Shown here: positions 1 to 64,000 of the stretch, in pieces
Position numbering within the stretch: position 1 is the first letter of the stretch
How the letters are laid out: the number at the start of each line of letters is the position of its first letter
Assembly: GCF_003018255.1 (NCBI RefSeq)
Contig: NZ_CP027440.1
DNA from: Escherichia coli
Lineage (GTDB): Bacteria; Pseudomonadota; Gammaproteobacteria; Enterobacterales; Enterobacteriaceae
Reading direction: 5' to 3' (one strand)
Length of the DNA: 64,000 bases
The notes under the pieces: model-generated
Told to the model about the DNA's origin: nothing
Seen by the model: the letters and a program-made list of their open reading frames with translations, nothing else
The model's database searches: none
Position numbers and translations under genes: made by a program

Positions 1-581
1 CCAAGCGTCACAATGCCAATGGCAGCATCACCCACATTAATGGTCGGCAACGCCATAAATAATGCGCCGACTTTTTGTAGATAATGTTCAGGGACATGGG
101 CCATTTGCAGACCGAGAAAATCTTTAATCTGCATGGTACCGATGGTGATCCCGATACCGGAAGTAAAACCTAAGGTAACGGAAACCGGAATATATTCAAT
201 CAAGCGTCCAAAACGTGCCAGCCCCATCAGGATCAAAAAGACACCTGACATGAGTGTCGCGACCAGCAGTCCTGCCAGTCCAAACTGTTGCGAAACGGGA
301 TAGAGAATTACCACAAATGCCGCAGTCGGACCGGAAACGCTAAAGCGTGACCCACCCGTCAGAGCAATGACAATCCCCGCAACAGCTGCGGTATATAAAC
401 CGTACTGGGGTGCCACACCACTACCAATAGCCAACGCCATTGCCAGCGGGATAGCAATAATCCCGACGGTTATCCCGGCAATCAGGTCACGGGTAAACCG
501 TGCGGCAGTATATTTTTCTTTCCAGCAAGCGTCGATCAGAGCGCGGAAAGGCATCACATGTGAGGAAAATATTTTGTTCAC
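1..581 (-). CDS. dauA: C4-dicarboxylate/SulP-family transporter DauA (YchM), N-terminal part; gene continues beyond the window
   Basis: The reverse frame is open from the window edge to a GTG at 579-581. It translates [34 protein letters not shown], the DauA N-terminus as I remember it. It is absent from the ORF track because there is no stop in the window. Synteny next to prs supports it. Confidence 0.88.
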
Positions 582-665
582 AATAATGTTTCATCCGTGA
601 GCGCATCATCTGTCAACTAAATGGCAGGTGAAGGAGGCATAGGTCATACAAATGGATATTACAGA

Positions 666-689
666 CAAAAAAACCCGCCGCAGCGGGTC
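666..689 (-). terminator. Rho-independent terminator downstream of prs
   Basis: On the minus strand: GACCCGC-TGCG-GCGGGT hairpin followed by a T7 run, 17 nt after the prs stop. Confidence 0.75.
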
Positions 690-705
690 TTTGAGCCGGG
701 TTCGA

Positions 706-1779
<1,074 letters not shown>

Positions 1780-1803
1780 TCACCGAAACTCAGCTTGCCC
1801 GGC

Positions 1804-2654
1804 TTAAAGCATGGCTCTGTGCAATGGGGAAAGATTAACGCCTTTCGCCACAAAGCCATTGAGCCATTCCGGGGCTTGCTCTAGCACCTGGCGGGCTTCA
1901 GACTCTGTATCAAATTCAGCAAAGACACAGGCCCCTGTCCCAGTCAGGCGCGACGGGGCGTATTCTAACAGCCAGGAAAGCACCGCATCAACCTCGCGAA
2001 AACGTTTTCTTGCGATAACCTCGCAATCATTGCTGAATTCACATTTTAGCAACGTTTCTATTGACCTTTTTGGCGTATTGCGCGGGAGTTCAGGATCTTT
2101 AAAAATCACCGGTGTCGGAATACTTACACCAGGGTGCGCCACCAAGTACCACTTCTCTGGCGGATCCACCGGCGTTAGTATTTCACCAACGCCTTCGGCA
2201 AACGCGGCATGCCCCCGAACAAAGACAGGAACATCTGCGCCCAGCGTCAGCCCCATTTCCGCCAGCTCATCCATGCTTAGCCCGCATTGCCAGAGATGGT
2301 TTAATGCCACCAGCACCGTCGCGGCATTGGATGAACCACCACCCAGACCGCCGCCCATCGGCAAACGCTTGTCAATACTGATTTCTGCACCGCTTCCCGT
2401 AGGAAGACGCCCGCTGTCTGCCGCTGTTTTCATCAGCAACCGTGCTGCGCGAACGATCAGGTTATCTTCATGTTCCACGCCTTCAACGGGTGTTAACAGA
2501 CGAATATCCCCATCGTCACGAAGCTCAATGCTGATGGTGTCGCCGTAATCCAGGAACTGAAACAGCGTTTGCAGCGTGTGGTAACCGTCCGCACGCTGAC
2601 CGGTAATGTATAAAAACAGATTAAGTTTTGCCGGAGAGGGCCACTGTGTCCGCA

Positions 2655-2655
<1 letters not shown>
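1804..2655 (-). CDS. ispE: 4-diphosphocytidyl-2-C-methyl-D-erythritol kinase
   Basis: 283-aa ORF with a GHMP-kinase motif ([14 protein letters not shown]). It lies between prs and lolB as in E. coli. Confidence 0.95.
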
Positions 2656-3347
<692 letters not shown>

Positions 3348-3491
3348 CTATGTTCAAGTTGTCTTAATTGCCAGAATCTAACGGCTTTCGGCAATTACTC
3401 CAAAAGGGGGCGCTCTCTTTTATTGATCTTACGCATCCTGTATGATGCAAGCAGACTAACCCTATCAACGTTGGTATTATTTCCCGCAGAC

Positions 3492-4748
3492 ATGACCCTT
3501 TTAGCACTCGGTATCAACCATAAAACGGCACCTGTATCGCTGCGAGAACGTGTATCGTTTTCGCCGGATAAGCTCGATCAGGCGCTTGACAGCCTGCTTG
3601 CGCAGCCGATGGTGCAGGGCGGCGTGGTGCTGTCGACGTGCAATCGCACGGAACTTTATCTTAGCGTTGAAGAGCAGGATAACCTGCAAGAGGCGTTAAT
3701 CCGCTGGCTTTGCGATTATCACAATCTTAATGAAGAAGACCTGCGTAAAAGCCTCTACTGGCATCAGGATAACGACGCGGTTAGCCATTTAATGCGTGTT
3801 GCCAGCGGCCTGGATTCACTGGTTTTGGGGGAGCCGCAGATCCTCGGTCAGGTTAAAAAAGCGTTTGCCGATTCGCAAAAAGGCCATATGAAGGCCAGCG
3901 AACTGGAACGCATGTTTCAGAAATCTTTCTCTGTAGCGAAACGTGTTCGCACTGAAACAGATATCGGTGCCAGCGCTGTTTCTGTCGCTTTTGCGGCTTG
4001 TACGCTGGCGCGGCAGATCTTTGAATCGCTCTCTACGGTGACGGTACTGCTGGTGGGTGCGGGCGAAACCATCGAGCTGGTGGCGCGTCATCTGCGCGAA
4101 CACAAAGTACAGAAGATGATTATCGCCAACCGCACTCGCGAACGTGCCCAAATTCTGGCAGATGAAGTCGGCGCGGAAGTTATTGCCCTGAGTGATATCG
4201 ACGAACGTCTGCGCGAAGCCGATATCATCATCAGTTCCACCGCCAGCCCGTTACCGATTATCGGGAAAGGCATGGTGGAGCGCGCATTAAAAAGCCGTCG
4301 CAACCAACCAATGCTGTTGGTGGATATTGCCGTTCCGCGCGATGTTGAGCCGGAAGTTGGCAAACTGGCGAATGCTTATCTTTATAGCGTGGACGATCTG
4401 CAAAGCATCATTTCGCACAACCTGGCGCAGCGTAAAGCCGCAGCGGTTGAGGCGGAAACTATTGTCGCTCAGGAAACCAGCGAATTTATGGCGTGGCTGC
4501 GTGCACAAAGCGCCAGCGAAACCATTCGCGAGTATCGCAGCCAGGCAGAGCACGTTCGCGATGAGTTAACTGCCAAAGCGTTAGCGGCCCTTGAGCAGGG
4601 CGGTGACGCTCAAGCCATTATGCAGGATCTGGCATGGAAACTGACTAACCGCCTGATCCATGCGCCAACGAAATCACTTCAACAGGCCGCCCGTGACGGG
4701 GATAACGAACGCCTGAATATTCTGCGCGACGGCCTCGGGCTGGAGTAG
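3492..4748 (+). CDS. hemA: Glutamyl-tRNA reductase
   Basis: Translation from the ATG at 3492 ([21 protein letters not shown]..) matches the 418-aa HemA. The upstream extension of the track ORF (from 3294) looks non-coding. Confidence 0.95.
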
Positions 4749-4789
4749 CAGTACATCATTTTCTTTTTTTACAGGGTGCATTTACGCCT

Positions 4790-5872
4790 ATGAAGCCTTC
4801 TATCGTTGCCAAACTGGAAGCCCTGCATGAACGCCATGAAGAAGTTCAGGCGTTGCTGGGTGACGCGCAAACTATCGCCGACCAGGAACGTTTTCGCGCA
4901 TTATCACGCGAATATGCGCAGTTAAGTGATGTTTCGCGCTGTTTTACCGACTGGCAACAGGTTCAGGAAGATATCGAAACCGCACAGATGATGCTCGACG
5001 ATCCTGAAATGCGTGAGATGGCGCAGGATGAACTGCGCGAAGCTAAAGAAAAAAGCGAGCAACTGGAACAGCAATTACAGGTTCTGTTACTACCAAAAGA
5101 TCCTGATGACGAACGTAACGCCTTCCTCGAAGTCCGTGCCGGAACCGGCGGCGACGAAGCGGCGCTCTTCGCTGGCGATCTGTTCCGTATGTACAGCCGT
5201 TACGCCGAAGCCCGCCGCTGGCGTGTAGAAATCATGAGCGCCAGCGAGGGTGAACATGGTGGTTATAAAGAGATCATCGCCAAAATTAGCGGTGATGGTG
5301 TATATGGTCGTTTGAAATTCGAATCTGGCGGTCATCGCGTGCAGCGTGTGCCTGCTACGGAATCGCAGGGTCGAATTCATACTTCCGCTTGTACCGTTGC
5401 GGTAATGCCAGAACTGCCTGACGCAGAACTGCCGGACATCAACCCAGCAGATTTGCGCATTGATACTTTCCGCTCGTCAGGGGCGGGTGGTCAGCACGTT
5501 AACACCACCGATTCGGCAATTCGTATTACTCACTTGCCGACCGGGATTGTTGTTGAATGTCAGGACGAACGTTCACAACATAAAAACAAAGCTAAAGCAC
5601 TTTCTGTACTCGGTGCTCGCATCCACGCTGCAGAAATGGCAAAACGGCAACAGGCCGAAGCGTCTACCCGTCGTAACCTGCTGGGGAGTGGCGATCGCAG
5701 CGACCGTAACCGTACTTACAACTTCCCACAGGGGCGCGTTACCGATCACCGCATCAACCTGACGCTCTACCGCCTGGATGAAGTGATGGAAGGTAAGCTG
5801 GATATGCTGATTGAACCGATTATCCAGGAACATCAGGCCGACCAACTGGCGGCGTTGTCCGAGCAGGAATAA
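4790..5872 (+). CDS. prfA: Peptide chain release factor 1
   Basis: 360-aa ORF with the GGQ motif ([11 protein letters not shown]) and PAT-type sequence context. It sits in the hemA-prfA-prmC operon order. Confidence 0.97.
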
Positions 5873-6705
5873 TGGAATATCAACACTGGTTACGTGAAGC
5901 AATAAGCCAACTTCAGGCGAGCGAAAGCCCGCGGCGTGATGCTGAAATCCTGCTGGAGCATGTTACCGGCAGAGGGCGTACTTTTATTCTCGCCTTTGGT
6001 GAAACGCAGCTGACTGACGAACAATGTCAGCAACTTGATGCGCTACTGACGCGTCGTCGCGATGGTGAACCCATTGCTCATTTAACCGGGGTGCGAGAAT
6101 TCTGGTCGTTGCCGTTATTTGTTTCGCCAGCGACCTTAATTCCGCGCCCGGATACGGAGTGTCTGGTGGAGCAGGCACTGGCGCGGTTGCCTGAACAACC
6201 TTGCCGTATTCTCGATCTCGGGACGGGTACCGGGGCGATTGCGCTGGCGCTGGCCAGCGAGCGTCCGGACTGCGAAATTACCGCTGTAGATCGTATGCCA
6301 GATGCTGTCGCCCTGGCGCAACGTAATGCCCAGAATCTGGCGATCAAAAACATCCATATTCTGCAAAGCGACTGGTTTAGCGCGCTAGCCGGGCAGCAGT
6401 TTGCGATGATTGTCAGTAATCCGCCGTATATTGACGAGCAGGACCCACATCTTCAACAAGGCGATGTCCGCTTTGAGCCGCTCACTGCGCTGGTTGCGGC
6501 AGACAGTGGAATGGCAGACATCGTGCATATCATCGAACAGTCGCGTAACGCGCTGGTATCCGGCGGCTTTCTGCTTCTGGAACATGGTTGGCAGCAGGGC
6601 GAAGCGGTGCGACAGGCATTTATCCACGCGGGATATCATGACGTCGAAACCTGTCGGGACTATGGTGATAACGAGCGCGTAACGCTCGGCCGCTATTATC
6701 AATGA
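5872..6705 (+). CDS. prmC: Release-factor glutamine N5-methyltransferase PrmC (HemK)
   Basis: 277 aa with the NPPY motif (VSNPPYI) and SAM motif (ILDLGTGTGAIAL). Its start overlaps the prfA stop by 1 nt. Confidence 0.95.
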   Translation: MEYQHWLREAISQLQASESPRRDAEILLEHVTGRGRTFILAFGETQLTDEQCQQLDALLTRRRDGEPIAHLTGVREFWSLPLFVSPATLIPRPDTECLVEQALARLPEQPCRILDLGTGTGAIALALASERPDCEITAVDRMPDAVALAQRNAQNLAIKNIHILQSDWFSALAGQQFAMIVSNPPYIDEQDPHLQQGDVRFEPLTALVAADSGMADIVHIIEQSRNALVSGGFLLLEHGWQQGEAVRQAFIHAGYHDVETCRDYGDNERVTLGRYYQ

Positions 6706-7094
6706 CAAGTTTTTCTACACTGCTTAGTGTTCATCTTATTAGTATCGCGCTTTCAGTTGGGCTATTAACCTTACGTTTCTGGCTACGTTATCAGAAGCAT
6801 CCACAGGCATTTGCGCGCTGGACGCGCATTGTGCCGCCGGTTGTCGATACGCTGTTATTGTTAAGCGGCATTGCGTTGATGGCTAAAGCGCACATCCTGC
6901 CATTTTCCGGGCAGGCACAGTGGCTGACTGAAAAGCTGTTTGGAGTTATCATTTATATCGTTTTGGGTTTTATTGCACTCGATTATCGTCGTATGCACAG
7001 TCAGCAGGCGCGCATTATTGCCTTCCCGCTGGCGTTGGTGGTGCTGTACATCATCATTAAACTCGCCACCACAAAAGTACCGTTACTGGGGTAA
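6702..7094 (+). CDS. sirB2: SirB2/YchQ inner-membrane protein
   Basis: 130-aa hydrophobic ORF with a 4-nt overlap with prmC, in the position of ychQ. Confidence 0.85.
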   Translation: MTSFSTLLSVHLISIALSVGLLTLRFWLRYQKHPQAFARWTRIVPPVVDTLLLLSGIALMAKAHILPFSGQAQWLTEKLFGVIIYIVLGFIALDYRRMHSQQARIIAFPLALVVLYIIIKLATTKVPLLG

Positions 7095-7097
7095 GTC

Positions 7098-7907
7098 ATG
7101 AGATCGTTAGCTGATTTCGAATTTAATAAAGCGCCATTGTGCGAAGGCATGATCCTGGCTTGCGAAGCAATCCGCCGCGATTTTCCCTCGCAAGATGTTT
7201 ACGACGAACTGGAGCGTCTCGTTAGTCTGGCGAAGGAAGAAATCAGCCAGCTTCTGCCTTTAGAAGAGCAGCTGGAAAAACTGATCGCGCTGTTTTACGG
7301 CGACTGGGGATTTAAAGCCTCACGCGGCGTTTATCGTCTTTCCGATGCATTATGGCTGGACCAGGTGTTAAAGAATCGACAGGGCAGTGCGGTATCATTA
7401 GGTGCCGTTTTATTATGGGTCGCGAATCGTCTTGATTTGCCGCTGCTGCCGGTGATTTTCCCTACGCAGCTGATATTGCGCATTGAATGTCCGGATGGCG
7501 AAATTTGGCTGATTAATCCTTTTAACGGTGAATCGTTAAGCGAACATATGCTGGACGTATGGTTAAAGGGAAATATCAGCCCGTCGGCGGAACTGTTTTA
7601 TGAAGACCTTGATGAAGCTGATAACATTGAGGTAATCCGCAAATTGCTGGATACACTCAAAGCTTCGTTGATGGAAGAGAATCAGATGGAGCTGGCGTTA
7701 CGCACCAGCGAAGCTTTATTACAATTCAACCCGGAAGATCCCTATGAAATTCGCGATCGCGGGTTGATTTATGCGCAACTGGATTGCGAACACGTTGCGT
7801 TGAACGATTTAAGTTATTTCGTTGAACAGTGTCCGGAAGACCCGATCAGCGAAATGATCCGTGCGCAAATAAATAACATCGCGCATAAACATATTGTGCT
7901 GCATTAA
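7098..7907 (+). CDS. sirB1: SirB1/YchA (transglutaminase-like/TPR protein)
   Basis: 269-aa ORF directly after sirB2 and before kdsA, as in E. coli. Confidence 0.85.
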   Translation: MRSLADFEFNKAPLCEGMILACEAIRRDFPSQDVYDELERLVSLAKEEISQLLPLEEQLEKLIALFYGDWGFKASRGVYRLSDALWLDQVLKNRQGSAVSLGAVLLWVANRLDLPLLPVIFPTQLILRIECPDGEIWLINPFNGESLSEHMLDVWLKGNISPSAELFYEDLDEADNIEVIRKLLDTLKASLMEENQMELALRTSEALLQFNPEDPYEIRDRGLIYAQLDCEHVALNDLSYFVEQCPEDPISEMIRAQINNIAHKHIVLH

Positions 7908-7933
7908 TTAATCGACATTTTACTCAAGATTAA

Positions 7934-8797
<864 letters not shown>

Positions 8798-8817
8798 TCT
8801 TTTTTGCCTGAAAACTA

Positions 8818-8848
8818 AAGCCTTAGCGTTCTGCGTTAAGGCTTTTTT
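8818..8848 (+). terminator. kdsA Rho-independent terminator
   Basis: AGCCTTA / TAAGGCT stem followed by a T6 run. Confidence 0.7.
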
Positions 8849-8863
8849 CATGGGGGCCGGATA

Positions 8864-8896
8864 CAAAAAGGGCCGCAGGCTGTTACCCCTGCGGCC
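8864..8896 (-). terminator. Terminator downstream of ldr
   Basis: On the minus strand: GGCCGCAGG-N8-CCTGCGGCC followed by CTTTTT. Confidence 0.6.
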
Positions 8897-8945
8897 GGTT
8901 TCGGGCGCATATTGCCATCACGGCAGCCTGACGCCCGTTTTCGCC

Positions 8946-9053
8946 TTACTTCCGGTTACGCCACCAGCCGACAATCGCTGCGGTAATAATTCCCGCCAGG
9001 ATCGGTGCTGCCAGGTCGTGCCAGAAAATCACGGTAAACTGCGCGAGCGTCAT
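8946..9053 (-). CDS. ldr: Ldr-family type I toxin (35 aa)
   Basis: Hand translation of the minus strand gives MTLAQFTVIFWHDLAAPILAGIITAAIVGWWRNRK. This is near-identical to the LdrA/B/C peptides I remember (MTLAQFAMIFWHDLAAPILAGIITAAIVSWWRNRK). It is too short for the ORF track. Confidence 0.85.
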   Translation of the reverse strand: MTLAQFTVIFWHDLAAPILAGIITAAIVGWWRNRK

Positions 9054-9099
9054 ATAGCCGCCTTGTTGTAATGACAACATTTTGCGGCTATTCTTGAAT

Positions 9100-9170
9100 T
9101 GTTCTGGTTCAAGATTAGCCCCCGTTCTGTTGTCAGGTTATACCTCTCAACGTGCGGGGGTTTTCTCTTT
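9100..9170 (+). ncRNA. rdl: Rdl-like antisense RNA (antitoxin of ldr); ends approximate
   Basis: It lies on the plus strand, antisense to the ldr 5' leader. The sequence ..CAAGATTAGCCCCCGTTCTGTTGTCAGGTTATACCTCTCAACGTGCGGGGGTTTTCTCTTT has a CCCCCG/CGGGGG stem plus a U-run, and resembles K-12 rdl as remembered. Confidence 0.45.
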
Positions 9171-9457
9171 CCAGCAACCAATGCCACCAGGGATAAAGCC
9201 CCCGCAACATTGCGCCTCACCGGATAACGCCGGCTTGGTGTGGATACTACGACTCAATTCATCTTCACTTCATCCCTGAAATGTTTGCAATGAAGAGTGC
9301 ATTCCGGTTTTTCAACAGCTGTTACAGTCGTTTCGTGCAGGTTGTGGTTCAGGCTCGCAATTCTGATTAACAACCTGTCCAGGTAGTATGAAGAAATACA
9401 ATAAGCAGGAATTTATATTATCTCCCCCGATTTCCGTCATCGGAGGAGATATAACTG

Positions 9458-10558
9458 TCAGGCAAATATCGTCATCAAATAGGCGGCAAACAGTGCCAGA
9501 TGCGCTGCGCCATTGAGCACGTTAGTACGTCCGGTGGAGAAGGAGATATGACACAGCACTAAAGAGGCCACCATCACCACCATTTCTGGCGCACCAAGTG
9601 CAAACTGCAATTCGTTACCCGTCATAAAGGCAATTAGCGTGACGACAGGTACGGTAAGCGAAATGGTTGCTAACACTGAACCAAAGAACAGATTCATCGC
9701 GCGCTGGACCTGGTTGTTCAACACTGCTTTTAACGCACCTAAACCTTCCGGCGACAGAATCAACAGAGCCACCAGGAAGCCAGTAAAGGCGACAGGGGCA
9801 TTCATGCTGTCGAGCAATGTCTCCAGCGGGCTGGCGTTCATTTTGGTCACCGCAATAACGGCAATCAGATGGACAATCAACCAGATAGCATGCCACAGGC
9901 TGCTATGGGCAGACGGTTTACCGTGATGCGGGTCGTCGTCATCACTGTCATCTTCGTGCTCGTAGACAAACAAACTTTGATGCGTTTTGGTCTGGATCAG
10001 CAAAAATACGCCATACATTGCCGCAGAAATTAATGCTACCAGTAACGCCTGACCGGTTGAAAAATTCGCCGCAGGCAGAGCCATTGGAAATACCAGTACG
10101 ATTATCGCCAGGGGGAACAGCGCAATTAAATACTGCTTGATACCAAACAGATTCATATATTGGGTGGCAAACTTGCGTCCGCCCAACAATAATGAAAAGC
10201 CAACCAGCCCACCGGTAACAATCATAATGATTGAATAGAGCGTATCACGCATTAGCGTTGGCGCGGCGTCGCCGGTTGCCATTAAAGCTGAAATCAAACT
10301 GACTTCAAGAATAACCACTGAAAGGCTAAGAATAAGCGAACCGTAAGGCTCTCCCAGGCGATGGGCTAATACGTCCGCATGACGGACAACACTAAAGGCG
10401 CTACTTAAAATACCAATAAGAGCAAGAAGATTGATGGCAATGACCACTGGTAGTGTCTGGCTGCTTCCCCACAGGAACAGCACTACCAGCGCCAGAACCG
10501 GGAAAATAAGCGAAGTCTCCTTGTGGCGGGTTTTTACCGCCTCTTGAGCATTTGACAT
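9458..10558 (-). CDS. chaA: Ca2+/H+ (Na+/H+) antiporter ChaA
   Basis: Starting at the ATG at 10558 (MSNAQEAVKTRHKETSLIF..) gives the 366-aa ChaA. The 29 extra codons in the track ORF are probably not translated. Confidence 0.93.
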   Translation of the reverse strand: MSNAQEAVKTRHKETSLIFPVLALVVLFLWGSSQTLPVVIAINLLALIGILSSAFSVVRHADVLAHRLGEPYGSLILSLSVVILEVSLISALMATGDAAPTLMRDTLYSIIMIVTGGLVGFSLLLGGRKFATQYMNLFGIKQYLIALFPLAIIVLVFPMALPAANFSTGQALLVALISAAMYGVFLLIQTKTHQSLFVYEHEDDSDDDDPHHGKPSAHSSLWHAIWLIVHLIAVIAVTKMNASPLETLLDSMNAPVAFTGFLVALLILSPEGLGALKAVLNNQVQRAMNLFFGSVLATISLTVPVVTLIAFMTGNELQFALGAPEMVVMVASLVLCHISFSTGRTNVLNGAAHLALFAAYLMTIFA

Positions 10559-10827
10559 TATGGTTATCCCTTTGCAGATGAATTTATCGAAAATGTAAAA
10601 AATAGGTAGGAAAAATAACAGAAAGTGTCTGGATATCGGTAACATTTTACGAATTTTTACCCCGCTGTCGATTTTTTACTCATTTGGGCATAAAAATAAG
10701 TAATACGTTTAGACAATGTTTGTTTTAGCACTTCTTAAGAAGAGTCTGACATGAAAATTCTTATGTTTTGGCAAGAGTAGATATTGTTGACCACACTTAA
10801 TGTTCAACTTTGTAAAAGGAGTCAACG

Positions 10828-11058
10828 ATGCCGTATAAAACGAAAAGCGATCTGCCGGAAAGCGTAAAGCACGTGCTTCCGTCTCATGCCCAGGATATCT
10901 ATAAAGAAGCGTTCAACAGCGCATGGGATCAATATAAAGATAAAGAAGATCGGCGTGATGACGCCAGTCGCGAAGAAACAGCGCATAAAGTGGCCTGGGC
11001 TGCTGTGAAGCATGAATATGCCAAAGGGGATGATGATAAATGGCATAAAAAATCGTAA
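10828..11058 (+). CDS. chaB: Cation transport regulator ChaB
   Basis: 76-aa ORF starting MPYKTKSDLPESVKHVLPSHAQDIYKEAFNSAW.. with an AGGAG Shine-Dalgarno. Confidence 0.93.
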   Translation: MPYKTKSDLPESVKHVLPSHAQDIYKEAFNSAWDQYKDKEDRRDDASREETAHKVAWAAVKHEYAKGDDDKWHKKS

Positions 11059-11215
11059 AACCGGTAGCTTAGTTAAAGCTATTCGTGCGGTGTTGCCTTG
11101 CAAGTGGTCCGTGGATTGCATATTGTCCCGTTAGTGGTTTCAAAATGAGCAGTAAAAATGTCCGGAAGACACCAAAAAGTTGTCGCAGGGAAGTATGCAG
11201 TGGCGGAGGTGTAAG

Positions 11216-11911
11216 GTGATAACGCGTGATTTCTTGATGAATGCCGATTGTAAAACGGCATTTGGTGCCATTGAAGAATCACTCTTATGGTCAGCAGAAC
11301 AACGGGCGGCTTCGCTGGCGGCGACGCTGGCTTGTCGACCTGATGAGGGACCGGTGTGGATCTTCGGTTATGGATCGTTGATGTGGAATCCGGCACTGGA
11401 GTTTACCGAGTCGTGCACCGGTACACTGGTTGGATGGCATCGTGCGTTTTGCCTGCGCCTGACCGCCGGGCGCGGGACTGCGCACCAGCCGGGACGGATG
11501 CTTGCACTGAAAGAGGGCGGACGCACCACAGGCGTCGCCTATCGACTGCCAGAAGAGACGCTGGAGCAGGAACTAACCCTGTTGTGGAAGCGCGAGATGA
11601 TTACCGGCTGTTATCTGCCAACCTGGTGTCAGCTTGATCTTGATGATGGACGCACAGTAAACGCCATTGTGTTTATTATGGACCCGCGACATCCAGAATA
11701 TGAATCTGACACTCGCGCTCAGGTCATCGCGCCGTTGATTGCGGCGGCGAGCGGTCCACTGGGAACCAACGCACAATACCTGTTTTCACTGGAACAGGAG
11801 CTTATCAAACTGGGAATGCAGGACGATGGGCTGAATGATTTGCTGGTATCGGTAAAAAAACTGCTGGCGGAGAATTATCCGGATGGTGTGTTACGGCCGG
11901 GACTCGCCTGA
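11216..11911 (+). CDS. chaC: Glutathione-specific gamma-glutamylcyclotransferase ChaC
   Basis: A GTG at 11216 preceded by GGAGG gives the 231-aa ChaC (ITRDFLMNADCKTAFGAIEESL..; YGSLMWNP motif). Confidence 0.9.
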   Translation: MITRDFLMNADCKTAFGAIEESLLWSAEQRAASLAATLACRPDEGPVWIFGYGSLMWNPALEFTESCTGTLVGWHRAFCLRLTAGRGTAHQPGRMLALKEGGRTTGVAYRLPEETLEQELTLLWKREMITGCYLPTWCQLDLDDGRTVNAIVFIMDPRHPEYESDTRAQVIAPLIAAASGPLGTNAQYLFSLEQELIKLGMQDDGLNDLLVSVKKLLAENYPDGVLRPGLA

Positions 11912-11954
11912 GTAAACTTCCCTCATAGTGGGGCGTCAGACGCCCCCTCAAACA

Positions 11955-12308
11955 TTAAAATGTGAGCACTTTATCGGCTGACAGCGTCCATTGCGCCAGT
12001 TCCACAAGCGTACCGATTTCCACCCCATCAATCAGAGGAAGTGTACTAATCCCGCGCCCGTCGGTACAGGTTTTGCACAATTTCACCGGTACATTCTGAG
12101 CGGTAAGGATCTCCAGCATTTGCTGAATGTTGTAGCCTTCCCCTGGTTTTTGCCCGCGCAACCCGGCTGTGACCGCATCAGACATCAGGAACAGACGCAG
12201 ATCCAGATTGCTCTCCTGCTCTCGTAACGCAATGGCCAGCCGCAAGCTGTTAAATAAGGATTCGCTCCCGTAAGGTGCGCCATTGGCAACGATCACGATT
12301 TTTTGCAT
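11955..12308 (-). CDS. ychN: DsrE/TusD-like protein YchN
   Basis: 117-aa ORF starting MQKIVIVANGAPYGSESLFNSLRLA.. Synteny supports it. Confidence 0.9.
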   Translation of the reverse strand: MQKIVIVANGAPYGSESLFNSLRLAIALREQESNLDLRLFLMSDAVTAGLRGQKPGEGYNIQQMLEILTAQNVPVKLCKTCTDGRGISTLPLIDGVEIGTLVELAQWTLSADKVLTF

Positions 12309-12325
12309 TATTTACTCCTGTATTC

Positions 12326-12429
<104 letters not shown>

Positions 12430-12493
12430 TTGCCAGTAATCGTTATTCTTTAGGGCTATGGTTTTTCATTTTTTACCGGAAGTTACCGACGTT

Positions 12494-13888
12494 TTGAGCC
12501 GTTTCGTTCCTCGCATTATTCCGTTTTATTTACTCTTGCTGGCGGCAGGCGGTACAGCTAACGCACAATCTACCTTCGAGCAAAAAGCGGCAAATCCCTT
12601 TGATAATAACAATGATGGTCTGCCGGATTTAGGCATGGCACCTGAAAATCATGATGGGGAAAAACACTTTGCTGAAATTGTGAAAGATTTCGGCGAAACC
12701 AGTATGAATGATAACGGGCTGGATACTGGCGAGCAGGCAAAAGCTTTCGCATTGGGAAAAGTCCGCGACGCGTTTAGTCAACAGGTTAATCAGCACGTAG
12801 AGTCGTGGCTATCAGCGTGGGGAAATGCCAGTGTTGACGTCAAAGTGGATAACGAAGGACATTTCACCGGCAGTCGTGGAAGCTGGTTTGTGCCGTTACA
12901 AGATAATGATCGTTATCTCACCTGGAGCCAGCTTGGTCTTACTCAGCAGGATGATGGGCTGGTGAGCAATGTGGGCGTTGGGCAACGCTGGGCGCGCGGC
13001 AGCTGGCTGGTGGGTTATAACACTTTTTATGACAACTTGCTGGACGAAAATCTTCAGCGAGCGGGCTTCGGTGCCGAAGCGTGGGGCGAATATTTGCGAC
13101 TATCGGCAAACTTTTATCAGCCGTTTGCTGCATGGCATGAACAGACAGCCACGCAGGAACAACGGATGGCGCGCGGGTACGACCTGACAGCCCGGATGCG
13201 CATGCCGTTTTATCAACACCTCAATACCAGTGTCAGCGTAGAACAGTATTTTGGTGATCGTGTTGATTTGTTTAACTCTGGTACGGGTTATCACAATCCC
13301 GTCGCGTTGAGTCTGGGATTAAATTATACCCCAGTGCCATTAGTCACTGTGACGGCCCAGCATAAACAGGGTGAAAGTGGCGAAAATCAAAATAACCTCG
13401 GGCTGAATCTTAATTACCGCTTTGGTGTACCGCTCAAAAAACAACTTTCTGCGGGCGAGGTTGCCGAAAGTCAGTCGTTACGTGGTAGTCGCTATGACAA
13501 TCCGCAGCGAAATAATCTACCGACTCTTGAGTACCGACAGCGAAAAACGTTAACGGTGTTTCTGGCGACACCGCCGTGGGATCTAAAACCTGGCGAAACA
13601 GTGCCGCTGAAATTACAAATCCGCAGTCGTTACGGTATTCGGCAACTGATTTGGCAGGGCGATACGCAGATATTAAGTTTGACGCCGGGCGCACAAGCCA
13701 ACAGTGAGGAGGGCTGGACGCTGATCATGCCTGACTGGCAAAACGGGGAAGGCGCAAGCAATCACTGGCGATTGTCAGTGGTGGTGGAAGATAACCAGGG
13801 GCAGCGTGTCTCCTCCAATGAGATCACGCTAACGCTTGTCGAACCGTTCGACGCATTGTCAAACGACGAACTGCGCTGGGAACCGTAA
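12494..13888 (+). CDS. ychO: Putative invasin/intimin-like outer-membrane protein YchO
   Basis: The ORF has a signal peptide (RIIPFYLLLLAAGGTANAQ) and beta-barrel-like repeats. The TTG at 12494 matches the K-12 start as remembered, but the start is uncertain (the track ORF begins at 12458). Confidence 0.85.
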   Translation: MSRFVPRIIPFYLLLLAAGGTANAQSTFEQKAANPFDNNNDGLPDLGMAPENHDGEKHFAEIVKDFGETSMNDNGLDTGEQAKAFALGKVRDAFSQQVNQHVESWLSAWGNASVDVKVDNEGHFTGSRGSWFVPLQDNDRYLTWSQLGLTQQDDGLVSNVGVGQRWARGSWLVGYNTFYDNLLDENLQRAGFGAEAWGEYLRLSANFYQPFAAWHEQTATQEQRMARGYDLTARMRMPFYQHLNTSVSVEQYFGDRVDLFNSGTGYHNPVALSLGLNYTPVPLVTVTAQHKQGESGENQNNLGLNLNYRFGVPLKKQLSAGEVAESQSLRGSRYDNPQRNNLPTLEYRQRKTLTVFLATPPWDLKPGETVPLKLQIRSRYGIRQLIWQGDTQILSLTPGAQANSEEGWTLIMPDWQNGEGASNHWRLSVVVEDNQGQRVSSNEITLTLVEPFDALSNDELRWEP

Positions 13889-14539
13889 TCAGAAAATGCG
13901 CTCCTGATGCACCCATACCGCAGCTTCCACGCGAGACTTTAGCTTCATTTTCTTCAGCATGTGCTTGACGTGAACTTTTACTGTGCTTTCGGTGATGTCC
14001 AGGCGGCGGGCAATCATCTTGTTCGGCAAACCCTGGGCAATTAGCTTGAGAATATCGCGCTCGCGTGGGGTTAACTGGTTAACATCGCGCTCAGTAGTGG
14101 CACGGTTAGCGCGCAAGCTGGCGGCCAGAACAGGCGTTAATGCTTCGCTTAATACCATTTCGCCAGCAGCTGCCTGATGTAACGCTTTCAGCAGATCTTC
14201 CGGTTCCATATCTTTTAACAGATAGCCATCCGCGCCGCGTTTCAGTGCGGTGACCACATCTTCTTCATGGTTAGAGACGCTGAATACCACAATGCGCCCG
14301 GAGAGGGACTTTTCGCGCAGTTTATCCAGCGTTTCCAGACCGTTCATGCCGGGCATATTGAGATCTAACAGGATCAGATCGGGATCAAGAGACTCCGCCA
14401 GTTCAATACCCTGTTCGCCATTACTCGCTTCGCCAACCACGGTGATATCTGGTGCCATACTGATAAGCTGTTTTACGCCAGTTCGCAGCATCGGGTGATC
14501 GTCAATCAGCAGGATAGTAGCCGGTTCCTGATTACTCAT
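13889..14539 (-). CDS. narL: Nitrate/nitrite response regulator NarL
   Basis: The ATG at 14539 ([21 protein letters not shown]..) gives the 216-aa NarL with a LuxR-type HTH at the C-terminus. Confidence 0.96.
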
Positions 14540-16328
14540 GGGTATCTCCTTGGACGTCTGTGAAAGTTTTTTCGGGAATAAAGGTGACCACCACTTCGGT
14601 GCCACCTGATTCACGACGGCGGACGCGGCAATCGCCCCGTAAACTTTGCGCACGGTCGCGCATTATTATCATGCCGTAGTGATTGCTGCGGATGGCATTT
14701 TCAGGCACGCCGCAGCCGTTATCCTGGACGGTCAGTTTGACCTGATTATCGTTTTGCGCCACTGTCACCACGACCTCACTCGCTTGCGAATGTTTGAGGG
14801 CGTTACTTAATGCCTCACGGGCAATTTGCAACAGATGGATTGCCTGATGCGAAGGCACCAGACGAGGCGGCAATTGATAATCCAGCTTCACCGGGAAGCC
14901 AAACCTGGCGCTGTACTCTTCGCAACTCGCCTCCAGCGCCGGACGTAATCCAGGCTCGGTGAGCTGCAAGCGGAATGTGGTGAGCAATTCACGCAACTGC
15001 GCCCAGGATGCATTCAGTTCGTTACGGATCTGACTTAACAGTTCGCGGCTGCTTTCTGGCAGCGCATCGCCCTGCATCTGTAAACAACTCACCTGCATCT
15101 TCATGCAAGAGAGAGATTGGGCAATAGAATCATGCAGTTCGCGCGCAATGGTGGCACGCTCTTCCATCACGATCAACTGTTGCTGACGTTCCTGATGGCG
15201 ATCCAGCGCAAGCGTGGCGGTGAGTTGTTCAACCAGGGTATCCACCAGTTGTTGTTGATCATGACTAAGATGACGCCCCTGCGGCAGGGTTGCCAGCAAA
15301 ATACCGTACTGCGTATGAGAGTCAGCCAGCCGCCACTTCAGGGTTGTGCCGCGATCGCCAACGGGGAGTACACCGCGCGGGCAGAGCTGACAGCCTTTAT
15401 CATCGCAGGTCATATCTGGCTGGCAGGTAAACTCCTGATGATTCTCTTCATCATCAGTGTCATACACCCGCAGTTCGATATCACGTAGCAGGGTTAAATT
15501 CTGTAAGCCGTTGAGTACAGGTGACAAGCGTTCACACAGCGGGGCGCGGGAATGCAAACGGCGGTTAGCCTGCCATAAAAAAGAGAGGATCTGATTTTTA
15601 TGCTCCAGCCCGGCGGTTTTCTCCTGAACCCGCTGCTCAAGTACGGCATAACTTTCGGCCAGTTCTGCAGACATATTGTTCAACGCAGTTCCAAGCATCG
15701 CCATTTCGTTGCGCCCGCTGATGTTCGCGCGTTGGGTAAAATCGCGATGACTGACGGCACTCGCCATTGCCAGCAATTGCCGCCACGGTTGTAGCAGTCG
15801 CGCCCGCAACCAGATAATAGTGAACACCAGTAAAAGTGCCATAAATACCGCCATTACCCGATGGACCAGTACCACTGTCTCAATGCGCATTTCCGTGGTG
15901 CGGTCAAAACCAGATACCAGCTGATCAAGCCCGGCAACAAACTGGCTGACATCCGCTGACACCGTTTCGCGGTTTTGAGCACGCATCAGCGTAGGGATCA
16001 GTTCATTACGCCAGTAATCTTGTAAACCCTGTAATTGCGCCAGTTGTCCGTCTCGTTCTGCTGCTCGGGTTAACTCGGCGCTAAATGCCGTTTGTTCCAT
16101 TTCTTTAATTAAGGGCTTGTCTTTCTCGCTTAATGGCACTGCTGCCAACAGACGGTAACTTTGCATGCGCAGCGATCCCGCTTTGTTGATCGCATGGGCG
16201 CTGCCCTGAACGCCTTGCACTAGCCAGCCAGAAACTGCCATCCCTGCCAGTCCAATAGCAGTAGAAAGCAACACAATAAGCGCAACCTGATTAACCAGGG
16301 TGAGCGGAGAGAGACAACGTTTAAGCAT
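14532..16328 (-). CDS. narX: Nitrate/nitrite sensor histidine kinase NarX
   Basis: 598-aa ORF with two TM segments, HAMP, an H-box ([15 protein letters not shown]) and an ATPase domain. It overlaps narL by 8 nt. Confidence 0.96.
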
Positions 16329-16424
16329 GTAAACCTCTTCCTTCAGGCTTTAAATGAGCAATAACCTTAATGAATGTGACGATACATTCTGGAATGGCAG
16401 TATTCTCGGCTATTGGCTGAAGTA

Positions 16425-16451
16425 TACCCATACCCGGAAAGAGTTACTCCT
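16425..16451 (+). promoter_or_regulatory. NarL heptamers (TACCCAT, TACTCCT) upstream of narK
   Basis: Two matches to the NarL consensus TACYYMT, at 16425-31 and 16445-51, in the narX-narK intergenic region. Confidence 0.5.
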
Positions 16452-16593
16452 TATTTGCCGTGTGGTTAGTCGCTTTACATCGGTAAGGGTAGGGATTTTA
16501 CAGCACCGTGAAAAATCTCATAATTTTTATGAAATCACTGTACTCACTATGGATAATGATAAATATCAATGATAGATAAAGTTATCTTATCGT

Positions 16594-16607
16594 TTGATTT
16601 ACATCAA
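16594..16607 (+). promoter_or_regulatory. FNR box of the narK promoter
   Basis: Perfect TTGAT-TTAC-ATCAA, about 60 nt upstream of the narK start. Confidence 0.75.
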
Positions 16608-16666
16608 ATTGCCTTTAGCTACAGACACTAAGGTGGCAGACATCGAAACGAGTATCAGAGGTGTCT

Positions 16667-18058
16667 ATGAGTCACTCATCCGCCCCCGAAAGGGCTACTG
16701 GAGCTGTCATTACAGATTGGCGACCGGAAGATCCTGCGTTCTGGCAACAACGCGGTCAACGTATTGCCAGCCGCAACCTGTGGATTTCCGTTCCCTGTCT
16801 GTTGCTGGCGTTTTGCGTATGGATGTTGTTCAGCGCTGTTGCGGTGAACTTACCGAAAGTCGGTTTTAATTTTACGACCGATCAGCTATTTATGTTGACT
16901 GCGCTGCCTTCGGTTTCTGGCGCGTTATTACGTGTTCCATACTCCTTTATGGTTCCTATCTTTGGTGGTCGTCGCTGGACGGCGTTCAGCACCGGTATTC
17001 TGATTATTCCTTGCGTCTGGCTGGGTTTTGCCGTGCAGGATACCTCCACGCCTTATAGCGTCTTCATCATCATTTCTCTGCTGTGCGGCTTTGCTGGCGC
17101 GAACTTCGCATCCAGTATGGCAAACATCAGCTTCTTCTTTCCGAAACAGAAGCAGGGTGGCGCGCTGGGTCTGAATGGTGGTCTGGGCAACATGGGCGTC
17201 AGCGTCATGCAGTTGGTTGCTCCGCTGGTGGTATCACTGTCGATTTTCGCAGTATTTGGTAGCCAGGGCGTCAAACAGCCGGATGGGACTGAGCTGTATC
17301 TGGCGAATGCGTCCTGGATATGGGTGCCGTTCCTTGCCATCTTCACCATTGCGGCGTGGTTTGGCATGAACGATCTTGCTACCTCGAAAGCCTCCATCAA
17401 GGAGCAGTTGCCGGTACTCAAACGGGGTCATCTGTGGATTATGAGCCTGCTGTATCTGGCAACCTTCGGCTCCTTCATCGGCTTCTCCGCGGGCTTTGCG
17501 ATGCTGTCAAAAACGCAGTTCCCGGATGTTCAGATTCTGCAATACGCTTTCTTCGGGCCGTTTATTGGTGCGCTGGCGCGTTCTGCAGGTGGTGCATTAT
17601 CTGACCGTCTGGGCGGAACTCGTGTCACTCTGGTGAACTTTATCCTGATGGCGATTTTCAGCGGCCTGCTGTTCCTGACCTTACCGACTGACGGACAGGG
17701 CGGAAGCTTCATGGCGTTCTTCGCAGTCTTCCTGGCGCTGTTCCTGACCGCTGGGCTGGGTAGTGGTTCCACTTTCCAGATGATTTCCGTGATCTTCCGT
17801 AAACTGACAATGGATCGTGTGAAAGCAGAAGGGGGTTCTGACGAACGTGCGATGCGTGAAGCGGCAACCGACACGGCGGCGGCGCTGGGTTTCATCTCTG
17901 CGATTGGCGCGATTGGTGGCTTCTTTATCCCGAAAGCGTTTGGTAGCTCGCTGGCATTAACGGGTTCGCCAGTCGGCGCAATGAAAGTATTTTTGATTTT
18001 CTATATCGCCTGCGTGGTGATTACCTGGGCGGTATATGGTCGGCATTCTAAAAAATAA
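16667..18058 (+). CDS. narK: Nitrate/nitrite antiporter NarK (MFS)
   Basis: The ATG at 16667 (MSHSSAPERATGAVITDW..) gives the 463-aa NarK. It is a polytopic MFS protein. Confidence 0.95.
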   Translation: MSHSSAPERATGAVITDWRPEDPAFWQQRGQRIASRNLWISVPCLLLAFCVWMLFSAVAVNLPKVGFNFTTDQLFMLTALPSVSGALLRVPYSFMVPIFGGRRWTAFSTGILIIPCVWLGFAVQDTSTPYSVFIIISLLCGFAGANFASSMANISFFFPKQKQGGALGLNGGLGNMGVSVMQLVAPLVVSLSIFAVFGSQGVKQPDGTELYLANASWIWVPFLAIFTIAAWFGMNDLATSKASIKEQLPVLKRGHLWIMSLLYLATFGSFIGFSAGFAMLSKTQFPDVQILQYAFFGPFIGALARSAGGALSDRLGGTRVTLVNFILMAIFSGLLFLTLPTDGQGGSFMAFFAVFLALFLTAGLGSGSTFQMISVIFRKLTMDRVKAEGGSDERAMREAATDTAAALGFISAIGAIGGFFIPKAFGSSLALTGSPVGAMKVFLIFYIACVVITWAVYGRHSKK

Positions 18059-18182
18059 ATCGTAATATTTGATTATCCTTTGCGCGGCATGATGTCGCGC
18101 TTTTTTTATGCGTCATTTAGTTACAACATACTAATGTTGTATGGCTTATTTCGCTGGATTTCATTAAGAGTCATTAATATGT

Positions 18183-18212
18183 TACCCATGGGGAATACTC
18201 CTTAATACCCAT
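18183..18212 (+). promoter_or_regulatory. NarL heptamer cluster upstream of narG
   Basis: TACCCAT (18183-89), TACTCCT (18196-202) and TACCCAT (18206-12), about 250 nt upstream of narG. This is consistent with the known distal NarL region. Confidence 0.6.
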
Positions 18213-18345
18213 CTGCATAAAAATCTTAATAGTTTAAATAACTACAGGTATAAAACGTCTTAATTTACAGCGTGTTATGCCGTAACCGCTAATTATCCTA
18301 AAGGGGTATCTTAGGAATTTACTTTATTTTTCATCCCCATCACTC

Positions 18346-18359
18346 TTGATCGTTATCAA
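18346..18359 (+). promoter_or_regulatory. FNR box of the narG promoter
   Basis: Perfect TTGAT-CGTT-ATCAA, about 90 nt upstream of the narG ATG. Confidence 0.8.
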
Positions 18360-18450
18360 TTCTCACGCTGTTTCAGAGCGTTACCTTGCCCTTAAACATT
18401 AGCAATGTCGATTTATCAGAGGGCCGACAGGCTCCCACAGGAGAAAACCG

Positions 18451-21400
18451 ATGAGTAAATTCCTGGACCGGTTTCGCTACTTCAAACAGAAGGGTGAAAC
18501 CTTTGCCGATGGGCATGGCCAGCTTCTCAATACCAACCGTGACTGGGAGGATGGATATCGCCAGCGTTGGCAGCATGACAAAATCGTCCGCTCTACCCAC
18601 GGGGTAAACTGCACCGGCTCCTGCAGCTGGAAAATCTACGTCAAAAACGGTCTGGTGACCTGGGAAACCCAGCAGACTGACTATCCGCGTACTCGCCCGG
18701 ACCTGCCAAACCATGAACCTCGCGGCTGCCCGCGCGGTGCCAGCTACTCCTGGTATCTTTACAGCGCCAACCGCCTGAAATACCCAATGATGCGCAAACG
18801 CCTGATGAAAATGTGGCGTGAAGCGAAGGCGCTGCATAGCGATCCGGTTGAGGCATGGGCTTCTATCATTGAAGACGCCGATAAAGCGAAAAGCTTTAAG
18901 CAGGCGCGTGGACGCGGTGGTTTTGTTCGTTCTTCCTGGCAGGAAGTGAATGAACTGATCGCCGCCTCTAACGTTTACACCATCAAAAACTACGGCCCGG
19001 ACCGCGTCGCTGGCTTCTCGCCAATTCCGGCAATGTCGATGGTTTCTTACGCATCGGGTGCACGCTATCTTTCGCTGATTGGCGGTACTTGCTTAAGCTT
19101 CTACGACTGGTACTGCGACCTGCCTCCTGCGTCTCCGCAAACCTGGGGCGAGCAAACTGACGTACCGGAATCTGCTGACTGGTACAACTCCAGCTACATC
19201 ATCGCCTGGGGTTCAAACGTGCCGCAGACGCGTACCCCGGATGCTCACTTCTTTACTGAAGTGCGTTACAAAGGCACCAAAACTGTTGCCGTCACACCAG
19301 ACTACGCTGAAATCGCCAAACTGTGCGATCTGTGGCTGGCACCGAAACAGGGCACCGATGCGGCAATGGCGCTGGCGATGGGCCACGTAATGCTGCGTGA
19401 ATTCCACCTCGACAACCCAAGCCAGTATTTCACCGACTATGTGCGCCGCTACACCGACATGCCGATGCTGGTGATGCTGGAAGAGCGCGACGGTTACTAC
19501 GCTGCGGGTCGTATGCTGCGCGCTGCTGATCTGGTGGATGCGCTGGGCCAGGAAAACAATCCGGAATGGAAAACTGTCGCCTTTAATACCAATGGCGAAA
19601 TGGTTGCGCCGAACGGTTCTATTGGCTTCCGCTGGGGCGAGAAGGGCAAATGGAATCTTGAGCAGCGCGACGGCAAAACTGGCGAAGAAACCGAGCTGCA
19701 ACTGAGCCTGCTGGGTAGCCAGGATGAGATCGCTGAGGTGGGCTTCCCGTACTTTGGTGGCGATGGCACGGAACACTTCAACAAAGTGGAACTGGAAAAC
19801 GTGCTGCTGCATAAGCTGCCGGTGAAACGCCTGCAACTGGCTGATGGCAGCACCGCCCTGGTGACCACCGTTTATGATCTGACGCTGGCAAACTACGGTC
19901 TGGAACGTGGCCTGAACGACGTTAACTGTGCAACCAGCTATGACGATGTGAAAGCTTACACCCCTGCCTGGGCAGAGCAGATTACCGGCGTTTCTCGCAG
20001 CCAGATTATTCGCATCGCCCGTGAATTTGCCGATAACGCTGATAAAACGCACGGTCGTTCGATGATTATCGTCGGCGCTGGGCTGAACCACTGGTATCAC
20101 CTGGACATGAACTATCGTGGTCTGATCAACATGCTGATTTTCTGCGGTTGTGTCGGTCAGAGCGGGGGCGGCTGGGCGCACTATGTAGGTCAGGAAAAAC
20201 TGCGTCCGCAAACCGGCTGGCAGCCGCTGGCGTTTGCCCTCGACTGGCAGCGTCCGGCGCGTCACATGAACAGTACCTCTTATTTCTATAACCACTCCAG
20301 CCAGTGGCGTTATGAAACCGTGACTGCGGAAGAACTGCTGTCGCCGATGGCGGATAAATCTCGCTATACCGGACACTTGATCGACTTTAACGTCCGTGCA
20401 GAACGCATGGGCTGGCTGCCGTCTGCGCCGCAGTTAGGCACTAACCCGCTGACTATCGCTCGCGAAGCAGAAAAAGCCGGGATGAATCCGGTGGACTATA
20501 CGGTGAAATCCCTGAAAGAGGGTTCTATCCGTTTCGCTGCGGAACAGCCGGAAAACGGTAAAAACCACCCGCGTAATCTGTTCATCTGGCGTTCTAACCT
20601 GCTCGGTTCTTCCGGTAAAGGTCATGAGTTTATGCTCAAGTACCTGCTGGGGACGGAGCACGGTATCCAGGGCAAAGACCTGGGGCAGCAGGGCGGCGTG
20701 AAGCCGGAAGAAGTGGACTGGCAGGACAACGGTCTGGAAGGCAAGCTGGATCTGGTGGTGACGCTGGACTTCCGTCTGTCGAGCACCTGTCTCTATTCCG
20801 ACATCATTTTGCCGACGGCGACCTGGTACGAAAAAGACGATATGAATACTTCGGATATGCATCCGTTTATTCACCCGCTGTCTGCGGCGGTCGATCCGGC
20901 CTGGGAAGCGAAAAGCGACTGGGAAATCTACAAAGCCATCGCGAAGAAATTCTCCGAAGTGTGCGTTGGTCATCTGGGTAAAGAAACTGACATCGTCACG
21001 CTGCCTATCCAGCACGACTCTGCCGCTGAACTGGCGCAACCGCTGGATGTGAAAGACTGGAAAAAAGGCGAATGCGACCTGATCCCAGGTAAAACTGCAC
21101 CGCACATTATGGTCGTAGAGCGCGATTATCCAGCAACTTACGAACGCTTTACCTCTATCGGCCCGCTGATGGAGAAAATCGGTAACGGCGGTAAAGGGAT
21201 TGCCTGGAACACCCAGAGCGAGATGGATCTGCTGCGTAAGCTCAACTACACCAAAGCGGAAGGTCCGGCAAAAGGCCAGCCGATGCTCAATACCGCAATT
21301 GATGCGGCAGAGATGATCCTGACGCTGGCACCGGAAACCAATGGTCAGGTAGCTGTAAAAGCCTGGGCTGCCCTGAGCGAGTTTACCGGCCGTGACCATA

Positions 21401-22194
21401 CGCATCTGGCGCTGAATAAAGAAGACGAGAAGATTCGCTTCCGCGATATTCAGGCACAGCCGCGCAAAATCATCTCCAGCCCGACATGGTCTGGCCTTGA
21501 AGATGAACACGTTTCTTACAACGCCGGTTACACCAACGTTCACGAGCTGATCCCGTGGCGTACGCTCTCTGGCCGTCAGCAGCTGTATCAGGATCACCAA
21601 TGGATGCGTGATTTCGGTGAAAGCCTGCTGGTTTATCGTCCGCCGATCGACACCCGTTCGGTGAAAGAAGTGATGGGCCAGAAATCCAATGGCAACCCGG
21701 AAAAAGCGCTCAACTTCCTGACGCCACACCAGAAGTGGGGTATCCACTCCACCTACAGCGACAACCTGCTGATGCTGACTTTAGGTCGCGGTGGTCCGGT
21801 GGTCTGGCTGAGTGAAGCCGATGCCAAAGAGCTGGGTATCGCCGATAACGACTGGATTGAAGTCTTCAACAGCAACGGTGCACTGACTGCCCGTGCGGTT
21901 GTCAGCCAGCGTGTTCCGGCAGGGATGACCATGATGTACCACGCGCAGGAACGTATCGTTAACCTGCCTGGTTCGGAAATTACCCAACAGCGTGGTGGTA
22001 TCCATAACTCGGTCACCCGTATCACGCCGAAACCGACGCATATGATCGGCGGCTATGCCCATCTGGCATATGGCTTTAACTACTACGGCACCGTAGGTTC
22101 TAACCGCGATGAGTTTGTTGTAGTGCGTAAGATGAAGAACATTGACTGGTTAGATGGCGAAGGCAATGACCAGGTACAGGAGAGCGTAAAATGA
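18451..22194 (+). CDS. narG: Respiratory nitrate reductase A, alpha subunit
   Basis: 1247-aa ORF with the N-terminal HGVNCTGSCSW FeS motif and molybdopterin oxidoreductase features. Confidence 0.98.
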   Translation: MSKFLDRFRYFKQKGETFADGHGQLLNTNRDWEDGYRQRWQHDKIVRSTHGVNCTGSCSWKIYVKNGLVTWETQQTDYPRTRPDLPNHEPRGCPRGASYSWYLYSANRLKYPMMRKRLMKMWREAKALHSDPVEAWASIIEDADKAKSFKQARGRGGFVRSSWQEVNELIAASNVYTIKNYGPDRVAGFSPIPAMSMVSYASGARYLSLIGGTCLSFYDWYCDLPPASPQTWGEQTDVPESADWYNSSYIIAWGSNVPQTRTPDAHFFTEVRYKGTKTVAVTPDYAEIAKLCDLWLAPKQGTDAAMALAMGHVMLREFHLDNPSQYFTDYVRRYTDMPMLVMLEERDGYYAAGRMLRAADLVDALGQENNPEWKTVAFNTNGEMVAPNGSIGFRWGEKGKWNLEQRDGKTGEETELQLSLLGSQDEIAEVGFPYFGGDGTEHFNKVELENVLLHKLPVKRLQLADGSTALVTTVYDLTLANYGLERGLNDVNCATSYDDVKAYTPAWAEQITGVSRSQIIRIAREFADNADKTHGRSMIIVGAGLNHWYHLDMNYRGLINMLIFCGCVGQSGGGWAHYVGQEKLRPQTGWQPLAFALDWQRPARHMNSTSYFYNHSSQWRYETVTAEELLSPMADKSRYTGHLIDFNVRAERMGWLPSAPQLGTNPLTIAREAEKAGMNPVDYTVKSLKEGSIRFAAEQPENGKNHPRNLFIWRSNLLGSSGKGHEFMLKYLLGTEHGIQGKDLGQQGGVKPEEVDWQDNGLEGKLDLVVTLDFRLSSTCLYSDIILPTATWYEKDDMNTSDMHPFIHPLSAAVDPAWEAKSDWEIYKAIAKKFSEVCVGHLGKETDIVTLPIQHDSAAELAQPLDVKDWKKGECDLIPGKTAPHIMVVERDYPATYERFTSIGPLMEKIGNGGKGIAWNTQSEMDLLRKLNYTKAEGPAKGQPMLNTAIDAAEMILTLAPETNGQVAVKAWAALSEFTGRDHTHLALNKEDEKIRFRDIQAQPRKIISSPTWSGLEDEHVSYNAGYTNVHELIPWRTLSGRQQLYQDHQWMRDFGESLLVYRPPIDTRSVKEVMGQKSNGNPEKALNFLTPHQKWGIHSTYSDNLLMLTLGRGGPVVWLSEADAKELGIADNDWIEVFNSNGALTARAVVSQRVPAGMTMMYHAQERIVNLPGSEITQQRGGIHNSVTRITPKPTHMIGGYAHLAYGFNYYGTVGSNRDEFVVVRKMKNIDWLDGEGNDQVQESVK

Positions 22195-23729
22195 AAATTC
22201 GTTCACAAGTCGGCATGGTGCTGAATCTCGATAAGTGCATCGGCTGCCACACCTGTTCAGTGACCTGTAAAAACGTCTGGACCAGCCGTGAAGGCGTGGA
22301 ATACGCGTGGTTCAACAACGTGGAAACCAAGCCGGGCCAGGGCTTCCCGACTGACTGGGAAAACCAGGAAAAATACAAAGGCGGCTGGATCCGTAAAATC
22401 AACGGCAAACTGCAGCCGCGCATGGGTAACCGTGCCATGCTGCTGGGTAAAATCTTCGCTAACCCGCATCTGCCGGGGATCGACGATTATTACGAGCCGT
22501 TCGATTTTGATTATCAGAACCTGCATACCGCGCCGGAAGGCAGCAAATCACAGCCGATTGCCCGTCCGCGTTCACTGATTACCGGCGAACGGATGGCGAA
22601 AATCGAAAAAGGGCCGAACTGGGAAGATGACCTGGGCGGTGAGTTTGACAAGCTGGCGAAAGACAAGAACTTCGACAACATCCAGAAGGCGATGTATAGC
22701 CAGTTCGAAAACACCTTCATGATGTATTTGCCGCGCCTGTGCGAACACTGTCTGAACCCGGCATGTGTGGCGACCTGCCCGAGCGGTGCGATTTACAAGC
22801 GTGAAGAAGATGGCATCGTCCTGATCGACCAGGATAAATGCCGTGGCTGGCGTATGTGCATCACCGGATGCCCGTACAAAAAAATCTACTTCAACTGGAA
22901 GAGCGGTAAGTCTGAGAAGTGCATCTTCTGCTATCCGCGTATTGAAGCCGGCCAGCCGACAATATGTTCAGAAACCTGTGTCGGTCGTATCCGTTATCTT
23001 GGCGTGCTGCTGTACGATGCCGACGCGATTGAACGTGCGGCAAGTACCGAGAACGAGAAAGATCTCTACCAGCGTCAGCTGGATGTGTTCCTCGATCCGA
23101 ACGATCCGAAAGTCATCGAGCAGGCGATTAAAGACGGTATTCCGCTGAGCGTTATTGAGGCTGCACAGCAGTCGCCAGTTTATAAAATGGCGATGGAATG
23201 GAAACTGGCGCTGCCGCTGCATCCGGAATATCGCACACTGCCGATGGTCTGGTACGTGCCGCCTCTGTCGCCGATTCAGTCTGCGGCAGACGCGGGTGAA
23301 CTGGGCAGCAACGGCATTCTGCCAGACGTCGAAAGCCTGCGTATTCCGGTACAGTATCTGGCGAATCTGCTGACCGCCGGTGATACCAAACCGGTACTGC
23401 GCGCGCTGAAACGTATGCTGGCGATGCGTCATTACAAACGTGCTGAAACCGTTGACGGTAAAGTCGATACCCGTGCGCTGGAAGAGGTCGGTCTGACCGA
23501 AGCCCAGGCACAGGAGATGTATCGTTATCTGGCTATTGCCAACTACGAAGATCGCTTTGTGGTGCCGAGCAGTCATCGTGAACTGGCGCGGGAAGCCTTC
23601 CCGGAGAAAAATGGCTGCGGCTTTACCTTTGGTGATGGCTGCCACGGTTCAGATACCAAATTCAATCTGTTTAACAGCCGTCGTATCGATGCCATCGACG
23701 TGACCAGTAAAACGGAGCCGCACCCATGA
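22191..23729 (+). CDS. narH: Nitrate reductase A, beta (FeS) subunit
   Basis: 512-aa ORF with multiple CxxCxxC ferredoxin motifs. 4-nt overlap with narG. Confidence 0.98.
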   Translation: MKIRSQVGMVLNLDKCIGCHTCSVTCKNVWTSREGVEYAWFNNVETKPGQGFPTDWENQEKYKGGWIRKINGKLQPRMGNRAMLLGKIFANPHLPGIDDYYEPFDFDYQNLHTAPEGSKSQPIARPRSLITGERMAKIEKGPNWEDDLGGEFDKLAKDKNFDNIQKAMYSQFENTFMMYLPRLCEHCLNPACVATCPSGAIYKREEDGIVLIDQDKCRGWRMCITGCPYKKIYFNWKSGKSEKCIFCYPRIEAGQPTICSETCVGRIRYLGVLLYDADAIERAASTENEKDLYQRQLDVFLDPNDPKVIEQAIKDGIPLSVIEAAQQSPVYKMAMEWKLALPLHPEYRTLPMVWYVPPLSPIQSAADAGELGSNGILPDVESLRIPVQYLANLLTAGDTKPVLRALKRMLAMRHYKRAETVDGKVDTRALEEVGLTEAQAQEMYRYLAIANYEDRFVVPSSHRELAREAFPEKNGCGFTFGDGCHGSDTKFNLFNSRRIDAIDVTSKTEPHP

Positions 23730-24436
23730 TCGAACTCGTGATTGTATCGCGTCTCCTTGAATATCCGGATGCTGCCTTATGGCAGCATCAACAAGAGATG
23801 TTTGAGGCGATTGCCGCGTCGAAAAATCTGCCAAAAGAGGATGCCCATGCGCTGGGCATTTTCCTGCGCGATTTAACGACGATGGATCCGCTCGATGCCC
23901 AGGCGCAGTACAGCGAACTGTTCGACCGTGGCCGCGCCACGTCACTGTTGCTATTTGAACATGTTCACGGTGAATCCCGTGACCGCGGCCAGGCGATGGT
24001 GGATCTGCTGGCGCAGTACGAGCAGCACGGCTTGCAGTTAAACAGCCGCGAATTGCCCGACCATCTGCCGCTGTATCTGGAGTACCTGGCGCAGCTGCCG
24101 CAAAGCGAAGCCGTGGAGGGTTTGAAAGATATTGCGCCGATTCTGGCATTGCTGAGCGCGCGTCTGCAACAGCGTGAAAGCCGTTATGCCGTGCTGTTTG
24201 ATCTGCTGCTGAAACTGGCGAATACCGCCATCGACAGCGACAAAGTGGCGGAAAAAATTGCCGATGAAGCGCGCGACGATACGCCGCAGGCGCTGGATGC
24301 AGTCTGGGAAGAAGAGCAGGTTAAATTCTTTGCTGAAAAAGGCTGCGGTGATTCAGCAATCACTGCTCATCAGCGTCGCTTTGCCGGTGCCGTCGCGCCG
24401 CAATATCTGAATATCACCACCGGAGGACAGCACTAA
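23726..24436 (+). CDS. narJ: Nitrate reductase assembly chaperone
   Basis: 236-aa ORF with a 4-nt overlap with narH. Operon position supports it. Confidence 0.96.
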
Positions 24437-25113
24437 TGCAATTCCTGAATATGTTCTTCTTTGATATCTACCCGTACATAGCCGGGGCGGTCTTCCTGAT
24501 TGGTAGCTGGCTGCGTTATGACTACGGGCAGTACACCTGGCGCGCGGCGTCCAGCCAGATGCTGGATCGCAAAGGGATGAACCTGGCGTCGAACCTGTTC
24601 CATATCGGTATTCTGGGGATTTTTGTTGGTCACTTCTTCGGTATGCTGACGCCGCACTGGATGTATGAAGCCTGGCTGCCGATTGAAGTGAAACAGAAAA
24701 TGGCGATGTTTGCTGGTGGTGCCAGCGGTGTGCTGTGTCTGATTGGCGGCGTGCTGTTGCTGAAGCGTCGTCTGTTCAGCCCACGCGTGCGTGCAACCAC
24801 TACCGGAGCGGATATCCTGATCCTGTCGCTGCTCGTTATCCAGTGCGCGCTGGGCCTGTTGACCATTCCGTTCTCCGCCCAACATATGGACGGTAGCGAG
24901 ATGATGAAACTGGTTGGCTGGGCGCAGTCGGTAGTGACCTTCCACGGTGGCGCTTCTCAACACCTTGATGGTGTGGCGTTTATCTTCCGTCTGCACCTGG
25001 TGTTGGGGATGACGTTATTCCTGCTGTTCCCGTTCTCGCGTCTGGTGCACATCTGGAGCGTACCGGTGGAGTATCTGACACGTAAGTATCAGCTGGTGCG
25101 CGCTCGTCACTAA
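24436..25113 (+). CDS. narI: Nitrate reductase A, gamma (cytochrome b) subunit
   Basis: 225-aa hydrophobic ORF, the last gene of narGHJI. Confidence 0.96.
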
Positions 25114-25134
25114 GCGAATTTTAGTTTGCATAGA

Positions 25135-25157
25135 CCCCGCTTCGGCGGGGTTTTTTT
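25135..25157 (+). terminator. narGHJI terminator
   Basis: CCCCGC-TTCG-GCGGGG hairpin followed by T7. Confidence 0.85.
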
Positions 25158-25180
25158 ATGGGCACGGTACGGGGTGAGTT

Positions 25181-25245
25181 GTCGGATGCGCTTCGCTTAT
25201 CCGACCTACAGGGGAGGATATTGTAGGTCCGGTAAACGCGGTGCC
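25181..25245. repeat. REP/BIME-like palindromic elements
   Basis: GTCGGATGCGCTTCGCTTATCCGACCTACA followed by an inverted TGTAGGTCCGGTAAACGCG. This is the typical E. coli REP consensus (..GCCGGATGCGGCG..-like). Confidence 0.6.
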
Positions 25246-25318
25246 ATTGGGCAGAATTAGCTCGGAGTAACAGGTTTTGAGTATTTACAGGAAGTGATGG
25301 TGGTGGAGGAAGGATTAC

Positions 25319-25408
25319 TCAGCGCTGCGCGCTTCGCCCTTCGGGTCGTTGCCTGCGGCCACGCTCTCTCGCTGGCGCTCGAGTCGAACCCTGGTCGAAG
25401 CTTCTCAT
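25319..25408 (-). CDS. tpr: Protamine-like peptide Tpr within the tyrT operon trailer (rtT region)
   Basis: Hand translation gives [29 protein letters not shown] (29 aa), matching Tpr as remembered apart from one residue. It lies in the single trailer repeat unit downstream of the tRNA genes. Confidence 0.6.
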
Positions 25409-25475
25409 CCTTCCCCGCTTGGGCAGAATATTTAATCGCGGATTCGTTTGAGAGTTCACGGACTTTTGAAAGTGA

Positions 25476-25560
<85 letters not shown>

Positions 25561-25594
25561 AGGGGTAATTCAAATTTTGAGGTAATGCTTGAGA

Positions 25595-25679
<85 letters not shown>

Positions 25680-25713
25680 AGGGGTAATTCAAATTTTGAG
25701 GTAATGCTTGAGA

Positions 25714-25798
<85 letters not shown>

Positions 25799-25844
25799 AC
25801 GGGGTAATGCTTTTTACTAGCCTGCTCCCTTATCGGGAAGCGGG

Positions 25845-25880
25845 GCGCATCATATCAAATGACGCGCCGCTGTAAAGTGT
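25845..25880 (-). promoter_or_regulatory. tyrT promoter
   Basis: The minus strand reads TTTACAGCGGCGCGTCATTTGATATGATGCGCCCCGCTTCCCG: -35 TTTACA, -10 TATGAT and a GC-rich discriminator. This is the textbook stringently controlled tyrT promoter. Confidence 0.85.
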
Positions 25881-25957
25881 TACGTTGAGAAAAATGAACT
25901 GGTTGCGTAATTTTCACCCGTAACGGATTAAAGGTAACCAGTTATTTTTGCTGGCGA

Positions 25958-26800
25958 TTAAAGAATAATCGTCCGATTACCGTAAACAAAGACGCGCTGC
26001 GCCAGTACTTTGTAGAGTGCGCGACTTAAGACGTTTTTCTCGACGTCACGACCTGCGCGCATCATATCTTCAGCTGTGTAGGTATGATCGACATGAATAA
26101 CGTCCTGCATGATGATTGGACCTTCGTCCAGATTGTCATTCACATAGTGAGCGGTAGCGCCAATAATCTTCACGCCACGTTCATAGGCCTGGTGATAAGG
26201 ACGTGCGCCGATAAACGCTGGCAGGAATGAATGGTGAATATTGATGATCTTATTCGGGAAGCGTGCCACAAATTCTGGCGTTAATACCCGCATATACTTC
26301 GCCAGCACCACGTAGTCAGGCTGATAAGCATCAATGGCATCCGCCATCTTTTGATCGTGCTCGTTGCGGCTTAACCCTTCATGGCTTACCAGCTCAAACG
26401 GAATATCAAAACGCTCAACCAGAGAACGTAAAGTATCGTGGTTACCAATAACTGCCGCGATTTCGACATCCAGGCCGCCGTAATTGGCTTTCATCAACAA
26501 ATCGCCAAGGCAATGCGCCTCTTTAGTGACCAGAATCACTATCCGGCGACGACCGGCAGGATTCAGCTCACGTACGGAGCCTTCTGGCAATGCGCTGTCG
26601 AGATCCGCCAGCAGGGTGGAATCATTAAAAATTCCTTCCAGTTCCGTGCGCATAAAAAAGCGCCCGGTACGGTGATCAACAAATTCATTGTTCTGTACGA
26701 TATTTAACTCGTGCTTGTAGCAAATATTGGTAATACGTGCGATCAGACCTTTTTGGTCCGGACAAATAGTACGCAGAACTTTACGTTGGAGTGAATGCAT
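25958..26800 (-). CDS. purU: Formyltetrahydrofolate deformylase
   Basis: 280-aa ORF with an ACT domain plus a formyltransferase core (IINIHHSFLPAF). Confidence 0.95.
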   Translation of the reverse strand: MHSLQRKVLRTICPDQKGLIARITNICYKHELNIVQNNEFVDHRTGRFFMRTELEGIFNDSTLLADLDSALPEGSVRELNPAGRRRIVILVTKEAHCLGDLLMKANYGGLDVEIAAVIGNHDTLRSLVERFDIPFELVSHEGLSRNEHDQKMADAIDAYQPDYVVLAKYMRVLTPEFVARFPNKIINIHHSFLPAFIGARPYHQAYERGVKIIGATAHYVNDNLDEGPIIMQDVIHVDHTYTAEDMMRAGRDVEKNVLSRALYKVLAQRVFVYGNRTIIL

Positions 26801-26849
26801 TGCTGGAAAAACCTTGTTGAGAGTGTTTGCTAAACCGTACCGTCAACCA

Positions 26850-27308
26850 TTATTGGCCGCAGCACTTTTTAAATTTTTTACCTGAACCACAAGGGCAGGG
26901 ATCGTTGCGGCCAAACTGCGGACGTGTACCGTCAATATAGTACCATTGACCGTTTTCTTTCAAAAATCGCGAACGTTCAATTATTGCACCTGTTTTGCTA
27001 CCTTCGGTAAATCGCGCAACAAAACTGACAAATCCGATATTGTCGACGTCCTGCCAACAATGTTCAAATACGGTCAATCCCAACCATTCAGTATGCGCAA
27101 ATCCGGCAATCAATTCGGCACGTAACGTCGCCGCTCCACAAGATGGATGCCAGGTCTTTATTAAATAATCTGCGTCTTTCATCACAAAAGCGCAGTAACG
27201 CGAACGCATGAGATGTTCTGGATCAGGTGCAACCTTTTCACCAGACACATAAGGGTGGCAACATAGGCTATACTCGACAGCACTACCACAGGGACAAAGC
27301 TGAGACAC
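26850..27308 (-). CDS. ychJ: SEC-C motif protein YchJ
   Basis: A GTG at 27308 gives a 152-aa protein (SQLCPCGS.. to ..[15 protein letters not shown]) with SEC-C metal-binding motifs at both ends. Confidence 0.9.
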
Positions 27309-27420
27309 AAATAATCTCCCTGGAAACAATAACGGCGTATTAACCGCCTGAGTAGCACTATGTTAACCGAGCAGTAGCGATGTTGCTACGATTGCATTCC
27401 AGGGGAATCTTGCGGGAATA

Positions 27421-28326
27421 ATGAGAAAGATAAAAATAGGGCTGGCGCTGGGATCTGGCGCGGCGAGAGGTTGGTCGCATATTGGCGTTATTAATGCGCT
27501 AAAAAAAGTGGGTATTGAAATTGATATCGTTGCAGGATGTTCAATTGGTTCGCTGGTGGGCGCTGCCTATGCATGCGATCGACTATCTGCGCTGGAAGAT
27601 TGGGTGACCTCTTTCAGTTATTGGGATGTTTTACGCCTGATGGATCTCTCCTGGCAGCGCGGTGGGTTACTGCGCGGCGAGCGTGTCTTCAATCAATATC
27701 GCGAAATAATGCCGGAAACAGAGATCGAAAATTGTTCCCGTCGCTTCGCGGCTGTTGCCACCAATTTAAGTACTGGGCGCGAATTATGGTTTACTGAAGG
27801 CGATCTCCATCTTGCTATTCGTGCATCATGCAGTATTCCAGGACTAATGGCACCCGTTGCGCATAACGGCTACTGGCTGGTTGATGGCGCTGTAGTTAAC
27901 CCAATTCCTATTTCCCTCACGCGTGCATTGGGGGCTGATATTGTGATAGCGGTCGACCTGCAGCACGATGCTCATTTGATGCAACAAGATTTGCTCTCCT
28001 TTAATGTCAGTGAAGAAAATAGCGAGAATGGTGATTCTCTGCCGTGGCATGCGCGTCTGAAAGAAAGGTTAGGCAGCATAACGACACGTCGGGCGGTGAC
28101 AGCGCCAACGGCAACAGAGATTATGACCACTTCTATCCAGGTGCTGGAGAACCGCCTTAAAAGGAACCGCATGGCAGGTGATCCGCCCGATATTCTGATT
28201 CAACCTGTTTGCCCGCAAATATCTACGCTTGATTTCCATCGCGCGCACGCTGCCATTGCGGCCGGGCAGCTGGCAGTGGAAAAGAAAATGGACGAACTTT
28301 TGCCGTTGGTACGCACCAACATTTGA
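27421..28326 (+). CDS. rssA: Patatin-like phospholipase RssA (YchK)
   Basis: 301-aa ORF with patatin motifs GSGAARG and GCSIGS. Confidence 0.92.
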   Translation: MRKIKIGLALGSGAARGWSHIGVINALKKVGIEIDIVAGCSIGSLVGAAYACDRLSALEDWVTSFSYWDVLRLMDLSWQRGGLLRGERVFNQYREIMPETEIENCSRRFAAVATNLSTGRELWFTEGDLHLAIRASCSIPGLMAPVAHNGYWLVDGAVVNPIPISLTRALGADIVIAVDLQHDAHLMQQDLLSFNVSEENSENGDSLPWHARLKERLGSITTRRAVTAPTATEIMTTSIQVLENRLKRNRMAGDPPDILIQPVCPQISTLDFHRAHAAIAAGQLAVEKKMDELLPLVRTNI

Positions 28327-28417
28327 CCAGAATTTTTATCTACACTTAAGTTAATTCTGACAGGCGCAGGTGGCAATAGCATGCCACTATTGAGTAAAGC
28401 CAGTCAGGGGAGAGAAC

Positions 28418-29431
28418 ATGACGCAGCCATTGGTCGGAAAACAGATTCTCATTGTTGAAGATGAGCAGGTATTTCGCTCGCTTCTGGATTCGTGGTTTTC
28501 CTCATTGGGAGCGACAACGGTACTGGCGGCTGATGGGGTGGATGCCCTTGAGTTGCTGGGAGGTTTCACTCCAGACCTGATGATATGTGATATCGCGATG
28601 CCACGAATGAACGGGCTTAAACTGCTGGAGCATATACGTAACAGAGGCGACCAGACCCCAGTTCTGGTGATATCTGCCACTGAAAATATGGCAGATATTG
28701 CCAAAGCGTTACGTCTGGGCGTTGAAGATGTTTTGCTGAAACCAGTTAAAGATCTGAATCGCTTGCGCGAGATGGTTTTTGCCTGTCTCTATCCCAGCAT
28801 GTTTAATTCCCGCGTTGAGGAAGAGGAAAGGCTTTTTCGCGACTGGGATGCAATGGTTGATAACCCTGCCGCAGCGGCGAAATTATTACAGGAATTGCAA
28901 CCGCCGGTTCAGCAGGTGATTTCCCATTGCCGGGTTAATTATCGTCAATTGGTTGCCGCGGACAAACCCGGCCTGGTGCTTGATATTGCCGCACTTTCGG
29001 AAAACGATCTGGCATTTTACTGCCTTGATGTCACCCGAGCTGGACATAATGGCGTACTTGCTGCCTTGTTATTACGCGCATTGTTTAACGGATTATTACA
29101 GGAACAGCTTGCACACCAAAATCAACGTTTGCCAGAGTTGGGCGCGTTATTGAAGCAGGTAAACCATTTACTCCGTCAGGCCAATCTGCCGGGGCAGTTT
29201 CCGCTATTAGTTGGCTATTATCATCGCGAACTGAAAAATCTCATTCTGGTTTCTGCGGGTCTGAATGCGACGTTAAATACCGGCGAACACCAGGTGCAAA
29301 TCAGTAATGGTGTTCCGTTAGGCACTTTAGGTAACGCTTATTTGAATCAATTGAGCCAGCGATGCGATGCCTGGCAATGCCAAATATGGGGAACCGGTGG
29401 TCGGCTTCGCTTGATGTTGTCTGCAGAATGA
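28418..29431 (+). CDS. rssB: RpoS-degradation adaptor response regulator RssB (SprE)
   Basis: 337-aa ORF with an N-terminal receiver domain (ILIVEDE.., DLMICDIAMP). It lies downstream of rssA. Confidence 0.95.
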   Translation: MTQPLVGKQILIVEDEQVFRSLLDSWFSSLGATTVLAADGVDALELLGGFTPDLMICDIAMPRMNGLKLLEHIRNRGDQTPVLVISATENMADIAKALRLGVEDVLLKPVKDLNRLREMVFACLYPSMFNSRVEEEERLFRDWDAMVDNPAAAAKLLQELQPPVQQVISHCRVNYRQLVAADKPGLVLDIAALSENDLAFYCLDVTRAGHNGVLAALLLRALFNGLLQEQLAHQNQRLPELGALLKQVNHLLRQANLPGQFPLLVGYYHRELKNLILVSAGLNATLNTGEHQVQISNGVPLGTLGNAYLNQLSQRCDAWQCQIWGTGGRLRLMLSAE

Positions 29432-29632
29432 GCAAACGATAACGCGGGCTAAATTTGCATTACCTGCTAATGTCGGCTGGTGGTACTATCGTCGCCATTC
29501 GTATAAGTAATTGTCTTAATTATGCTAACTCGCCTCCTTTTCAGAACTTAGCCCCTTCGGGGTGCTGATATACTGGGATGCGATACAGAAATATGAACAC
29601 GTTCAAAACACGAACAGTCCAGGAGAATTTAA

Positions 29633-30541
29633 ATGGCTGCCATTAATACGAAAGTCAAAAAAGCCGTTATCCCCGTTGCGGGATTAGGAACCAGGATGTT
29701 GCCGGCGACGAAAGCCATCCCGAAAGAGATGCTGCCACTTGTCGATAAGCCATTAATTCAATACGTCGTGAATGAATGTATTGCGGCTGGCATTACTGAA
29801 ATTGTGCTGGTTACTCACTCATCTAAAAACTCTATTGAAAACCACTTTGATACCAGTTTTGAACTGGAAGCAATGCTGGAAAAACGTGTAAAACGTCAAC
29901 TGCTTGATGAAGTGCAGTCTATTTGTCCGCCGCACGTGACTATTATGCAAGTTCGTCAGGGGCTGGCGAAAGGCCTGGGACATGCGGTATTGTGTGCTCA
30001 CCCGGTAGTGGGTGATGAACCTGTGGCTGTTATTTTGCCTGACGTTATTCTGGATGAATATGAATCCGATTTGTCACAGGATAACCTGGCAGAGATGATC
30101 CGCCGCTTTGATGAAACGGGTCATAGCCAGATCATGGTTGAACCGGTTGCTGATGTGACCGCATATGGCGTTGTGGATTGCAAAGGCGTTGAATTAGCGC
30201 CGGGTGAAAGCGTACCGATGGTTGGCGTGGTTGAAAAACCAAAAGCGGATGTTGCGCCGTCTAATCTCGCTATTGTGGGTCGTTACGTACTCAGCGCGGA
30301 TATTTGGCCGTTGCTGGCAAAAACCCCTCCGGGAGCTGGTGATGAAATTCAGCTCACCGACGCAATTGATATGCTGATCGAAAAAGAAACGGTTGAAGCC
30401 TATCATATGAAAGGGAAGAGCCATGACTGCGGTAATAAATTAGGTTACATGCAGGCCTTCGTTGAATACGGTATTCGTCATAACACCCTTGGCACGGAAT
30501 TTAAAGCCTGGCTTGAAGAAGAGATGGGCATTAAGAAGTAA
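29633..30541 (+). CDS. galU: UTP-glucose-1-phosphate uridylyltransferase
   Basis: 302-aa ORF starting [35 protein letters not shown]. Confidence 0.97.
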
Positions 30542-30565
30542 CATCCGTATCGGTGTTATCCACGA

Positions 30566-30596
30566 AACGGCGTTGAGCAATCGACGCCGTTTTTTT
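30566..30596 (+). terminator. galU terminator
   Basis: AACGGCGT / ACGCCGTT stem followed by a T-run. Confidence 0.8.
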
Positions 30597-30634
30597 ATAG
30601 CTTATTCTTATTAAATTGTCTTAAACCGGACAAT

Positions 30635-30658
30635 AAAAAATCCCGCCAATGGCGGGAT
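30635..30658 (-). terminator. hns terminator
   Basis: ATCCCGCC-AAT-GGCGGGAT hairpin with a T6 run on the minus strand. Confidence 0.8.
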
Positions 30659-30684
30659 TTTAAGCAAGTGTCATCTACAAAAGA

Positions 30685-31098
30685 TTATTGCTTGATCAGG
30701 AAATCGTCGAGGGATTTACCTTGCTCATCCATTGCTTTTTTGATTACAGCTGGAGTACGACCCTGGCCAGTCCAGGTTTTAGTTTCGCCGTTTTCGTCAA
30801 CGTAGCTATATTTTGCCGGACGCTGAGCACGTTTAGCTTTGGTGCCAGATTTAACGGCAGCAAGGCTATTCAGCAGTTCGTTCGGGTCAATACCGTCAGC
30901 GATCAGCATTTCGCGATATTGCTGCAGTTTACGAGTGCGCTCTTCAACTTCAGCAGCAGCCGCGCTTTCTTCTTCGCGACGTTCGTTAACAACAACTTCT
31001 AATTTTTCCAGCATTTCTTCCAGCGTTTCAAGTGTACATTCTCTTGCCTGCGCACGAAGAGTACGGATGTTGTTCAGAATTTTAAGTGCTTCGCTCAT
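30685..31098 (-). CDS. hns: Nucleoid-associated protein H-NS
   Basis: 137-aa ORF starting [37 protein letters not shown].., which is H-NS. Confidence 0.98.
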
Positions 31099-31701
31099 TG
31101 TAGTAATCTCAAACTTATATTGGGGTGGTTTGTTGAGGTAATAATAGAGCCTTAAATTCAGTTGTGCAATAGCCAGGAATGTAAGGAATTCAAAATTGTT
31201 CTTTATTTTGTGCCGCCAATAAATATCTTTTCATAAAATTAGCCAGAAAAGACGCGGCATATAGCCCTATTTGCGCCGATGATTTCGCAGCACGTGAGGT
31301 TAAAACTTCCTGATTCATGTCACATTTTATGGGGAGATTATCGTAGGCTGACGACCTTTCAGTCTTCTGTATTAGTCGTGTTTACAAGAATTCCCTATTA
31401 AGCGAATGATGAAAAGTAGAACAGTCGCAATAAGAGCAGGGACTTAGTATTGCACTATCTCCTGGAGGTCAACAGAGGGCTATTACTTGCGCAACAGGTT
31501 AAAGATTGTGAATAGTTACCAGCAGTCATTTACCCGCTTATAACAAGCGAGGCAGTTGTAATGATAGCTCAGAAGGATTATGCAAGGCTTCGTAAGGGAG
31601 AACGCATATACCACTTCTGTGCATACTGTTGAGCTGAAAAACTGACGAATTATGATAAACTCCAGCCAACTTTAATTCATATCATTGAGGGCCTGTGGCT
31701 G

Positions 31702-32319
31702 ATGGCACAGCTATATTTCTACTATTCCGCAATGAATGCGGGTAAGTCTACAGCATTGTTGCAATCTTCATACAATTACCAGGAACGCGGCATGCGCACT
31801 GTCGTATATACGGCAGAAATTGATGATCGCTTTGGTGCCGGGAAAGTCAGCTCGCGTATAGGTTTGTCATCGCCTGCAAAATTATTTAACCAAAATTCAT
31901 CATTATTTGATGAGATTCGTGCGGAACATGAACAGCAGGCAATTCATTGCGTACTGGTTGATGAATGCCAGTTTTTAACCAGACAACAAGTATATGAATT
32001 ATCGGAGGTTGTCGATCAACTCGATATACCCGTACTTTGTTATGGTTTACGTACCGATTTTCGAGGTGAATTATTTATTGGCAGCCAATACTTACTGGCA
32101 TGGTCCGACAAACTGGTTGAATTAAAAACCATCTGTTTTTGTGGCCGCAAAGCAAGCATGGTGCTGCGTCTTGATCAAGCAGGCAGACCTTATAACGAAG
32201 GTGAGCAGGTGGTTATTGGTGGTAATGAACGCTACGTTTCTGTATGCCGTAAACACTATAAAGAAGCGTTAGAAGTCGGCTCATTAACGGCTATTCAGGA
32301 AAGGCATCGCCACGATTAA
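31702..32319 (+). CDS. tdk: Thymidine kinase
   Basis: 205-aa ORF with a P-loop (SAMNAGKST) and C-terminal zinc cysteines. Confidence 0.96.
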
Positions 32320-32588
32320 TAAGAATTTCTTTACTGACAGGGTGAGCAGGGCGCTTTTATCCTGTCAGTTCGTTTTACTCACTTTATCCGGTGTATATAC
32401 CCTTCTCGACAGTTCTTTAACGCCGCTATACCCCTCACAGAGCGCTTTTACAGTGACGTTGACTTGTGACCTGTAAAGTACAATATCGCTGTGTGTAGGC
32501 GTTATACATCGCCGTAAATATGATGCAGGCAAATGCTGTCGGTTTATGGGAAAGTTGCTTTGGGTAAAAAAAACGGCCCCAGAAGGGA

Positions 32589-34013
32589 TAATGCCAGTCA
32601 GTTAAGCAACTGACTGGCTCTTTTTCGGGGCTGTGGGGTATTTCCAGGGCCTCTCCTTTACCACTCTCGGGAAGGCACTTTCCCTTCTTGTCGGTAATTT
32701 CACAAGTTGTCCCATACTTGCAAGATCGCGCATCAGCTCCGGTATACGTCCCGGTGAAGCGCCCTGCAATGTCATCAGCATTCTCATCACCATTCCGCAT
32801 GATTCTGAGAAACTCAGTTGATTCGGCCAGTAACCTTTCAGATGTTCCGCCATTTTAATCATCTGATATCTCACCAGATTATAAGCCAGTAAGACACCCC
32901 ACAGCTCTTGCTCCACAAGCTCCGGCTTTTTACTTCTCAGCGTCAGCCTGCTCAGTTGCATCGTCTGTTTTATCTCCCTGTATCCCAGTTCGATTTCCCA
33001 GCGATGACTGTACAGATCCGCCATTTCTCCTCCGGGGAAGCGCATGGCGTCCGTCATCGACGTCAGCAGATGGCAGACTTTTCCTTTGCGCGTCACGGTC
33101 AGCAGGCGGGCTGTCACTTCATTTCCCAGTCCCGGCCACTTTTTTCGTGCCTGCGGGCTGATGTTCAGCTTCACCAGATGCTCGCCTTTACCCAGTTTTC
33201 TGATCTCTTCATATTGCGCTCCCTTTCTGAGAGGGATCATCCAGTGGCGGTGTTCTCCCGCCTGGCTCCAGGCATTTAACAGTCCTGGTGAGTAATAACC
33301 TTTATCCATTAACGTCAGAGTGTTATCGTCGGTTTGTTCTATAAGTTGCTCAGCAAGCTCATTTTCGCTGTTCTTCATCGTGCCGAAGGCTGCAGTCGTC
33401 AGCAGATGGCTGGTCAGTTCCATCTGGCAGACCATTTTGACCTGCGGGTAGAGCGCCGGGTTCCCGGCATGTGTCTGGCGGGGGAAGGCTGCATTGTTCT
33501 CTGGTGTATCCGGTGTGCGCCAGAACACACCATCGATGGCCAGCAGGGTCAGGCCGCACCAGTGCGGATGCGGCGTGGCGTTATGTCAGAGCTGCGCTGT
33601 TTTCGTGAACACGCGGCGGACAGCCTCAATTCCCAGACGCTGGCGGGTCTGAATAACGGCACTGGGGCAACGAAGGGGCGATTGCCCGGCAGCATGATGT
33701 CCAGGCGATTCACAATCTGGTGAAGAGGTTCTTTACGCTCAAGCGCCATGCCAACAATACACCAGACCATCATTTCGAGGGGAAGACGGCGCTTGCGTAG
33801 CGTTACAGTACCTGATTCGGCAAGGCAACGAGAGATGAGTTCGGGGTCGAGGTAATCCCCCAGAGAAGTCAGTGGGTTACGCAGAGAATCGTAACGGGAT
33901 ACCAGATCAAGAGCCTGTCCAATGTGCATAAAAAAATCCGGAAACAAGTGAGCGTTTCCGGATTCTTACACAGCCACTGGATCGGTCAACTGATCCTTAA
34001 CTGATCGGCATTA
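32589..34013 (-). mobile_element. IS4 insertion sequence (1425 bp) with an 11-bp target duplication
   Basis: Terminal inverted repeats are TAATGCCAGTCAGTTAAG (left) and TAATGCCGATCAGTTAAG (reverse complement of the right end). Flanking direct repeats CCCCAGAAGGG lie at 32577-87 and 34014-24. The internal ORFs match the IS4 transposase InsG as remembered. Confidence 0.92.
32602..33929 (-). pseudogene. IS4 transposase (InsG-like), inactivated by a 1-nt deletion and an in-frame TGA
   Basis: The N-terminal part (MHIGQALDLVSRYDSLRNPL..RPFVAP) leaves frame near 33663, where CCAGTGCC stands in place of the expected CCAAGTGCC. The restored frame reads [34 protein letters not shown], with a TGA at 33586-88 where IS4 has Trp. 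The remainder ([11 protein letters not shown].. to ..KKSQSVA) is intact. Confidence 0.85.
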
Positions 34014-34054
34014 CCCCAGAAGGGGCCGTTTATGTTGCCAGACAGCGCTACTGA

Positions 34055-36730
34055 TTAAGCGGATTTTTTCGCTTTTTTCTCAGCTTTAGCCGGAGCGGCT
34101 TCTTTCTTCGCTGCAGTTTCGCCTTCTACATAATCACGACCGTAGTAAGTATCCAGCAGAATCTGTTTCAGCTCGGAGATCAGCGGGTAACGCGGGTTAG
34201 CGCCGGTGCACTGGTCATCGAATGCATCTTCAGACAGTTTATCCACGTTCGCCAGGAAGTCTGCTTCCTGAACGCCAGCTTCACGGATAGATTTCGGAAT
34301 ACCCAGTTCAGCTTTCAGCGTTTCCAGCCATGCCAGCAGTTTCTCGATCTTAGCAGCAGTACGGTCGCCCGGTGCGCTCAGACCCAGGTGGTCAGCAATT
34401 TCAGCATAACGACGGCGAGCCTGCGGACGGTCATACTGGCTGAATGCAGTCTGCTTGGTCGGGTTGTCATTCGCGTTGTAGCGAATAACGTTACAAATCA
34501 GCAGGGCGTTTGCCAGACCGTGCGGAATATGGAACTGGGAACCCAGTTTGTGCGCCATTGAGTGACATACACCCAGGAAGGCGTTCGCAAACGCGATACC
34601 CGCGATAGTTGCTGCACTGTGAACACGTTCACGCGCTACCGGATTTTTAGATCCTTCGTGGTAGGACGCTGGCAGATATTCTTTCAGCAGTTTCAGTGCC
34701 TGCAGTGCCTGACCATCAGAGAACTCAGATGCCAGTACAGAAACATAAGCTTCCATGGCGTGAGTTACTGCGTCCAGACCACCGAAAGCACACAGGGACT
34801 TCGGCATGTCCATAACCAGGTTGGCATCGACAATCGCCATATCCGGGGTCAGCGCATAGTCTGCCAGCGGATATTTCTGACCAGTAGCGTCGTCAGTTAC
34901 AACCGCAAACGGAGTGACTTCAGAACCTGTACCAGAAGTGGTGGTGACAGCGATCATTTTCGCTTTCACGCCCATTTTCGGGAACTTGTAGATACGTTTA
35001 CGGATATCCATAAAGCGCAGCGCCAGTTCTTCGAAGTGAGTTTCTGGATGCTCGTACATCACCCACATGATCTTCGCGGCATCCATCGGGGAACCACCAC
35101 CCAGCGCGATAATCACGTCTGGTTTGAAGGAGTTTGCCAGTTCTGCACCTTTACGAACGATGCTCAGGGTCGGGTCAGCTTCTACTTCGAAGAAGACTTC
35201 AGTTTCAACGCCTGCTGCTTTCAGTACGGAAGTGATCTGATCAGCATAACCATTGTTGAACAGGAAGCGGTCAGTCACGATGAGCGCACGTTTGTGGCCA
35301 TCAGTAATCACTTCATCCAGCGCGATTGGCAGAGAGCCACGGCGGAAGTAGATAGATTTCGGAAGTTTGTGCCACAACATGTTTTCAGCTCGCTTAGCAA
35401 CGGTTTTCTTGTTGATCAGGTGTTTCGGACCAACGTTTTCAGAGATGGAGTTACCACCCCAGGAACCACAACCCAGAGTCAGGGAAGGTGCGAGTTTGAA
35501 GTTATACAGGTCACCGATACCACCCTGAGAAGCCGGGGTGTTAATCAGGATACGAGCCGTTTTCATTTTCTGACCGAAGTAAGAAACGCGAGCCGGTTGG
35601 TTATCCTGGTCAGTGTACAGGCAAGAGGTATGACCGATACCGCCCATAGCTACCAGTTTCTCTGCTTTTTCTACCGCGTCTTCGAAATCTTTAGCGCGAT
35701 ACATTGCCAGAGTTGGGGACAGTTTTTCATGTGCGAACGGTTCGCTTTCATCAACAACGGTCACTTCACCGATCAGAATCTTGGTGTTTTCTGGTACAGA
35801 GAAGCCTGCCAGTTCAGCAATTTTATAGGCTGGCTGACCAACGATAGCCGCGTTCAGCGCACCGTTTTTCAGGATAACATCCTGAACAGCTTTCAGCTCT
35901 TTACCCTGCAACAGATAGCCGCCGTGGGTTGCGAAACGTTCACGTACTGCGTCATAAACAGAGTCAACAACAACAACAGACTGTTCAGACGCACAGATTA
36001 CGCCGTTGTCGAAGGTTTTGGACATCAGCACAGATGCAACTGCACGTTTGATATCAGCAGTTTCATCGATGACAACTGGAGTGTTGCCCGCGCCTACGCC
36101 GATAGCTGGTTTACCGGAGCTGTATGCGGCTTTAACCATGCCCGGACCACCAGTCGCGAGGATCAGGTTGATGTCTGGGTGGTGCATCAGTGCGTTAGAC
36201 AGTTCAACAGAAGGTTGATCGATCCAGCCGATCAGATCTTTCGGAGCACCGGCAGCGATAGCAGCCTGCAGAACGATATCAGCCGCTTTGTTGGTTGCAT
36301 CTTTTGCACGCGGGTGCGGGGAGAAGATAATGGCGTTACGGGTCTTCAGGCTGATCAGCGATTTGAAGATAGCAGTTGAAGTCGGGTTAGTGGTCGGAAC
36401 GATACCGCAAATAATACCGATTGGTTCAGCGATAGTGATGGTACCAAAAGTGTCGTCTTCAGACAGAACACCACAGGTTTTTTCATCTTTATAGGCGTTA
36501 TAGATATATTCAGAAGCAAAGTGGTTTTTGATCACTTTATCTTCGACGATACCCATGCCGGATTCGGCAACGGCCATTTTCGCGAGTGGGATTCGAGCAT
36601 CTGCAGCAGCCAGAGCGGCGGCGCGGAAGATTTTGTCTACTTGCTCTTGAGTGAAACTGGCATATTCACGCTGGGCTTTTTTTACACGCTCTACGAGTGC
36701 GTTAAGTTCAGCGACATTAGTAACAGCCAT
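34055..36730 (-). CDS. adhE: Bifunctional acetaldehyde-CoA/alcohol dehydrogenase
   Basis: 891-aa ORF starting [35 protein letters not shown].., which is AdhE. Confidence 0.98.
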
Positions 36731-37122
36731 AATGCTCTCCTGATAATGTTAAACTTTTTTAGTAAATCATCTGCTCGAATACGAGAGTATAGTCAGTGCG
36801 GTGATGATTTGCTTAACCGATGAAAATCAAAAGCTTACTCGCGCTCACACTCACTGTGATTTACTAAAAGAGTTTAAACATTAGAGTTATTATCTCTAAT
36901 GCGTCACTTCCAGGTGGCGTAAGCAAGATTACTCACTTCTGGGTACTGATTACGTGATCCAAATCAAATTTTTGCAAAGCTGATACCTTTCAGCATCGCT
37001 TTTCGCCATTATAGCTAACAGTTAATAAATTGTAGTATGATTTGTTGGCTACATTAGCATGTTTTGCACAACCAGATAACAATAACGAATGATAGCAATT
37101 TTAAGTAGTTAGGAGGTGAAAA

Positions 37123-37176
37123 ATGCTGTCAAAAGGCGTATTGTCAGCGCGTCTTTTTAACCTTATTTATGGCTAA
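37123..37176 (+). CDS. Candidate 17-codon small ORF upstream of ychE
   Basis: An AGGAGGTG Shine-Dalgarno (37111-18) lies 6 nt before an ATG. The ORF reads MLSKGVLSARLFNLIYG and stops 30 nt before the ychE GTG. There is no homology evidence. Confidence 0.3.
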   Translation: MLSKGVLSARLFNLIYG

Positions 37177-37206
37177 CATTATCCGGCTTTTGCTTCGGAG
37201 CTAACC

Positions 37207-37854
37207 GTGATTCAGACCCTTTTTGATTTTCCCGTTTACTTCAAATTTTTCATCGGGTTATTTGCGCTGGTCAACCCGGTAGGGATTATTCCCGTCTTTA
37301 TCAGCATGACCAGTTATCAGACAGCGGCAGCGCGAAACAAAACGAACCTTACAGCCAACCTGTCTGTGGCCATTATCTTGTGGATCTCGCTTTTTCTCGG
37401 CGACACGATTCTACAACTTTTTGGTATATCAATTGATTCATTCCGTATCGCCGGTGGCATCCTGGTGGTGACGATAGCGATGTCGATGATCAGCGGCAAG
37501 CTTGGCGAGGATAAACAGAACAAGCAAGAAAAATCAGAAACCGCGGTGCGTGAAAGCATTGGTGTGGTGCCATTGGCGTTGCCGTTGATGGCGGGGCCAG
37601 GGGCGATCAGTTCTACCATCGTCTGGGGGACGCGTTATCACAGCATTAGCTATCTGTTTGGTTTCTTTGTGGCTATTGCATTGTTCGCTTTATGTTGCTG
37701 GGGATTGTTCCGCATGGCACCGTGGCTGGTACGGGTTTTACGCCAGACCGGCATCAACGTGATTACGCGTATTATGGGGCTATTGCTGATGGCATTGGGG
37801 ATTGAATTTATCGTTACTGGTATTAAGGGGATTTTCCCCGGCCTGCTTAATTAA
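37207..37854 (+). CDS. ychE: MarC-family inner-membrane protein YchE
   Basis: 215-aa hydrophobic ORF (GTG start) starting IQTLFDFPVYFKFFIGLFALVNPVGIIPVF. Confidence 0.9.
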   Translation: MIQTLFDFPVYFKFFIGLFALVNPVGIIPVFISMTSYQTAAARNKTNLTANLSVAIILWISLFLGDTILQLFGISIDSFRIAGGILVVTIAMSMISGKLGEDKQNKQEKSETAVRESIGVVPLALPLMAGPGAISSTIVWGTRYHSISYLFGFFVAIALFALCCWGLFRMAPWLVRVLRQTGINVITRIMGLLLMALGIEFIVTGIKGIFPGLLN

Positions 37855-38591
37855 TTCCTTTCAAATGAAACGGAGCTGTCATGCTCCGTTTACTTCGTCA
37901 TTATTTTTACTTTGTTCCCGCGCAGTTATCAAAAGCAAAAGGAATGGGTGAAAATATTCTTCTCAAATTACAGTTAGTTATAAGGATTTCCTTAACTGCT
38001 TCTCCTCACCATCATGTTATTTTCGCCACATCATAATCCTGGGCTTGCTGAAGAATAATTGAAATGATATTAGTAATTCCACTGCCTTTGGTAGAGGAAA
38101 GTGCTAAATAATAATCAATTGTTAAATTATTGTGCATTTCACTACTGGAACTGTAATCAGAAAAGAGAGACATGCTTAACCAATCTCTATTTGATTGAAT
38201 TGAAAGATGTTTGTTAAGACATGGATGCAAGCTATAGATTCTGATGCGGTCAATAAAAGAGAATTGCTTAACAATTTTGCAAAATGTATTGGCGAGTAAG
38301 AAGCGCATTTGGTACTTTCCGGGCAACCGCCAGGCGATTCTTTATTGGTAATGAGAATAATTAACAATTAAAGAGCGTCGCGAAAGAATAATGTGTCTCG
38401 ACAGGGGAGACACAGTACGAATCGACATAAGGTGATCGTCTGAATCACCAGAATAAATAAAGTCGGTGATAGCAATCCGTAACGATAAAGTAACCTGACA
38501 GCAGAAAGTCTCCGAGCCTGTGCAGGGTCCCAATCCGGGATTACACATGCTGGTTAATACCAGTAATTATAATGAGGGAGTCCAAAAAACA

Positions 38592-40223
38592 ATGACCAAC
38601 ATCACCAAGAGAAGTTTAGTAGCAGCTGGCGTTCTGGCTGCACTAATGGCAGGGAATGTCGCGCTGGCAGCTGATGTACCCGCAGGCGTCACACTGGCGG
38701 AAAAACAAACGCTGGTACGTAACAATGGTTCAGAAGTTCAGTCATTAGATCCGCATAAAATTGAAGGTGTTCCGGAGTCTAATATCAGCCGAGACCTGTT
38801 TGAAGGCTTACTGGTCAGCGATCTTGACGGTCATCCGGCACCTGGCGTCGCTGAATCCTGGGATAATAAAGACGCGAAAGTCTGGACCTTCCATTTGCGT
38901 AAAGATGCGAAATGGTCTGATGGCACGCCAGTCACAGCACAAGACTTTGTGTATAGCTGGCAACGTTCTGTTGATCCAAACACCGCTTCTCCGTATGCCA
39001 GTTATCTGCAATATGGGCATATCGCCGGTATTGATGAAATTCTTGAAGGGAAAAAACCGATTACCGATCTCGGCGTGAAAGCAATTGATGATCACACATT
39101 AGAAGTCACCTTAAGTGAACCTGTTCCGTACTTCTATAAATTACTTGTTCACCCATCAACTTCACCGGTGCCAAAAGCCGCTATCGAGAAATTCGGCGAA
39201 AAATGGACCCAGCCTGGTAATATCATCACCAACGGTGCCTATACCTTAAAAGATTGGGTCGTAAACGAACGAATCGTTCTTGAACGCAGCCCAACCTACT
39301 GGAACAACGCGAAAACCGTTATTAACCAGGTAACCTATTTGCCTATTGCTTCTGAAGTTACCGATGTCAACCGCTACCGTAGTGGTGAAATCGACATGAC
39401 GTATAACAACATGCCGATCGAATTGTTCCAGAAGCTGAAAAAAGAGATCCCGGACGAAGTTCACGTTGATCCATACCTGTGCACTTATTATTACGAAATT
39501 AACAACCAGAAACCGCCATTCAACGATGTACGTGTGCGTACCGCACTGAAACTGGGTATGGACCGCGATATCATTGTTAATAAAGTGAAAGCGCAGGGCG
39601 ACATGCCCGCCTATGGTTACACTCCACCGTATACTGATGGCGCAAAATTGACTCAGCCGGAATGGTTTGGCTGGAGCCAGGAAAAACGTAACGAAGAAGC
39701 GAAAAAACTGCTGGCTGAAGCGGGTTATACCGCAGACAAACCGTTGACCATCAACCTGTTGTATAACACCTCCGATCTGCATAAAAAGCTGGCGATTGCT
39801 GCCTCTTCATTGTGGAAGAAAAACATTGGTGTAAACGTCAAACTGGTTAACCAGGAGTGGAAAACGTTCCTCGACACCCGTCACCAGGGCACTTTTGATG
39901 TGGCCCGTGCAGGCTGGTGTGCAGACTACAACGAACCAACTTCCTTCCTGAACACCATGCTGTCGAACAGCTCGATGAATACCGCGCATTATAAGAGCCC
40001 GGCCTTTGACAGCATTATGGCGGAAACGCTGAAAGCGACTGACGAGGCGCAGCGCACAGCTCTGTACACTAAAGCAGAACAACAGCTGGATAAGGATTCG
40101 GCCATTGTTCCTGTTTATTACTACGTGAATGCGCGTCTGGTGAAACCGTGGGTTGGTGGCTATACCGGCAAAGATCCGCTGGATAATACCTACACCCGGA
40201 ATATGTACATTGTGAAGCACTAA
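38592..40223 (+). CDS. oppA: Oligopeptide ABC transporter periplasmic binding protein
   Basis: The ATG at 38592 (MTNITKRSLVAAGVLAALMAGNVALA signal peptide) gives the 543-aa OppA. The track ORF starts 72 nt upstream. Confidence 0.96.
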   Translation: MTNITKRSLVAAGVLAALMAGNVALAADVPAGVTLAEKQTLVRNNGSEVQSLDPHKIEGVPESNISRDLFEGLLVSDLDGHPAPGVAESWDNKDAKVWTFHLRKDAKWSDGTPVTAQDFVYSWQRSVDPNTASPYASYLQYGHIAGIDEILEGKKPITDLGVKAIDDHTLEVTLSEPVPYFYKLLVHPSTSPVPKAAIEKFGEKWTQPGNIITNGAYTLKDWVVNERIVLERSPTYWNNAKTVINQVTYLPIASEVTDVNRYRSGEIDMTYNNMPIELFQKLKKEIPDEVHVDPYLCTYYYEINNQKPPFNDVRVRTALKLGMDRDIIVNKVKAQGDMPAYGYTPPYTDGAKLTQPEWFGWSQEKRNEEAKKLLAEAGYTADKPLTINLLYNTSDLHKKLAIAASSLWKKNIGVNVKLVNQEWKTFLDTRHQGTFDVARAGWCADYNEPTSFLNTMLSNSSMNTAHYKSPAFDSIMAETLKATDEAQRTALYTKAEQQLDKDSAIVPVYYYVNARLVKPWVGGYTGKDPLDNTYTRNMYIVKH

Positions 40224-40308
40224 TGGCAATACGTGGGGCAGGCGTGTACTGCTCCACGGTGTCTGATTTTTATCGCATTACAGAAGGCACAGGCCAGAAG
40301 GTAGGGCA

Positions 40309-41229
40309 ATGTTAAAATTTATTCTACGTCGCTGTCTGGAAGCGATTCCGACGCTATTTATTCTTATTACTATTTCGTTCTTCATGATGCGCCTCGCGCC
40401 GGGAAGCCCTTTTACCGGCGAACGTACTTTACCGCCAGAAGTGATGGCCAATATCGAAGCGAAATATCATCTTAATGATCCGATCATGACACAGTATTTC
40501 AGCTACCTGAAACAACTGGCGCATGGCGATTTCGGTCCATCGTTTAAATATAAAGATTATTCGGTCAACGACCTGGTTGCATCCAGTTTTCCCGTTTCTG
40601 CCAAACTGGGAGCCGCAGCATTTTTCCTTGCGGTAATACTGGGTGTTAGTGCTGGCGTTATTGCCGCATTAAAACAAAACACCAAATGGGACTATACCGT
40701 GATGGGGCTGGCAATGACCGGGGTTGTTATCCCCAGTTTTGTGGTTGCGCCATTATTAGTCATGATATTTGCGATCATTTTGCATTGGCTGCCGGGCGGT
40801 GGCTGGAATGGTGGTGCGCTTAAATTCATGATACTGCCAATGGTGGCGTTGTCACTCGCCTATATCGCCAGTATTGCGCGTATTACCCGTGGCTCTATGA
40901 TTGAAGTATTACACTCCAACTTTATTCGTACTGCCCGGGCGAAAGGGTTACCTATGCGGCGGATCATTTTACGCCACGCATTAAAACCTGCTCTGTTACC
41001 CGTGCTCTCCTATATGGGCCCCGCATTTGTCGGCATTATTACCGGTTCTATGGTCATCGAAACCATTTATGGTTTGCCGGGGATTGGGCAACTGTTCGTT
41101 AATGGCGCATTGAACCGTGACTATTCCTTAGTGTTAAGCCTGACTATCCTGGTTGGTGCGTTAACCATTTTGTTTAATGCCATTGTCGATGTGCTATATG
41201 CGGTTATCGACCCGAAAATCCGTTACTGA
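40309..41229 (+). CDS. oppB: Oligopeptide ABC transporter permease
   Basis: 306-aa polytopic permease. Operon order supports it. Confidence 0.96.
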   Translation: MLKFILRRCLEAIPTLFILITISFFMMRLAPGSPFTGERTLPPEVMANIEAKYHLNDPIMTQYFSYLKQLAHGDFGPSFKYKDYSVNDLVASSFPVSAKLGAAAFFLAVILGVSAGVIAALKQNTKWDYTVMGLAMTGVVIPSFVVAPLLVMIFAIILHWLPGGGWNGGALKFMILPMVALSLAYIASIARITRGSMIEVLHSNFIRTARAKGLPMRRIILRHALKPALLPVLSYMGPAFVGIITGSMVIETIYGLPGIGQLFVNGALNRDYSLVLSLTILVGALTILFNAIVDVLYAVIDPKIRY

Positions 41230-41243
41230 TACTGGAGCTCGCG

Positions 41244-42152
41244 ATGATGTTAAGTAAGAAAAACAGCGAGACGCTGGAAAATTTCAGTGAAAAGCTGGAG
41301 GTCGAAGGGCGCAGCTTGTGGCAGGACGCACGTCGACGTTTTATGCATAACCGTGCGGCGGTTGCCAGTCTGATAGTGCTGGTGCTAATCGCGTTATTTG
41401 TAATCCTGGCACCGATGCTTTCGCAGTTTGCCTATGACGATACTGACTGGGCGATGATGTCCAGCGCCCCGGATATGGAGTCCGGTCACTACTTTGGTAC
41501 TGACTCATCCGGTCGCGACTTGCTTGTGCGTGTTGCGATTGGCGGGCGTATCTCACTCATGGTCGGTGTTGCTGCGGCACTGGTGGCAGTGGTCGTGGGG
41601 ACACTTTATGGTTCGCTTTCCGGTTATCTGGGCGGTAAAGTGGATTCGGTAATGATGCGTCTGCTGGAAATCCTCAACTCCTTCCCATTCATGTTCTTCG
41701 TCATTTTGCTGGTGACCTTTTTCGGTCAAAACATCCTGCTGATTTTCGTGGCGATTGGCATGGTTTCCTGGCTGGATATGGCTCGTATTGTGCGTGGGCA
41801 AACCCTGAGTCTGAAGCGCAAAGAGTTTATTGAGGCGGCACAAGTTGGCGGTGTATCGACGTCGGGCATTGTTATTCGCCACATTGTGCCGAATGTACTC
41901 GGTGTGGTGGTGGTCTACGCATCACTTCTGGTGCCCAGCATGATCCTCTTTGAATCTTTCCTTAGCTTCCTGGGGTTGGGGACGCAAGAGCCGTTAAGCA
42001 GCTGGGGCGCATTGCTGAGTGATGGCGCGAACTCGATGGAAGTCTCTCCATGGTTACTGTTGTTCCCAGCGGGATTCCTCGTGGTGACGCTATTTTGTTT
42101 CAACTTTATAGGCGATGGCTTGCGTGATGCCCTCGACCCGAAAGATCGTTAA
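41244..42152 (+). CDS. oppC: Oligopeptide ABC transporter permease
   Basis: 302-aa polytopic permease. Operon order supports it. Confidence 0.96.
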
Positions 42153-42163
42153 GGAGTGCAGCC

Positions 42164-43177
42164 ATGAGCGTAATTGAAACTGCAACTGTGCCGCTCGCAC
42201 AACAACAGGCTGACGCACTGCTGAACGTGAAAGATTTGCGTGTCACCTTTAGTACCCCGGACGGCGACGTCACGGCGGTCAATGATTTGAATTTTTCCCT
42301 ACGTGCCGGAGAAACGCTGGGCATTGTAGGTGAGTCTGGTTCGGGTAAATCGCAAACTGCATTTGCGTTGATGGGCCTGCTGGCTGCCAACGGACGTATT
42401 GGCGGATCGGCAACCTTCAATGGGCGTGAAATCCTCAATTTGCCAGAGCGTGAACTCAATAGACTGCGCGCTGAACAAATCTCAATGATTTTTCAGGACC
42501 CAATGACTTCGTTGAATCCCTATATGCGCGTCGGTGAGCAGTTGATGGAAGTGCTGATGCTGCATAAGAACATGAGCAAAGCTGAGGCGTTTGAAGAGTC
42601 GGTGCGGATGCTCGATGCGGTAAAAATGCCGGAAGCGCGTAAACGCATGAAAATGTACCCGCACGAATTTTCTGGTGGCATGCGTCAGCGAGTTATGATT
42701 GCGATGGCATTGCTATGTCGACCTAAGCTGCTGATTGCGGATGAACCCACTACTGCGCTGGACGTCACCGTACAGGCGCAGATCATGACGCTATTGAATG
42801 AACTGAAGCGGGAATTTAATACCGCCATCATTATGATTACCCACGATCTTGGCGTGGTGGCGGGGATCTGCGACAAAGTGCTGGTAATGTACGCCGGGCG
42901 CACGATGGAATATGGCAACGCGCGCGATGTCTTTTATCAACCCGTTCATCCTTATTCTATCGGTTTGCTCAACGCGGTGCCGCGTCTCGATGCGGAAGGT
43001 GAAACAATGTTGACCATCCCTGGTAATCCGCCAAACCTGCTGCGATTACCGAAAGGTTGCCCGTTCCAGCCACGTTGTCCGCATGCGATGGAAATTTGTA
43101 GTAGCGCACCGCCGCTGGAAGAGTTTACGCCTGGCCGTCTGCGTGCTTGCTTTAAACCGGTGGAGGAACTGTTATGA
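42164..43177 (+). CDS. oppD: Oligopeptide ABC transporter ATPase
   Basis: 337 aa with Walker A (GESGSGKS), the signature (FSGGMRQR) and Walker B ([12 protein letters not shown]). Confidence 0.96.
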
Positions 43178-44178
43178 ATGCTGTAACCGAAGGAAGAAAA
43201 GTCCTCCTCGAAATCGCCGATCTGAAAGTGCACTTTGAAATCAAAGATGGCAAACAGTGGTTCTGGCAACCTCCGAAAACGCTCAAAGCCGTAGATGGTG
43301 TCACTCTTCGCCTGTATGAAGGGGAAACATTAGGTGTGGTAGGGGAATCGGGATGCGGTAAGTCCACCTTTGCTCGCGCCATCATCGGTTTGGTCAAGGC
43401 GACCGACGGTCATGTTGCCTGGTTAGGTAAAGAGTTGCTGGGCATGAAGCCCGATGAATGGCGTGCCGTTCGCAGTGATATTCAGATGATTTTCCAGGAT
43501 CCGTTGGCATCGCTTAACCCGCGTATGACCATCGGCGAGATCATCGCTGAACCACTGCGTACTTATCATCCGAAAATGTCACGCCAGGAAGTTCGCGAGC
43601 GCGTGAAGGCGATGATGCTGAAAGTCGGTTTGTTGCCTAATCTGATTAACCGCTATCCGCATGAGTTCTCCGGTGGGCAGTGCCAGCGTATCGGGATTGC
43701 TCGTGCTCTTATTCTTGAACCGAAGCTGATTATCTGTGATGAGCCGGTGTCGGCGCTGGACGTGTCAATTCAGGCGCAGGTGGTCAACCTGCTCCAGCAG
43801 TTGCAACGTGAGATGGGATTGTCGTTAATTTTTATCGCTCACGACCTGGCCGTGGTAAAACACATTTCCGATCGTGTGCTGGTGATGTATCTCGGCCATG
43901 CGGTAGAACTGGGGACCTATGATGAGGTCTACCACAATCCGCTACATCCTTACACCAGGGCATTGATGTCGGCAGTCCCCATACCTGATCCGGATCTGGA
44001 GAAGAACAAAACCATCCAGTTACTGGAAGGGGAATTACCGTCGCCGATCAACCCGCCTTCCGGTTGTGTTTTCCGTACCCGTTGTCCGATTGCCGGTCCG
44101 GAGTGCGCCAAAACACGTCCTGTGCTGGAAGGGAGTTTCAGACACGCCGTTTCTTGCCTGAAAGTCGATCCGCTTTAA
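43174..44178 (+). CDS. oppF: Oligopeptide ABC transporter ATPase
   Basis: 334 aa with Walker A (GESGCGKS), the signature (FSGGQCQR) and Walker B ([12 protein letters not shown]). 4-nt overlap with oppD. Confidence 0.96.
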
Positions 44179-44230
44179 AAGCAATAAGGGCTGACAGTTG
44201 TCAGCCCTTATTCACGCCAAAAGCGATTAT

Positions 44231-46055
<1,825 letters not shown>

Positions 46056-46197
46056 AGATTAGAAATCCTTTTGAAAGCGCATTGTTATGAGTTTACGCAT
46101 ATGGATTCATCTGGCAAATAAAAACGCGGGAAAAGCACTGGTCAGCGTCGGGGGCGGGGGTATAATGACCATTCTGTTATTGCATAGAGTAGTTAAC

Positions 46198-46371
46198 ATG
46201 AAGCGGAGTAGAACGGAAGTGGGGCGCTGGCGCATGCAGCGTCAGGCTAGCCGACGTAAATCGCGTTGGCTTGAGGGGCAGTCGCGCCGAAATATGCGTA
46301 TCCACAGCATCAGGAAGTGCATTCTAAACAAACAGCGTAACTCGTTATTGTTTGCGATCTACAATATCTAA
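46198..46371 (+). CDS. yciY: Small basic protein YciY
   Basis: The ATG at 46198 gives MKRSRTEVGRWRMQRQASRRKSRWLEGQSRRNMRIHSIRKCILNKQRNSLLFAIYNI (57 aa), as I remember for yciY. Confidence 0.6.
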   Translation: MKRSRTEVGRWRMQRQASRRKSRWLEGQSRRNMRIHSIRKCILNKQRNSLLFAIYNI

Positions 46372-46425
46372 ATGTACTGGGCACCATTGCGGTGCCCAAT
46401 AAGTTTACTCTTCCCTCTTTAAACT

Positions 46426-47679
46426 CTATTTTTGCGCCGATTCTTTACTGTCAGCTTTCGTTTCTTGTTCATCGTTATCGCTGAAAATGCCATGACCGGA
46501 GTTCAACAACATTGAAACGAGCATATCATTATTAATCTCTTCACCATTTAAAACTCGCGCCAGAATTTCGCTGCCAAACAGTTGCGGCGAGAGAATGATA
46601 TCCGGATGTACCATCTTAATCTTATTCAGGTTTTTGCTATCACTGACGGCGAGAACTGTTTTGACATCACTGCTCATATCTTTTGCCGAGAGTACAACAA
46701 ACGCGTTATCTGCATCGTTATCACTCAGCGCCAGAATGGCCCGGCATCGATCAATTCCTGCTTTCTTTAATACTGAACTGTCATTACTGTCACCGGGGAT
46801 AACATCAGCGTTATCGCCTAAGCGTTGCTCAAGTTGCTTGATATCATCTTCAGGCAAGTTGCTGATAACCGTTACGTTTTGTCCGCGTTGATTCAGTTGC
46901 AGGATCGTATTGATGGCGAGAATCGAATGTCCGCAAACAATAAAATGATCTTTACGATGCATTGTATGATTGTTTCCTTTTACAAGTTTGTTGAATCCCC
47001 CGCGGATAAGCGGACCAAAAATTGAGGTCATAGATGTGGCAAAAACGGTAATGCCGGAAATAATGACCGAAATAGTGAACAATCGTGCTGATTCAGAAAC
47101 AGGGACAATATCGCCATAGCCGACGGTTGACATGGTTTCTATCGAAAAATAGAACGCGGTCATCAAACTTTCTATTCGCGGATTAAAACCTTCGCTTAAA
47201 TAAAGCGCACCGTAGGTGGAGTAAAACAGTAACGTCGTGAAACTAATAAATGCGAAAATTGTCCCGGCTGCGGCGCTACTGTGGGAGAAGTCTTTGCGCA
47301 GTATCAGCAAAAACACCAGCGTAAAAATGCAAAATCCAATACTAAATTTCAGCCAGGGATAAAAATGCAGGGTGTAAATTAGCGCTATCAACAACAAAAT
47401 GATACTGATTGCCCATGCGAGCTTTGCCCGGAACAGTAAGCCAATGGAGTTCAGGACAAGAAAGACGCCGAGCATAAAGAGTGGGGCGTTTGCCAGCAAG
47501 GAGAGATCCAACTCTGAAAATGCTTTGATATGGAAAATATCTAGCAAATTGACCGACATACCATAGATTGTTTTAAAAATAAGCAATCCATTTAAAAAGA
47601 CGGCCAGCGCGAGAATGTCGTGCCGTAGGGTCACCCATAAATTAGTTGCTGTTTGTTTGAATGTAGCCCAGTGACTCAC
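46426..47679 (-). CDS. kch: Voltage-gated K+ channel Kch
   Basis: A GTG at 47679 (SHWATFKQTATNLW..) gives a 417-aa protein with the selectivity filter TVGYGD and an RCK/TrkA-N domain. Confidence 0.94.
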   Translation of the reverse strand: MSHWATFKQTATNLWVTLRHDILALAVFLNGLLIFKTIYGMSVNLLDIFHIKAFSELDLSLLANAPLFMLGVFLVLNSIGLLFRAKLAWAISIILLLIALIYTLHFYPWLKFSIGFCIFTLVFLLILRKDFSHSSAAAGTIFAFISFTTLLFYSTYGALYLSEGFNPRIESLMTAFYFSIETMSTVGYGDIVPVSESARLFTISVIISGITVFATSMTSIFGPLIRGGFNKLVKGNNHTMHRKDHFIVCGHSILAINTILQLNQRGQNVTVISNLPEDDIKQLEQRLGDNADVIPGDSNDSSVLKKAGIDRCRAILALSDNDADNAFVVLSAKDMSSDVKTVLAVSDSKNLNKIKMVHPDIILSPQLFGSEILARVLNGEEINNDMLVSMLLNSGHGIFSDNDEQETKADSKESAQK

Positions 47680-47979
47680 TGATACCTCTGTAACCACAAT
47701 TTTGTTTAATTATCTTAGCGTGCACATTTTCTGAACATACATGCAGCGCGTGAATGTGTTAAACAATAGTAGATGACTTTATCCGCAGTAATCAAAGGTT
47801 TTGAGTGAGCAACTCTGCGTCAGGAAAGGGCATTTTTCCTGAATATGCTCACATCATATAAAGAAATACAGATAAAGTTATTATCTGCTTGTGGTGGTAA
47901 ATGCAATGACTGACCTATAAGGAAAGGCCAAACAAGAACACGGTTGCTAAAACCGTGCCCTTAAATATTGAATTTCTAT

Positions 47980-48276
47980 TCAGAACACTTTCTTAAATGG
48001 TTTCACTGAAACGTGTTCATAGACTCCTGCCGCTACGTACGGGTCAGCATCGGCCCAGGCCTGAGCTGCTTCCAGCGATTCAAATTCAGCAATAACGGTT
48101 GAGCCAGTAAATCCCGCAGCCCCTGGATCGTTACTGTCTACTGCTGGCATTGGACCGGCGGTCAACAATCGACCTTCATCATGCAGTAACTGTAAACGTG
48201 CTAAATGTGCCGGACGAACGGAAAGGCGTTTTTCGAGGCTATCAGCTTTGTCTTGAGCGTAAATAACATACAACAC
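47980..48276 (-). CDS. yciI: YciI-like protein
   Basis: A GTG at 48276 preceded by AGGAG gives a 98-aa protein ([24 protein letters not shown]..). Confidence 0.9.
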
Positions 48277-48433
48277 GGGCACAACTCCTTGTTCGGGAAA
48301 GTTGTAAAGTACGTTATTTGAAAGGGCGAAGATCTGCAACGGAAAGATGATGTCTTTGTTAAGACCATTTAAAAAGTAAGGTCAATTACGCCAAAAATGA
48401 CATTTTCACTGATCCTGATCGTCTTGCCTTATT

Positions 48434-48452
48434 GAATATGATTGCTATTTGC
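48434..48452 (+). promoter_or_regulatory. Fur box overlapping the tonB promoter
   Basis: GAATATGATTGCTATTTGC matches the 19-bp Fur consensus GATAATGATAATCATTATC at 11 of 19 positions by hand count. It is at the known position upstream of tonB. Confidence 0.5.
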
Positions 48453-48499
48453 ATTTAAAATCGAGGCCTGGTTTTTCTACTGAAATGATTATGACTTCA

Positions 48500-49219
48500 A
48501 TGACCCTTGATTTACCTCGCCGCTTCCCCTGGCCGACGTTACTTTCGGTCTGCATTCATGGTGCTGTTGTGGCGGGTCTGCTCTATACCTCGGTACATCA
48601 GGTTATTGAACTACCTGCGCCTGCGCAGCCAATTTCTGTCACGATGGTTGCGCCTGCGGATCTCGAACCGCCACAAGCCGTTCAGCCGCCACCGGAGCCG
48701 GTGGTAGAGCCAGAACCGGAACCTGAGCCGATCCCCGAACCGCCAAAAGAAGCACCGGTGGTCATTGAAAAGCCGAAGCCGAAACCTAAGCCAAAACCGA
48801 AGCCGGTGAAAAAGGTACAGGAGCAGCCAAAACGCGATGTCAAACCCGTAGAGTCGCGTCCGGCATCACCGTTTGAAAATACTGCACCCGCGCGCCCTAC
48901 ATCAAGTACGGCAACGGCTGCAACCAGCAAGCCGGTTACCAGTGTGGCTTCAGGACCACGCGCATTAAGCCGCAATCAGCCGCAGTATCCGGCACGAGCA
49001 CAGGCATTGCGCATTGAAGGGCAGGTTAAAGTTAAATTTGATGTCACGCCGGATGGTCGCGTGGATAACGTACAAATCCTCTCAGCCAAGCCTGCGAACA
49101 TGTTTGAGCGTGAGGTGAAAAATGCGATGCGCAGATGGCGTTATGAGCCGGGTAAGCCAGGCAGTGGGATTGTGGTGAACATCCTGTTTAAAATTAACGG
49201 CACCACCGAAATTCAGTAA
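48500..49219 (+). CDS. tonB: Energy transducer TonB
   Basis: The ATG at 48500 ([21 protein letters not shown]..) gives the 239-aa TonB with EP/KP proline-rich repeats. Confidence 0.97.
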
Positions 49220-49227
49220 GCAGAAAG

Positions 49228-49255
49228 TCAAAAGCCTCCGACCGGAGGCTTTTGA
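49228..49255. terminator. Bidirectional tonB / yciA terminator
   Basis: AAAAGCCTCC-GACC-GGAGGCTTTT is a symmetric hairpin with A/T runs on both sides, between convergent genes. Confidence 0.85.
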
Positions 49256-49258
49256 TTA

Positions 49259-49657
49259 TTACTCAACAGGTAAGGCGCGAGGTTTTCCTTCAGGATCAAC
49301 CGCGACATACTTAAATAATGCTTCTGTCGCTTTATAGCGTTGCCCGATGGGTTCAGACGCGACTTTTTTCACCCACACTTCAATATTAATGCTAACCGAT
49401 GTCGTCCCTTTCTGGACACAGCGTGCATAGCAGCACACCACATCGCCGACCGCAACCGGTCGTAAGAAAGTCATTCCTTCAACCCGCACGGTCACTACGC
49501 GACCGTGGGCAATTTCTTTCGCCAGAATAGCGCCGCCAATATCCATTTGTGACATTAACCAACCACCAAAGATGTCACCATTGGCATTGGTATCGGCGGG
49601 CATGGCTAAAGTACGTAAAACAAGATCGCCCTGAGGGACGTTATGTGTTGTAGACAT
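49259..49657 (-). CDS. yciA: Acyl-CoA thioesterase YciA
   Basis: 132-aa hotdog-fold ORF starting MSTTHNVPQGDLVLRTLAMPADTNANGDIFGG. Confidence 0.93.
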   Translation of the reverse strand: MSTTHNVPQGDLVLRTLAMPADTNANGDIFGGWLMSQMDIGGAILAKEIAHGRVVTVRVEGMTFLRPVAVGDVVCCYARCVQKGTTSVSINIEVWVKKVASEPIGQRYKATEALFKYVAVDPEGKPRALPVE

Positions 49658-49761
49658 GGTAAAACCGACTTAAAAGGAAAATCACAGGCGCGATGCTACT
49701 ATGATTTTCCTGAGGAGAACAGAGGAGATACAGCGCCAGCCCCGAAGGACTGGCAGTCTGG

Positions 49762-50301
49762 TTAGGATTTATCTTCCTGCGGCATGTGGCGGTAGATATA
49801 GATACCGCTTAACAATGTGAAGATTAAGGTAAGGGCGGTCAGGCCAAAGACTTTAAAGTTGACCCAAATATTTTGCGGCAGCCAGAATGCGATGTAGATG
49901 TTTGCCAGACCGCAAAGGATAAAGAAAACAGCCCAGGCCAGATTCAGCTTCGACCATACCGGTTGCGGCAGCGTGAGTTCTTTACCCAGCATCCGCTGAA
50001 TTAGCGGCTTTTTCATCACCCATTGGCTGACTAACAGGGCACCCGCAAACAGGGCATAAATGACAGTAACCTTCCATTTAATAAACTCATCATTGTGGAA
50101 GAACAGGGTCAAGCCACCGAAGACGACCACCAGAACAAAAGTGATCAGGGCCATCTTCTCAACCTTACGAAAGCGAACCCAGCTATATATAAGCACAATC
50201 GCCGTGGCGACGATCAGCGCCGCAGTAGCCGCATAGATGTCATAAATCTTGTAAAACGCGAAAAAGACAACCAGCGGTAAAAAATCAAGAAACTGCTTCA
50301 T
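49762..50301 (-). CDS. yciB: Inner-membrane protein YciB (IspZ)
   Basis: 179-aa hydrophobic ORF starting [18 protein letters not shown]. Confidence 0.93.
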
Positions 50302-50330
50302 TTTACGATTCCGTAATCAAATGCTTAAGG

Positions 50331-51074
50331 TTATTGGCGAATCAACATATACAGGCGGAACAGATAGATGAGCAGTACGGCTGAAATCAGGTTGCTCAAG
50401 GTGTTCGCCAGTACGGCACCAATTTCCGGGGTTAATGCGGCAAAAGAAGAGGCAAAAAGCAGCAACAGTGTCTTTGCCAGCAACCAGCTCAGTACTGCGG
50501 GTGCCACCAGACGCATATTCGCCCAAGTCAGCCGCATACTGCTACGCATCGAGGCAAAAACGCCCATTTTGTCCTGTACCAACATCACCGGTGCCAGGGC
50601 CAGTAAAATGGCCATGATAATTCCCGGAACGACCACCAGCATGATGCCAATCTGTACTAAAAGGGTAGTCAGAAAAATCAGAATAAATAACTTTGGCAAT
50701 ATCGGCGCACTGGCACCAATAGCTCGCAGCGCACTGACTCTCTGACCCGCAGACACCAGCTGGATAATTAATATTACGCCTCCGGCGAGAATGGCGTTAC
50801 CGATTAATCCTGAAAAAGTGGACGCCGCTGAAGCCTGCAGCAAAATTTGTTGCTGTTCCGGTGACATATTCTGAACCAGGTCGAACAACCCACTACTGCC
50901 GCTAACGGGCACGCCGTCATTGAGCTGCGCAAGCTGTGCATCACTGGGTGAGAAAACATGCCCTAACACCACTGTGATAAACGCACATAGCAACGATACC
51001 AACAGAATGGTCATAAATTGATTACGGAAGAAATTTCCGGTGTCACGGTATACGGACTGCGCCGTGATAGACAT
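50331..51074 (-). CDS. yciC: Inner-membrane protein YciC
   Basis: 247-aa hydrophobic ORF. Synteny supports it. Confidence 0.92.
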
Positions 51075-51430
51075 GCACTCTCCTTGAGTTTTATGCAGGT
51101 GTTAATTAGCGGGTAATTGTACCCTGGTTAAGCCTCGGGTGGCAGCATCAGGTCTTGTATGGAAAAGCATATCTTTGTAAAGCGGAGGTAATTGCTGGCC
51201 TTCAGACGTGGGCAAATCGCGGCAAGTGGCGATCGAGTTAATATTTGCGTAGCGAAAATATTTAAAAATTGATTTAAATCACATTAACCAGGATTCTCAA
51301 TGCAACTTCTAAATTAATCCAGATCAATAAATGGTGAATTATCATATGTAATGTGATCTATGTAGGATCATTTGTTACTCCAATGTAGGTATATTCGTCA
51401 CGTTTTTATAACCATAACGACGGAGCGGAT

Positions 51431-52069
51431 ATGAAAAAGTTAACAGTGGCGGCTTTGGCAGTAACAACTCTTCTCTCTGGCAGTGCCTTTGCGCATGAAG
51501 CAGGCGAATTTTTTATGCGTGCAGGTTCTGCAACCGTACGTCCAACAGAAGGTGCTGGTGGTACGTTAGGAAGTCTGGGTGGATTCAGCGTGACCAATAA
51601 TACGCAACTGGGCCTGACGTTTACTTATATGGCGACCGATAACATTGGTGTGGAATTGCTGGCAGCGACGCCGTTCCGCCATAAAATCGGCACCCGGGCG
51701 ACCGGCGATATTGCAACCGTTCATCATCTGCCGCCAACACTGATGGCGCAGTGGTATTTTGGTGATGCCAGCAGCAAATTCCGTCCTTACGTTGGGGCAG
51801 GTATTAACTACACCACCTTCTTTGATAATGGATTTAACGATCATGGCAAAGAGGCGGGGCTTTCCGATCTCAGTCTGAAAGATTCCTGGGGAGCTGCCGG
51901 GCAGGTGGGGGTTGATTATCTGATTAACCGTGACTGGTTGGTTAACATGTCAGTCTGGTACATGGATATCGATACAACGGCTAAGTATAAATCTGGTGTT
52001 ACTACCGTGAAAGACTCGGTACGACTGGATCCGTGGGTGTTTATGTTCTCTGCCGGATATCGCTTTTAA
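51431..52069 (+). CDS. ompW: Outer-membrane protein W, with a variant 3' end at the prophage junction
   Basis: 212-aa ORF identical to remembered OmpW except near the C-terminus (..MDIDTTAKYKSGVTTVKDSVRLDPWVFMFSAGYRF). Confidence 0.95.
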   Translation: MKKLTVAALAVTTLLSGSAFAHEAGEFFMRAGSATVRPTEGAGGTLGSLGGFSVTNNTQLGLTFTYMATDNIGVELLAATPFRHKIGTRATGDIATVHHLPPTLMAQWYFGDASSKFRPYVGAGINYTTFFDNGFNDHGKEAGLSDLSLKDSWGAAGQVGVDYLINRDWLVNMSVWYMDIDTTAKYKSGVTTVKDSVRLDPWVFMFSAGYRF

Positions 52070-52073
52070 TTTT

Positions 52074-52107
52074 CTCTGCAAAATCTCTGCAAAACTCCTC
52101 TGCAAAA
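52074..52107 (+). repeat. Three direct CTCTGCAAAA repeats (candidate integrase arm-type sites)
   Basis: CTCTGCAAAA occurs at 52074-83, 52085-94 and 52098-107, between the ompW stop and the int stop. Confidence 0.5.
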
Positions 52108-52132
52108 CTGGTCATCAAATGACCAGTTTTTT
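52108..52132 (+). terminator. ompW terminator (the hairpin contains the int stop codon)
   Basis: CTGGTCA-TCAAA-TGACCAG hairpin followed by T6. Confidence 0.75.
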
Positions 52133-53245
52133 CCACTCTTTACCGCGTACATCGTTGTAAATATCGGTCATTTTTTGATTCGAATGACCCAGCAAAATTT
52201 GGGTATCAATTCCCTGCTCCCTGAACAATCGCTCTGATAAAGATCTCTGCTCATGGAAAGAGGGTGGAGTGCCATTAGCGCGCCAGTTGTAATCCACAGA
52301 ATCCCGGGCTTTTTTAAATGCAACTGTCAACGTTGCTGGCTTAACCATCCCGCCGCGCTTAGCTGTCCCTTTAGCATGATGGTGGTGCAATAACCACGGA
52401 CTAAGAACGCAATCGCGACAGGATGACACTACATCATCCAGGGTGAGATTTAATTTATCGCAACGCAGAGCCAGAGGGATGGCAATCCGGGTTCCTGTTT
52501 TTTGCTGTTCGACATGAAGATAACCATCCCTGATATCCGAAAATTTCATTTTGCAAATATCTGAAAGGCGCTGGCCTGTCATCAGCGCCAGCAGCATACC
52601 ACGTTGTAAAAAGTAACCATCCTTTTCCGCTGCATTATAAATCATCATCCACTCATCAAAGGTCAGTCGTTGCCGTGATATCCGTACCTGTGGTTTTTTT
52701 GCCGATTCTGCAGGGTTAAAGCCTGGCGAGACATCGCCCGTTTGCTGGGCCTCCCGGAAAACATCAATCAGTACTTTCCTGAAAATTTGTCCCATTCTGT
52801 TATGTCCTTTTGCCTTGTAATCTTCCAGCACCGATACCACATCTTTTACGGTTATGGCATCTAATGGTCTGGTACCAAAACGTTCATCAAATACCCTGAG
52901 AGGGGATGCTTTCTGTTTCAGTGTGTTGAGTTTGATCTCTCCGTTTTCATATCTTTCCTGTTGAATTTTTCGGTAACTATTCAGAAAAACAGAAACGGTT
53001 GATGAACCACCGGTATCACGAATAATTTTCTCCTGCAGAGTGAGCATTTGTTCCATTTGTTGCCTGGCAAGACGGCTGTTCGCTTCTGCTGCAATAGCTT
53101 CTGCCTGTTTCTGGTCAATACTGCCGAGCCCGTGATTTTTTCCTGTTATGGGATGCCTGTAACGCCAGTAAACTTTGTTATTTCTTTTGTCAAAATACGG
53201 AGATAATCCCGGAACTTCAGTTTTATATTTTCGTGGGCGCGCCAT
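52115..53245 (-). CDS. int: Phage tyrosine integrase
   Basis: 376-aa ORF with a lambda-Int-like N-terminus (MARPRKYKTEVPGLSPYFDKRNNKVYWRYRHPITGK) and a C-terminal catalytic region (..LLGHSNQKMTDIY..). It is adjacent to the attachment site. Confidence 0.92.
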   Translation of the reverse strand: MARPRKYKTEVPGLSPYFDKRNNKVYWRYRHPITGKNHGLGSIDQKQAEAIAAEANSRLARQQMEQMLTLQEKIIRDTGGSSTVSVFLNSYRKIQQERYENGEIKLNTLKQKASPLRVFDERFGTRPLDAITVKDVVSVLEDYKAKGHNRMGQIFRKVLIDVFREAQQTGDVSPGFNPAESAKKPQVRISRQRLTFDEWMMIYNAAEKDGYFLQRGMLLALMTGQRLSDICKMKFSDIRDGYLHVEQQKTGTRIAIPLALRCDKLNLTLDDVVSSCRDCVLSPWLLHHHHAKGTAKRGGMVKPATLTVAFKKARDSVDYNWRANGTPPSFHEQRSLSERLFREQGIDTQILLGHSNQKMTDIYNDVRGKEWKKLVI

Positions 53246-53471
53246 CTTCCAGTATCCTCTTCAAAGCAGGGTGATCTGTGGCGATCACTTCCGGCTTGTT
53301 TACCATTCCGACAAAGCGAGCTCGAGGATCCACTCGCCAGTGTCTTCCAACTTTTTTGGGGAGAGGAAATATCATTCCGGCTTTAGCGTATTTACTTAAC
53401 GTGCCCGGAGTAGGGACCGGTTCACTGAATTCCTCTTTTGCCCACTCAGTGAGCAGAATAAGTCTTGCCAT
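53223..53471 (-). CDS. xis: Excisionase (lambda Xis-like)
   Basis: 82-aa ORF overlapping the int start by 23 nt. The pattern LTEWAK..TLSKYAKAGMIFPLPKKVGRHWRV resembles lambda Xis (LTLQEWN..VRRWVRECRIFPPPVKDGREY). Confidence 0.8.
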   Translation of the reverse strand: MARLILLTEWAKEEFSEPVPTPGTLSKYAKAGMIFPLPKKVGRHWRVDPRARFVGMVNKPEVIATDHPALKRILEDGAPTKI

Positions 53472-53535
53472 GAACGTTGTTCGCTAATCATGGTCGCCGC
53501 CACTATAGCTTGCGGGCGACGACCGGGGTTGAACA

Positions 53536-56007
53536 TTAAAAATCAGCCTGACTCGGGATCAGTTTTTGCCAGATGGCTGAAACGTATTTTGCCTGGTAAC
53601 GCGCATCGTGCAGCGCGTTATGGCGTTCACCTTCGAATGGAATAGTCGTTCTTGCGTCGAAATCCATCACCAGTCCCAGAGCAACCATCGTTCTTACATC
53701 GCGATCATTGGTGTAACGCCACGGGCAGGGGATCCCCTGCCGTTCATATGAACGGCGTAAAATCACGTTGTCGAAAGTTGCACCGTTACCCCAGACCTGA
53801 ACAAAAAATTCACCGGAGTTTTCGTCGATAAATTCCCGGAATTGCAGCAGTGCATCATCCAACGGGATTTCATCGGTCAGAATGGCGGATTGTGCTTCGC
53901 GTGACTGTTTCAGCCACCACTTAATGGTGCCCCGATCGATGACCCCGCCTGCGGTTTCCAGATCGATAGTTTTGCTGAATTCTGGCCCCATCTCTCCGGT
54001 TGCCGGATCAAAAAACTTACCGGCTATAGAGTTTATTGGCGCATCAGGATTTTTTCCCATTGTTTCAAGGTCAATCATCAGATGGTGCCACAACCTGCTG
54101 GTGGATGTGATTTCATGATGACCGTTCACTTTAATTAAGGGATTTGCTGTCTCGCCAGTTTTATTATCGCTGGCGTGATACTGATCGCTGACAGTGTTCT
54201 CCTTGTGCAGATGTTCAGTGCCTTCCATTTCCTCCGGATCATTTTCCTGAGCTTCAGCCTGATTCTCTTCATCGAATGTTTCCTGGTTGGTTGCGTTCCC
54301 CATCACCGCACCACAGTCAGGACAGTTGCCGCCACCGGTCTGACCGCATGCGGTGCAAACTTTTTCCGGTTCTTGTTGCACTTCTGGTTCAGGCAGTTTC
54401 GTTTCTGGCTCGTTTTGTAACGCATTTGGACTGTTTTGTTCCGCTTTCTGGTCGTTTTGTTCCGATTCGGGCTGGTTCTGGTTCACAGAATCGCGGGTTT
54501 CAATCCCCTTAACCCATTTCGGATCATTCGGGTCGCTAATCCCTTCAACAAATTCACCACGTGATGCAGCAAGCAATTTATCGGTGTCAGGCTGGCTGAT
54601 ATTGGCTGCCTGCATAATTTTGTTTACTTCGTCAGCGGTAACTTTTACCGGCTCTGGTTGTTCTGAATCTTCTGCGGTATCTGTATTTTGCTGTAAGCCC
54701 GTATATGTGCCATTTTTTCGGGCAAAATATTCTTCTTTTGAGATTTCGGTACCACCGGCAGCCAGCGCCTTGTCCAGGCCAGAAAGTTTGTTTGCCCTGC
54801 CGTATTTTTCCCCGTCCTTATCGGTAAAGACGAAATAAAACGGTCCTTCACGCTCTACAGATGGTTCAGCTTCCACCAGGATTTCATTTTTTTGAGAATT
54901 GGATTCCGCCGTCTCCACTGGATCAGTTTGTGCTGCTGACGACAGGATAGCATCAGCAGAGCTCTGGTCTGTTTCTTCATGTTCAAACACGCCCTTTGTC
55001 GTCAGGTATTCGCTGATGTATTTGTTCAGTGCAACGGGATCTTTGTGAATGTCGATCGGGCGCTCACGAACAAGGCCAAAAATAGTCTGACGGTCATAGC
55101 GAAGCGCATCAGGCTGTTTGCGCATTGATGCAGAGATACGCTTCCAGTCTTCGCGATCCTTGTCGATAACCTCATTTTTAGCCCAGCGATGGATGGTACC
55201 GTCAATGTTTCCGGCATCAATATCACCAGGCCAGAGAGCGTAAGCCAGCTCTTCATCCAGGGTTTTCCATGTCTGCTTGTATTCGCGACGAATGGCAGTA
55301 GTGACAGGGTTGATTTTTGCTGCTGAGTTTTCAGTGTGCTGTTGGTTGACTCTGGCGCGGGCCAGCTCAACAACAGAAGTATGTTTCCCGGTTTCTTTTC
55401 GTTCTGCTTCGCGACGTTTTTTCCAGGTGCGCATCTCTGCCTGAATTTCTGGCCATTTGGCACCAGGCTTACATTTATGCTTAACCCACCCGATGGCATG
55501 CAGTTTAATCTCCGGATACATGGCGTTAACTTCTGGCATTTTCATCAACGCTTCAACGATATGTCCGTCGAAGGTTGCCATGTCTTCCTGCAACAATTCC
55601 TGTGCGCTAATCACCATATCAACGGTGATGTTTTCACATGTGTCGAACTTAACCATGACAGCGTTCTGTACTTCAGGGGACAGCTTGTCAAAAGTGACGT
55701 TCATCGGATCTGATTCAGTCTCAACCGGGACAAAGGAAGCAGACGCCTCATCCCAGCGGTTTTCCAGCATATATTCAGCATCCCAGGAGTCGAGGGCTGG
55801 GCGGGGTGTACCGGGTTTATCCTCACAGACAAGAAATTTATAAGCGCAGTCCTGAGCAGCCGGATAATGTTCAAGGAATTGCCAGTGAAATTTTGCGCGG
55901 GCGCGACGTTCATCACCGGCTTCAATGGCTGTGGCCACAGCAACAGCGCCCTCGTTTTTTATTGCCTGTTCGTCAGGAATGGCGGCGCAAATAAATATTT
56001 TACTCAT
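53536..56007 (-). CDS. YdfE-like / DEDDh 3'-5' exonuclease fusion protein (823 aa)
   Basis: The N-terminal ~300 aa match K-12 Qin YdfE as remembered (MSK.FICAAIPDE..RARAKFHWQFLEHYPAAQDCAYKF..). The middle is acidic and low-complexity, with CTACGQTGGGNCPDCG. The C-terminus carries DnaQ-like motifs: MIDLETMG (ExoI), VWGNGATFDN (ExoII) and HNALHDARYQA (ExoIII). Confidence 0.85.
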   Translation of the reverse strand: MSKIFICAAIPDEQAIKNEGAVAVATAIEAGDERRARAKFHWQFLEHYPAAQDCAYKFLVCEDKPGTPRPALDSWDAEYMLENRWDEASASFVPVETESDPMNVTFDKLSPEVQNAVMVKFDTCENITVDMVISAQELLQEDMATFDGHIVEALMKMPEVNAMYPEIKLHAIGWVKHKCKPGAKWPEIQAEMRTWKKRREAERKETGKHTSVVELARARVNQQHTENSAAKINPVTTAIRREYKQTWKTLDEELAYALWPGDIDAGNIDGTIHRWAKNEVIDKDREDWKRISASMRKQPDALRYDRQTIFGLVRERPIDIHKDPVALNKYISEYLTTKGVFEHEETDQSSADAILSSAAQTDPVETAESNSQKNEILVEAEPSVEREGPFYFVFTDKDGEKYGRANKLSGLDKALAAGGTEISKEEYFARKNGTYTGLQQNTDTAEDSEQPEPVKVTADEVNKIMQAANISQPDTDKLLAASRGEFVEGISDPNDPKWVKGIETRDSVNQNQPESEQNDQKAEQNSPNALQNEPETKLPEPEVQQEPEKVCTACGQTGGGNCPDCGAVMGNATNQETFDEENQAEAQENDPEEMEGTEHLHKENTVSDQYHASDNKTGETANPLIKVNGHHEITSTSRLWHHLMIDLETMGKNPDAPINSIAGKFFDPATGEMGPEFSKTIDLETAGGVIDRGTIKWWLKQSREAQSAILTDEIPLDDALLQFREFIDENSGEFFVQVWGNGATFDNVILRRSYERQGIPCPWRYTNDRDVRTMVALGLVMDFDARTTIPFEGERHNALHDARYQAKYVSAIWQKLIPSQADF

Positions 56008-56102
56008 TGTGTTTAAACCTCATTACAGATTTCAGGGTGAACGAATCCCTGCCATTGCTGGCATTTTTAATCCGTTGGTATGGCGTTAATATGGCTGGCG
56101 GG

Positions 56103-56291
56103 TTATCCAGCCGGTGTTTCGTTATTCAGGTACAGCGATACTTTGTTTAACGGGAGACATTCACCGGAAATTTTTTGCTCGTCTCTTGCCTGATGGCAGG
56201 ATTCTTTACTGGCATAAATTCCGGTAATCACATTCTGTGGCTCACCCGTTATAAGAAAAACCGTCATTACCAGTGCAAATGCAGAAGTCAC
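56103..56291 (-). CDS. ydfD: YdfD-like small membrane/lysis protein (DUF1482-type)
   Basis: MTSAFALVMTVFLITGEPQNV..CHQARDEQKISGECLPLNKV.. resembles K-12 YdfD (MNSAFVLVLTVFLVSGEP..). 4-nt overlap with the dicB-like gene. Confidence 0.75.
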   Translation of the reverse strand: MTSAFALVMTVFLITGEPQNVITGIYASKESCHQARDEQKISGECLPLNKVSLYLNNETPAG

Positions 56292-56476
56292 TGCTGCCCT
56301 CCGAAAATGCCAAGTTTAAGAAGGGCAATTCTGGAGAGTATGGAATTATCATTGAGAAGATAAGGCTCATATTTTCTCATCCTGATGGCGTCCTCAGTAA
56401 ACTCCCGGTTACTGAGCAGAATACCAATATTAAAACACCCTTCAGACGTATTAACGTTTGGTAGTGACGTTTCCAT
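56288..56476 (-). CDS. dicB: DicB-like cell-division inhibitor
   Basis: METSLPNVNTSEGCFNIGILLSNREFTEDAIRMRK.. compared with K-12 DicB MKTLLPNVNTSEGCFEIGVTISNPVFTEDAINKRK.. (from memory). The length (62 aa) and the position after dicF are the same. Confidence 0.85.
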   Translation of the reverse strand: METSLPNVNTSEGCFNIGILLSNREFTEDAIRMRKYEPYLLNDNSILSRIALLKLGIFGGQQ

Positions 56477-56653
56477 TATCGCGTCCTCAACAATGAATTT
56501 TGTGATGTGGTGCCTGGTGCCTCCAGGTGACGTTAACCAGTTAACAATTAACGCCGGATTGTTAGTTGATGTCTGTTACGCCAGTAAAAGACCGCTTGTT
56601 TTAACTGTTCCGCGTGCGCTTAGCCGCATTCACCGCATCACAAAATACACTTT

Positions 56654-56693
56654 AAAAATGGCGGATATCCATTTCCGCCGAATCACCAGAAAA
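56654..56693 (-). ncRNA. dicF: DicF-like sRNA, short variant
   Basis: The minus strand reads UUUCUGGUGAUUCGGCGGAAAUGGAUAUCCGCCAUUUUU. The 5' UUUCUGGUGA and the GGCGG/CCGCC terminator stem plus U-run match K-12 DicF as remembered. It lies about 180 nt upstream of dicB, as in Qin. Confidence 0.5.
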
Positions 56694-56772
56694 GTGATAA
56701 CAGAGGTTGTTGTGGCGGTGTTGTCACTCAGGCGTATGGTCAACCTGACAACCCGGTGCATTTTCTGGAGCA

Positions 56773-57015
56773 ATGGAGGAAGCCCCAGCCATACTTACCG
56801 CCGCGCCATTTCGCGGATTGCCACAACCGGAAGCGCACGATCGAATTACATTTAACGACGACATATACAGAGAGACTAACTTCGCCGAGCGCTTTCGTGT
56901 TGTGTGCCTGCTTTTAACCACGTCAGGCGAGGTGGACCTGTTATTCCCCAACAACAAGGAGCTTGTTAATCTGGATATCCCCAACAACAATAAGAGTATT
57001 GAATGTGATCGCTGA
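56773..57015 (+). CDS. Hypothetical 80-aa ORF, first ORF of the opposite-strand cassette
   Basis: ORF-track entry (MEEAPAILTAAPFRGLPQPEAHDRITFNDDIYRETNFAERF..). It overlaps the next plus-strand ORF by 11 nt. The minus-strand ORF covering it is S/L/R-rich, like a shadow frame. The Shine-Dalgarno is poor and I recognise no homology. Confidence 0.3.
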   Translation: MEEAPAILTAAPFRGLPQPEAHDRITFNDDIYRETNFAERFRVVCLLLTTSGEVDLLFPNNKELVNLDIPNNNKSIECDR

Positions 57016-57519
57016 ATTAACGGCAGCAATGACGGCTATTCGTGAAACCGCTCAGATTACAAAACTAATGAACGAGGCAAAAACTCAAGCTGAAGTAAAT
57101 GCGGCTATTGGTGAACTGAACTCAAAGCTTGCATCTATTCAGCACGAATGCGTGTCTCTCGTTGAGCTGGTGAGCACTTATCAAGAAATAAATGCTTCTC
57201 TCAAAGCTAAAATTGCAGAATTTGAAAACTTTGAGGCTCAGACGGAAGGTTATATCCTTAACCAACTTGAGTCGGGAACTTTTGTGTACTCGAAGGAGGT
57301 AACCGTGAACGGCGGCAGCATAATCATGCATCTTTGTCCAAAATGTTTTGGACAAAAGATAGTATCGATACTTCAACCATTCCCGGTTAGAGAACATGAG
57401 TTTTTCATAAAAGCAGGTGCCTCTACTGTGAAAATCAGTTTCTTATGAATAAAAATCCGGATTATGTATCGCCTCCATCTATTGAGGAGTTGGCCAGAAA
57501 ACTGAACGGCAATCTGTAG
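57005..57519 (+). pseudogene. Coiled-coil plus four-Cys zinc-ribbon protein of unknown function, frameshifted at a T5 run (or carrying a homopolymer sequencing error)
   Basis: The frame from the GTG at 57005 (or the ATG at 57029) encodes heptad-rich sequence, then ..HLCPKCFGQKIVSILQPFPVREHEFF, and stops at 57448. The +1 frame after the T-run (57401-05) continues HKSRCLYCENQFLMNKNPDYVSPPSIEELARKLNGNL to a stop at 57519. This supplies the second Cys pair of a CPKC-N24-CLYC ribbon. Confidence 0.55.
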
Positions 57520-57632
57520 ATTGTTACTGTTATGGATATCCAGATTGTTAAAGAGCATGCCGGATGCTTGCTTGTGTCCGGCGCGTGTGCACCAGTTCTC
57601 CCCGTGGAGGATTCCTTAACTACCAGACTTCA

Positions 57633-57785
57633 TTAGTCAGAGTTTCTTGCTAACCAGCGACGCGCGCCAGCTTCAGTTTTAAACGTTTTGCTTCTGGTAT
57701 ACGTCATCGCGGTAAACGTGCCGTCCTGGTTGGGGAATACTCCGCATACCAGAGATTCGTTGTTGCCAAGATTGAGCGTATCCAT
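57633..57785 (-). CDS. ydfA: YdfA-like DUF1391 protein (50 aa)
   Basis: Hand translation gives MDTLNLGNNESLVCGVFPNQDGTFTAMTYTRSKTFKTEAGARRWLARNSD. GAGG lies 6 nt upstream of the ATG. It is near-identical to K-12 YdfA as remembered, and too short for the ORF track. Confidence 0.85.
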   Translation of the reverse strand: MDTLNLGNNESLVCGVFPNQDGTFTAMTYTRSKTFKTEAGARRWLARNSD

Positions 57786-57939
57786 GTTGACCTCATTTGC
57801 CCTTAACGCCGGGTCGCGGAACTAAAAACCTGCTGCGCTGTTATACAAAGTGTTCCCGCCGTCATGTTCATACGCCTCGGGCTGGCTACTTAACCCCTGA
57901 CCACTGCCTGGTAACTCGAAGTATTGCCTGGCGTTCTGT

Positions 57940-58000
57940 GGGGCGGGGTGGGTTGGTGATATAATGTACCTGCTGTTCATTAATGTAAAGTACTTTTAGT
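57940..58000 (-). promoter_or_regulatory. Early-left promoter with embedded operator O1
   Basis: The minus strand reads TTTACA-N17-CATTAT. The spacer contains the 17-bp site ATGTACCTGCTGTTCAT (57964-80, plus-strand reading), which has the same architecture as the two sites between the repressor and cro. Confidence 0.55.
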
Positions 58001-58080
58001 ACATTTTTGTGAGAGGTAAAATATCAGGAGGGGATGAGAGGAGCATAAACCCGGAGGGAAGCTACCGGATTTATGCAGAT

Positions 58081-58500
58081 TCAGGAGGCTTTTTGTTTTT
58101 TCTTTCGCGCTAATTCTTCATAAATTGCGTTGTACTTCTGTTTTTTCTCCTCAAGAGTTTTTAAAAGTTCATCAGTTTCACTGTCAGGGAGTTCATCAAG
58201 AAGTTCAATGATGATTTTTTGCTTCGGACTTAACTCCTGATAGAAACGCAGGCTTCCGCTTTCTTCAGTGTCCTCCCCCAGAAGGTAAGTTGGTGTTGTT
58301 CCGATAAGTGCTGCCAATTCTTTCAGTTTCTCTCGACGGGGAATTGCCTCTCCATTAAACCATTTACTAACCGCTTTGGGTGTTAGCTTCATTCGACGGG
58401 CAATTTCTGCCTGCCTTCCGTGTTGTTCAAAGCCAGCATTTTCACAGGCTAGCGCAAGCCTGCTGGCGAACTCTTTACGCGCTTCATCTTCATGAACCAT
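58081..58500 (-). CDS. DicA-like prophage repressor (XRE HTH, no S24 peptidase domain)
   Basis: 139-aa ORF with an HTH (QAEIARRMKLTPKAVSKWFNGEAIP) and a C-terminal segment LSPKQKIIIELLDELPDSETDELLKTLE that parallels DicA LSPKELELLELFNALPESEQ. It is divergent from the cro-like gene. Confidence 0.85.
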   Translation of the reverse strand: MVHEDEARKEFASRLALACENAGFEQHGRQAEIARRMKLTPKAVSKWFNGEAIPRREKLKELAALIGTTPTYLLGEDTEESGSLRFYQELSPKQKIIIELLDELPDSETDELLKTLEEKKQKYNAIYEELARKKKQKAS

Positions 58501-58514
58501 AAGTTCAATGATAT

Positions 58515-58565
58515 TTGCTATTGAATGTACTGTCAGTTCTGTTATATTGTGTACTCAAAGTTCAC
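58515..58565. promoter_or_regulatory. Divergent immunity promoters with operators O2 and O3
   Basis: O2 is ATGTACTGTCAGTTCTG (58525-41) and O3 is GTGTACTCAAAGTTCAC (58549-65). Rightward promoter: TTGAAT-N16-TATATT. Leftward promoter: CTGACA-N16-TATCAT, ending 7 nt before the repressor ATG. Confidence 0.55.
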
Positions 58566-58579
58566 ATTGTGAGGGTGAT

Positions 58580-58846
58580 ATGAGCCATACAACACTTGCA
58601 GATGTAATCAAAGCAGTTCGCGTTTCTGTTGTAGCCGATGTTTGCGGTGTCAGCCAAAGAGCAATCTACAAATGGATGAATAATGGAAAATTACCGCGCA
58701 CAGAATATACAGGCGAAACAAATTACGCTGAAAAAATTGCTCTGGCATCAAACGGATTATTTTCTGCTGATGCGGTTTTGACTATTGGCAGGATTAAGCC
58801 TACAGCGAATGAATCACTGGCGGTGAACAATGAAAATCACCCCTGA
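58580..58846 (+). CDS. Cro/YdaS-like HTH regulator
   Basis: The ATG at 58580 follows GAGGGTGAT. The product is 88 aa with an HTH (VADVCGVSQRAIYKWMNNGKLP). It sits in the cro position opposite the repressor. Confidence 0.8.
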   Translation: MSHTTLADVIKAVRVSVVADVCGVSQRAIYKWMNNGKLPRTEYTGETNYAEKIALASNGLFSADAVLTIGRIKPTANESLAVNNENHP

Positions 58847-59381
58847 ACAGGTTTGTGAGGCTCTGGATGCCTGGGTATGCCGACCAGGAATGACACAGGA
58901 GCAGGCGACGATATTAATCACGGAAGCATTCTGGGCTCTGAAAGAACGCCCGAACATCGATGTTCAACGCGTCACGTTTAATGATGGCGAGGTTGATCAA
59001 CGGGCGCTGGGCGTTAATCGAGTGAAGATATTCGAACGCTGGAAGGCTATCGACACCAGGGATAAGCGTGAAAAATTCACGGCGCTGATTCCGGCAATTA
59101 TGGAGGCTATCCGGGTAAGTGATTTCAGGTTGTATTGTGAAATTACTGACGGAAAAAGCATTACGTACATGATCGCCGGGTTAAACAAAGAGTATGGCGA
59201 TGTGGTGGAGTCCGGGCTGCTTTTTGCGGATCCAGTTGTTGTGGAACGTGAGACTGATGAGCTTATAGAAAAAGCCATTGCTTTCAAGCGTGCGTATCGT
59301 CAGCAATACCAACATTACTTTGCAGATAAACAAATATCTGTCTGGGGTTCGTATGAGTATCGATGCACTACGATGGGCTAA
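58830..59381 (+). CDS. YdaT-like (CII-position) protein
   Basis: 183-aa ORF following cro. It resembles Rac YdaT in position and in the central motif (..ERWKAIDTRDKREKFTALIPAIMEAI.. compared with ..HRWLKGETKTQREKIQKLIPAILAIL..). Confidence 0.65.
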   Translation: MKITPEQVCEALDAWVCRPGMTQEQATILITEAFWALKERPNIDVQRVTFNDGEVDQRALGVNRVKIFERWKAIDTRDKREKFTALIPAIMEAIRVSDFRLYCEITDGKSITYMIAGLNKEYGDVVESGLLFADPVVVERETDELIEKAIAFKRAYRQQYQHYFADKQISVWGSYEYRCTTMG

Positions 59382-60390
59382 AAAGGTGAAAACCGGCAGT
59401 TCATCCAGTAAGTCAGTATTGACCTGGCTTGCTGATATGTGCGGTGCCGATTTGTGCGCATACCCGTCTATATCTGCACTGGCAGAAGTAACGGAACTGA
59501 ACAAAAAGACTGTGCAGGACAGTTTACGACACCTGATGGAGATTGGGTTAATTGTTGATACTGGTGAGAGAAAAGGCAGAACAAAGCAAATTGTGGTGTA
59601 CCGACTTATCGGTGTAGAAGAAAGTGTTGCCGAGCCTGAATACACCCAAAAACGGGAGTCTTTAAAGGTGGGTAAAATTGGTACTGTTAATAAAAATAGT
59701 ACCGAAAATGGTTATGTTTCAGCACAAAACAGACCCAAAAACGGAACTCTTAGCTGCATGGAAAATAACCAAAGACACCCAAATTTTCCATCAAAGACAC
59801 CCAAAAACGGATCACGGAACCCAAAGGAACCCAAAGATCTAAACCCCACACATAACGCACGCGAGAGTGCTCCGACCAGTGAGCAGGAAGTTTTGTCGTT
59901 ACAGGCAGCGCCCCCTGTATTCTTGGATGGCCTGAGCGAACCCATCGGGAAATTTTCGATGACTACTGTCTGGCAGCCGTCGCTGGATTTTCGACAACGG
60001 GCAGTAGTGTGGGGTATGGCTCTGCCTGAGCCGGAATTTACACCTGCTGAGCTTGCCGCATTCCGGGATTACTGGATGGCGGAGGGGAAGGTTTTCACGC
60101 AGGTTCAGTGGGAGCAGAAATTTGCCCGTCACGTGCAGCACGTCAGGGCACAGGTAAAACCAGTCAGCAAGGGGGTAAGCCATGCAGCATCAGGTGGCAC
60201 GGCATCACGGGCAGTTCAGGAAATCCGGGCAGCACGCGAACAGTGGGAACGTGAAAACGGATTTATCAGCAACGGAAACGGCCTGGAAGCTGTGGGAGCT
60301 TATGGGGGAGGTGTATTCGAACCGCTGGACTCAGAAGAATGGGGCCGCACCTTCGAAGCTCTGGATTGCCCAGATTGGTGCGATGACTGA
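59353..60390 (+). CDS. Replication initiator O-like protein (N-terminal wHTH, DnaT-like C-domain)
   Basis: The ATG at 59353 starts MSIDALRWAKKVKTGSSSSKSVLTWLADMCGADLCAYPSISALAEVTELNKKTVQDSLRHLMEIGLI... Iterons lie inside the gene. The C-terminal region (..AAFRDYWMAEGKVFTQVQWEQKFARHVQ) is typical of DnaT-domain initiators. Confidence 0.8.
   Translation: MSIDALRWAKKVKTGSSSSKSVLTWLADMCGADLCAYPSISALAEVTELNKKTVQDSLRHLMEIGLIVDTGERKGRTKQIVVYRLIGVEESVAEPEYTQKRESLKVGKIGTVNKNSTENGYVSAQNRPKNGTLSCMENNQRHPNFPSKTPKNGSRNPKEPKDLNPTHNARESAPTSEQEVLSLQAAPPVFLDGLSEPIGKFSMTTVWQPSLDFRQRAVVWGMALPEPEFTPAELAAFRDYWMAEGKVFTQVQWEQKFARHVQHVRAQVKPVSKGVSHAASGGTASRAVQEIRAAREQWERENGFISNGNGLEAVGAYGGGVFEPLDSEEWGRTFEALDCPDWCDD
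59640..59840 (+). repeat. Putative phage replication origin: iterons within the O-like gene
   Basis: (C/G)ACCCAAAAACGG occurs at 59643-55, 59732-44 and 59798-810. Degenerate copies are ACACCCAAATTTTCC (59775-89), AACCCAAAGG and AACCCAAAGA (59818-37). An AT-rich stretch spans 59680-59712. Confidence 0.65.
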
Positions 60391-60844
60391 ACAGCAAATC
60401 CGTCTGGTCTGCCGTCAGTGCATGGACCGCTGCCGGGCGGGTGAAACGTGGCCCCCGGACCTGGCTGAGTTTGTTGCGCTGATTTCGGAGAGTGGGGCAA
60501 ATCCATTTGGTCTTACGGTGGATGCCGTGATGGAAGAGTACCGGCGCTGGCGCAATGAATCCTGGCGATACGACGGGAGTGATAAATACCCGTGGCCACA
60601 GCCTGTGCTGTACCACATCTGCCTCGAAATGCGTACCAGAGGGATTGAGCGCCAGATGACGCAGGGTGAGTTAAAACGACTTGCGGAACGGCAACTGACG
60701 AAATGGGCAAAGCATGTTGGTAACGGGATGAGTGTTCCGCCAGTGCGACGACAACTGGAAGGGGCGAAACACCCGAAAGGGCCAACGCCAATTGAACGGC
60801 TGAAACAGGAATACGAACGCCGGAAGGCTGCTGGTTTTGTTTGA
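60182..60844 (+). CDS. Replication protein P-like (helicase loader); start uncertain
   Basis: ..SKLWIAQIGAMTEQQIRLVCRQCMDRCRAGETWPPDLAEFVALI..DKYPWPQPVLYHICLEM.. parallels lambda P ..RRQWVLAFRENGITTMEQVNAGMRVARRQNRPFLPSPGQFVAWC..ESYPWKSNAHYWLVTNL. Candidate starts are 60182 (ATG), 60251 (GTG), 60299 (ATG) and 60384 (ATG). Confidence 0.75.
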   Translation: MQHQVARHHGQFRKSGQHANSGNVKTDLSATETAWKLWELMGEVYSNRWTQKNGAAPSKLWIAQIGAMTEQQIRLVCRQCMDRCRAGETWPPDLAEFVALISESGANPFGLTVDAVMEEYRRWRNESWRYDGSDKYPWPQPVLYHICLEMRTRGIERQMTQGELKRLAERQLTKWAKHVGNGMSVPPVRRQLEGAKHPKGPTPIERLKQEYERRKAAGFV

Positions 60845-60877
60845 ATCTGGGAAACGATTTTGTCGGAGGAAATTTTA

Positions 60878-61594
60878 ATGGAAACCGTATTTGACGCACT
60901 GAAAGCACTGAAAAGAGCCTCTTCACAGGTAGTGGCGGCCCGCCTTGGAATCAGCCGTGAAGATGCGGTCAACGAACTGTGGAAACTGAAGCGCCGTGGT
61001 GAAGCGGATAACAAGGGGTCGATGTGGTGGCTGACTCAGGCAGGTGAAAGTGAACCAGTGTCACCGGTACCGAAAGTGACAGCGCAAATGCTGACTGAGG
61101 CGATTGAACAACATGGCCCACAAACGGCGGATGAGCTGGCACTTATGTTCGGGATTACCTCCCGCCGGGCGAATTCATCGCTGGCCATGGCAATCAGCAA
61201 AGGGCGTCTGATTCGCGTAAATCAGGGCGGTAAATTTCGTTACTGCATACCGGGCGCTGATTTACCGGCAGAGCCGGAAGCTGCATCCGTAGCGGAAACC
61301 GATGGTAAAGCCTTTCCTCAGCCAGCAGGTGTTGCGTTACCAGTCCAGGAAACGACGACACAGGAAGAAATGAAAACAGAAATCGTGGAAGACATTGTGA
61401 AGTTACAGCCATCGGTCACCGAAACGAAAGCAGATGACCTGATTCTACCATCGCTGCATGTGGCTAACCGCGAGCTGCGCCGGGCAAAAGGTCAGGTTCA
61501 GAAGTGGGAGCGAGTCTGCGCCGCGCTGCGGGAGCTGAACAAGTGCCGGGATATTCTCCGGGATATTACCGCCACCAGAGAACAGCAGCGGTGA
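60878..61594 (+). CDS. DUF1627-like double winged-helix protein
   Basis: The ATG at 60878 follows GGAGGA with 7-nt spacing. [43 protein letters not shown].. is followed by a second similar module ([41 protein letters not shown]). I recall this family from Stx-type lambdoid phages. Confidence 0.7.
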
Positions 61595-61908
61595 GTGGGT
61601 GGAAGACGTGGTGCCGGGCTGAAATTCTGATACTCCGGCAGTGCGCGGGAACAATGAAGGTAAAAAGCATTGGCGCACTTATCGGACGAACTGAAGCGGC
61701 AGTGAGAACGAAGGCACGGGAGTTGGGCATCAGCATGATGTTACGTGGTGATTTTCACCCGTCGGCAAAATATTCTCAGCGTGATATTGAGCTGGCGCGG
61801 CAACTGCATCAGAGAGGCATGCAAAGAAGGGAAATTGCCAGAAAATTAGGCATGCCGCTGCGCATAGTGAATAACTACGTTTATTTCGACAGGAGGGTTC
61901 AGGCGTGA
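61591..61908 (+). CDS. Small HTH (SANT/GcrA-like) DNA-binding protein
   Basis: The GTG at 61591 overlaps the upstream stop (GTGA). It has two HTH-like segments ([21 protein letters not shown] and [19 protein letters not shown]). Confidence 0.6.
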
Positions 61909-62210
61909 GGGTGAGCATTTATATCGCCGGTCCAATGACGGGATATGAAAATTTCAACCGCGAGGCGTTTCACAGGGCGGAAGAAGCACTGAAACGGGAA
62001 GGGCATACCGTTTTAAACCCGGCAGTACTTCCGGACGGGCTGACTCAGCCGCAGTACATGGATATTTGCATGGCAATGATTCGTTGTGTGGATGCGGTTT
62101 ATATGCTGAAAGGCTGGCAGCGATCGGCAGGCGCTAAGGCAGAACTGGCACTGGCGGAGAAACTGGGACATGCGGTTATTTTCCAGGAGGCAACCAGTGA
62201 GCGAAATTAA
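61905..62210 (+). CDS. DUF4406 / nucleoside 2-deoxyribosyltransferase-like protein
   Basis: 101 aa, with a GTG start overlapping the upstream stop. [40 protein letters not shown]....AVYMLKGWQRSAGAKAELALAEKLG has the IAGPM(T/S)G and W..S.GA..E pattern of that family. Confidence 0.65.
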   Translation: MRVSIYIAGPMTGYENFNREAFHRAEEALKREGHTVLNPAVLPDGLTQPQYMDICMAMIRCVDAVYMLKGWQRSAGAKAELALAEKLGHAVIFQEATSERN

Positions 62211-62359
62211 TTACCAGGAGCTACGGCAGGTGAAAGAGAAAGCATAATCCAGATCTGAATAATTAAAATCAGCACTGTAAATAAAATTTAATCCTTAACC
62301 GGAGGGATTTCTGCACCCTCAGAACATCAGGAGACCGCCAGAAAGGGCGGTAATGAAAA

Positions 62360-62728
62360 ATGACTGAATTAACAAAAGAGCAATTAATCAAAGAAGCCAA
62401 ATTAAAAATAGCGGTTGCGAAATGTTACCCTAATTCAGAGATGGCCAGGGTAGAGGGAGAGCTATTCAAAATTGCACTGGCATCGCTGGAGGCGGTTCCG
62501 GTGGCATGGCTGCATTCAGACAATGGCCTGGGTATTCCAGCAATAACCAGGAGTAAAAACGTTGCTGATAGTTGGTTATCAAAGGGCTGGTATGTTCAGC
62601 CGTTATATGTAGCCCAACCTGTACCGGTGGTGCCGGATGCTCGTCCATCTTTAAATAATGGCATTGTCGGATTTGATGAAGGCTGGAATGCCTGCCGGGA
62701 TGCCATGCTTAATGGAGATAAATCATGA
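62360..62728 (+). CDS. Hypothetical phage protein (122 aa) with a C-terminal GWNACRDAML motif
   Basis: ORF-track entry. The C-terminal motif G.DEGWNACRDAMLNG recurs in small lambdoid ea/nin-region proteins as I recall. The function is unknown. Confidence 0.55.
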   Translation: MTELTKEQLIKEAKLKIAVAKCYPNSEMARVEGELFKIALASLEAVPVAWLHSDNGLGIPAITRSKNVADSWLSKGWYVQPLYVAQPVPVVPDARPSLNNGIVGFDEGWNACRDAMLNGDKS

Positions 62729-63426
62729 TTAATCGTATCAAACTGGAGCACATCCTCGAATATGCCGGGCAGCAGAGGCATATTGGTCAGCATTGTAAAA
62801 TTCCACCAGGAGATATGGTTGAAATCATGGAGATTGCCATGCGCAAGGCTGGCAACCCTCCGGTAACTCCGGGGCGTTTGCCTGGCGGTTTCACCATTGA
62901 GGAGGCGAAGGAGTTACATGAAGACCTGGTGCGCAGCCACATAAGCAAGGCTTTAAGTGGCGAAAAGATGAAGAAGAAGGATCTCGATGCTGATTTGCGC
63001 TGGATCCATGGGGTTATAGTCCAGGCCGCTTGGTTTGTAAAAGCATCACTGGAGCAGAATGTGCTAACGGGTAACTCTCAGGTAATCCCTGATGACGGTC
63101 GCGAACAGTTTGAAACACTTATCAGGTTCCATGCAGATGATAAAAACCATGAAACATTATTGCTTCGTGCTAACGAAGGGATGAATTACCGGGATCCAAA
63201 TGTGGATTTGGCATGGATATTCTGGAAATCCAGTCGAGAGCACATATTGCCTGGAAAAAGCGACAATAATCCAGCATCAGGCGATCAGGTAAGTGAATTA
63301 ACAATGTGGGTGAAGCGGTTATCTCATTCCTTAAAAAGCGTTAATAAATCAAGCAAACTACCGGATAAAGCGATGGACTACCTGAAGCGAAACGGACTGA
63401 TAAACGAGGAGAATATTTTACGATGA
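62725..63426 (+). CDS. Hypothetical phage protein (233 aa)
   Basis: Its start overlaps the upstream stop (ATGA). I recognise no domain. Confidence 0.55.
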   Translation: MINRIKLEHILEYAGQQRHIGQHCKIPPGDMVEIMEIAMRKAGNPPVTPGRLPGGFTIEEAKELHEDLVRSHISKALSGEKMKKKDLDADLRWIHGVIVQAAWFVKASLEQNVLTGNSQVIPDDGREQFETLIRFHADDKNHETLLLRANEGMNYRDPNVDLAWIFWKSSREHILPGKSDNNPASGDQVSELTMWVKRLSHSLKSVNKSSKLPDKAMDYLKRNGLINEENILR

Positions 63427-63506
63427 CCTGGCCTGAAGCGTTCATAACGGTAGGAATTGCAATGGCGGTGGCGCTGGTGGTGTATTCGATTTGCCGCTGG
63501 GGATAA
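63423..63506 (+). CDS. Candidate 27-aa single-pass membrane peptide
   Basis: The ATG overlaps the upstream stop (ATGA). The ORF reads MTWPEAFITVGIAMAVALVVYSICRWG. It is too short for the ORF track. Confidence 0.4.
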   Translation: MTWPEAFITVGIAMAVALVVYSICRWG

Positions 63507-63599
63507 AAACGGTTTGCGGGGAAAGAAGAGTTAAGTAGAATTGCTGCGGGTGCTTGAGGCTGTCTGCCTCGGGCATGCCGCCGTAAGGCAGACAGAGAA

Positions 63600-63703
63600 A
63601 AGCCCCAGTTAACATTACGCGTCTTGCAGGACGCTTAACATTAATCTGAGGCCCAATCTATGCTTCACAAACGTAGGTTAGCCTCTTACGTGCCGAAAGG
63701 CAA
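63600..63703 (-). ncRNA. sok: Sok-like antisense RNA and its promoter (approximate)
   Basis: Minus-strand promoter TTGCCT (63703-698)-N17-TAACCT (63680-75). The transcript would be antisense to the mok start and leader, and contains a GCGTC-N6-GACGC hairpin. The 3' end is not defined. Confidence 0.35.
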
Positions 63704-63872
63704 GGAGAAGCAGGCTATGAAGCAGCAAAAGGCGATGTTAATCGCCCTGATCGTCATCTGTATTACCGTTGTTGTGACGGCACTGGTAACGAGGAAAGAC
63801 CTCTGCGAGGTACGAATCCGAACCGGCCAGACGGAGGTCGCTGTCTTCGTAGACTACGAATCTGAGAAGTAA
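63660..63872 (+). CDS. mok: Mok-like reading frame (in-frame upstream extension of hok)
   Basis: 70-aa ORF MLHKRRLASYVPKGKEKQAMKQQ.., with the same organisation as K-12 MokC/HokC as remembered. Confidence 0.6.
   Translation: MLHKRRLASYVPKGKEKQAMKQQKAMLIALIVICITVVVTALVTRKDLCEVRIRTGQTEVAVFVDYESEK
63717..63872 (+). CDS. hok: Hok/Gef-family type I toxin (51 aa)
   Basis: MKQQKAMLIALIVICITVVVTALVTRKDLCEVRIRTGQTEVAVFVDYESEK is near-identical to HokC/Gef (MKQHKAMIVALIVICITAVVAALVTRKDLCEVHIRTGQTEVAVF..). GGAG lies 9 nt upstream. Confidence 0.9.
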   Translation: MKQQKAMLIALIVICITVVVTALVTRKDLCEVRIRTGQTEVAVFVDYESEK

Positions 63873-64000
63873 GAGTGACCAAGCGAGGGAGAAATCCCTC
63901 GCCACCTCTGATGTGTCAGGCATCCTCAACGCACCCGCACTTACCCCGTTCGGCAGACTTTGTTTTTTCCTGGCATTCTGGTTTACAATTCGCACGTCAG

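Follow-up and report, generated by a model that had tools for sequence, protein, structure and literature searches.

The question raised by this locus is what remains of the small RNA DicF in an allele whose interior has been replaced and shortened. DicF is the classic example of a prophage sRNA that inhibits cell division, which it does through its pairing with the ftsZ mRNA; it is reported to raise EHEC virulence through pchA, and EHEC is said to carry "four dicF copies". In the 64,000-nucleotide stretch of Escherichia coli DNA analysed here (contig NZ_CP027440.1, called the window below), the minus strand at 56654-56693 reads TTTTCTGGTGATTCGGCGGAAATGGATATCCGCCATTTTT and continues with AAAGTG. 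The original prediction, in which these letters had been quoted exactly, took the element for a shortened DicF variant that keeps the 5' seed and may have a changed target spectrum.

The dicB operon and the short dicF element

Judged by its gene content and order, the locus is a Qin-type dicB operon in a lambdoid prophage integrated at ompW. The genes were annotated from the RefSeq record NZ_AP042564.1, which is identical over the region, and by Pfam scans. A DicA-like HTH repressor gene (58081..58500, minus strand; Pfam HTH_3, 38.5 bits, and annotation) lies in operon orientation. Between this gene and ydfA, a candidate operon promoter, TTTACA-17-CATTAT (57961..57989, minus strand; consensus scan only), is found at the position that dicBp has in K-12. 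The first gene of the dicB-type operon is a ydfA-like DUF1391 gene (57633..57785, minus strand; Pfam DUF1391, 103.2 bits, and annotation). In place of ydfB and ydfC, the window carries an opposite-strand ORF of 171 aa (56933..57448, plus strand), coiled-coil-like and with a C-terminal CxxC motif. No Pfam family could be assigned to this ORF, the sole match being a sub-threshold one to DUF3450 (16 bits), and it resembles a moron that has been inserted in antisense orientation to the early-left transcript.

The conserved untranslated leader upstream of dicF (56693..56860, minus strand) is ~95% identical to that of K-12 save one replaced patch. It is followed by the short element, by the dicF-dicB spacer which forms the dicB 5' UTR (56477..56653, minus strand) and by dicB itself (56288..56476, minus strand). 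The latter is annotated as dicB in NZ_AP042564.1, and its intact 62-codon ORF gives a Pfam DicB score of 114.8 bits over the full 62 aa, as expected from the earlier claim that the variant sits upstream of an intact dicB. The window DicB is 58% identical to K-12 DicB. A ydfD-like DUF1482 gene (56103..56291, minus strand; Pfam DUF1482, 56.1 bits, and annotation) overlaps the end of dicB, and beyond it are found a 3'-5' exonuclease gene (exo), an excisionase gene (xis), an integrase gene (int) and then ompW. The element has the location of DicF: it belongs to the dicB operon of a Qin-like prophage, comes after ydfA-type genes and precedes dicB by ~180 nt.

The K-12 DicF sequence quoted in the original prediction proved exact and coincides with the annotated ncRNA dicF (NC_000913.3, 1649382-1649434). 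When the locus was aligned pairwise with K-12 over the dicF-dicB interval, the flanks were collinear with ~95% identity on both sides, over >400 nt, and the differences were confined to dicF: ACGTTT is changed to TTC and only 10 nt (AAAUGGAUAU) stand in place of the 27-nt interior, with a net loss of 19 nt. The short allele and K-12 dicF have in common nt 1-10, the GGCGG/CCGCC stem, the T-run and the downstream AAAGTG. This alignment agrees with the sharing of the first 10 nt, stem and trailing sequence that had been described, and with the replacement of a ~27-nt interior by ~10 nt. A plain internal deletion of DicF is ruled out, because AAAUGGAUAU is not contained in the K-12 interior and the differences extend to nt 11-15. 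For the 33-nt core of the short allele, 0 matches were expected in shuffles and, since the conserved flanks put the element at the orthologous site, a chance match is excluded. The alignment thus identifies the short element as the positional orthologue of dicF.

The predicted short dicF RNA is 39 nt long (UUUCUGGUGAUUCGGCGGAAAUGGAUAUCCGCCAUUUUU; 56654..56692, minus strand), its 5' end being set by homology with K-12 and its 3' end by the U-run. According to the alignment with K-12 and the fold, the RNA begins with a single-stranded 5' arm of 13 nt (UUUCUGGUGAUUC; 56680..56692, minus strand), unpaired in the predicted fold of the mature form, of which nt 1-10 (UUUCUGGUGA) are the same as in DicF and nt 11-13 differ. 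The arm is followed by a predicted terminator hairpin, GGCGGA-AAUGGAUA-UCCGCC (56660..56679, minus strand), with a 6-bp stem containing 5 G-C pairs and an 8-nt loop, and by a U-run (T5; 56654..56658, minus strand) that begins one base past the stem as in K-12 dicF. The predicted fold energies are -11.1 kcal/mol for the short RNA and -15.9 kcal/mol for K-12 DicF, whose hairpin is longer and bulged. Between 56000 and 58600, the short dicF hairpin was the only terminator-like site on the operon strand.

According to Faubladier et al. (1990), cited in PMC12197685, DicF arises from the polycistronic transcript of the dicB operon, its 5' end being made by RNase E and its 3' end by termination or RNase III. 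The presumed RNase E site of the short allele, CACU/UUUC, lies within the leader (56693..56860, minus strand) and was placed by homology only. The A/U-rich cleavage context is conserved except for position -2, which is C instead of A, so that processing of the short allele may differ. In the predicted precursor folds of both K-12 and the short allele, the presumed site (A/UUUUC) falls in the loop of a small hairpin. The pairing registers of these hairpins differ (window 56693-56710, minus strand; K-12 locus L001, ~2865-2900), with UGUUAUCA/UGGUGACG in K-12 and AUCACU/GGUGAU in the short allele, whose perfect precursor stem is due to its own substitutions, A to C upstream and C to U in the arm. 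Some 15 nt before the point where dicF is presumed to start, the minus strand at 56706-56714 reads CACAACAAC, where K-12 has UGCAACGCC. The former contains CACAACA, the GcvB R1 target consensus (PMC4104026), and underlies a weak AgvB match (15 bits, E=4.9); this motif may be due to chance since it varies among allele classes.

The Rfam DicF model (RF00039) has a gathering score of 48 bits and scores K-12 dicF at 76.7 bits. No match to this model was found in the 64-kb window at gathering, in the 56300-57100 region at E<=10 or at a second short-allele locus (L034). A covariance-model score below threshold, which the original prediction had named among the outcomes that would refute it, was thus obtained, and the short element is an orthologous allele that stands outside the Rfam DicF family as modelled. 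Membership of other families was also rejected: AgvB (RF02702) reached 15.2 bits (E=4.9) over 56654-56723 against a gathering score of 56, STnc100 (RF02076) reached 33 bits against 47 over 56444-56661, in the dicF-dicB spacer rather than in the short RNA, and a local match to a plant snoRNA at the short dicF region was sub-threshold. The dicF-dicB spacer gives recurring sub-threshold STnc100 matches (30-37 bits against 47) in every allele class (L001, L007, L025, L046, L082 and L120), suggesting that STnc100, a candidate sRNA of Salmonella, corresponds to the homologous leader of dicB. Elsewhere in the window, Rfam matched three tandem copies of one long-variable-arm tRNA gene followed by RtT (25298-25798, minus strand), at a site where K-12 has two tyrT/tyrV copies, an rdlD-type antitoxin RNA (9101-9166, plus strand) and, further into the prophage, a sok antitoxin RNA (63548-63722, plus strand).

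Pairing of the short allele with known DicF targets

Genetic work has shown that DicF uses its 3' region to pair with the ftsZ RBS and its 5' end to pair with xylR, and that pykA requires both (Balasubramanian et al. 2016, PMC5069750). Pairing was scored as the sum of the hybrid energy and of the opening energies of both RNAs, with an in-house IntaRNA-like script, unbenchmarked and checked on K-12 DicF. This accessibility-aware score was adopted because plain RNA duplex folding, which ignores accessibility, gave unrealistically long duplexes for all pairs and was dropped. The K-12 DicF control reproduced the published sites on ftsZ, xylR, pykA and manX.

On ftsZ, K-12 nt 26-53 paired with positions -27..0 (hybrid energy -26.5 kcal/mol), and the total score was -8.9 for K-12 DicF and -5.1 for the short allele. 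The best ftsZ hybrid of the latter (-7.5 kcal/mol) is formed by nt 1-9, a pairing equally open to K-12 DicF. Nothing comparable to the pairing of K-12 nt 26-53 was found in the short allele, and the absence of the interior/3' ftsZ-pairing region, which had been supposed at the outset, is borne out. On pykA, the RBS paired with K-12 nt 26-43 (-22.4 kcal/mol; totals of -12.1 for K-12 and -6.5 for the short allele), and on manX the coding region at +35..+53 paired with K-12 nt 35-54 (-33.4 kcal/mol; totals of -11.3 and -3.4). The pchC leader of Sakai, located in the same prophage as the short allele, was paired at +18..+39 by K-12 nt 27-50 (-21.8 kcal/mol), and no equivalent pairing of the short allele with this leader was found in the scan.

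On xylR, positions +9..+20 paired with K-12 nt 6-15 (hybrid energy -15.9 kcal/mol), the total score being -12.2 for K-12 DicF and -5.4 for the short allele. The K-12 duplex, formed by GGUGACGUUU (nt 6-15), has 10 bp and -15.9 kcal/mol, whereas that of the short allele is reduced to 6 bp (GGUGAU) and -9.1 kcal/mol. The 5' arms alone were also compared with 150 shuffles. The K-12 arm beat 150 out of 150 shuffles on xylR, whereas the short arm was matched by 9% of the shuffles on xylR, 16% on pykA, 57% on ftsZ and 83% on manX.

All four known DicF pairings are thus lost or near shuffle level in the short allele. The original prediction that the 5' seed is kept is only partly right: nt 1-10 are indeed conserved but the xylR duplex uses nt 6-15, and the ten conserved nucleotides do not suffice for this duplex, the only validated one to be made by the 5' end alone. 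As for the changed target spectrum that had been proposed, it is possible, and according to the pairing scan the change consists mostly in the loss of known targets.

Distribution of the short allele and classes at the dicF slot

With a 70-nt query, the short allele was found at 526 places in 441 of the 5,426 complete E. coli genomes (8%). In O157:H7 EDL933 and Sakai, it lies in the serU-integrated prophage Sp14/CP-933U (NC_002695.2, 2,707,678-2,707,710), upstream of the dicB gene ECs_2768. The Sp14 repressor differs from that of the window prophage and is of the LexA-family CI type. The allele is therefore present in at least two prophage backgrounds, ompW and serU/Sp14, and it was also found on 31 IMG/VR contigs. 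No exact match to the short allele was found among 185,579 species-representative genomes, and a megablast of 50,697 phage records gave none either. When the phage records were searched in a distant mode, the slot flanks alone matched, in 76 records. One phage record, PP818812.1 (5889-6262; vB_Apl-pPE4), covers 96% of the dicF-slot query at 78.5% identity, with Actinobacillus pleuropneumoniae as an unexpected host.

In a set of 35 copies with their full context, 33 have the same 39-nt RNA and all 35 the same 13-nt arm. The two exceptions are single stem changes, one of which keeps a G.U pair while the other breaks the pair. Two flank subtypes were distinguished, CCGCCA-U5 in the window and CCGCCC-U5 in O157. 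After every short-allele copy with enough downstream sequence, dicB is intact (62 codons), with at least 13 protein variants. This spread in the population and this invariance show that the short allele is neither a private deletion nor an assembly artefact.

The slot itself (window 56654-56760, minus strand) was explored in IMG/VR with the flank anchors GGTTGACCATACGC N90-120 GGTGAATGCGGCT, which fetched at least 120 loci. Among the loci listed (L007-L126), at least 43 distinct inserts falling into at least five classes were recognized. Class A is the canonical DicF, with an Rfam DicF score of 76.7 bits and extended complementarity to the ftsZ RBS. The 64-nt K-12 DicF query was matched at 99% identity or more in 3,053 E. 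coli records, and it is present in 3,969 of the 5,426 complete genomes. Class B is the short allele (441 genomes), with no Rfam DicF match and no extended ftsZ RBS complementarity. Class C (153/5,426 genomes) combines a different 5' arm with a long perfect stem and has neither an Rfam DicF match nor ftsZ complementarity. Class D (296/5,426 genomes) joins a different 5' arm to the 3' half of DicF, scores 58.9 bits with the Rfam model and is complementary to ftsZ. Class E (108/5,426 genomes), with a different arm and a different stem, scores a sub-threshold 34.7-38.8 bits and has no ftsZ complementarity. Among the classes listed, the anti-ftsZ segment and an above-threshold Rfam DicF score are therefore found in A and D only.

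The GGCGG/CCGCC stem base and the U-run are common to all the classes listed, class D showing the compensatory change GGTGG/CCACC. A MAFFT alignment of all classes was used for the stem base only, since the arm of the short allele was misplaced in it. Classes C, D and E resemble the short allele by the same flanks, stem base and U-run and by a 12-17-nt unpaired arm before the terminator hairpin. In contrast, the upper stems of classes C and E are longer and perfect, B being the shortest among the classes listed, and B alone among them has the 5' arm of DicF. The slot alleles are thus mosaics in which an arm module is combined with a hairpin module, the terminator being common to all those listed. 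On one contig (L046, 4732-5215, minus strand), isrK (59.6 bits) and a C4 antisense RNA (76.7 bits) come after a class-E element in the place of dicB, and the dicF slot is joined there to a P1/P7-type immunity RNA module.

Probable role of the short allele and relation to known systems

On balance, we favour the reading that the short element is an ftsZ-blind dicF allele whose retained role would be operon-internal termination and processing ahead of dicB. Transcription would run through the leader into the 13-nt arm, the G+C-rich 6-bp hairpin and the U-run. By analogy with K-12 DicF, an RNA of ~39 nt would be freed by an RNase E cut at the conserved A/U-rich site together with intrinsic termination at the hairpin, and read-through transcripts would continue into dicB. 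The analysis establishes the orthology, the sequence and structure, the lost complementarity, the frequency in the population and the invariance, whereas processing, the efficiency of termination, the stability of the RNA and any activity of the 5' arm in trans are inferred. The short allele is predicted not to inhibit ftsZ translation, since it is devoid of K-12 nt ~20-47, the segment that pairs with ftsZ, pykA, manX and the pch leader, as well as of nt 11-15, needed for a complete xylR duplex. It probably no longer blocks cell division, which in the window prophage would be left to DicB alone. The cis role, that of an operon-internal terminator and processing signal before the toxic dicB, is most probably the selected one as it is retained in all alleles.

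A possible but less likely alternative is that the short RNA acts in trans as an Hfq-dependent sRNA with another spectrum, in which the arm UUUCUGGUGAUUC would be the seed and the terminator with its U-tail the Hfq module, and which may keep some of the targets of the DicF 5' end. The RNA does have the minimal architecture of an sRNA (unpaired arm, terminator and U-run), although at 39 nt it would be, to our knowledge, shorter than any characterised Hfq sRNA. The arm is invariant in all 35 copies and was kept when the hairpin payload changed, which could equally mean a selected seed, and the modular alleles (B with the 5' arm of DicF, D with its 3' half and another arm) suggest that both modules matter. 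On the other hand, each validated DicF pairing tested is lost or marginal, the residual pairing being weak (shuffle fractions of 0.09 on xylR and 0.16 on pykA), and the U-rich GUUUGG of DicF just upstream of the terminator has shrunk to UUCGG. A precedent for very short RNAs of this kind is known from EHEC, whose prophages encode functional sRNAs of 51-60 nt in which the 5' end varies and the terminator is conserved (Tree et al. 2014, PMC4104026). In the same work, none of the 64 orphan Hfq-CRAC peaks of Sakai lies at the short copy (2,707,678-2,707,710), which would speak against trans activity if the operon were not repressed in lysogens; the result is thus uninformative.

More speculatively, the slot could be a modular sRNA cassette in which arm and payload are swapped independently by recombination, class B being a functional ~39-nt sRNA whose arm UUUCUGGUGAUUC would act on non-ftsZ targets of the host or phage. 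If so, different prophages would reprogram different host pathways from one operon position, and DicB alone would handle division.

It is unlikely that the short element is a decayed, functionless dicF remnant, i.e. an sRNA pseudogene carried by linkage to dicB. The loss of all known target complementarity and of recognition by Rfam would fit such a decay, and many dicBF-bearing prophages are defective (PMC5069750). However, the interior has been replaced by unrelated sequence that still gives a clean G+C stem and a U-run, and across classes structural selection acts on the stem base. Moreover, this is the second commonest allele (8% of genomes), it is found in different prophages and remains invariant in 33 of 35 copies while the neighbouring sequence is mosaic, and one of its two singleton variants retains pairing as G.U. 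Finally, an unrelated terminator with a coincidental likeness to DicF can practically be dismissed: the absence of an Rfam DicF match and the shortness of the shared stretches (10 nt, 5+5 nt and 11 nt) would be compatible with it, but the flanks are collinear at ~95% over >400 nt with the same gene order, and intermediate or mosaic alleles connect the forms.

The short dicF allele is unannotated, missed by the Rfam model and seemingly undescribed. The main comparative survey took in only dicF copies of >99% identity (PMC5069750). In the literature searched, neither a description of a short or divergent DicF nor the short sequence itself in print was found, an earlier mention being still possible. 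Since 8% of genomes, including reference O157:H7, carry this unannotated allele devoid of the segment pairing with ftsZ, pykA, manX and pch, carriage of dicF-dicB does not amount to DicF activity. Arguments on DicF dosage drawn from copy number in pathogens thus require allele typing. The allelic series at the dicF slot is the more interesting by-product: it offers natural separation-of-function alleles, with the 5' arm only in B, the 3' half only in D and neither in C and E. Such alleles could reveal what the slot is selected for, whether ftsZ regulation in trans, other targets, or termination and processing before dicB.

Three known systems can be compared with the short allele. DicF of the K-12 prophage Qin occupies the same slot, between ydfA-type genes and dicB, with a leader and a spacer ~95% identical to those of the short allele. 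It measures 58 nt against 39 nt for the short allele, the U-run being counted in both, and differs from it by its complementarity to the ftsZ RBS, pykA, manX and the pch leader and by an xylR duplex of 10 bp instead of 6 bp. The AgvB/AsxR "anti-sRNAs" of EHEC (PMC4104026) are, like the short dicF, very short RNAs with a variable 5' part and a conserved terminator, forming an allelic series at a fixed lambdoid position. Unlike the short dicF, they are encoded downstream of PR' at a moron site, are transcribed from promoters of their own with primary 5' ends, and differ in sequence. As a third case, the terminators of lambda tL type share with the short dicF a G+C hairpin and a U-run placed in the early-left transcript before toxic genes (kil in lambda, dicB here). 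The lambda tL terminators are operon-internal intrinsic terminators of the early-left operon; they have no sequence relationship to dicF, whose terminator is, in other alleles, also the body of an sRNA that acts in trans.

Follow-up and report, generated by a model that had tools for sequence, protein, structure and literature searches.

The plus-strand gene at 57005-57519 of the window (the whole 64,000-nucleotide stretch of Escherichia coli DNA analysed here) is likely a single prophage-encoded abortive-infection gene of the Rip1 family, carried on a moron cassette that lies antisense in the early-left operon. The initial annotation had described an unrecognised two-ORF cassette whose architecture matched no defence family that could be named. 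Judged from its sequence, the family is already known: clear homology to characterised Rip1 was found, and the claim of novelty falls by the standard that the annotation had set itself. Its suggestion of a defence gene expressed in lysogens was right in kind, as seen in the Rip1 family assignment and the sieB-type position and promoter homologue, but the copy in the window carries a frameshift, through which half of the zinc site is gone. The features of the locus are listed in Table 1.

Table 1 Coordinates of features at the rip1-like locus, given as positions in the window.
Feature	Position	Strand	Remark
rip1-like gene (Rip1 / phrog_1244 family)	57005..57519	+	171 codons once the frame is restored; pseudogene in the window
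Frameshift site, T5 homopolymer vs T6 in intact alleles	57401..57405	+	Alignment to STEC435
80-codon ATG ORF, read as not a gene	56773..57015	+	Chance ORF spanning the mosaic junction, 56898
sieB-type promoter and leader module	56899..57004	+	Homology to P22 sieB promoter/RNA start region
Invariant core of the sieB-type module	56905-56935	+	
Direct repeat TCCCCAACAACAA, two copies	56945-56957 and 56978-56990	+	
-10-like TAATCT	56967-56972	+	
Predicted TSS	about 56978-56979	+	By homology
SD AAGAG	56992-56996	+	
Predicted sas-like antisense RNA region	56886..57009	-	Positional homology to P22 sas
Mobile cassette (moron), ~660 bp	56898..57556	+	Extent common to unrelated prophage backbones
Left arm of inverted repeat flanking the ORF, AATCTGGATATCC core	56968..56993	.	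Overlaps the -10 and TSS region
Right arm of inverted repeat, GGATATCCAGATT	57521..57546	.	Part of the conserved 3' flank (..AGATTGTTAAAGAGC)
Shortened DicF homologue with intrinsic terminator	56654..56692	-	Stem 56660-56679; K-12 dicF alignment and terminator scan

Full-length sequence homology to experimentally characterised Rip1 was found by profile, phmmer, hhalign and phrog_1244 alike. A family profile searched against PDB sequences (hmmsearch) matched phage HK446 Rip1 (PDB 9oox, chain 9oox_L) at E 4.9e-24, with profile positions 6-152 aligned to chain residues 16-160 and therefore over nearly the full length, and a single-sequence phmmer search against the same protein gave E 1.1e-7. The window-type protein scored 98.9% to HK446 gp37 and 99.4% to JBD30 gp30 in hhalign. 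It matched phrog_1244 at E 1.9e-57, a family that it has in common with HK446 Rip1, HK620 HkaP and JBD30 gp30 (E 1e-51 to 1e-61). An AlphaFold (AF2) model with a pLDDT of 91.3 places helices at residues 2-24 and 28-79, followed by six strands, so that the modelled fold is that of the Rip1 family, with long N-terminal helices and a C-terminal beta/zinc-ribbon domain. In a Foldseek search of the PDB, chains M and L of 9oox were the only matches with E<1e-3 (top E 5.4e-7; target-normalised TM 0.71, identity 28%). With the Rip1 proteins studied by experiment the window-type protein has 27-30% identity; both CxxC motifs, Y83, V94-Y95 and I122-L123 are invariant across characterised and window-type proteins, and C111, C114, C139 and C142 are invariant in 46 homologues as well as in the characterised proteins.

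The family is widespread, with 118 homologues across Enterobacterales and 3345 cluster representatives matching at E<=1e-3. Codon-level conservation, the absence of which the initial annotation would have taken as a refutation, is present: dN/dS among intact relatives is 0.12-0.37, indicating purifying selection, and the rip1-like reading frame can therefore be regarded as a real gene. Scans of both ORFs against Pfam, NCBIfam and PADLOC returned coiled-coil noise or no match, and no known defence profile of PADLOC-DB v2 (2023), a library older than Rip1, was matched at E<=1. A literature search on hkaP, phrog_1244 and the WP accessions yielded no relevant match.

The initial annotation correctly described a coiled-coil/zinc-ribbon frame starting at GTG 57005 on the plus strand, and the N-half peptide that it quoted is present. 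Its second motif, CPKC-N24-CLYC, appears once the frame is restored and corresponds to C111/C114 and C139/C142 of the intact allele. The need to restore the frame had also been noted; as an ORF, however, 57005-57519 does not hold, since a T6-to-T5 deletion puts codon 135 out of frame, which cuts the native protein short at residue 134 and makes residue 135 the first to differ. Unrestored, the ORF (57005-57448) has 147 codons, the last 13 out of frame, and ends at a stop at 57448. The intact allele in STEC435, with product WP_033885209.1, is 99.9% identical to the window's copy. Both C139 and C142, the second CxxC of the zinc ribbon and two of the four predicted zinc ligands, are lost through the frameshift; the intact allele and all 46 homologues have the four cysteines, whereas the window's copy does not. 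Because this second CxxC is removed, the window's copy is probably non-functional, and annotation as a pseudogene is appropriate for the strain.

It is unlikely that the gene is nevertheless functional in this strain, whether because T5 is an assembly error, because the tract is a slippage-prone on/off switch, or because the 147-aa protein is active as an Esc-like inhibitor or altered sensor. The lesion is a single base within a homopolymer, and two alleles that differ slightly, P0324 and P0007, have this frameshift in common, which could point to recurrent slippage. The truncated product also keeps the N-terminal helical half and the first CxxC and could retain some activity. On the other hand, 4 contigs from NCBI and Logan encode exactly this truncated product, which is therefore no one-off error, and 2 further contigs have a variant that differs by 1 aa and carries the identical shift. 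According to a review (PMC13434031), the lost part falls within the half that contacts the terminase ring, and all four cysteines are invariant in the 46 homologues and the characterised proteins. Furthermore, T6 is short for a contingency tract and none of 40 complete genomes carrying the window's allele has T5. Loss of function through the frameshift is therefore preferred for the window's copy.

Rip1, or "ring interacting pore 1", was reportedly described by Patel et al. (Nature 651:1060, 2026) from a P. aeruginosa prophage and as gp37 of E. coli phage HK446. Its mechanism is given here as in a review (PMC13434031), in a meeting report and in the title of PDB entry 9oox. According to PMC13434031 and PMC12908700, the characterised Rip1 proteins of the P. 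aeruginosa prophage and of E. coli phage HK446 are harmless alone and are triggered by the ring-shaped small terminase or portal of an infecting phage, around which a 12-mer Rip1 ring assembles; the N-terminal amphipathic helices then form a membrane pore and the cell is killed before progeny mature. By homology, intact alleles of the window's subfamily would use the same ring-templated pore mechanism, with the N-terminal helical hairpin (residues 2-79) as the putative pore part and the C-terminal beta/zinc-ribbon half (Cys111, 114, 139 and 142) as the putative ring-binding part. We infer that trigger specificity and pore formation resemble those of Rip1. At 27-30% identity, this enterobacterial subfamily could serve as a test of how general ring-templated pores are and of which phage rings are sensed.

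Alternatively, the homologue might act in another way and form no ring-templated pore, for instance as a factor of classical SieB-like exclusion or abortive infection, or as a zinc-ribbon regulator that binds nucleic acids. The low identity to the studied proteins leaves room for this, as do the net charge and N-terminal sequence of the window-type protein, which differ from those of HK446 Rip1. In addition, the rip1-like gene occupies the slot and promoter of sieB, and HK620 HkaP has been annotated 'putative superinfection exclusion protein' from position alone. Against such a role stand the full-length homology to Rip1, the common fold and the invariant motifs. Similarity to SieB, a membrane-anchored protein of ~190 aa, is absent, as the SieB profile PF14163 did not match the rip1-like protein at E<=1 but was matched at 3e-25 and 1e-29 by two other cargos of the same promoter module, and no transmembrane segment was found in the rip1-like protein (maximum 19-residue hydropathy 1.13). 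A different mode of action is thus rather improbable, and a Rip1-like mechanism is favoured for the intact alleles.

The promoter and leader of P22 sieB, together with the sas antisense RNA, have their homologue in the ~105 nt upstream of the rip1-like gene. In blastn, 51 nt aligned at 80.8% identity to the P22 region annotated 'sieB: promoter' (promoter 29690-29720, RNA start 29727 in the P22 annotation). The module, with its core TGCCTG(N)CTTTTNNCCACNTCAGGCNNNGTGG, occurs as a single copy in the window and in none of the shuffles, and its DNA is still ~84% identical in the cassettes of Salmonella and Citrobacter despite a dS of 0.7-2.3. The P22 sieB/esc/sas locus resembles the window in its place, next to the immunity region and in antisense orientation within the PL operon, and in having the homologous promoter/leader and antisense-RNA region, including a 32-nt core and paired repeats around -35 and +1. 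The repeats themselves differ (CCCCAACAAC in the window, CCCCTACAG in P22), and the window has an extra inverted repeat and 3' flank that are absent from P22. The -10 sequence TAATCT is weaker than the TATAAT or TAAAAT of relatives, and a sigma-70 consensus scan of the locus gave no match on either strand. By-eye comparison with sigma-32, sigma-E, sigma-S and LexA-box consensus sequences showed poor fits. As the gene stands behind a homologue of the sieB promoter and leader, intact alleles should be transcribed in the lysogen, with a start predicted at about 56978.

The same ~120 nt are homologous to P22 sas, so leftward transcription upon induction would yield a sas-like RNA. The 127-nt P22 sas sequence published in Table 2 of PMC13397905 corresponds exactly to the minus strand of L157:1187-1313; window and P22 are 58% identical over the sas region as a whole and nearly identical in the core, a 3' module conserved as aCCACC..GCCUGA.GUGGuuAAAAG(A)CAGGCA. 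According to PMC7067206 and PMC12197685, sas is an antisense RNA from lytically growing phage that is made leftward and shuts off SieB translation. In the window, the corresponding region runs antisense to the promoter and leader of rip1 as well as to its SD and start codon, and a sas-like RNA produced upon induction would block the rip1 ribosome-binding site, such that the prophage's own terminase and portal rings would trigger no suicide. A dedicated minus-strand promoter for this RNA was not found in the consensus sigma-70 scan. The cargo itself is unrelated to SieB, and no Esc-type internal start is evident: Met9 and Met22 are in frame, but Met9 is not conserved throughout and a clear SD precedes neither of them, so the 'translational switch' of P22 may not have been carried over as such. 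Regarding RNA structure, the leader had no Rfam match at gathering score or E<=10, its single-sequence fold was not stable (z=+0.87), and RNAalifold recovered only an invariant 4-bp stem with no covariation. A core pseudoknot (ACCAC/GUGGU plus GCCUG/CAGGC) can be drawn, but all of its columns are invariant and therefore give no covariation signal.

The cassette is found in unrelated settings, being 94% identical in phage PhiR49_1, where it lies between yfdP and cI, and present as well in the O157:H7 potC prophage and in strain MS20655. At least 80% of it is present in 647 of 5426 complete E. coli genomes. These ~12% of genomes, O157:H7 with its intact product WP_000559928.1 included, label the gene 'hypothetical protein', which could now be annotated as Rip1-family defence. 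Homologues of the window type invariably stand alone, in antisense orientation and near the repressor. The inverted repeat flanking the ORF spans 26 nt at 81% complementarity with a perfect 13-nt core; among the 23 loci examined it is found in 16 of the 20 belonging to the enterobacterial subfamily, a score reached by 0-2 of 200 shuffles. Reading it as transposon ends was rejected, since the sequence stays conserved for ~70 nt past the left arm, and the right arm belongs to a 3' flank common to other cargos. In most relatives an intrinsic terminator follows the 3' flank, but it is missing in the window.

The sieB-type module precedes ~20 unrelated small cargo genes (SieB, Rip1-like proteins and many of unknown function) in 112 phage contigs, and the conserved 3' flank follows several of these unrelated cargos. 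Among the commonest cargos of unknown function, candidates for defence genes are the 144-158-aa, 106-aa membrane, 68-81-aa zinc-ribbon, 81-aa and phrog_6315 families. That the slot is a variable hotspot, a point which the initial annotation had proposed to check, was borne out by the related prophages, in which many small genes have been swapped there. Tentatively, the ~120-nt sieB-promoter/sas module might be a portable, self-silencing expression platform for at least 20 unrelated cargos, carried one at a time in lambdoid and Qin-like prophages of Enterobacterales. Cargos would be swapped by recombination, with the module often bounded by the conserved 3' flank, and the sas-like RNA would act as a general switch-off for the prophage's own suicide gene at lytic growth. 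Such self-silencing would matter for Rip1, whose trigger, the terminase or portal rings, is also made by the prophage, and the module offers a testable answer to how a prophage escapes killing by its own sensor of late proteins. In that case, location of a gene behind the module would strongly predict a new abortive-infection function, and as the module precedes many unrelated genes, "guilt by promoter" could be a cheap route to new prophage defence genes.

The minus-strand flanks carry, in order, the repressor (58081-58500), a DUF1391/ydfA-like gene (57633-57785), a DicF-like element, dicB (56288-56476), a DUF1482/ydfD-like gene, exonuclease, xis and int, with ompW adjoining. This agrees with the initial annotation, including its statement that Qin has ydfB and ydfC in the slot. 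In Qin of E. coli K-12 the slot is likewise bordered by a ydfA-like gene on one side and by the DicF precursor and dicB on the other, but it holds two small minus-strand genes and no plus-strand cassette. The proposed dicF-like element is a homologue by alignment, in which the 5' UUUCUGGUGA and the terminator stem are kept; it is shortened, however, lacking ~19 internal nt of K-12 dicF, and the Rfam DicF model (RF00039) gave no match at gathering score or E<=10. The initial annotation suggested that the plus-strand transcript could influence dicF/dicB. As the plus-strand unit converges with the leftward operon and is placed upstream of DicF along the leftward transcript, its main role might be sought in antisense regulation of the ydfA-dicF-dicB transcript, and loss of the cassette's own terminator makes read-through towards ydfA conceivable. 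We consider such a main role very unlikely, as the cassette also occurs in backbones with neither dicF nor dicB and its protein is under purifying selection. Moreover, the antisense effect documented at the homologous P22 locus (PMC7067206, PMC12197685) runs in the opposite direction, with sas acting on the defence gene.

Concerning the second ORF of the supposed two-ORF cassette, an 80-codon ATG frame is present as described, and so is its 11-nt overlap with the zinc-ribbon ORF, but it is, on the sequence comparisons, a chance ORF spanning a mosaic junction and not a gene, which leaves one gene only. Its N-half corresponds to the conserved non-coding ydfC-dicF spacer (DicF precursor) of K-12 Qin, read on the opposite strand, and its C-half is the promoter and leader of the rip1-like gene. 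Database 'homologues' from the protein search are fragments differing in length, start, end and frame. In the L006 counterpart the repeats read as PQQQ and not as PNNK, a frame change, and since homologous ORFs change frame, a coding function is not supported. That the 80-aa protein partners the zinc-ribbon protein in a two-gene module, of toxin-antitoxin or sensor-effector type, is hardly credible: the overlap, the equally open stretch in L006 and the many short 'hypothetical proteins' matching parts of the ORF would favour it, but half of the ORF lies outside the cassette, whose boundary is at 56898, no Pfam, PHROGs, PADLOC or NCBIfam family matches it, no counterpart exists where the cassette sits in other backbones (in Salmonella merely 128 nt separate the rip1-like gene from its neighbour), and characterised Rip1 acts as a single protein (PMC13434031). 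The rip1-like gene was solitary in every context examined.

Among known systems, the closest is Rip1 itself (P. aeruginosa prophage, HK446 gp37), like the window type a single protein of ~165 aa in which a helical hairpin at the N-terminus is followed by a beta/Cys4 zinc-ribbon half, a phrog_1244 member with a full-length profile match and the top fold match, and prophage-encoded, solitary and on the opposite strand inside a lytic operon. The window type nevertheless forms a distinct enterobacterial subfamily with an N-terminus MIAEL..., a GTG start and an extra C-terminal tail, apart from the low identity and the frameshift in the window's copy. Lambda sieB and rexAB are functional analogues, as accessory defence genes expressed from the prophage near the immunity region, but their proteins have no sequence relationship to that of the window, and rexAB is a two-gene system co-transcribed with cI. 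HK620 HkaP and its homologues in HK629 and HK630 have phrog_1244 (E 7.9e-51), the slot between cIII and N and the same upstream core element in common with the window; HkaP is 30% identical to the window type and its annotation is by position only. Both HK446 Rip1 and HkaP are plus-strand genes set between ral/cIII and N within a PL operon that runs on the minus strand. JBD30 gp30 lies on the opposite strand between the small and large terminase genes, the location also given for Rip1 in the review (PMC13434031).

The plus-strand frame that opens at GTG 57005 and carries the coiled-coil peptide quoted in the initial annotation belongs to the Rip1 (ring interacting pore 1) family of anti-phage proteins. 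A profile built from an alignment of 46 homologues matched one solved structure, PDB entry 9oox, over almost its full length (E 4.9e-24), and the single 171-aa sequence of the frame-restored protein reached the same entry at E 1.1e-7. The record is titled 'Escherichia phage HK446 Rip1 in complex with phage T6 small terminase'. The AlphaFold model of the 171-aa protein (pLDDT 91.3) opens with two long helices, residues 2-24 and 28-79, and continues as a zinc-ribbon half of six strands; the only significant matches in a PDB fold search with this model were chains M and L of 9oox (E 5.4e-7, target-normalised TM 0.71). For gp37 of HK446 hhalign gave 98.9%, and for gp30 of Pseudomonas phage JBD30 99.4%. 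In PHROGs the protein matches phrog_1244, of unknown function (E 1.9e-57), as do HK446 gp37, HK620 HkaP and JBD30 gp30 (E 1e-51 to 1e-61); both CxxC motifs, Y83, V94-Y95 and I122-L123 are invariant across the window-type protein and these three phage proteins. Pfam, NCBIfam and PADLOC returned nothing for the 171-aa protein. The initial view that its family was unrecognised no longer holds now that Rip1, whose structure was recovered by profile, single-sequence and fold searches alike, has been described (2026); the window gene adds a new member to this known family, one that is uncharacterised and, locally, broken.

The superfamily is large: at E<=1e-3 it counts 3345 cluster representatives (clustering at 50% identity), nearly all 145-180 aa long. 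Closer to the window protein are 118 homologues across Enterobacterales (40-98% identity, nearly all 155-175 aa), all annotated as hypothetical; L42, G91, Y95 and the four cysteines are invariant in the 46-homologue alignment. As dN/dS lies between 0.12 and 0.37 against ten homologues, the rip1-like gene is under purifying selection. All diverged homologues in the alignment begin with MIAEL, which fixes the start codon at GTG 57005. GTG is also the start in nearly all enterobacterial rip1-like loci (L003-L028), with TTG in L027 and ATG in HK446, HK620 and L020, and may keep translation low. A 295-aa predicted protein from an ENA metagenome contig (P0084) joins the first ~85 rip1-like residues to DUF1627-like sequence and probably arose by deletion or through chimeric assembly.

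The coiled-coil/CxxC frame reported initially does exist, but it is broken. The single difference from strain STEC435 over 1.1 kb is a run of five T, where STEC435 has six. With the base restored the gene comprises 171 codons with C111-x2-C114 and C139-x2-C142; as it stands, the product departs from residue 135 on and the second CxxC is missing. The exact truncated protein is on record in four contigs (NCBI and Logan), a one-residue variant with the same frameshift in two further contigs, and 40 out of 40 complete E. coli genomes carrying the allele lack T5, so the lesion is real and rare rather than a one-off assembly error. The frameshift takes out part of the ring-contacting half together with two zinc ligands, and the gene in the window is probably inactive. 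The recorded proteins P0324 and P0007 are two alleles, one residue apart (T19 or A19), and their shared frameshift hints at recurrent slippage at this T-run.

The cassette holds one gene and not the two initially proposed. The 80-codon ORF is present, but the cassette boundary at 56898 splits it in half and it was rejected as a gene. The N-half reads the ydfC-dicF spacer on its reverse strand, a spacer that is ~90% conserved and non-coding in K-12 Qin, and the C-half is the promoter and leader of the cassette. The database matches, 45-138 aa long, are fragments that differ in start, end and frame. The CCCCAACAACAA repeats read P-Q-Q-Q in the counterpart at comparison locus L006 versus P-N-N-K in the window, the L006 stop also differs, and in Salmonella just 128 nt lie ahead of the rip1-like gene.

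Features of the window around the rip1-like cassette, ordered from right to left
Feature	Position	Strand	Remark
sok antitoxin RNA	63548-63722	plus	Rfam gathering-level match, 117.7 bits
HTH repressor	58081-58500	minus	first in right-to-left gene order
DUF1391/ydfA-like gene	57633-57785	minus	left of repressor
Cassette	56898-57556		DNA common to different backbones
Inverted repeat, right arm	57521-57546		opens 3' flank
rip1-like gene, frame restored	57005-57519	plus	frame as found ends at stop 57448
T-run	57401-57405		T5
Shine-Dalgarno of rip1-like gene	56992-56996	plus	AAGAG
Inverted repeat, left arm	56968-56993		overlaps -10/TSS
Predicted transcript start	~56978-56979	plus	at second repeat
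-10 by alignment	56967-56972	plus	TAATCT
32-nt core	56905-56935		
80-codon ORF	56773-57015	plus	rejected as gene
DicF homologue	56654-56692	minus	alignment to K-12
Spacer, DicF homologue to dicB	56466-56661	minus	sub-threshold Rfam STnc100 match, 31.4 bits (gathering score 47)
dicB	56288-56476	minus	left of DUF1391/ydfA-like gene
DUF1482/ydfD-like gene		minus	left of dicB
Exonuclease, 823 aa		minus	left of DUF1482/ydfD-like gene
xis and int		minus	left end of gene order

The surroundings are those of a lambdoid, Qin-like E. coli prophage adjoining ompW, collinear with STEC435 at 97-98% identity. The element initially called dicF-like is a DicF homologue by alignment to K-12, alike in the 5' UUUCUGGUGA and the terminator stem, but ~19 internal nt are absent and the Rfam DicF model gave no match to it even at E<=10. 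Further right in the prophage, the sok match suggests a putative hok/sok-type locus.

The ~105 nt upstream of the rip1-like gene retain ~84% identity with Salmonella and Citrobacter cassettes despite a synonymous divergence of 0.7-2.3, and the core is present even in HK446 and HK620. A blastn search of phage records places the core region at the stretch of P22 annotated 'sieB: promoter'; the P22 record gives the promoter at 29690-29720, the sieB RNA start at 29727, and sieB and esc. The window carries TCCCCAACAACAA twice, 33 nt apart; in HK446 and P22 the repeated sequence is instead CCCCTACAG, also in two copies. The aligned -10 reads TAAACT in P22, TATAAT in L006 and L035 and TAAAAT in HK446, and the window transcript would have a 5' UTR of ~27 nt. 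The 127-nt sequence of P22 sas RNA (PMC13397905) maps exactly antisense to the sieB start codon, Shine-Dalgarno, both repeats and core of P22 (L157:1187-1313). Read as sas, the core forms the 3' module of the RNA, right after which conservation ends. By sequence comparison, both promoter and sas region are homologous to their P22 counterparts. Lytically growing phage reportedly makes sas, which turns SieB off so that the phage escapes its own exclusion (as Ranade and Poteete are said to have found in 1993). Translation is switched between the two peptides of sieB under the action of sas, which is critical for SieB superinfection exclusion (PMC7067206, PMC12197685). Scans of the upstream region found neither a consensus promoter on either strand nor a stable or covarying RNA structure, so we infer expression in this prophage from homology only. 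In sas orientation (minus strand) a compact H-type pseudoknot can be drawn in the core (ACCAC/GUGGU and GCCUG/CAGGC, A-rich third loop); every column of its stems is invariant and shows no covariation.

Rip1 is a single protein, prophage-encoded and harmless by itself, with homologues widely distributed among proteobacterial prophages; escape mutations fall in the Pseudomonas phages' portal and in the small terminase of E. coli phages (PMC13434031, summarising Patel et al., Nature 651:1060, 2026). Its N-terminal part is an amphipathic helix and its C-terminal half touches the terminase ring, a 12-mer of Rip1 encircling the 11-mer small terminase in a pore-containing complex that lets dye out of liposomes and brings on premature lysis (PMC13434031). 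A meeting report and a 2026 paper concur with this account. By homology, intact alleles of the window gene would be transcribed in lysogens from the sieB-type promoter and would act like Rip1, through a ring-templated pore and abortive infection. Upon induction, leftward transcription would yield a sas-like antisense RNA blocking the rip1 ribosome-binding site, which would keep the prophage safe from the terminase and portal rings that it makes itself. With Rip1 family membership and the homology to a sieB-type promoter, the initial proposal of a lysogen-type defence gene was right in kind.

Known relatives occupy comparable positions. HK446 Rip1 lies on the plus strand within the minus-strand PL operon, between an anti-restriction gene and N, and HK620 hkaP, annotated as 'putative superinfection exclusion protein', likewise between cIII and N. 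JBD30 gp30 is encoded on the opposite strand between the small and large terminase genes, in agreement with PMC13434031. Window-type homologues are solitary and antisense near the immunity region in all contexts examined: in the dicB/DUF1391 slot of another ompW prophage, between xis and cI (Citrobacter), between cro and replication genes (Salmonella), in the potC prophage of O157:H7, and between yfdP and the repressor region (PhiR49_1 and strain MS20655). At least 80% of the cassette is found in 647 of 5426 complete E. coli genomes, its exact window context in only 67.

Whether the slot is a variable hotspot had been raised as a question, and the survey shows that it is. Qin-like phages hold ydfB/ydfC or other genes there; E. 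coli E2865 (L034:1579-1899) carries, behind the same module of sieB-type promoter, leader and sas-like region, an unannotated 106-aa plus-strand ORF with hydrophobic segments, and strain SW071619 (L035:1610-2220) a 53-aa ORF followed by a 148-aa phrog_6315 protein, both on the plus strand. Neither cargo matched Pfam or PADLOC.

Of greater interest is a by-product, the portable sieB-promoter/sas module itself with its many unknown cargos. Scanning IMG/VR for exact matches to the core pattern yielded at least 120 contigs, 112 of those listed having enough flank, and cargo was taken as the ORF starting 33-75 nt downstream of TGCCTG(N)CTTTTNNCCACNTCAGGCNNNGTGG (L037-L156). Among the matches listed, Rip1-like cargo occurs in 13 of the 112 contigs and the remainder forms about 27 further clusters, roughly 20 of them credible; the commonest are SieB, a 144-158-aa family, a 106-aa membrane protein, 68-81-aa zinc-ribbon proteins, an 81-aa protein and phrog_6315. 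SieB cargos are of two types (Pfam PF14163, E 3e-25 and 1e-29), and PADLOC found no convincing match among the other cargos, with two marginal ones at E about 1e-3 to 1e-4. Rip1-like genes, and also several unrelated cargos, are followed by a conserved 3' flank made up of GGATATCCAGATTGTTAAAGAGC and an intrinsic terminator. The first part of this flank is complementary, in inverted orientation, to the -10/TSS region; the window lacks the terminator, and homology stops at 57556. An inverted repeat (AATCTGGATATCC core) brackets the rip1-like ORF, its right arm opening the 3' flank (AGATTGTTAAAGAGC and terminator); it recurs in L002, L003, L007, L016, L019, L025, L028 and others, and Izhakiella (L023) has matching changes in both arms. 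One IMG/VR cargo behind the same module (L081), of 136 aa with a coiled coil and a CxxC...CxxC C-terminus, was not picked up at E<=1e-3 by the Rip1 profile; it may be an analogue or else a relative, though a very distant one.

Follow-up and report, generated by a model that had tools for sequence, protein, structure and literature searches.

A probable recent frameshift pseudogene of a Rip1-family prophage defense gene in Escherichia coli

Rip1 ("ring interacting pore 1") is a single-protein defense encoded by prophages and has no toxicity by itself (PMC13434031, citing Patel et al. 2026, Nature 651:1060). Its C-terminal half contacts ring-shaped phage oligomers, the small terminase or the portal, late in superinfection, and its N-terminal amphipathic helix contributes to a membrane pore that results in permeabilization and premature lysis (PMC13434031). 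In the cryo-EM structure, 12 Rip1 monomers surround an 11-mer small-terminase ring, and phages that escape Rip1 carry mutations in the portal or small terminase (PMC13434031). The PDB entry 9oox is titled as Escherichia phage HK446 Rip1 in complex with Enterobacteria phage T6 small terminase. Rip1-like proteins are also encoded by Mu-like prophages of Pseudomonas aeruginosa (JBD30_030, DMS3, D3112 orf25, and MP38 ORF25), and the Pseudomonas rip1 gene lies between the small and large terminase genes (PMC13434031). Here we describe a rip1-like gene in a 64,000-nucleotide stretch of E. coli DNA, referred to below as the window, in which the reading frame is interrupted.

The intact form of the encoded protein, as found in close homologues, matched nothing above threshold in Pfam, NCBIfam, or PADLOC (weak coiled-coil noise only), and its PHROGs match was only to phrog_1244, a family of "unknown function." A large protein collection contained 118 homologues across the Enterobacterales, mostly of 155 to 175 aa. 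A profile built from 64 homologues matched the Rip1 chain of 9oox (9oox_L) with an E value of 1.4e-23 over profile positions 5 to 153 of 168, and the single sequence matched the same chain with an E value of 1.1e-7, with both CxxC pairs aligned. By hhalign, the match to HK446_037 had a probability of 99% (E = 4.4e-18), and BLASTP to JBD30_030 of the Pseudomonas phage gave 30% identity over 153 aa (E = 2e-21). When an intact homologue was modeled with AlphaFold2 (pLDDT 91.5), the prediction showed long helices at residues 2 to 23 and 28 to 79, a beta-rich domain at 84 to 150, and a short C-terminal helix at 160 to 167. This model was matched to 9oox_M by Foldseek with a probability of 1.00 (TMt 0.71, 120 columns). 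Both the sequence homology and the fold of Rip1, in which N-terminal helices precede a beta-rich C-terminal domain, were thus found. Within the known Rip1 family, the gene represents a new E. coli subfamily member that had no annotation, with 27 to 30% identity to the characterized Rip1 proteins.

The comparison with HK446 Rip1 is close in architecture. The lengths are nearly equal (164 aa, versus 171 aa for the restored window protein), both proteins have long N-terminal helices and then a beta-rich C-terminal domain, and the two CxxC pairs align, at about 24 to 27% identity between HK446 Rip1 and the window subfamily. Unlike HK446 Rip1, the window subfamily has the extra C-terminal helix (160 to 167), and the window copy itself is frameshifted and lacks the second CxxC. 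With JBD30_030, both CxxC pairs and an ILQP motif align. Hydrophobic moment peaks of 0.37 to 0.42 over residues 7 to 30 indicate moderate amphipathicity, which is not diagnostic of a pore helix.

In alignments of 41 and of 64 homologues, which extend down to 26 to 28% identity, the only invariant columns were G91, Y95, C111, C114, C139, and C142. In the AlphaFold2 model, the first CxxC is placed where strand 104-110 ends and a short helix (112 to 116) begins, and the turn that connects strands 134-139 and 145-150 contains the second. The restored protein is therefore predicted to carry a four-Cys putative zinc module made of two conserved CxxC pairs, each at a beta-turn. Since all four Cys residues are invariant in the 64 homologues, the second pair appears to be as essential as the first.

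Table 1. Features of the rip1-like locus and its neighbors (positions in the window)
Feature	Position	Strand	Remarks
dicB (kil-type cell-division inhibitor)	56288..56476	-	collinear annotation in homologous T6 locus L001; phrog_1251
truncated rip1-like ORF	57005..57448	+	GTG start same as PGAP start of intact homologues; residues 1-134 native, 135-147 (IKAGASTVKISFL) out-of-frame junk
putative first zinc knuckle codons, C111-P-K-C114	57335..57346	+	in frame; invariant in 64 homologues
T5 homopolymer, site of 1-nt deletion	57401..57405	+	T6 in close homologues, encoding F133-F134
out-of-frame 3' rip1 remnant, H135...L171 plus TAG stop	57406..57519	+	+1 register
putative second zinc knuckle	C139, 57418-57420; C142, 57427-57429	+	inside 3' remnant; invariant
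DUF1391 gene, downstream neighbor	57633..57785	-	collinear annotation in L001; phrog_751
CI-like HTH repressor of the prophage	58081..58500	-	PF01381 HTH_3

The original prediction, made from the letters of the window, was that a T5 run splits a four-Cys zinc ribbon and that a T6 run would encode an intact protein of 171 aa. Its coordinates and peptides (the T5 run, both stops, and the 24-residue CxxC spacing) were all correct on rereading. Direct reading of the window gives GAG TTTTT CATA for positions 57398 to 57409. Frame 0 from the GTG comprises 147 codons and ends with ...HLCPKCFGQKIVSILQPFPVREHEFFIKAGASTVKISFL* at a TGA stop (57446-57448). Translation starting at position 57406 gives HKSRCLYCENQFLMNKNPDYVSPPSIEELARKLNGNL*, with its stop at 57517-57519, and this downstream +1 frame peptide runs HKSRCLYC...GNL*. 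It aligns residue for residue with the 64 homologues, all of which keep both CxxC pairs. The T6 homologues are annotated 516-nt coding sequences of 171 aa that read ...EFFHKSRCLYCENQ...GNL, and the 171-aa length expected from a T6 run agrees exactly with the annotation in STEC435 and M3. In the restored protein, 24 residues lie between C114 and C139. Both CxxC pairs thus stand in one frame in the T6 homologues, while only C111 and C114 do so in the window, and the invariant four-Cys site is split by the frameshift as predicted. Because C139 and C142 fall in the +1 register after T5, the window copy is a Rip1-family pseudogene.

The run length was T6 in all 20 of the same-group copies listed, the comparison that had been proposed as a check. 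Between STEC435 and the window, 201 of 202 aligned columns were identical, and the missing T was the sole difference. Since the window is otherwise identical to STEC435 across these columns, the lesion must be very recent, which supports the option of a recent inactivation. We conclude that the window very probably holds a Rip1-family prophage defense gene that has genuinely and recently become a frameshift pseudogene. The change is best described as a single-base homopolymer deletion, probably a recent and recurrent slippage mutation, that costs half of the putative zinc site.

The gene lies in a lambdoid prophage integrated adjoining ompW. It is on the plus strand among minus-strand early genes, between dicB and DUF1391/cI; the leftward early operon ends with dicB, after which comes the counter-oriented rip1-like gene, and a cro-like gene, divergent from the CI-like repressor, comes next along. 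From this arrangement, it appears to be a single prophage gene with its own transcription, set apart from the neighboring phage operons. HK446 rip1 occupies the same slot, between kil/cIII and N and oriented against the pL operon. The P. aeruginosa genes are likewise prophage encoded and on the strand opposite to their neighbors, but in the Mu-like phages the gene is in the late region, whereas the window gene is in the immunity-proximal early region. The sieB gene of lambda and Rac lies in an equivalent counter-oriented slot in the leftward early operon near the repressor. Like rip1, sieB is a prophage-borne, single-gene abortive-infection function. It is a positional analogue only, with no detected sequence relationship, and SieB, a membrane protein, has no zinc site. 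A simple scan found no consensus promoter or terminator for the plus-strand gene, which leaves analogy as the basis for expression in the lysogen; the position in the immunity-proximal region suggests that the gene may be expressed there.

An 80-aa ORF (56773-57015, plus strand) overlaps the rip1-like start by 11 nt and is called as a gene by Logan. In some records it is fused to rip1, giving products of 243 aa (PhiR49_1), 210 aa (EDL933 CP-933N), and 186 aa (P0004). We rejected it as a partner gene: it has no PHROG or family match and is uncalled by PGAP, and it is probably a start-site annotation artifact. Elsewhere in the window, a sok antitoxin RNA (63548-63722, plus strand; Rfam RF01794, 117.7 bits) adjoins a Hok/Gef toxin gene (hokD) where the visible prophage segment ends on the right. 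In the chromosomal backbone, an rdlD antitoxin RNA (9101-9166, plus strand; RF01813, 87 bits) is located beside an Ldr-type toxin gene. Three tandem tRNA-Tyr genes on the minus strand (25479-25560, 25598-25679, and 25717-25798) adjoin an RtT RNA; JNE23-011, the closest complete genome, has two, and the extra copy in the window corresponds to one 119-bp repeat unit.

The proposed consequence of the deletion is as follows. Replication slippage would have shortened the T6 run, which spans codons F133-F134, to T5. Translation would then leave the native frame after F134, add 13 unrelated residues, and stop. The product would lack C139, C142, the last two beta-strands (134-139 and 145-150), and the C-terminal helix at 160 to 167. 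With half of the invariant four-Cys ligands gone, the C-terminal sensor domain should misfold; it would neither bind zinc nor fold, and the result would be a null allele. From the conservation of the missing part, we infer that the truncated product has lost its function. The intact protein would be harmless alone, and its C-terminal half would bind the small terminase or portal ring of a superinfecting phage late in infection. Twelve copies would assemble around the ring, and the N-terminal amphipathic helices would form a membrane pore and cause premature lysis. That the intact E. coli subfamily protein acts by the Rip1 defense mechanism is expected by homology to the characterized members.

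How common are the intact and interrupted alleles? A 611-bp query around the gene matched 653 of 5,426 complete E. coli genomes (about 12%) and spanned 612 bases, one above the query, in all 40 matches listed. Close homologues were present in 645 complete E. coli genomes, with an annotated length of 171 aa among the matches listed. The two exact intact 171-aa products were found on at least 1,000 and on 673 contigs (at least 1,673 together). Off-length contigs comprised four with the window-type T5, two with a second T5 variant, and one with T7 (135-aa product), about 0.4% of contigs. IMG/VR contigs with this allele carried T6 in nine of nine cases. Exact-pattern scans for tract variants found none in the metagenome collection or in GTDB species-representative genomes. 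The haplotypes were compared over 829 bp across loci. The window-type T5 haplotype was otherwise identical to T6 loci L001 and L020, while the second T5 type (L010 and L011) matched T6 loci L016, L021, and L023. The T7 allele (L012) was on the second haplotype, and its host prophage has a different immunity region. In this 829-bp comparison, T5 on two haplotypes plus T7 indicates that at least two to three independent slippage events were sampled. By its sequence record, the tract is a minor mutational hotspot.

The tract itself is not conserved. The other common E. coli allele group, which is 92 to 94% identical and present in 312 complete genomes, has CTTTTT and is in frame, and the F133-F134 position is variable across the family alignment. 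Among protein database entries, four E. coli rip1-like copies (P0013, P0019, P0054, and P0084) are broken in other ways. The kinds of damage include a frameshift in the C-terminal part, after HKS; a truncation after QPFP; and fusions, one to a tail-fiber-like sequence rich in His and Gly and another to a DUF1627 protein. These varied disruptions look like repeated loss in decaying prophages, consistent with ordinary prophage decay.

The recurrence of off-length alleles might be read differently, with the T6 tract as a recurrently hit weak spot at which loss of the gene is selected rather than neutral, relieving conflict between prophages. If so, in polylysogenic, often STEC-type, E. coli, a Rip1 sensor that responds to any small terminase or portal able to form rings would be triggered by induction of a co-resident prophage as well, and the T5 and T7 alleles, independent and on different haplotypes, would record selection for rip1 loss. 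We regard selected loss as unlikely.

The T5 allele could also retain activity, either through leaky recoding or through residual function of the truncated product. In the recoding version, a low-level -1 slip would move tRNA-Phe from UUC (57404-06) to UUU (57403-05), ahead of AUA, and the peptide expected as diagnostic in a T5 strain is SRCLYCENQFLMNK. A -1 shift on U_UUC would yield ...EFFHKSRC..., exactly the wild-type sequence, and the zero-frame codon after the slip, AUA, is a rare codon in E. coli. The heptamer G_UUU_UUC, however, departs from the canonical X_XXY_YYZ, and the T5 arrangement is a new mutation (days old in evolutionary terms) that is unconserved, the other copies listed being in frame. 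A frameshift stimulator downstream of the tract was rejected on RNA folding: folding of the 83 nt that begin with the tract is no stronger than that of shuffled sequences (z = +0.63; 140 of 200 fold at least as well). The slippery heptamer, 3' structure, and conservation of a programmed -1 frameshift were thus not found, and the homologues are single in-frame ORFs. In the residual-function version, the truncated N-terminal helical protein would still be active, for example as a dominant negative on other Rip1 copies; residues 1 to 134, including both long helices, do stay native. Trace amounts are nevertheless unlikely to build a 12-mer assembly, and we judge retained activity to be very unlikely.

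The missing T could instead be an assembly or sequencing artifact, the real genome carrying T6 and an intact gene. Homopolymer undercalls are a common error type, and the exact T5 85-mer was absent from all 5,426 complete RefSeq E. coli genomes, a collection without the window's own genome, with one extra base in all 60 matches listed. Relative to its nearest relatives (the best backbone matches among complete E. coli genomes are 99.0 to 99.7% identical), the window has four single-base homopolymer differences in 64 kb, and all four are deletions in the window. Against this, the exact 147-aa product is present on an NCBI chromosome of 4,892,666 bp and in Logan assemblies SRR7947255, SRR30416638 (plus one similar place), and SRR13088289, the last on a contig seen in six samples. 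In total, the T5 product was assembled from short reads in about nine SRA runs, of which some may be resequencing of one isolate, although a contig one SNP away from the window (L006) and the two T5 contigs of the other haplotype do differ. Logan contigs matched the window at 100%, 99.95%, and 100% over 3,659, 2,005, and 978 bp, with T5 in all. The T5 allele on the other haplotype came from two runs. Further runs with off-length tracts are SRR18191636 and SRR8931299, which carry T5, and SRR23524011, which carries T7.

The remaining homopolymer differences point the same way. Only one other is coding, G4 versus G5 at 33663, and this G4 allele is common to four complete E. coli genomes (Rb-50, DETEC-S792, 200164, and E04), three of which are among the window's closest backbone relatives. 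Since four complete genomes carry it, G4 at 33663 is an inherited polymorphism, and the window's homopolymer differences behave as such. The gene concerned is an IS4-family transposase (32602-33947, minus strand) between tdk and adhE, split into ORFs of 308 aa and 132 aa; a close relative of the window has an intact 448-aa ORF. The other two differences are apparently intergenic: T4 versus T5 in close relatives at 30661, just downstream of hns, and T2 versus T3 at 63948, downstream of the hok/sok locus. With T5 in independent read sets and G4 in related genomes, the idea that the window assembly is generally prone to homopolymer error was rejected. The sequencing error that had been offered as an explanation is thereby largely excluded, and an artifact at the T run is highly improbable.

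Finally, it had been suggested that slippage switches a costly gene on and off, that is, that the T tract is a contingency locus at which a defense gene is toggled at a useful rate. Length variants do recur, with T5 on two haplotypes that are each otherwise the common T6 haplotype and T7 once, and defense genes can be costly or clash with co-resident prophages. As in the contingency loci of Neisseria, Haemophilus, and Campylobacter, the run is coding, its length sets the frame, and -1 and +1 variants are seen. In known contingency loci, mononucleotide tracts are usually 7 to 8 nt or more, and a 6-nt run mutates far too slowly for switching in mismatch-repair-proficient E. coli. The rip1-like tract, by comparison, is 6 nt, below the usual length, and unconserved; it is interrupted in the CTTTTT allele group, and the FF codons vary in the family. 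Neither common ON and OFF lengths nor a conserved hypermutable tract was found: there were seven off-length contigs against the at least 1,673 with the exact intact products, T6 was uniform in the IMG/VR contigs, and exact T5 occurred in 0 of the 42 closest complete genomes, with one extra base in every match listed. The premise of a costly gene is also weakened, since Rip1 is reported to be harmless alone (PMC13434031). Switching is therefore unsupported and extremely unlikely, and the frameshift is an ordinary loss-of-function mutation of routine prophage decay, not a genetic switch.

The rip1-like gene is labeled "hypothetical protein" by RefSeq among the matches listed from the 653 complete E. 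coli genomes, for example at L001 (3056-3571) and L004 (12005-12520), and the family is absent from Pfam, NCBIfam, and PADLOC-DB v2.0.0. Assignment to the Rip1 pore-forming defense family is now possible for a gene that about 12% of complete E. coli genomes carry, and the annotation gap concerns a defense family described in 2026. The window strain itself should be scored as lacking Rip1-type defense. While the frameshift is biologically ordinary, the value of the locus lies in the family annotation and in the natural T5/T6 allele pair, which is ready isogenic material for asking whether the second zinc knuckle is needed in ring sensing.

What the first reader, a model, noticed from the sequence alone, without database searches (positions are those of the whole stretch)
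62360..63506. Three coupled ORFs of unknown function ending in a 27-aa membrane peptide, directly upstream of hok
A 122-aa ORF, a 233-aa ORF and a 27-aa hydrophobic ORF are linked by ATGA overlaps at 62725-28 and 63423-26. I recognise no domains beyond a C-terminal GWNACRDAML motif in the first. A soluble pair followed by a tiny transmembrane peptide, placed next to a type I toxin locus in an accessory (nin/ea-like) region, could be a small effector module.
Basis: seen in the sequence. Interest (0 to 1): 0.35.

Follow-up and report, generated by a model that had tools for sequence, protein, structure and literature searches.

The report
Unannotated 27-residue phage membrane microprotein gene
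The three overlapping ORFs are real, but the two large ones are reshuffled pieces of common prophage accessory proteins, and the interesting part is the 27-codon ORF: a conserved, almost never annotated membrane microprotein gene found in at least a quarter of E. coli genomes.

Summary
ORFs 62360-62728, 62725-63426 and 63423-63506 exist with ATGA overlaps. The last one stops 41 nt before the start of a hok/sok transcript.

ORF1 and ORF2 are not a new soluble pair. They are mosaics of shuffled modules from the Ea22/EaA/DUF551 accessory-protein pool of lambdoid prophages. Both lack the DUF551 domain, have no Pfam hit and gave no usable structure model. The full trio occurs in only 10 of 5426 complete E. 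coli genomes.

The 27-codon ORF is a separate, conserved gene.
- It occurs in 1336 of 5426 genomes, and two sister clades add 485 and 208.
- Its boundaries coincide with mosaic junctions on both sides.
- It was intact in 119 of 120 loci chosen only by a different downstream gene (DUF4222, no hok).
- Median dN/dS is 0.29 in its own frame, against 1.0 and 1.8 in the other forward frames.
- It follows 31 of 32 genes ending in ORF2's C-terminal module, always overlapping by ATGA, but only 6 of 110 DUF551 genes in general.
- hok lies downstream in about 60% of loci.

It most likely encodes a single-pass inner-membrane microprotein made by translational coupling. Its function is untested. A dedicated three-gene effector unit tied to hok is not supported.

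The parts
62197..62247 (+). Sixteen-codon remnant, started by GTG (VSEINYQELRQVKEKA, then a stop), of the N-terminus of an Ead/Ea22-like gene. It overlaps the end of the DUF4406 gene and is a scar of module shuffling.
   Evidence: ORF list of the window, compared with 933W L0140, which starts MSEINYQALREKAEKA.
62360..62728 (+). ORF1, 122 aa. It consists of module a (residues 1-50, 62360-62509; a helical hairpin) and module b (residues 51-119, 62510-62716; contains GWNACRDAML), followed by a 3-residue tail. In relatives these are the N-terminal two thirds of ~200-aa DUF551 proteins. Here the DUF551 domain is absent.
   Evidence: phrog_5117 matches full length at E 2.3e-28. Identity is 70-90% over residues 1-119 to DUF551 proteins such as P0123 and P0217. 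There is no Pfam hit. PGAP marks it as a pseudogene missing its C-terminus. The AlphaFold2 model is confident only for residues 1-43.
62714..62717 (+). GGAG Shine-Dalgarno sequence for ORF2, 7 nt before its ATG and inside the last codons of ORF1.
   Evidence: Read from the sequence.
62725..63426 (+). ORF2, 233 aa, a four-module mosaic. Module c is about residues 1-47 (62725-62865). Module d is about 48-118 (62866-63078). Module e is about 119-185 (63079-63279). Module f is about 186-233 (63280-63423) and ends ...KRNGLINEENILR.
   Evidence: phrog_924 matches at E 1.5e-75, and phrog_660 matches only residues 130-233. P0016 is c+d+DUF551, P0004 is c+e+f and P0097 is a+e+f; P0057 and P0061 carry d...f. 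PGAP splits it into a pseudogene and a 165-aa CDS. The AlphaFold2 model is all-helical with mean pLDDT 45 and is unreliable.
63406..63411 (+). GAGGAG, a Shine-Dalgarno-like sequence 11 nt before the start of the 27-codon ORF, inside the end of ORF2.
   Evidence: Read from the sequence. In DUF551 and L0139-type contexts the equivalent is GGAGGTGAATCA directly before the ATG, and it travels with the small ORF.
63423..63506 (+). The 27-codon microprotein gene (MTWPEAFITVGIAMAVALVVYSICRWG). It has one hydrophobic helix (residues 6-24, mean Kyte-Doolittle hydropathy 2.38), nearly invariant W3-P4-[ED]5-A6, G11xxxA15, S22 and R25-W26, and an ATGA overlap with ORF2.
63514..63541 (+). Inferred hok promoter: -35 TTGCGG (63514-63519), a 16-nt spacer, and -10 TAGAAT (63536-63541). 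It starts 7 nt after the microprotein stop codon.
   Evidence: Read from the sequence relative to the 5' end of the Rfam match. It falls below the threshold of the consensus scan, so it is an inference.
63548..63872 (+). hok/sok type I toxin locus: the hok mRNA 5' part (63548-63722), the mok frame (63660-63872) and hok (63717-63872, 51 aa). It is a neighbour of the microprotein gene, not part of it.
   Evidence: Rfam RF01794 at 117.7 bits, the ORF list and the hokD annotation in L001.

Best explanation
The finding is the 3' end of a mosaic accessory-gene block in the early-right operon of a lambdoid (STEC-type) prophage.

ORF1 and ORF2 are intact but recombinant assemblies of interchangeable modules. 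The modules are joined at short linkers such as LEAEPVAW and GNSPVTP. They are drawn from the Ea22/EaA/DUF551 gene pool.

The 27-codon ORF is a genuine and separately mobile gene. It encodes a single-pass inner-membrane microprotein. Its start overlaps the stop of whatever modular gene precedes it (AUGA). The preceding gene is nearly always one ending in ORF2's module f, or one of a subset of E. coli DUF551 genes. The microprotein is therefore made by termination-reinitiation whenever the early operon is expressed.

Shown here: the gene boundaries, conservation, the coding signature and the linkage pattern.

Inferred only:
- Orientation is N-terminus out and C-terminus in, from the positive-inside rule (E5 against R25).
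- It acts through helix-helix packing, using the conserved G11xxxA15 face and the WPEA and RWG ends. The partner would be either the co-translated modular protein, which it would hold at the membrane, or a host membrane protein.
- hok is a frequent neighbour rather than a component.
For: Setting. The genes upstream are repressor/cro-like, O/P-like, DUF1627 and DUF4406. Downstream are hokD, DUF968, RusA and Q.

Mosaicism of ORF1 and ORF2.
- phrog_660 matches ORF1 residues 1-99 and ORF2 residues 130-233.
- Homologues carry the modules in other combinations, with or without PF04448.

The microprotein.
- The window-type sequence is in 1336 of 5426 E. coli genomes. Sister clades are in 485 and 208 genomes, where PGAP annotates only the flanking DUF551 and DUF4222 genes.
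- Homology breaks exactly at its start and stop. It has three kinds of upstream gene and more than five kinds of downstream sequence.
- In BP-4795 it fills the 85-nt unannotated gap between ORF5 and ORF4.
- Among 120 loci selected only by the downstream DUF4222 gene, 119 have the intact 27-codon ORF.
- Median pairwise dN/dS is 0.29 in frame (97% of pairs have dN below dS), against 1.04 and 1.84 in the +1 and +2 frames.
- In the hok-anchored and pattern sets, third-codon positions vary most (28 variants, against 17 and 14). Both 6-nt deletions are in frame.
- Module-f genes are followed by it in 31 of 32 loci. DUF551 genes in general are followed by it in 6 of 110.
- Two natural fusions join its helix to upstream modules (L345, P0244).
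- The region has no stable RNA fold (z-scores +1.8 and +1.3) and no Rfam hit.
Against: - There is no experimental evidence of translation. The peptide strings are absent from the searchable literature and from the held supplements of three EHEC/Enterobacteriaceae small-ORF studies.
- The gene is confined to Escherichia and Shigella among 185,579 species genomes, so it is young.
- The IMG/VR loci are not independent samples, and the sequence is only 81 nt long.
- Broken alleles exist: W3-to-stop, and 1-nt insertions or deletions.
- In the hok-anchored set alone the excess of synonymous variants is modest (24 of 59, p = 0.026). The antisense frame that shares the wobble position scores similarly.
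- The linkage to module f could partly reflect simple physical co-inheritance.
- The function, topology and partner are inference only.
Confidence: 0.75

Rival explanations
1. One reading: ORF1, ORF2 and the small ORF form one dedicated three-part effector module that works with the adjacent hok toxin.
For: All three are translationally coupled by ATGA overlaps and lie directly upstream of hok. Module f of ORF2 and the small ORF are almost always adjacent.
Against: The trio is present in only 10 of 5426 genomes. ORF1's modules occur mostly fused to DUF551 and away from the small ORF. ORF2's modules recombine freely. The small ORF occurs without hok in 38 of 97 loci and in a whole sister context next to xis-int. 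There is no PADLOC, Pfam or NCBIfam support for any effector domain.
Confidence: 0.07
2. The microprotein is functionally tied to Hok, either as a membrane modulator or co-toxin of Hok, or as a type-I-toxin-like peptide itself. This would be part of a general pattern in which prophage hok loci are preceded by a short transmembrane ORF.
For: In 59 of 97 loci hok lies within 400 nt downstream, and in 44 the stop codon is 41 nt before the hok transcript start. In a sample anchored on hok, 65 of 115 loci have a hydrophobic short ORF ending 20-135 nt before the transcript start. These belong to four sequence types, A to D, against a 1.3-1.9% background. Types B and C also vary mostly at third-codon positions and are in 1380 and 672 genomes. 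HokW helps phage release (PMC8621323). The size and hydrophobicity resemble type I toxins.
Against: About 40% of type A copies and the two sister clades have no hok nearby. The ORF lies outside the hok mRNA. No promoter of its own and no antisense RNA were found. It is coupled to an upstream gene, unlike type I toxins. The four ORF types share no clear homology. Adjacency may simply reflect a common insertion hotspot.
Confidence: 0.12
3. The 27-codon ORF is not translated. Its sequence is conserved as DNA or RNA, for example as an upstream element of the hok promoter, a recombination linker between modules, or part of a structured RNA.
For: It abuts the hok -35 element. It is very short and has never been annotated in PGAP records. 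Some alleles are broken.
Against: It is conserved intact without hok downstream. The substitution pattern is frame-specific. The indels seen are in-frame 6-nt deletions. The start codon, stop codon and Shine-Dalgarno sequence are retained across different flanks. There is no Rfam match and the region folds less well than shuffled sequence.
Confidence: 0.06
4. The small ORF is normally expressed as a C-terminal membrane anchor of the upstream protein, through a programmed -1 frameshift just before the stop codon, and not as a free peptide.
For: The small ORF is in the -1 frame relative to the upstream gene. That frame is open for about 13 codons upstream (L124). Two natural in-frame fusions exist (L345 and P0244).
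Against: No slippery heptamer is shared by the three upstream contexts (...AATATTTTACGATGA...GAGGTGAATCAATGA...AAGGTGAATCAATGA). An ATG or GTG start is kept in 53 of 57 alleles, which a fusion would not need. A Shine-Dalgarno sequence is placed for independent initiation.
Confidence: 0.04

Closest known systems
Ea22 / EaA / DUF551 (PF04448) mosaic accessory proteins of lambdoid phages (lambda Ea22, Stx-phage Ea22 variants V1-V3, CPS-53 YfdS)
   Same: ORF1 and ORF2 share 55-90% identical segments with hundreds of prophage proteins that carry DUF551 or are named EaA/Ea22. Like the published Ea22 variants, they are built from blocks in a mosaic manner, and the literature describes DUF551 as a portable domain (PMC10834534). 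They sit in the same early, non-essential accessory regions.
   Different: Neither ORF contains the DUF551 domain or any other Pfam family, and no Ead_Ea22 family was reported for them. Here the block lies between the replication genes and Q rather than between exo and xis. The pro-lysogenic activity known for Ea22 has not been tested for these module combinations.
Hok/Gef and other type I toxin peptides (Hok, TisB, DinQ, ShoB, Ibs)
   Same: The 27-residue product is a single hydrophobic helix of the same size class and sits 41 nt from a real hok locus. The size comparison with TisB, DinQ, ShoB and Ibs rests on my own knowledge.
   Different: There is no sequence similarity to Hok. The ORF lies outside the hok mRNA. 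No promoter of its own, antisense RNA or Rfam family was found. It is translated by coupling to an upstream gene. The charge distribution (acidic N-terminus, basic C-terminus) is opposite to Hok's.
Small single-pass regulatory membrane proteins of E. coli (KdpF, AcrZ, MgtS and the like)
   Same: It has similar length, one transmembrane helix, a small-xxx-small packing motif and co-expression with a larger partner from the same operon. The comparison rests on my own knowledge. The only database echo is a sub-threshold KdpF hit (TIGR02115, 14.4 bits against a cut-off of 26.85).
   Different: There is no significant homology. It is phage-borne and restricted to Escherichia and Shigella. Its partner is unknown.

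Membership tests
DUF551 (PF04448) / Ea22-like proteins | Presence of the C-terminal DUF551 domain | tested here: not met
   The Pfam scan of ORF1 and ORF2 gives no PF04448 hit. Homologues of the same N-terminal modules do have it.
DUF551 (PF04448) / Ea22-like proteins | Sharing of N-terminal or linker modules with bona fide DUF551 proteins | tested here: met
   ORF1 residues 1-119 are 71-90% identical to P0217 and P0123. ORF2 residues 1-123 are 86% identical to P0016. All three carry DUF551.
Ead/Ea22 (IPR025153) N-terminal/coiled-coil signature | A match to the Ead_Ea22 family in ORF1 or ORF2 | tested here: not met
   No such Pfam family was reported at E up to 1. Only a 16-codon remnant of that N-terminus lies upstream, at 62197-62247.
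PHROG families phrog_5117 (ORF1) and phrog_924 (ORF2) | A full-length profile match | tested here: met
   ORF1 residues 1-121 match profile positions 1-125 of 125 at E 2.3e-28. ORF2 residues 1-233 match positions 28-267 of 267 at E 1.5e-75. Both families have unknown function.
hok/sok type I toxin-antitoxin locus | The small ORF lies within the hok mRNA or its regulatory elements (tac/ucb, mok, sok, fbi) | tested here: not met
   The Rfam RF01794 match starts at 63548, and the ORF ends at 63506, upstream of the inferred promoter. The ORF also occurs without hok.
Type I toxin peptides in general | A small hydrophobic membrane peptide | tested here: met
   It is 27 aa with GRAVY 1.29, and the core (residues 6-24) has mean hydropathy 2.38.
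Type I toxin peptides in general | Its own promoter plus a cis-encoded antisense RNA antitoxin | tested here: not met
   No promoter-like site and no Rfam family lie in or beside the ORF. The start overlaps the upstream stop in 86 of 90 loci. These are computational tests only.
Type I toxin peptides in general | Toxicity on over-expression | not testable with these tools
   This needs an induction experiment.
Bacterial lipoprotein / cleavable signal peptide | A lipobox [LVI][ASTVI][GAS]C with an invariant cysteine | tested here: not met
   The sequence before C24 is Y-S-I. C24 is F in the BP-4795 clade and S in P0243.
KdpF (TIGR02115) | A score above the NCBIfam cut-off | tested here: not met
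   It scores 14.4 bits against a cut-off of 26.85.
Known anti-phage defence proteins (PADLOC-DB) | Any profile match for the three ORFs | tested here: not met
   There are no hits at E up to 1.
Protein-coding gene (for the 27-codon ORF) | The open frame, start and stop are conserved in loci chosen without reference to the ORF | tested here: met
   It is intact in 119 of 120 DUF4222-anchored loci. The coding sequence is present in 31 of 32 module-f-anchored loci and intact in 30.
Protein-coding gene (for the 27-codon ORF) | Frame-specific purifying selection | tested here: met
   Median dN/dS is 0.29 in frame 0, against 1.04 and 1.84 in frames +1 and +2. It ranges from 0.15 to 0.57 in 21 of 21 clade pairs. 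The sequence is short and the pairs are not independent.
Protein-coding gene (for the 27-codon ORF) | Direct evidence of translation | not testable with these tools
   Nothing was found in the literature or the held supplements.

The most novel reading that the evidence does not exclude
Lambdoid prophages may carry a hidden layer of 27-34-codon single-helix membrane microproteins. The family found here could be the membrane partner or anchor of the Ea22-type modular proteins, whose mechanism is unknown. Together with three other unannotated or barely annotated hydrophobic short ORFs (types B, C and D), it marks a recurrent 'microprotein then hok' arrangement. In that arrangement the microprotein would tune Hok-mediated membrane damage and phage release after induction.
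Probability: 0.15. Interest if true: 0.65.

Novelty: new member of a known kind. Interest (0 to 1): 0.4.

Why it matters
A gene present in roughly a quarter or more of sequenced E. coli genomes is missing from standard annotation, because it is shorter than gene callers accept. The genomes include the 933W/Sakai-type Shiga-toxin phages.

It is co-translated with members of the Ea22/EaA/DUF551 accessory family. The one studied representative of that family influences the lysis-lysogeny decision by an unknown route. A membrane partner would give that problem a concrete, testable handle.

The repeated placement of short hydrophobic ORFs just upstream of prophage hok loci also deserves a systematic look. 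It bears on how these toxin loci are used during prophage induction.

For ORF1 and ORF2 the value is corrective. They are reshuffled known modules. The database names 'valyl-tRNA synthetase' and 'pseudogene' are misleading.

Tried and rejected
Searches and models that gave nothing:
- Pfam, NCBIfam and PADLOC scans of the three ORFs gave nothing above threshold.
- A PDB sequence search gave nothing usable.
- AlphaFold2 models of ORF1 (pLDDT 59.7) and ORF2 (45.3) were too poor for fold searches, so none was run.
- The peptide strings are absent from the full-text library and from the held supplements of three small-ORF studies.
- Papers on the exo-xis region and on hokW do not mention the ORF.

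Alternative readings rejected:
- Structured RNA or riboregulator: no Rfam hit and positive folding z-scores.
- The minus-strand 57-aa ORF at 63442-63615 (annotated as ORF-38 in AP004402): no coding signature.
- Lipoprotein signal peptide: no lipobox, and the cysteine is not conserved.
- Programmed -1 frameshift: no shared slippery site.
- General partner of all DUF551 genes: only 6 of 110.

Other points:
- A species-level scan found the peptide only in E. coli and Shigella, plus two probable contaminant contigs.
- The protein-database search cannot take queries under 40 aa. The 40-aa extended form found only four clusters, all named 'hypothetical protein'.
- My first variant analysis of ORF types B and C was contaminated by non-homologous sequences and was redone.
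- My first regular expression for one search was wrong and was corrected.
Full report
**1. Observation**

ORF1 is 62360-62728 (122 aa), ORF2 is 62725-63426 (233 aa) and the third is 63423-63506 (27 aa). ATGA overlaps lie at 62725-62728 and 63423-63426. The GWNACRDAML motif is near the end of ORF1.

The neighbour is a real hok/sok locus. Rfam RF01794 matches 63548-63722 at 117.7 bits against a gathering score of 59. The mok and hok frames run to 63872. From the 5' end of that match I infer a promoter, -35 TTGCGG at 63514-63519 and -10 TAGAAT at 63536-63541. The small ORF therefore stops 7 nt before the -35 element and 41 nt before the transcript start.

A 27-codon ORF is not remarkable alone. 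Sixty-six mechanical ORFs of at least 20 aa overlap the last 4 kb. Only 1.3-1.9% of such ORFs in the window are as hydrophobic.

**2. Setting**

A 99.9% identical stretch occurs in a handful of STEC chromosomes. There the gene order is repressor/cro-like, YdaT, O-like, P, DUF1627, a DNA-binding protein, DUF4406, [ORF1, ORF2], hokD, a small protein, DUF968, RusA and Q. The ORFs are thus in the accessory stretch between the replication genes and Q of a lambdoid prophage. They are on the same strand as the early-right operon. No terminator-like site separates them from hok.

**3. ORF1 and ORF2 are mosaics of known modules**

Neither ORF has a Pfam, NCBIfam, PADLOC or PDB match. Both match PHROG families of unknown function over their full length: phrog_5117 and phrog_924.

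Tellingly, phrog_660 matches the first 99 residues of ORF1 and the last 104 of ORF2. Database homologues explain this:
- ORF1 residues 1-119 are 71-90% identical to the N-terminal part of abundant ~200-aa proteins that continue into a DUF551 domain (P0217, P0123).
- ORF2 residues 1-123 are 86% identical to another class of DUF551 proteins (P0016).
- ORF2 residues 116-233 are 96% identical to the C-terminal part of P0004. That protein lacks ORF2's middle module.
- P0097 joins ORF1's first module to ORF2's last two.

The proteins are therefore built from interchangeable blocks, which I label a and b for ORF1 and c, d, e and f for ORF2. The blocks are joined at short linkers (LEAEPVAW, GNSPVTP).

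A 16-codon remnant of an Ead/Ea22-type N-terminus sits just upstream, at 62197-62247. This matches published descriptions of Ea22 variants as mosaic and of DUF551 as a portable domain (PMC10834534).

PGAP treats ORF1, and the first part of ORF2, as pseudogenes 'missing C-terminus'. It names ORF1 'valyl-tRNA synthetase', which is a misnomer. Both frames are intact here, and proteins of the same length exist elsewhere (P0121, P0001).

The AlphaFold2 models were poor. ORF1 had mean pLDDT 59.7, with only an N-terminal helical hairpin confident. ORF2 had 45.3 and was all-helical. I ran no fold search.

The whole three-ORF arrangement is found in 10 of 5426 complete E. coli genomes.

**4. The 27-codon ORF is a conserved gene in its own right**

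*Distribution.* The same sequence is in 1336 of 5426 genomes. It includes 933W and the Sakai-type Stx phages. There it follows an unrelated gene (L0139), again with an ATGA overlap, and precedes hokW.

*Boundaries.* In IMG/VR prophage loci the ORF follows three kinds of upstream gene. Fifty-four end in module f, 28 in DUF551 (...PEPPQEVNQ) and 8 in the L0139 type. The stop-start overlap is kept in 86 of 90. Downstream there are more than five different sequences, and the break falls right at the stop codon. Forty-four of 97 run straight into the hok promoter. Eleven have an intrinsic terminator and then hok about 205 nt on. Four have hok about 300 nt on. Thirty-eight have no hok within 400 nt. 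In DUF551 and L0139 contexts the Shine-Dalgarno sequence GGAGGTGAATCA travels with the ORF.

*Sister clades.* Two sister clades lie between DUF551 and DUF4222 genes beside xis-int: MSWPDAIVTLGMVFAVAFVVYSICRWG and MNWPEAFTAVGVAIAVAFILYSLFRWG. In BP-4795 the ORF fills the 85-nt gap left between annotated ORF5 and ORF4. These clades are in 208 and 485 further genome hits, and PGAP annotates only the flanking genes there.

*Tests not conditioned on the ORF.*
- Among 120 loci picked only by the start of the DUF4222 gene, 119 carry the intact 27-codon frame.
- Among their 17 alleles the median pairwise dN/dS is 0.29 in the ORF frame, with dN below dS in 97% of pairs. It is 1.04 and 1.84 in the other two forward frames.
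- In the other sets, variants are enriched at third-codon positions (28, against 17 and 14). Both length changes of 6 nt are in frame. Nonsense or 1-nt frameshift alleles are rare.

*RNA-level alternatives.* The region has no Rfam match, and it folds less well than shuffled sequence.

*The product.* It is one hydrophobic helix (residues 6-24) with nearly invariant W3-P4-[E/D]5-A6, G11xxxA15, S22 and R25-W26.

*Phylogenetic range.* A degenerate-codon scan of 185,579 species genomes found it only in E. coli and Shigella, plus two probable contaminant contigs.

**5. What it is linked to**

I anchored on ORF2's C-terminal half. In 31 of 32 loci that reach the end of module f, the microprotein coding sequence follows with an ATGA overlap, and it is intact in 30. 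By contrast, only 6 of 110 DUF551 C-termini sampled broadly are followed by it.

Two natural fusions put its helix at the C-terminus of upstream modules: L345, by a 1-nt insertion, and P0244.

The supported unit is therefore a module-f or Ea22-type gene plus the microprotein. It is not ORF1-ORF2-microprotein, and hok is not obligatory.

**6. Mechanism (inferred)**

The microprotein would be made by termination-reinitiation whenever the early operon is transcribed. It would insert with the acidic N-terminus outside and R25 inside, by the positive-inside rule. It would act through helix-helix packing on its conserved small-residue face.

The partner may be the co-translated modular protein, which it would tether at the membrane. 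It may instead be a host membrane protein. I cannot separate these. The only function reported for this protein pool is Ea22's pro-lysogenic effect.

**7. Rivals**
- The three-gene effector model fails on distribution.
- The non-coding reading fails on conservation independent of hok and on frame-specific constraint.
- A programmed frameshift lacks a shared slippery site and does not need the conserved start codon.
- A Hok-related role remains possible. In a hok-anchored sample, 65 of 115 loci have a hydrophobic short ORF just upstream, of four sequence types. Types B and C also show third-position-biased variation and occur in 1380 and 672 genomes. HokW aids phage release. However, 40% of type A copies and both sister clades lack hok.

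**8. Novelty and caveats**

Small phage membrane proteins and missed short genes are a known kind. This family appears undescribed and is essentially unannotated. Only a 40-aa extended form carries the name 'hypothetical protein'.

The caveats are these:
- There are no expression data.
- The sequence is very short.
- The prophage samples are non-independent.
- Some collections were retrieved with protein-level patterns.
- The functional statements are inference.

Noticed in passing
window 62197-62247: A 16-codon remnant, started by GTG (VSEINYQELRQVKEKA, then a stop), of the N-terminus typical of Ead/Ea22-like proteins (933W L0140 starts MSEINYQALREKAEKA). It overlaps the end of the DUF4406 gene and is a scar of module shuffling.
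   Followed up: partly
L009 8383-8472, and many other IMG/VR loci: Other prophage hok loci are preceded by different short hydrophobic ORFs. Type B is 29 aa with an AGGAGG Shine-Dalgarno sequence and a GTG start; it is unannotated and is in 1380 of 5426 E. coli genomes. Type C is 34 aa (MSDDISLAMEGALAV...LMDRLGN) and is in 672 genomes. Type D ends ...FMAVMCIEYWR. In total, 65 of 115 hok-anchored loci have such an ORF. Types B and C vary mainly at third-codon positions.
   Followed up: partly
L010 and similar type C loci, between the type C ORF and the hok promoter: A perfect 22-bp palindrome, CGATATGGGAATTCCCATATCG, sits just upstream of the hok promoter in type C contexts. Its role (operator, terminator or recombination site) is unknown.
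   Followed up: no
window 62360-62728 and its homologues P0121, P0122, P0139 and P0196: NCBI records name this protein 'valyl-tRNA synthetase'. It has no synthetase domain, so the name is a propagated misannotation. PGAP also flags ORF1 and the first part of ORF2 as pseudogenes although both frames are intact.
   Followed up: yes
L345 about 1790-1917; protein P0244: Two natural fusions place the microprotein helix at the C-terminus of an upstream modular protein. One arose by a 1-nt insertion, the other by recombination at the GNSPVT linker.
   Followed up: partly
L125 (Segatella copri MAG contig) and L128 (Xanthomonas pisi 431-bp contig): Both contigs carry E. coli Stx-phage-like microprotein plus hok DNA. 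This is probably assembly contamination rather than true hosts.
   Followed up: no
window 63442-63615, minus strand: A 57-aa antisense ORF spans the small ORF and the hok 5' region. Its 249-aa equivalent is annotated as ORF-38 in Stx2 phage I (AP004402). The substitution pattern gives no coding signal in that frame.
   Followed up: partly
L223 1889-2131 (BP-4795 ORF4); L126 5731-5968: In the hok-free context the gene immediately after the microprotein is a DUF4222 protein, starting 4 nt after the microprotein stop codon. It is followed by a 44-aa ORF and xis-int.
   Followed up: partly
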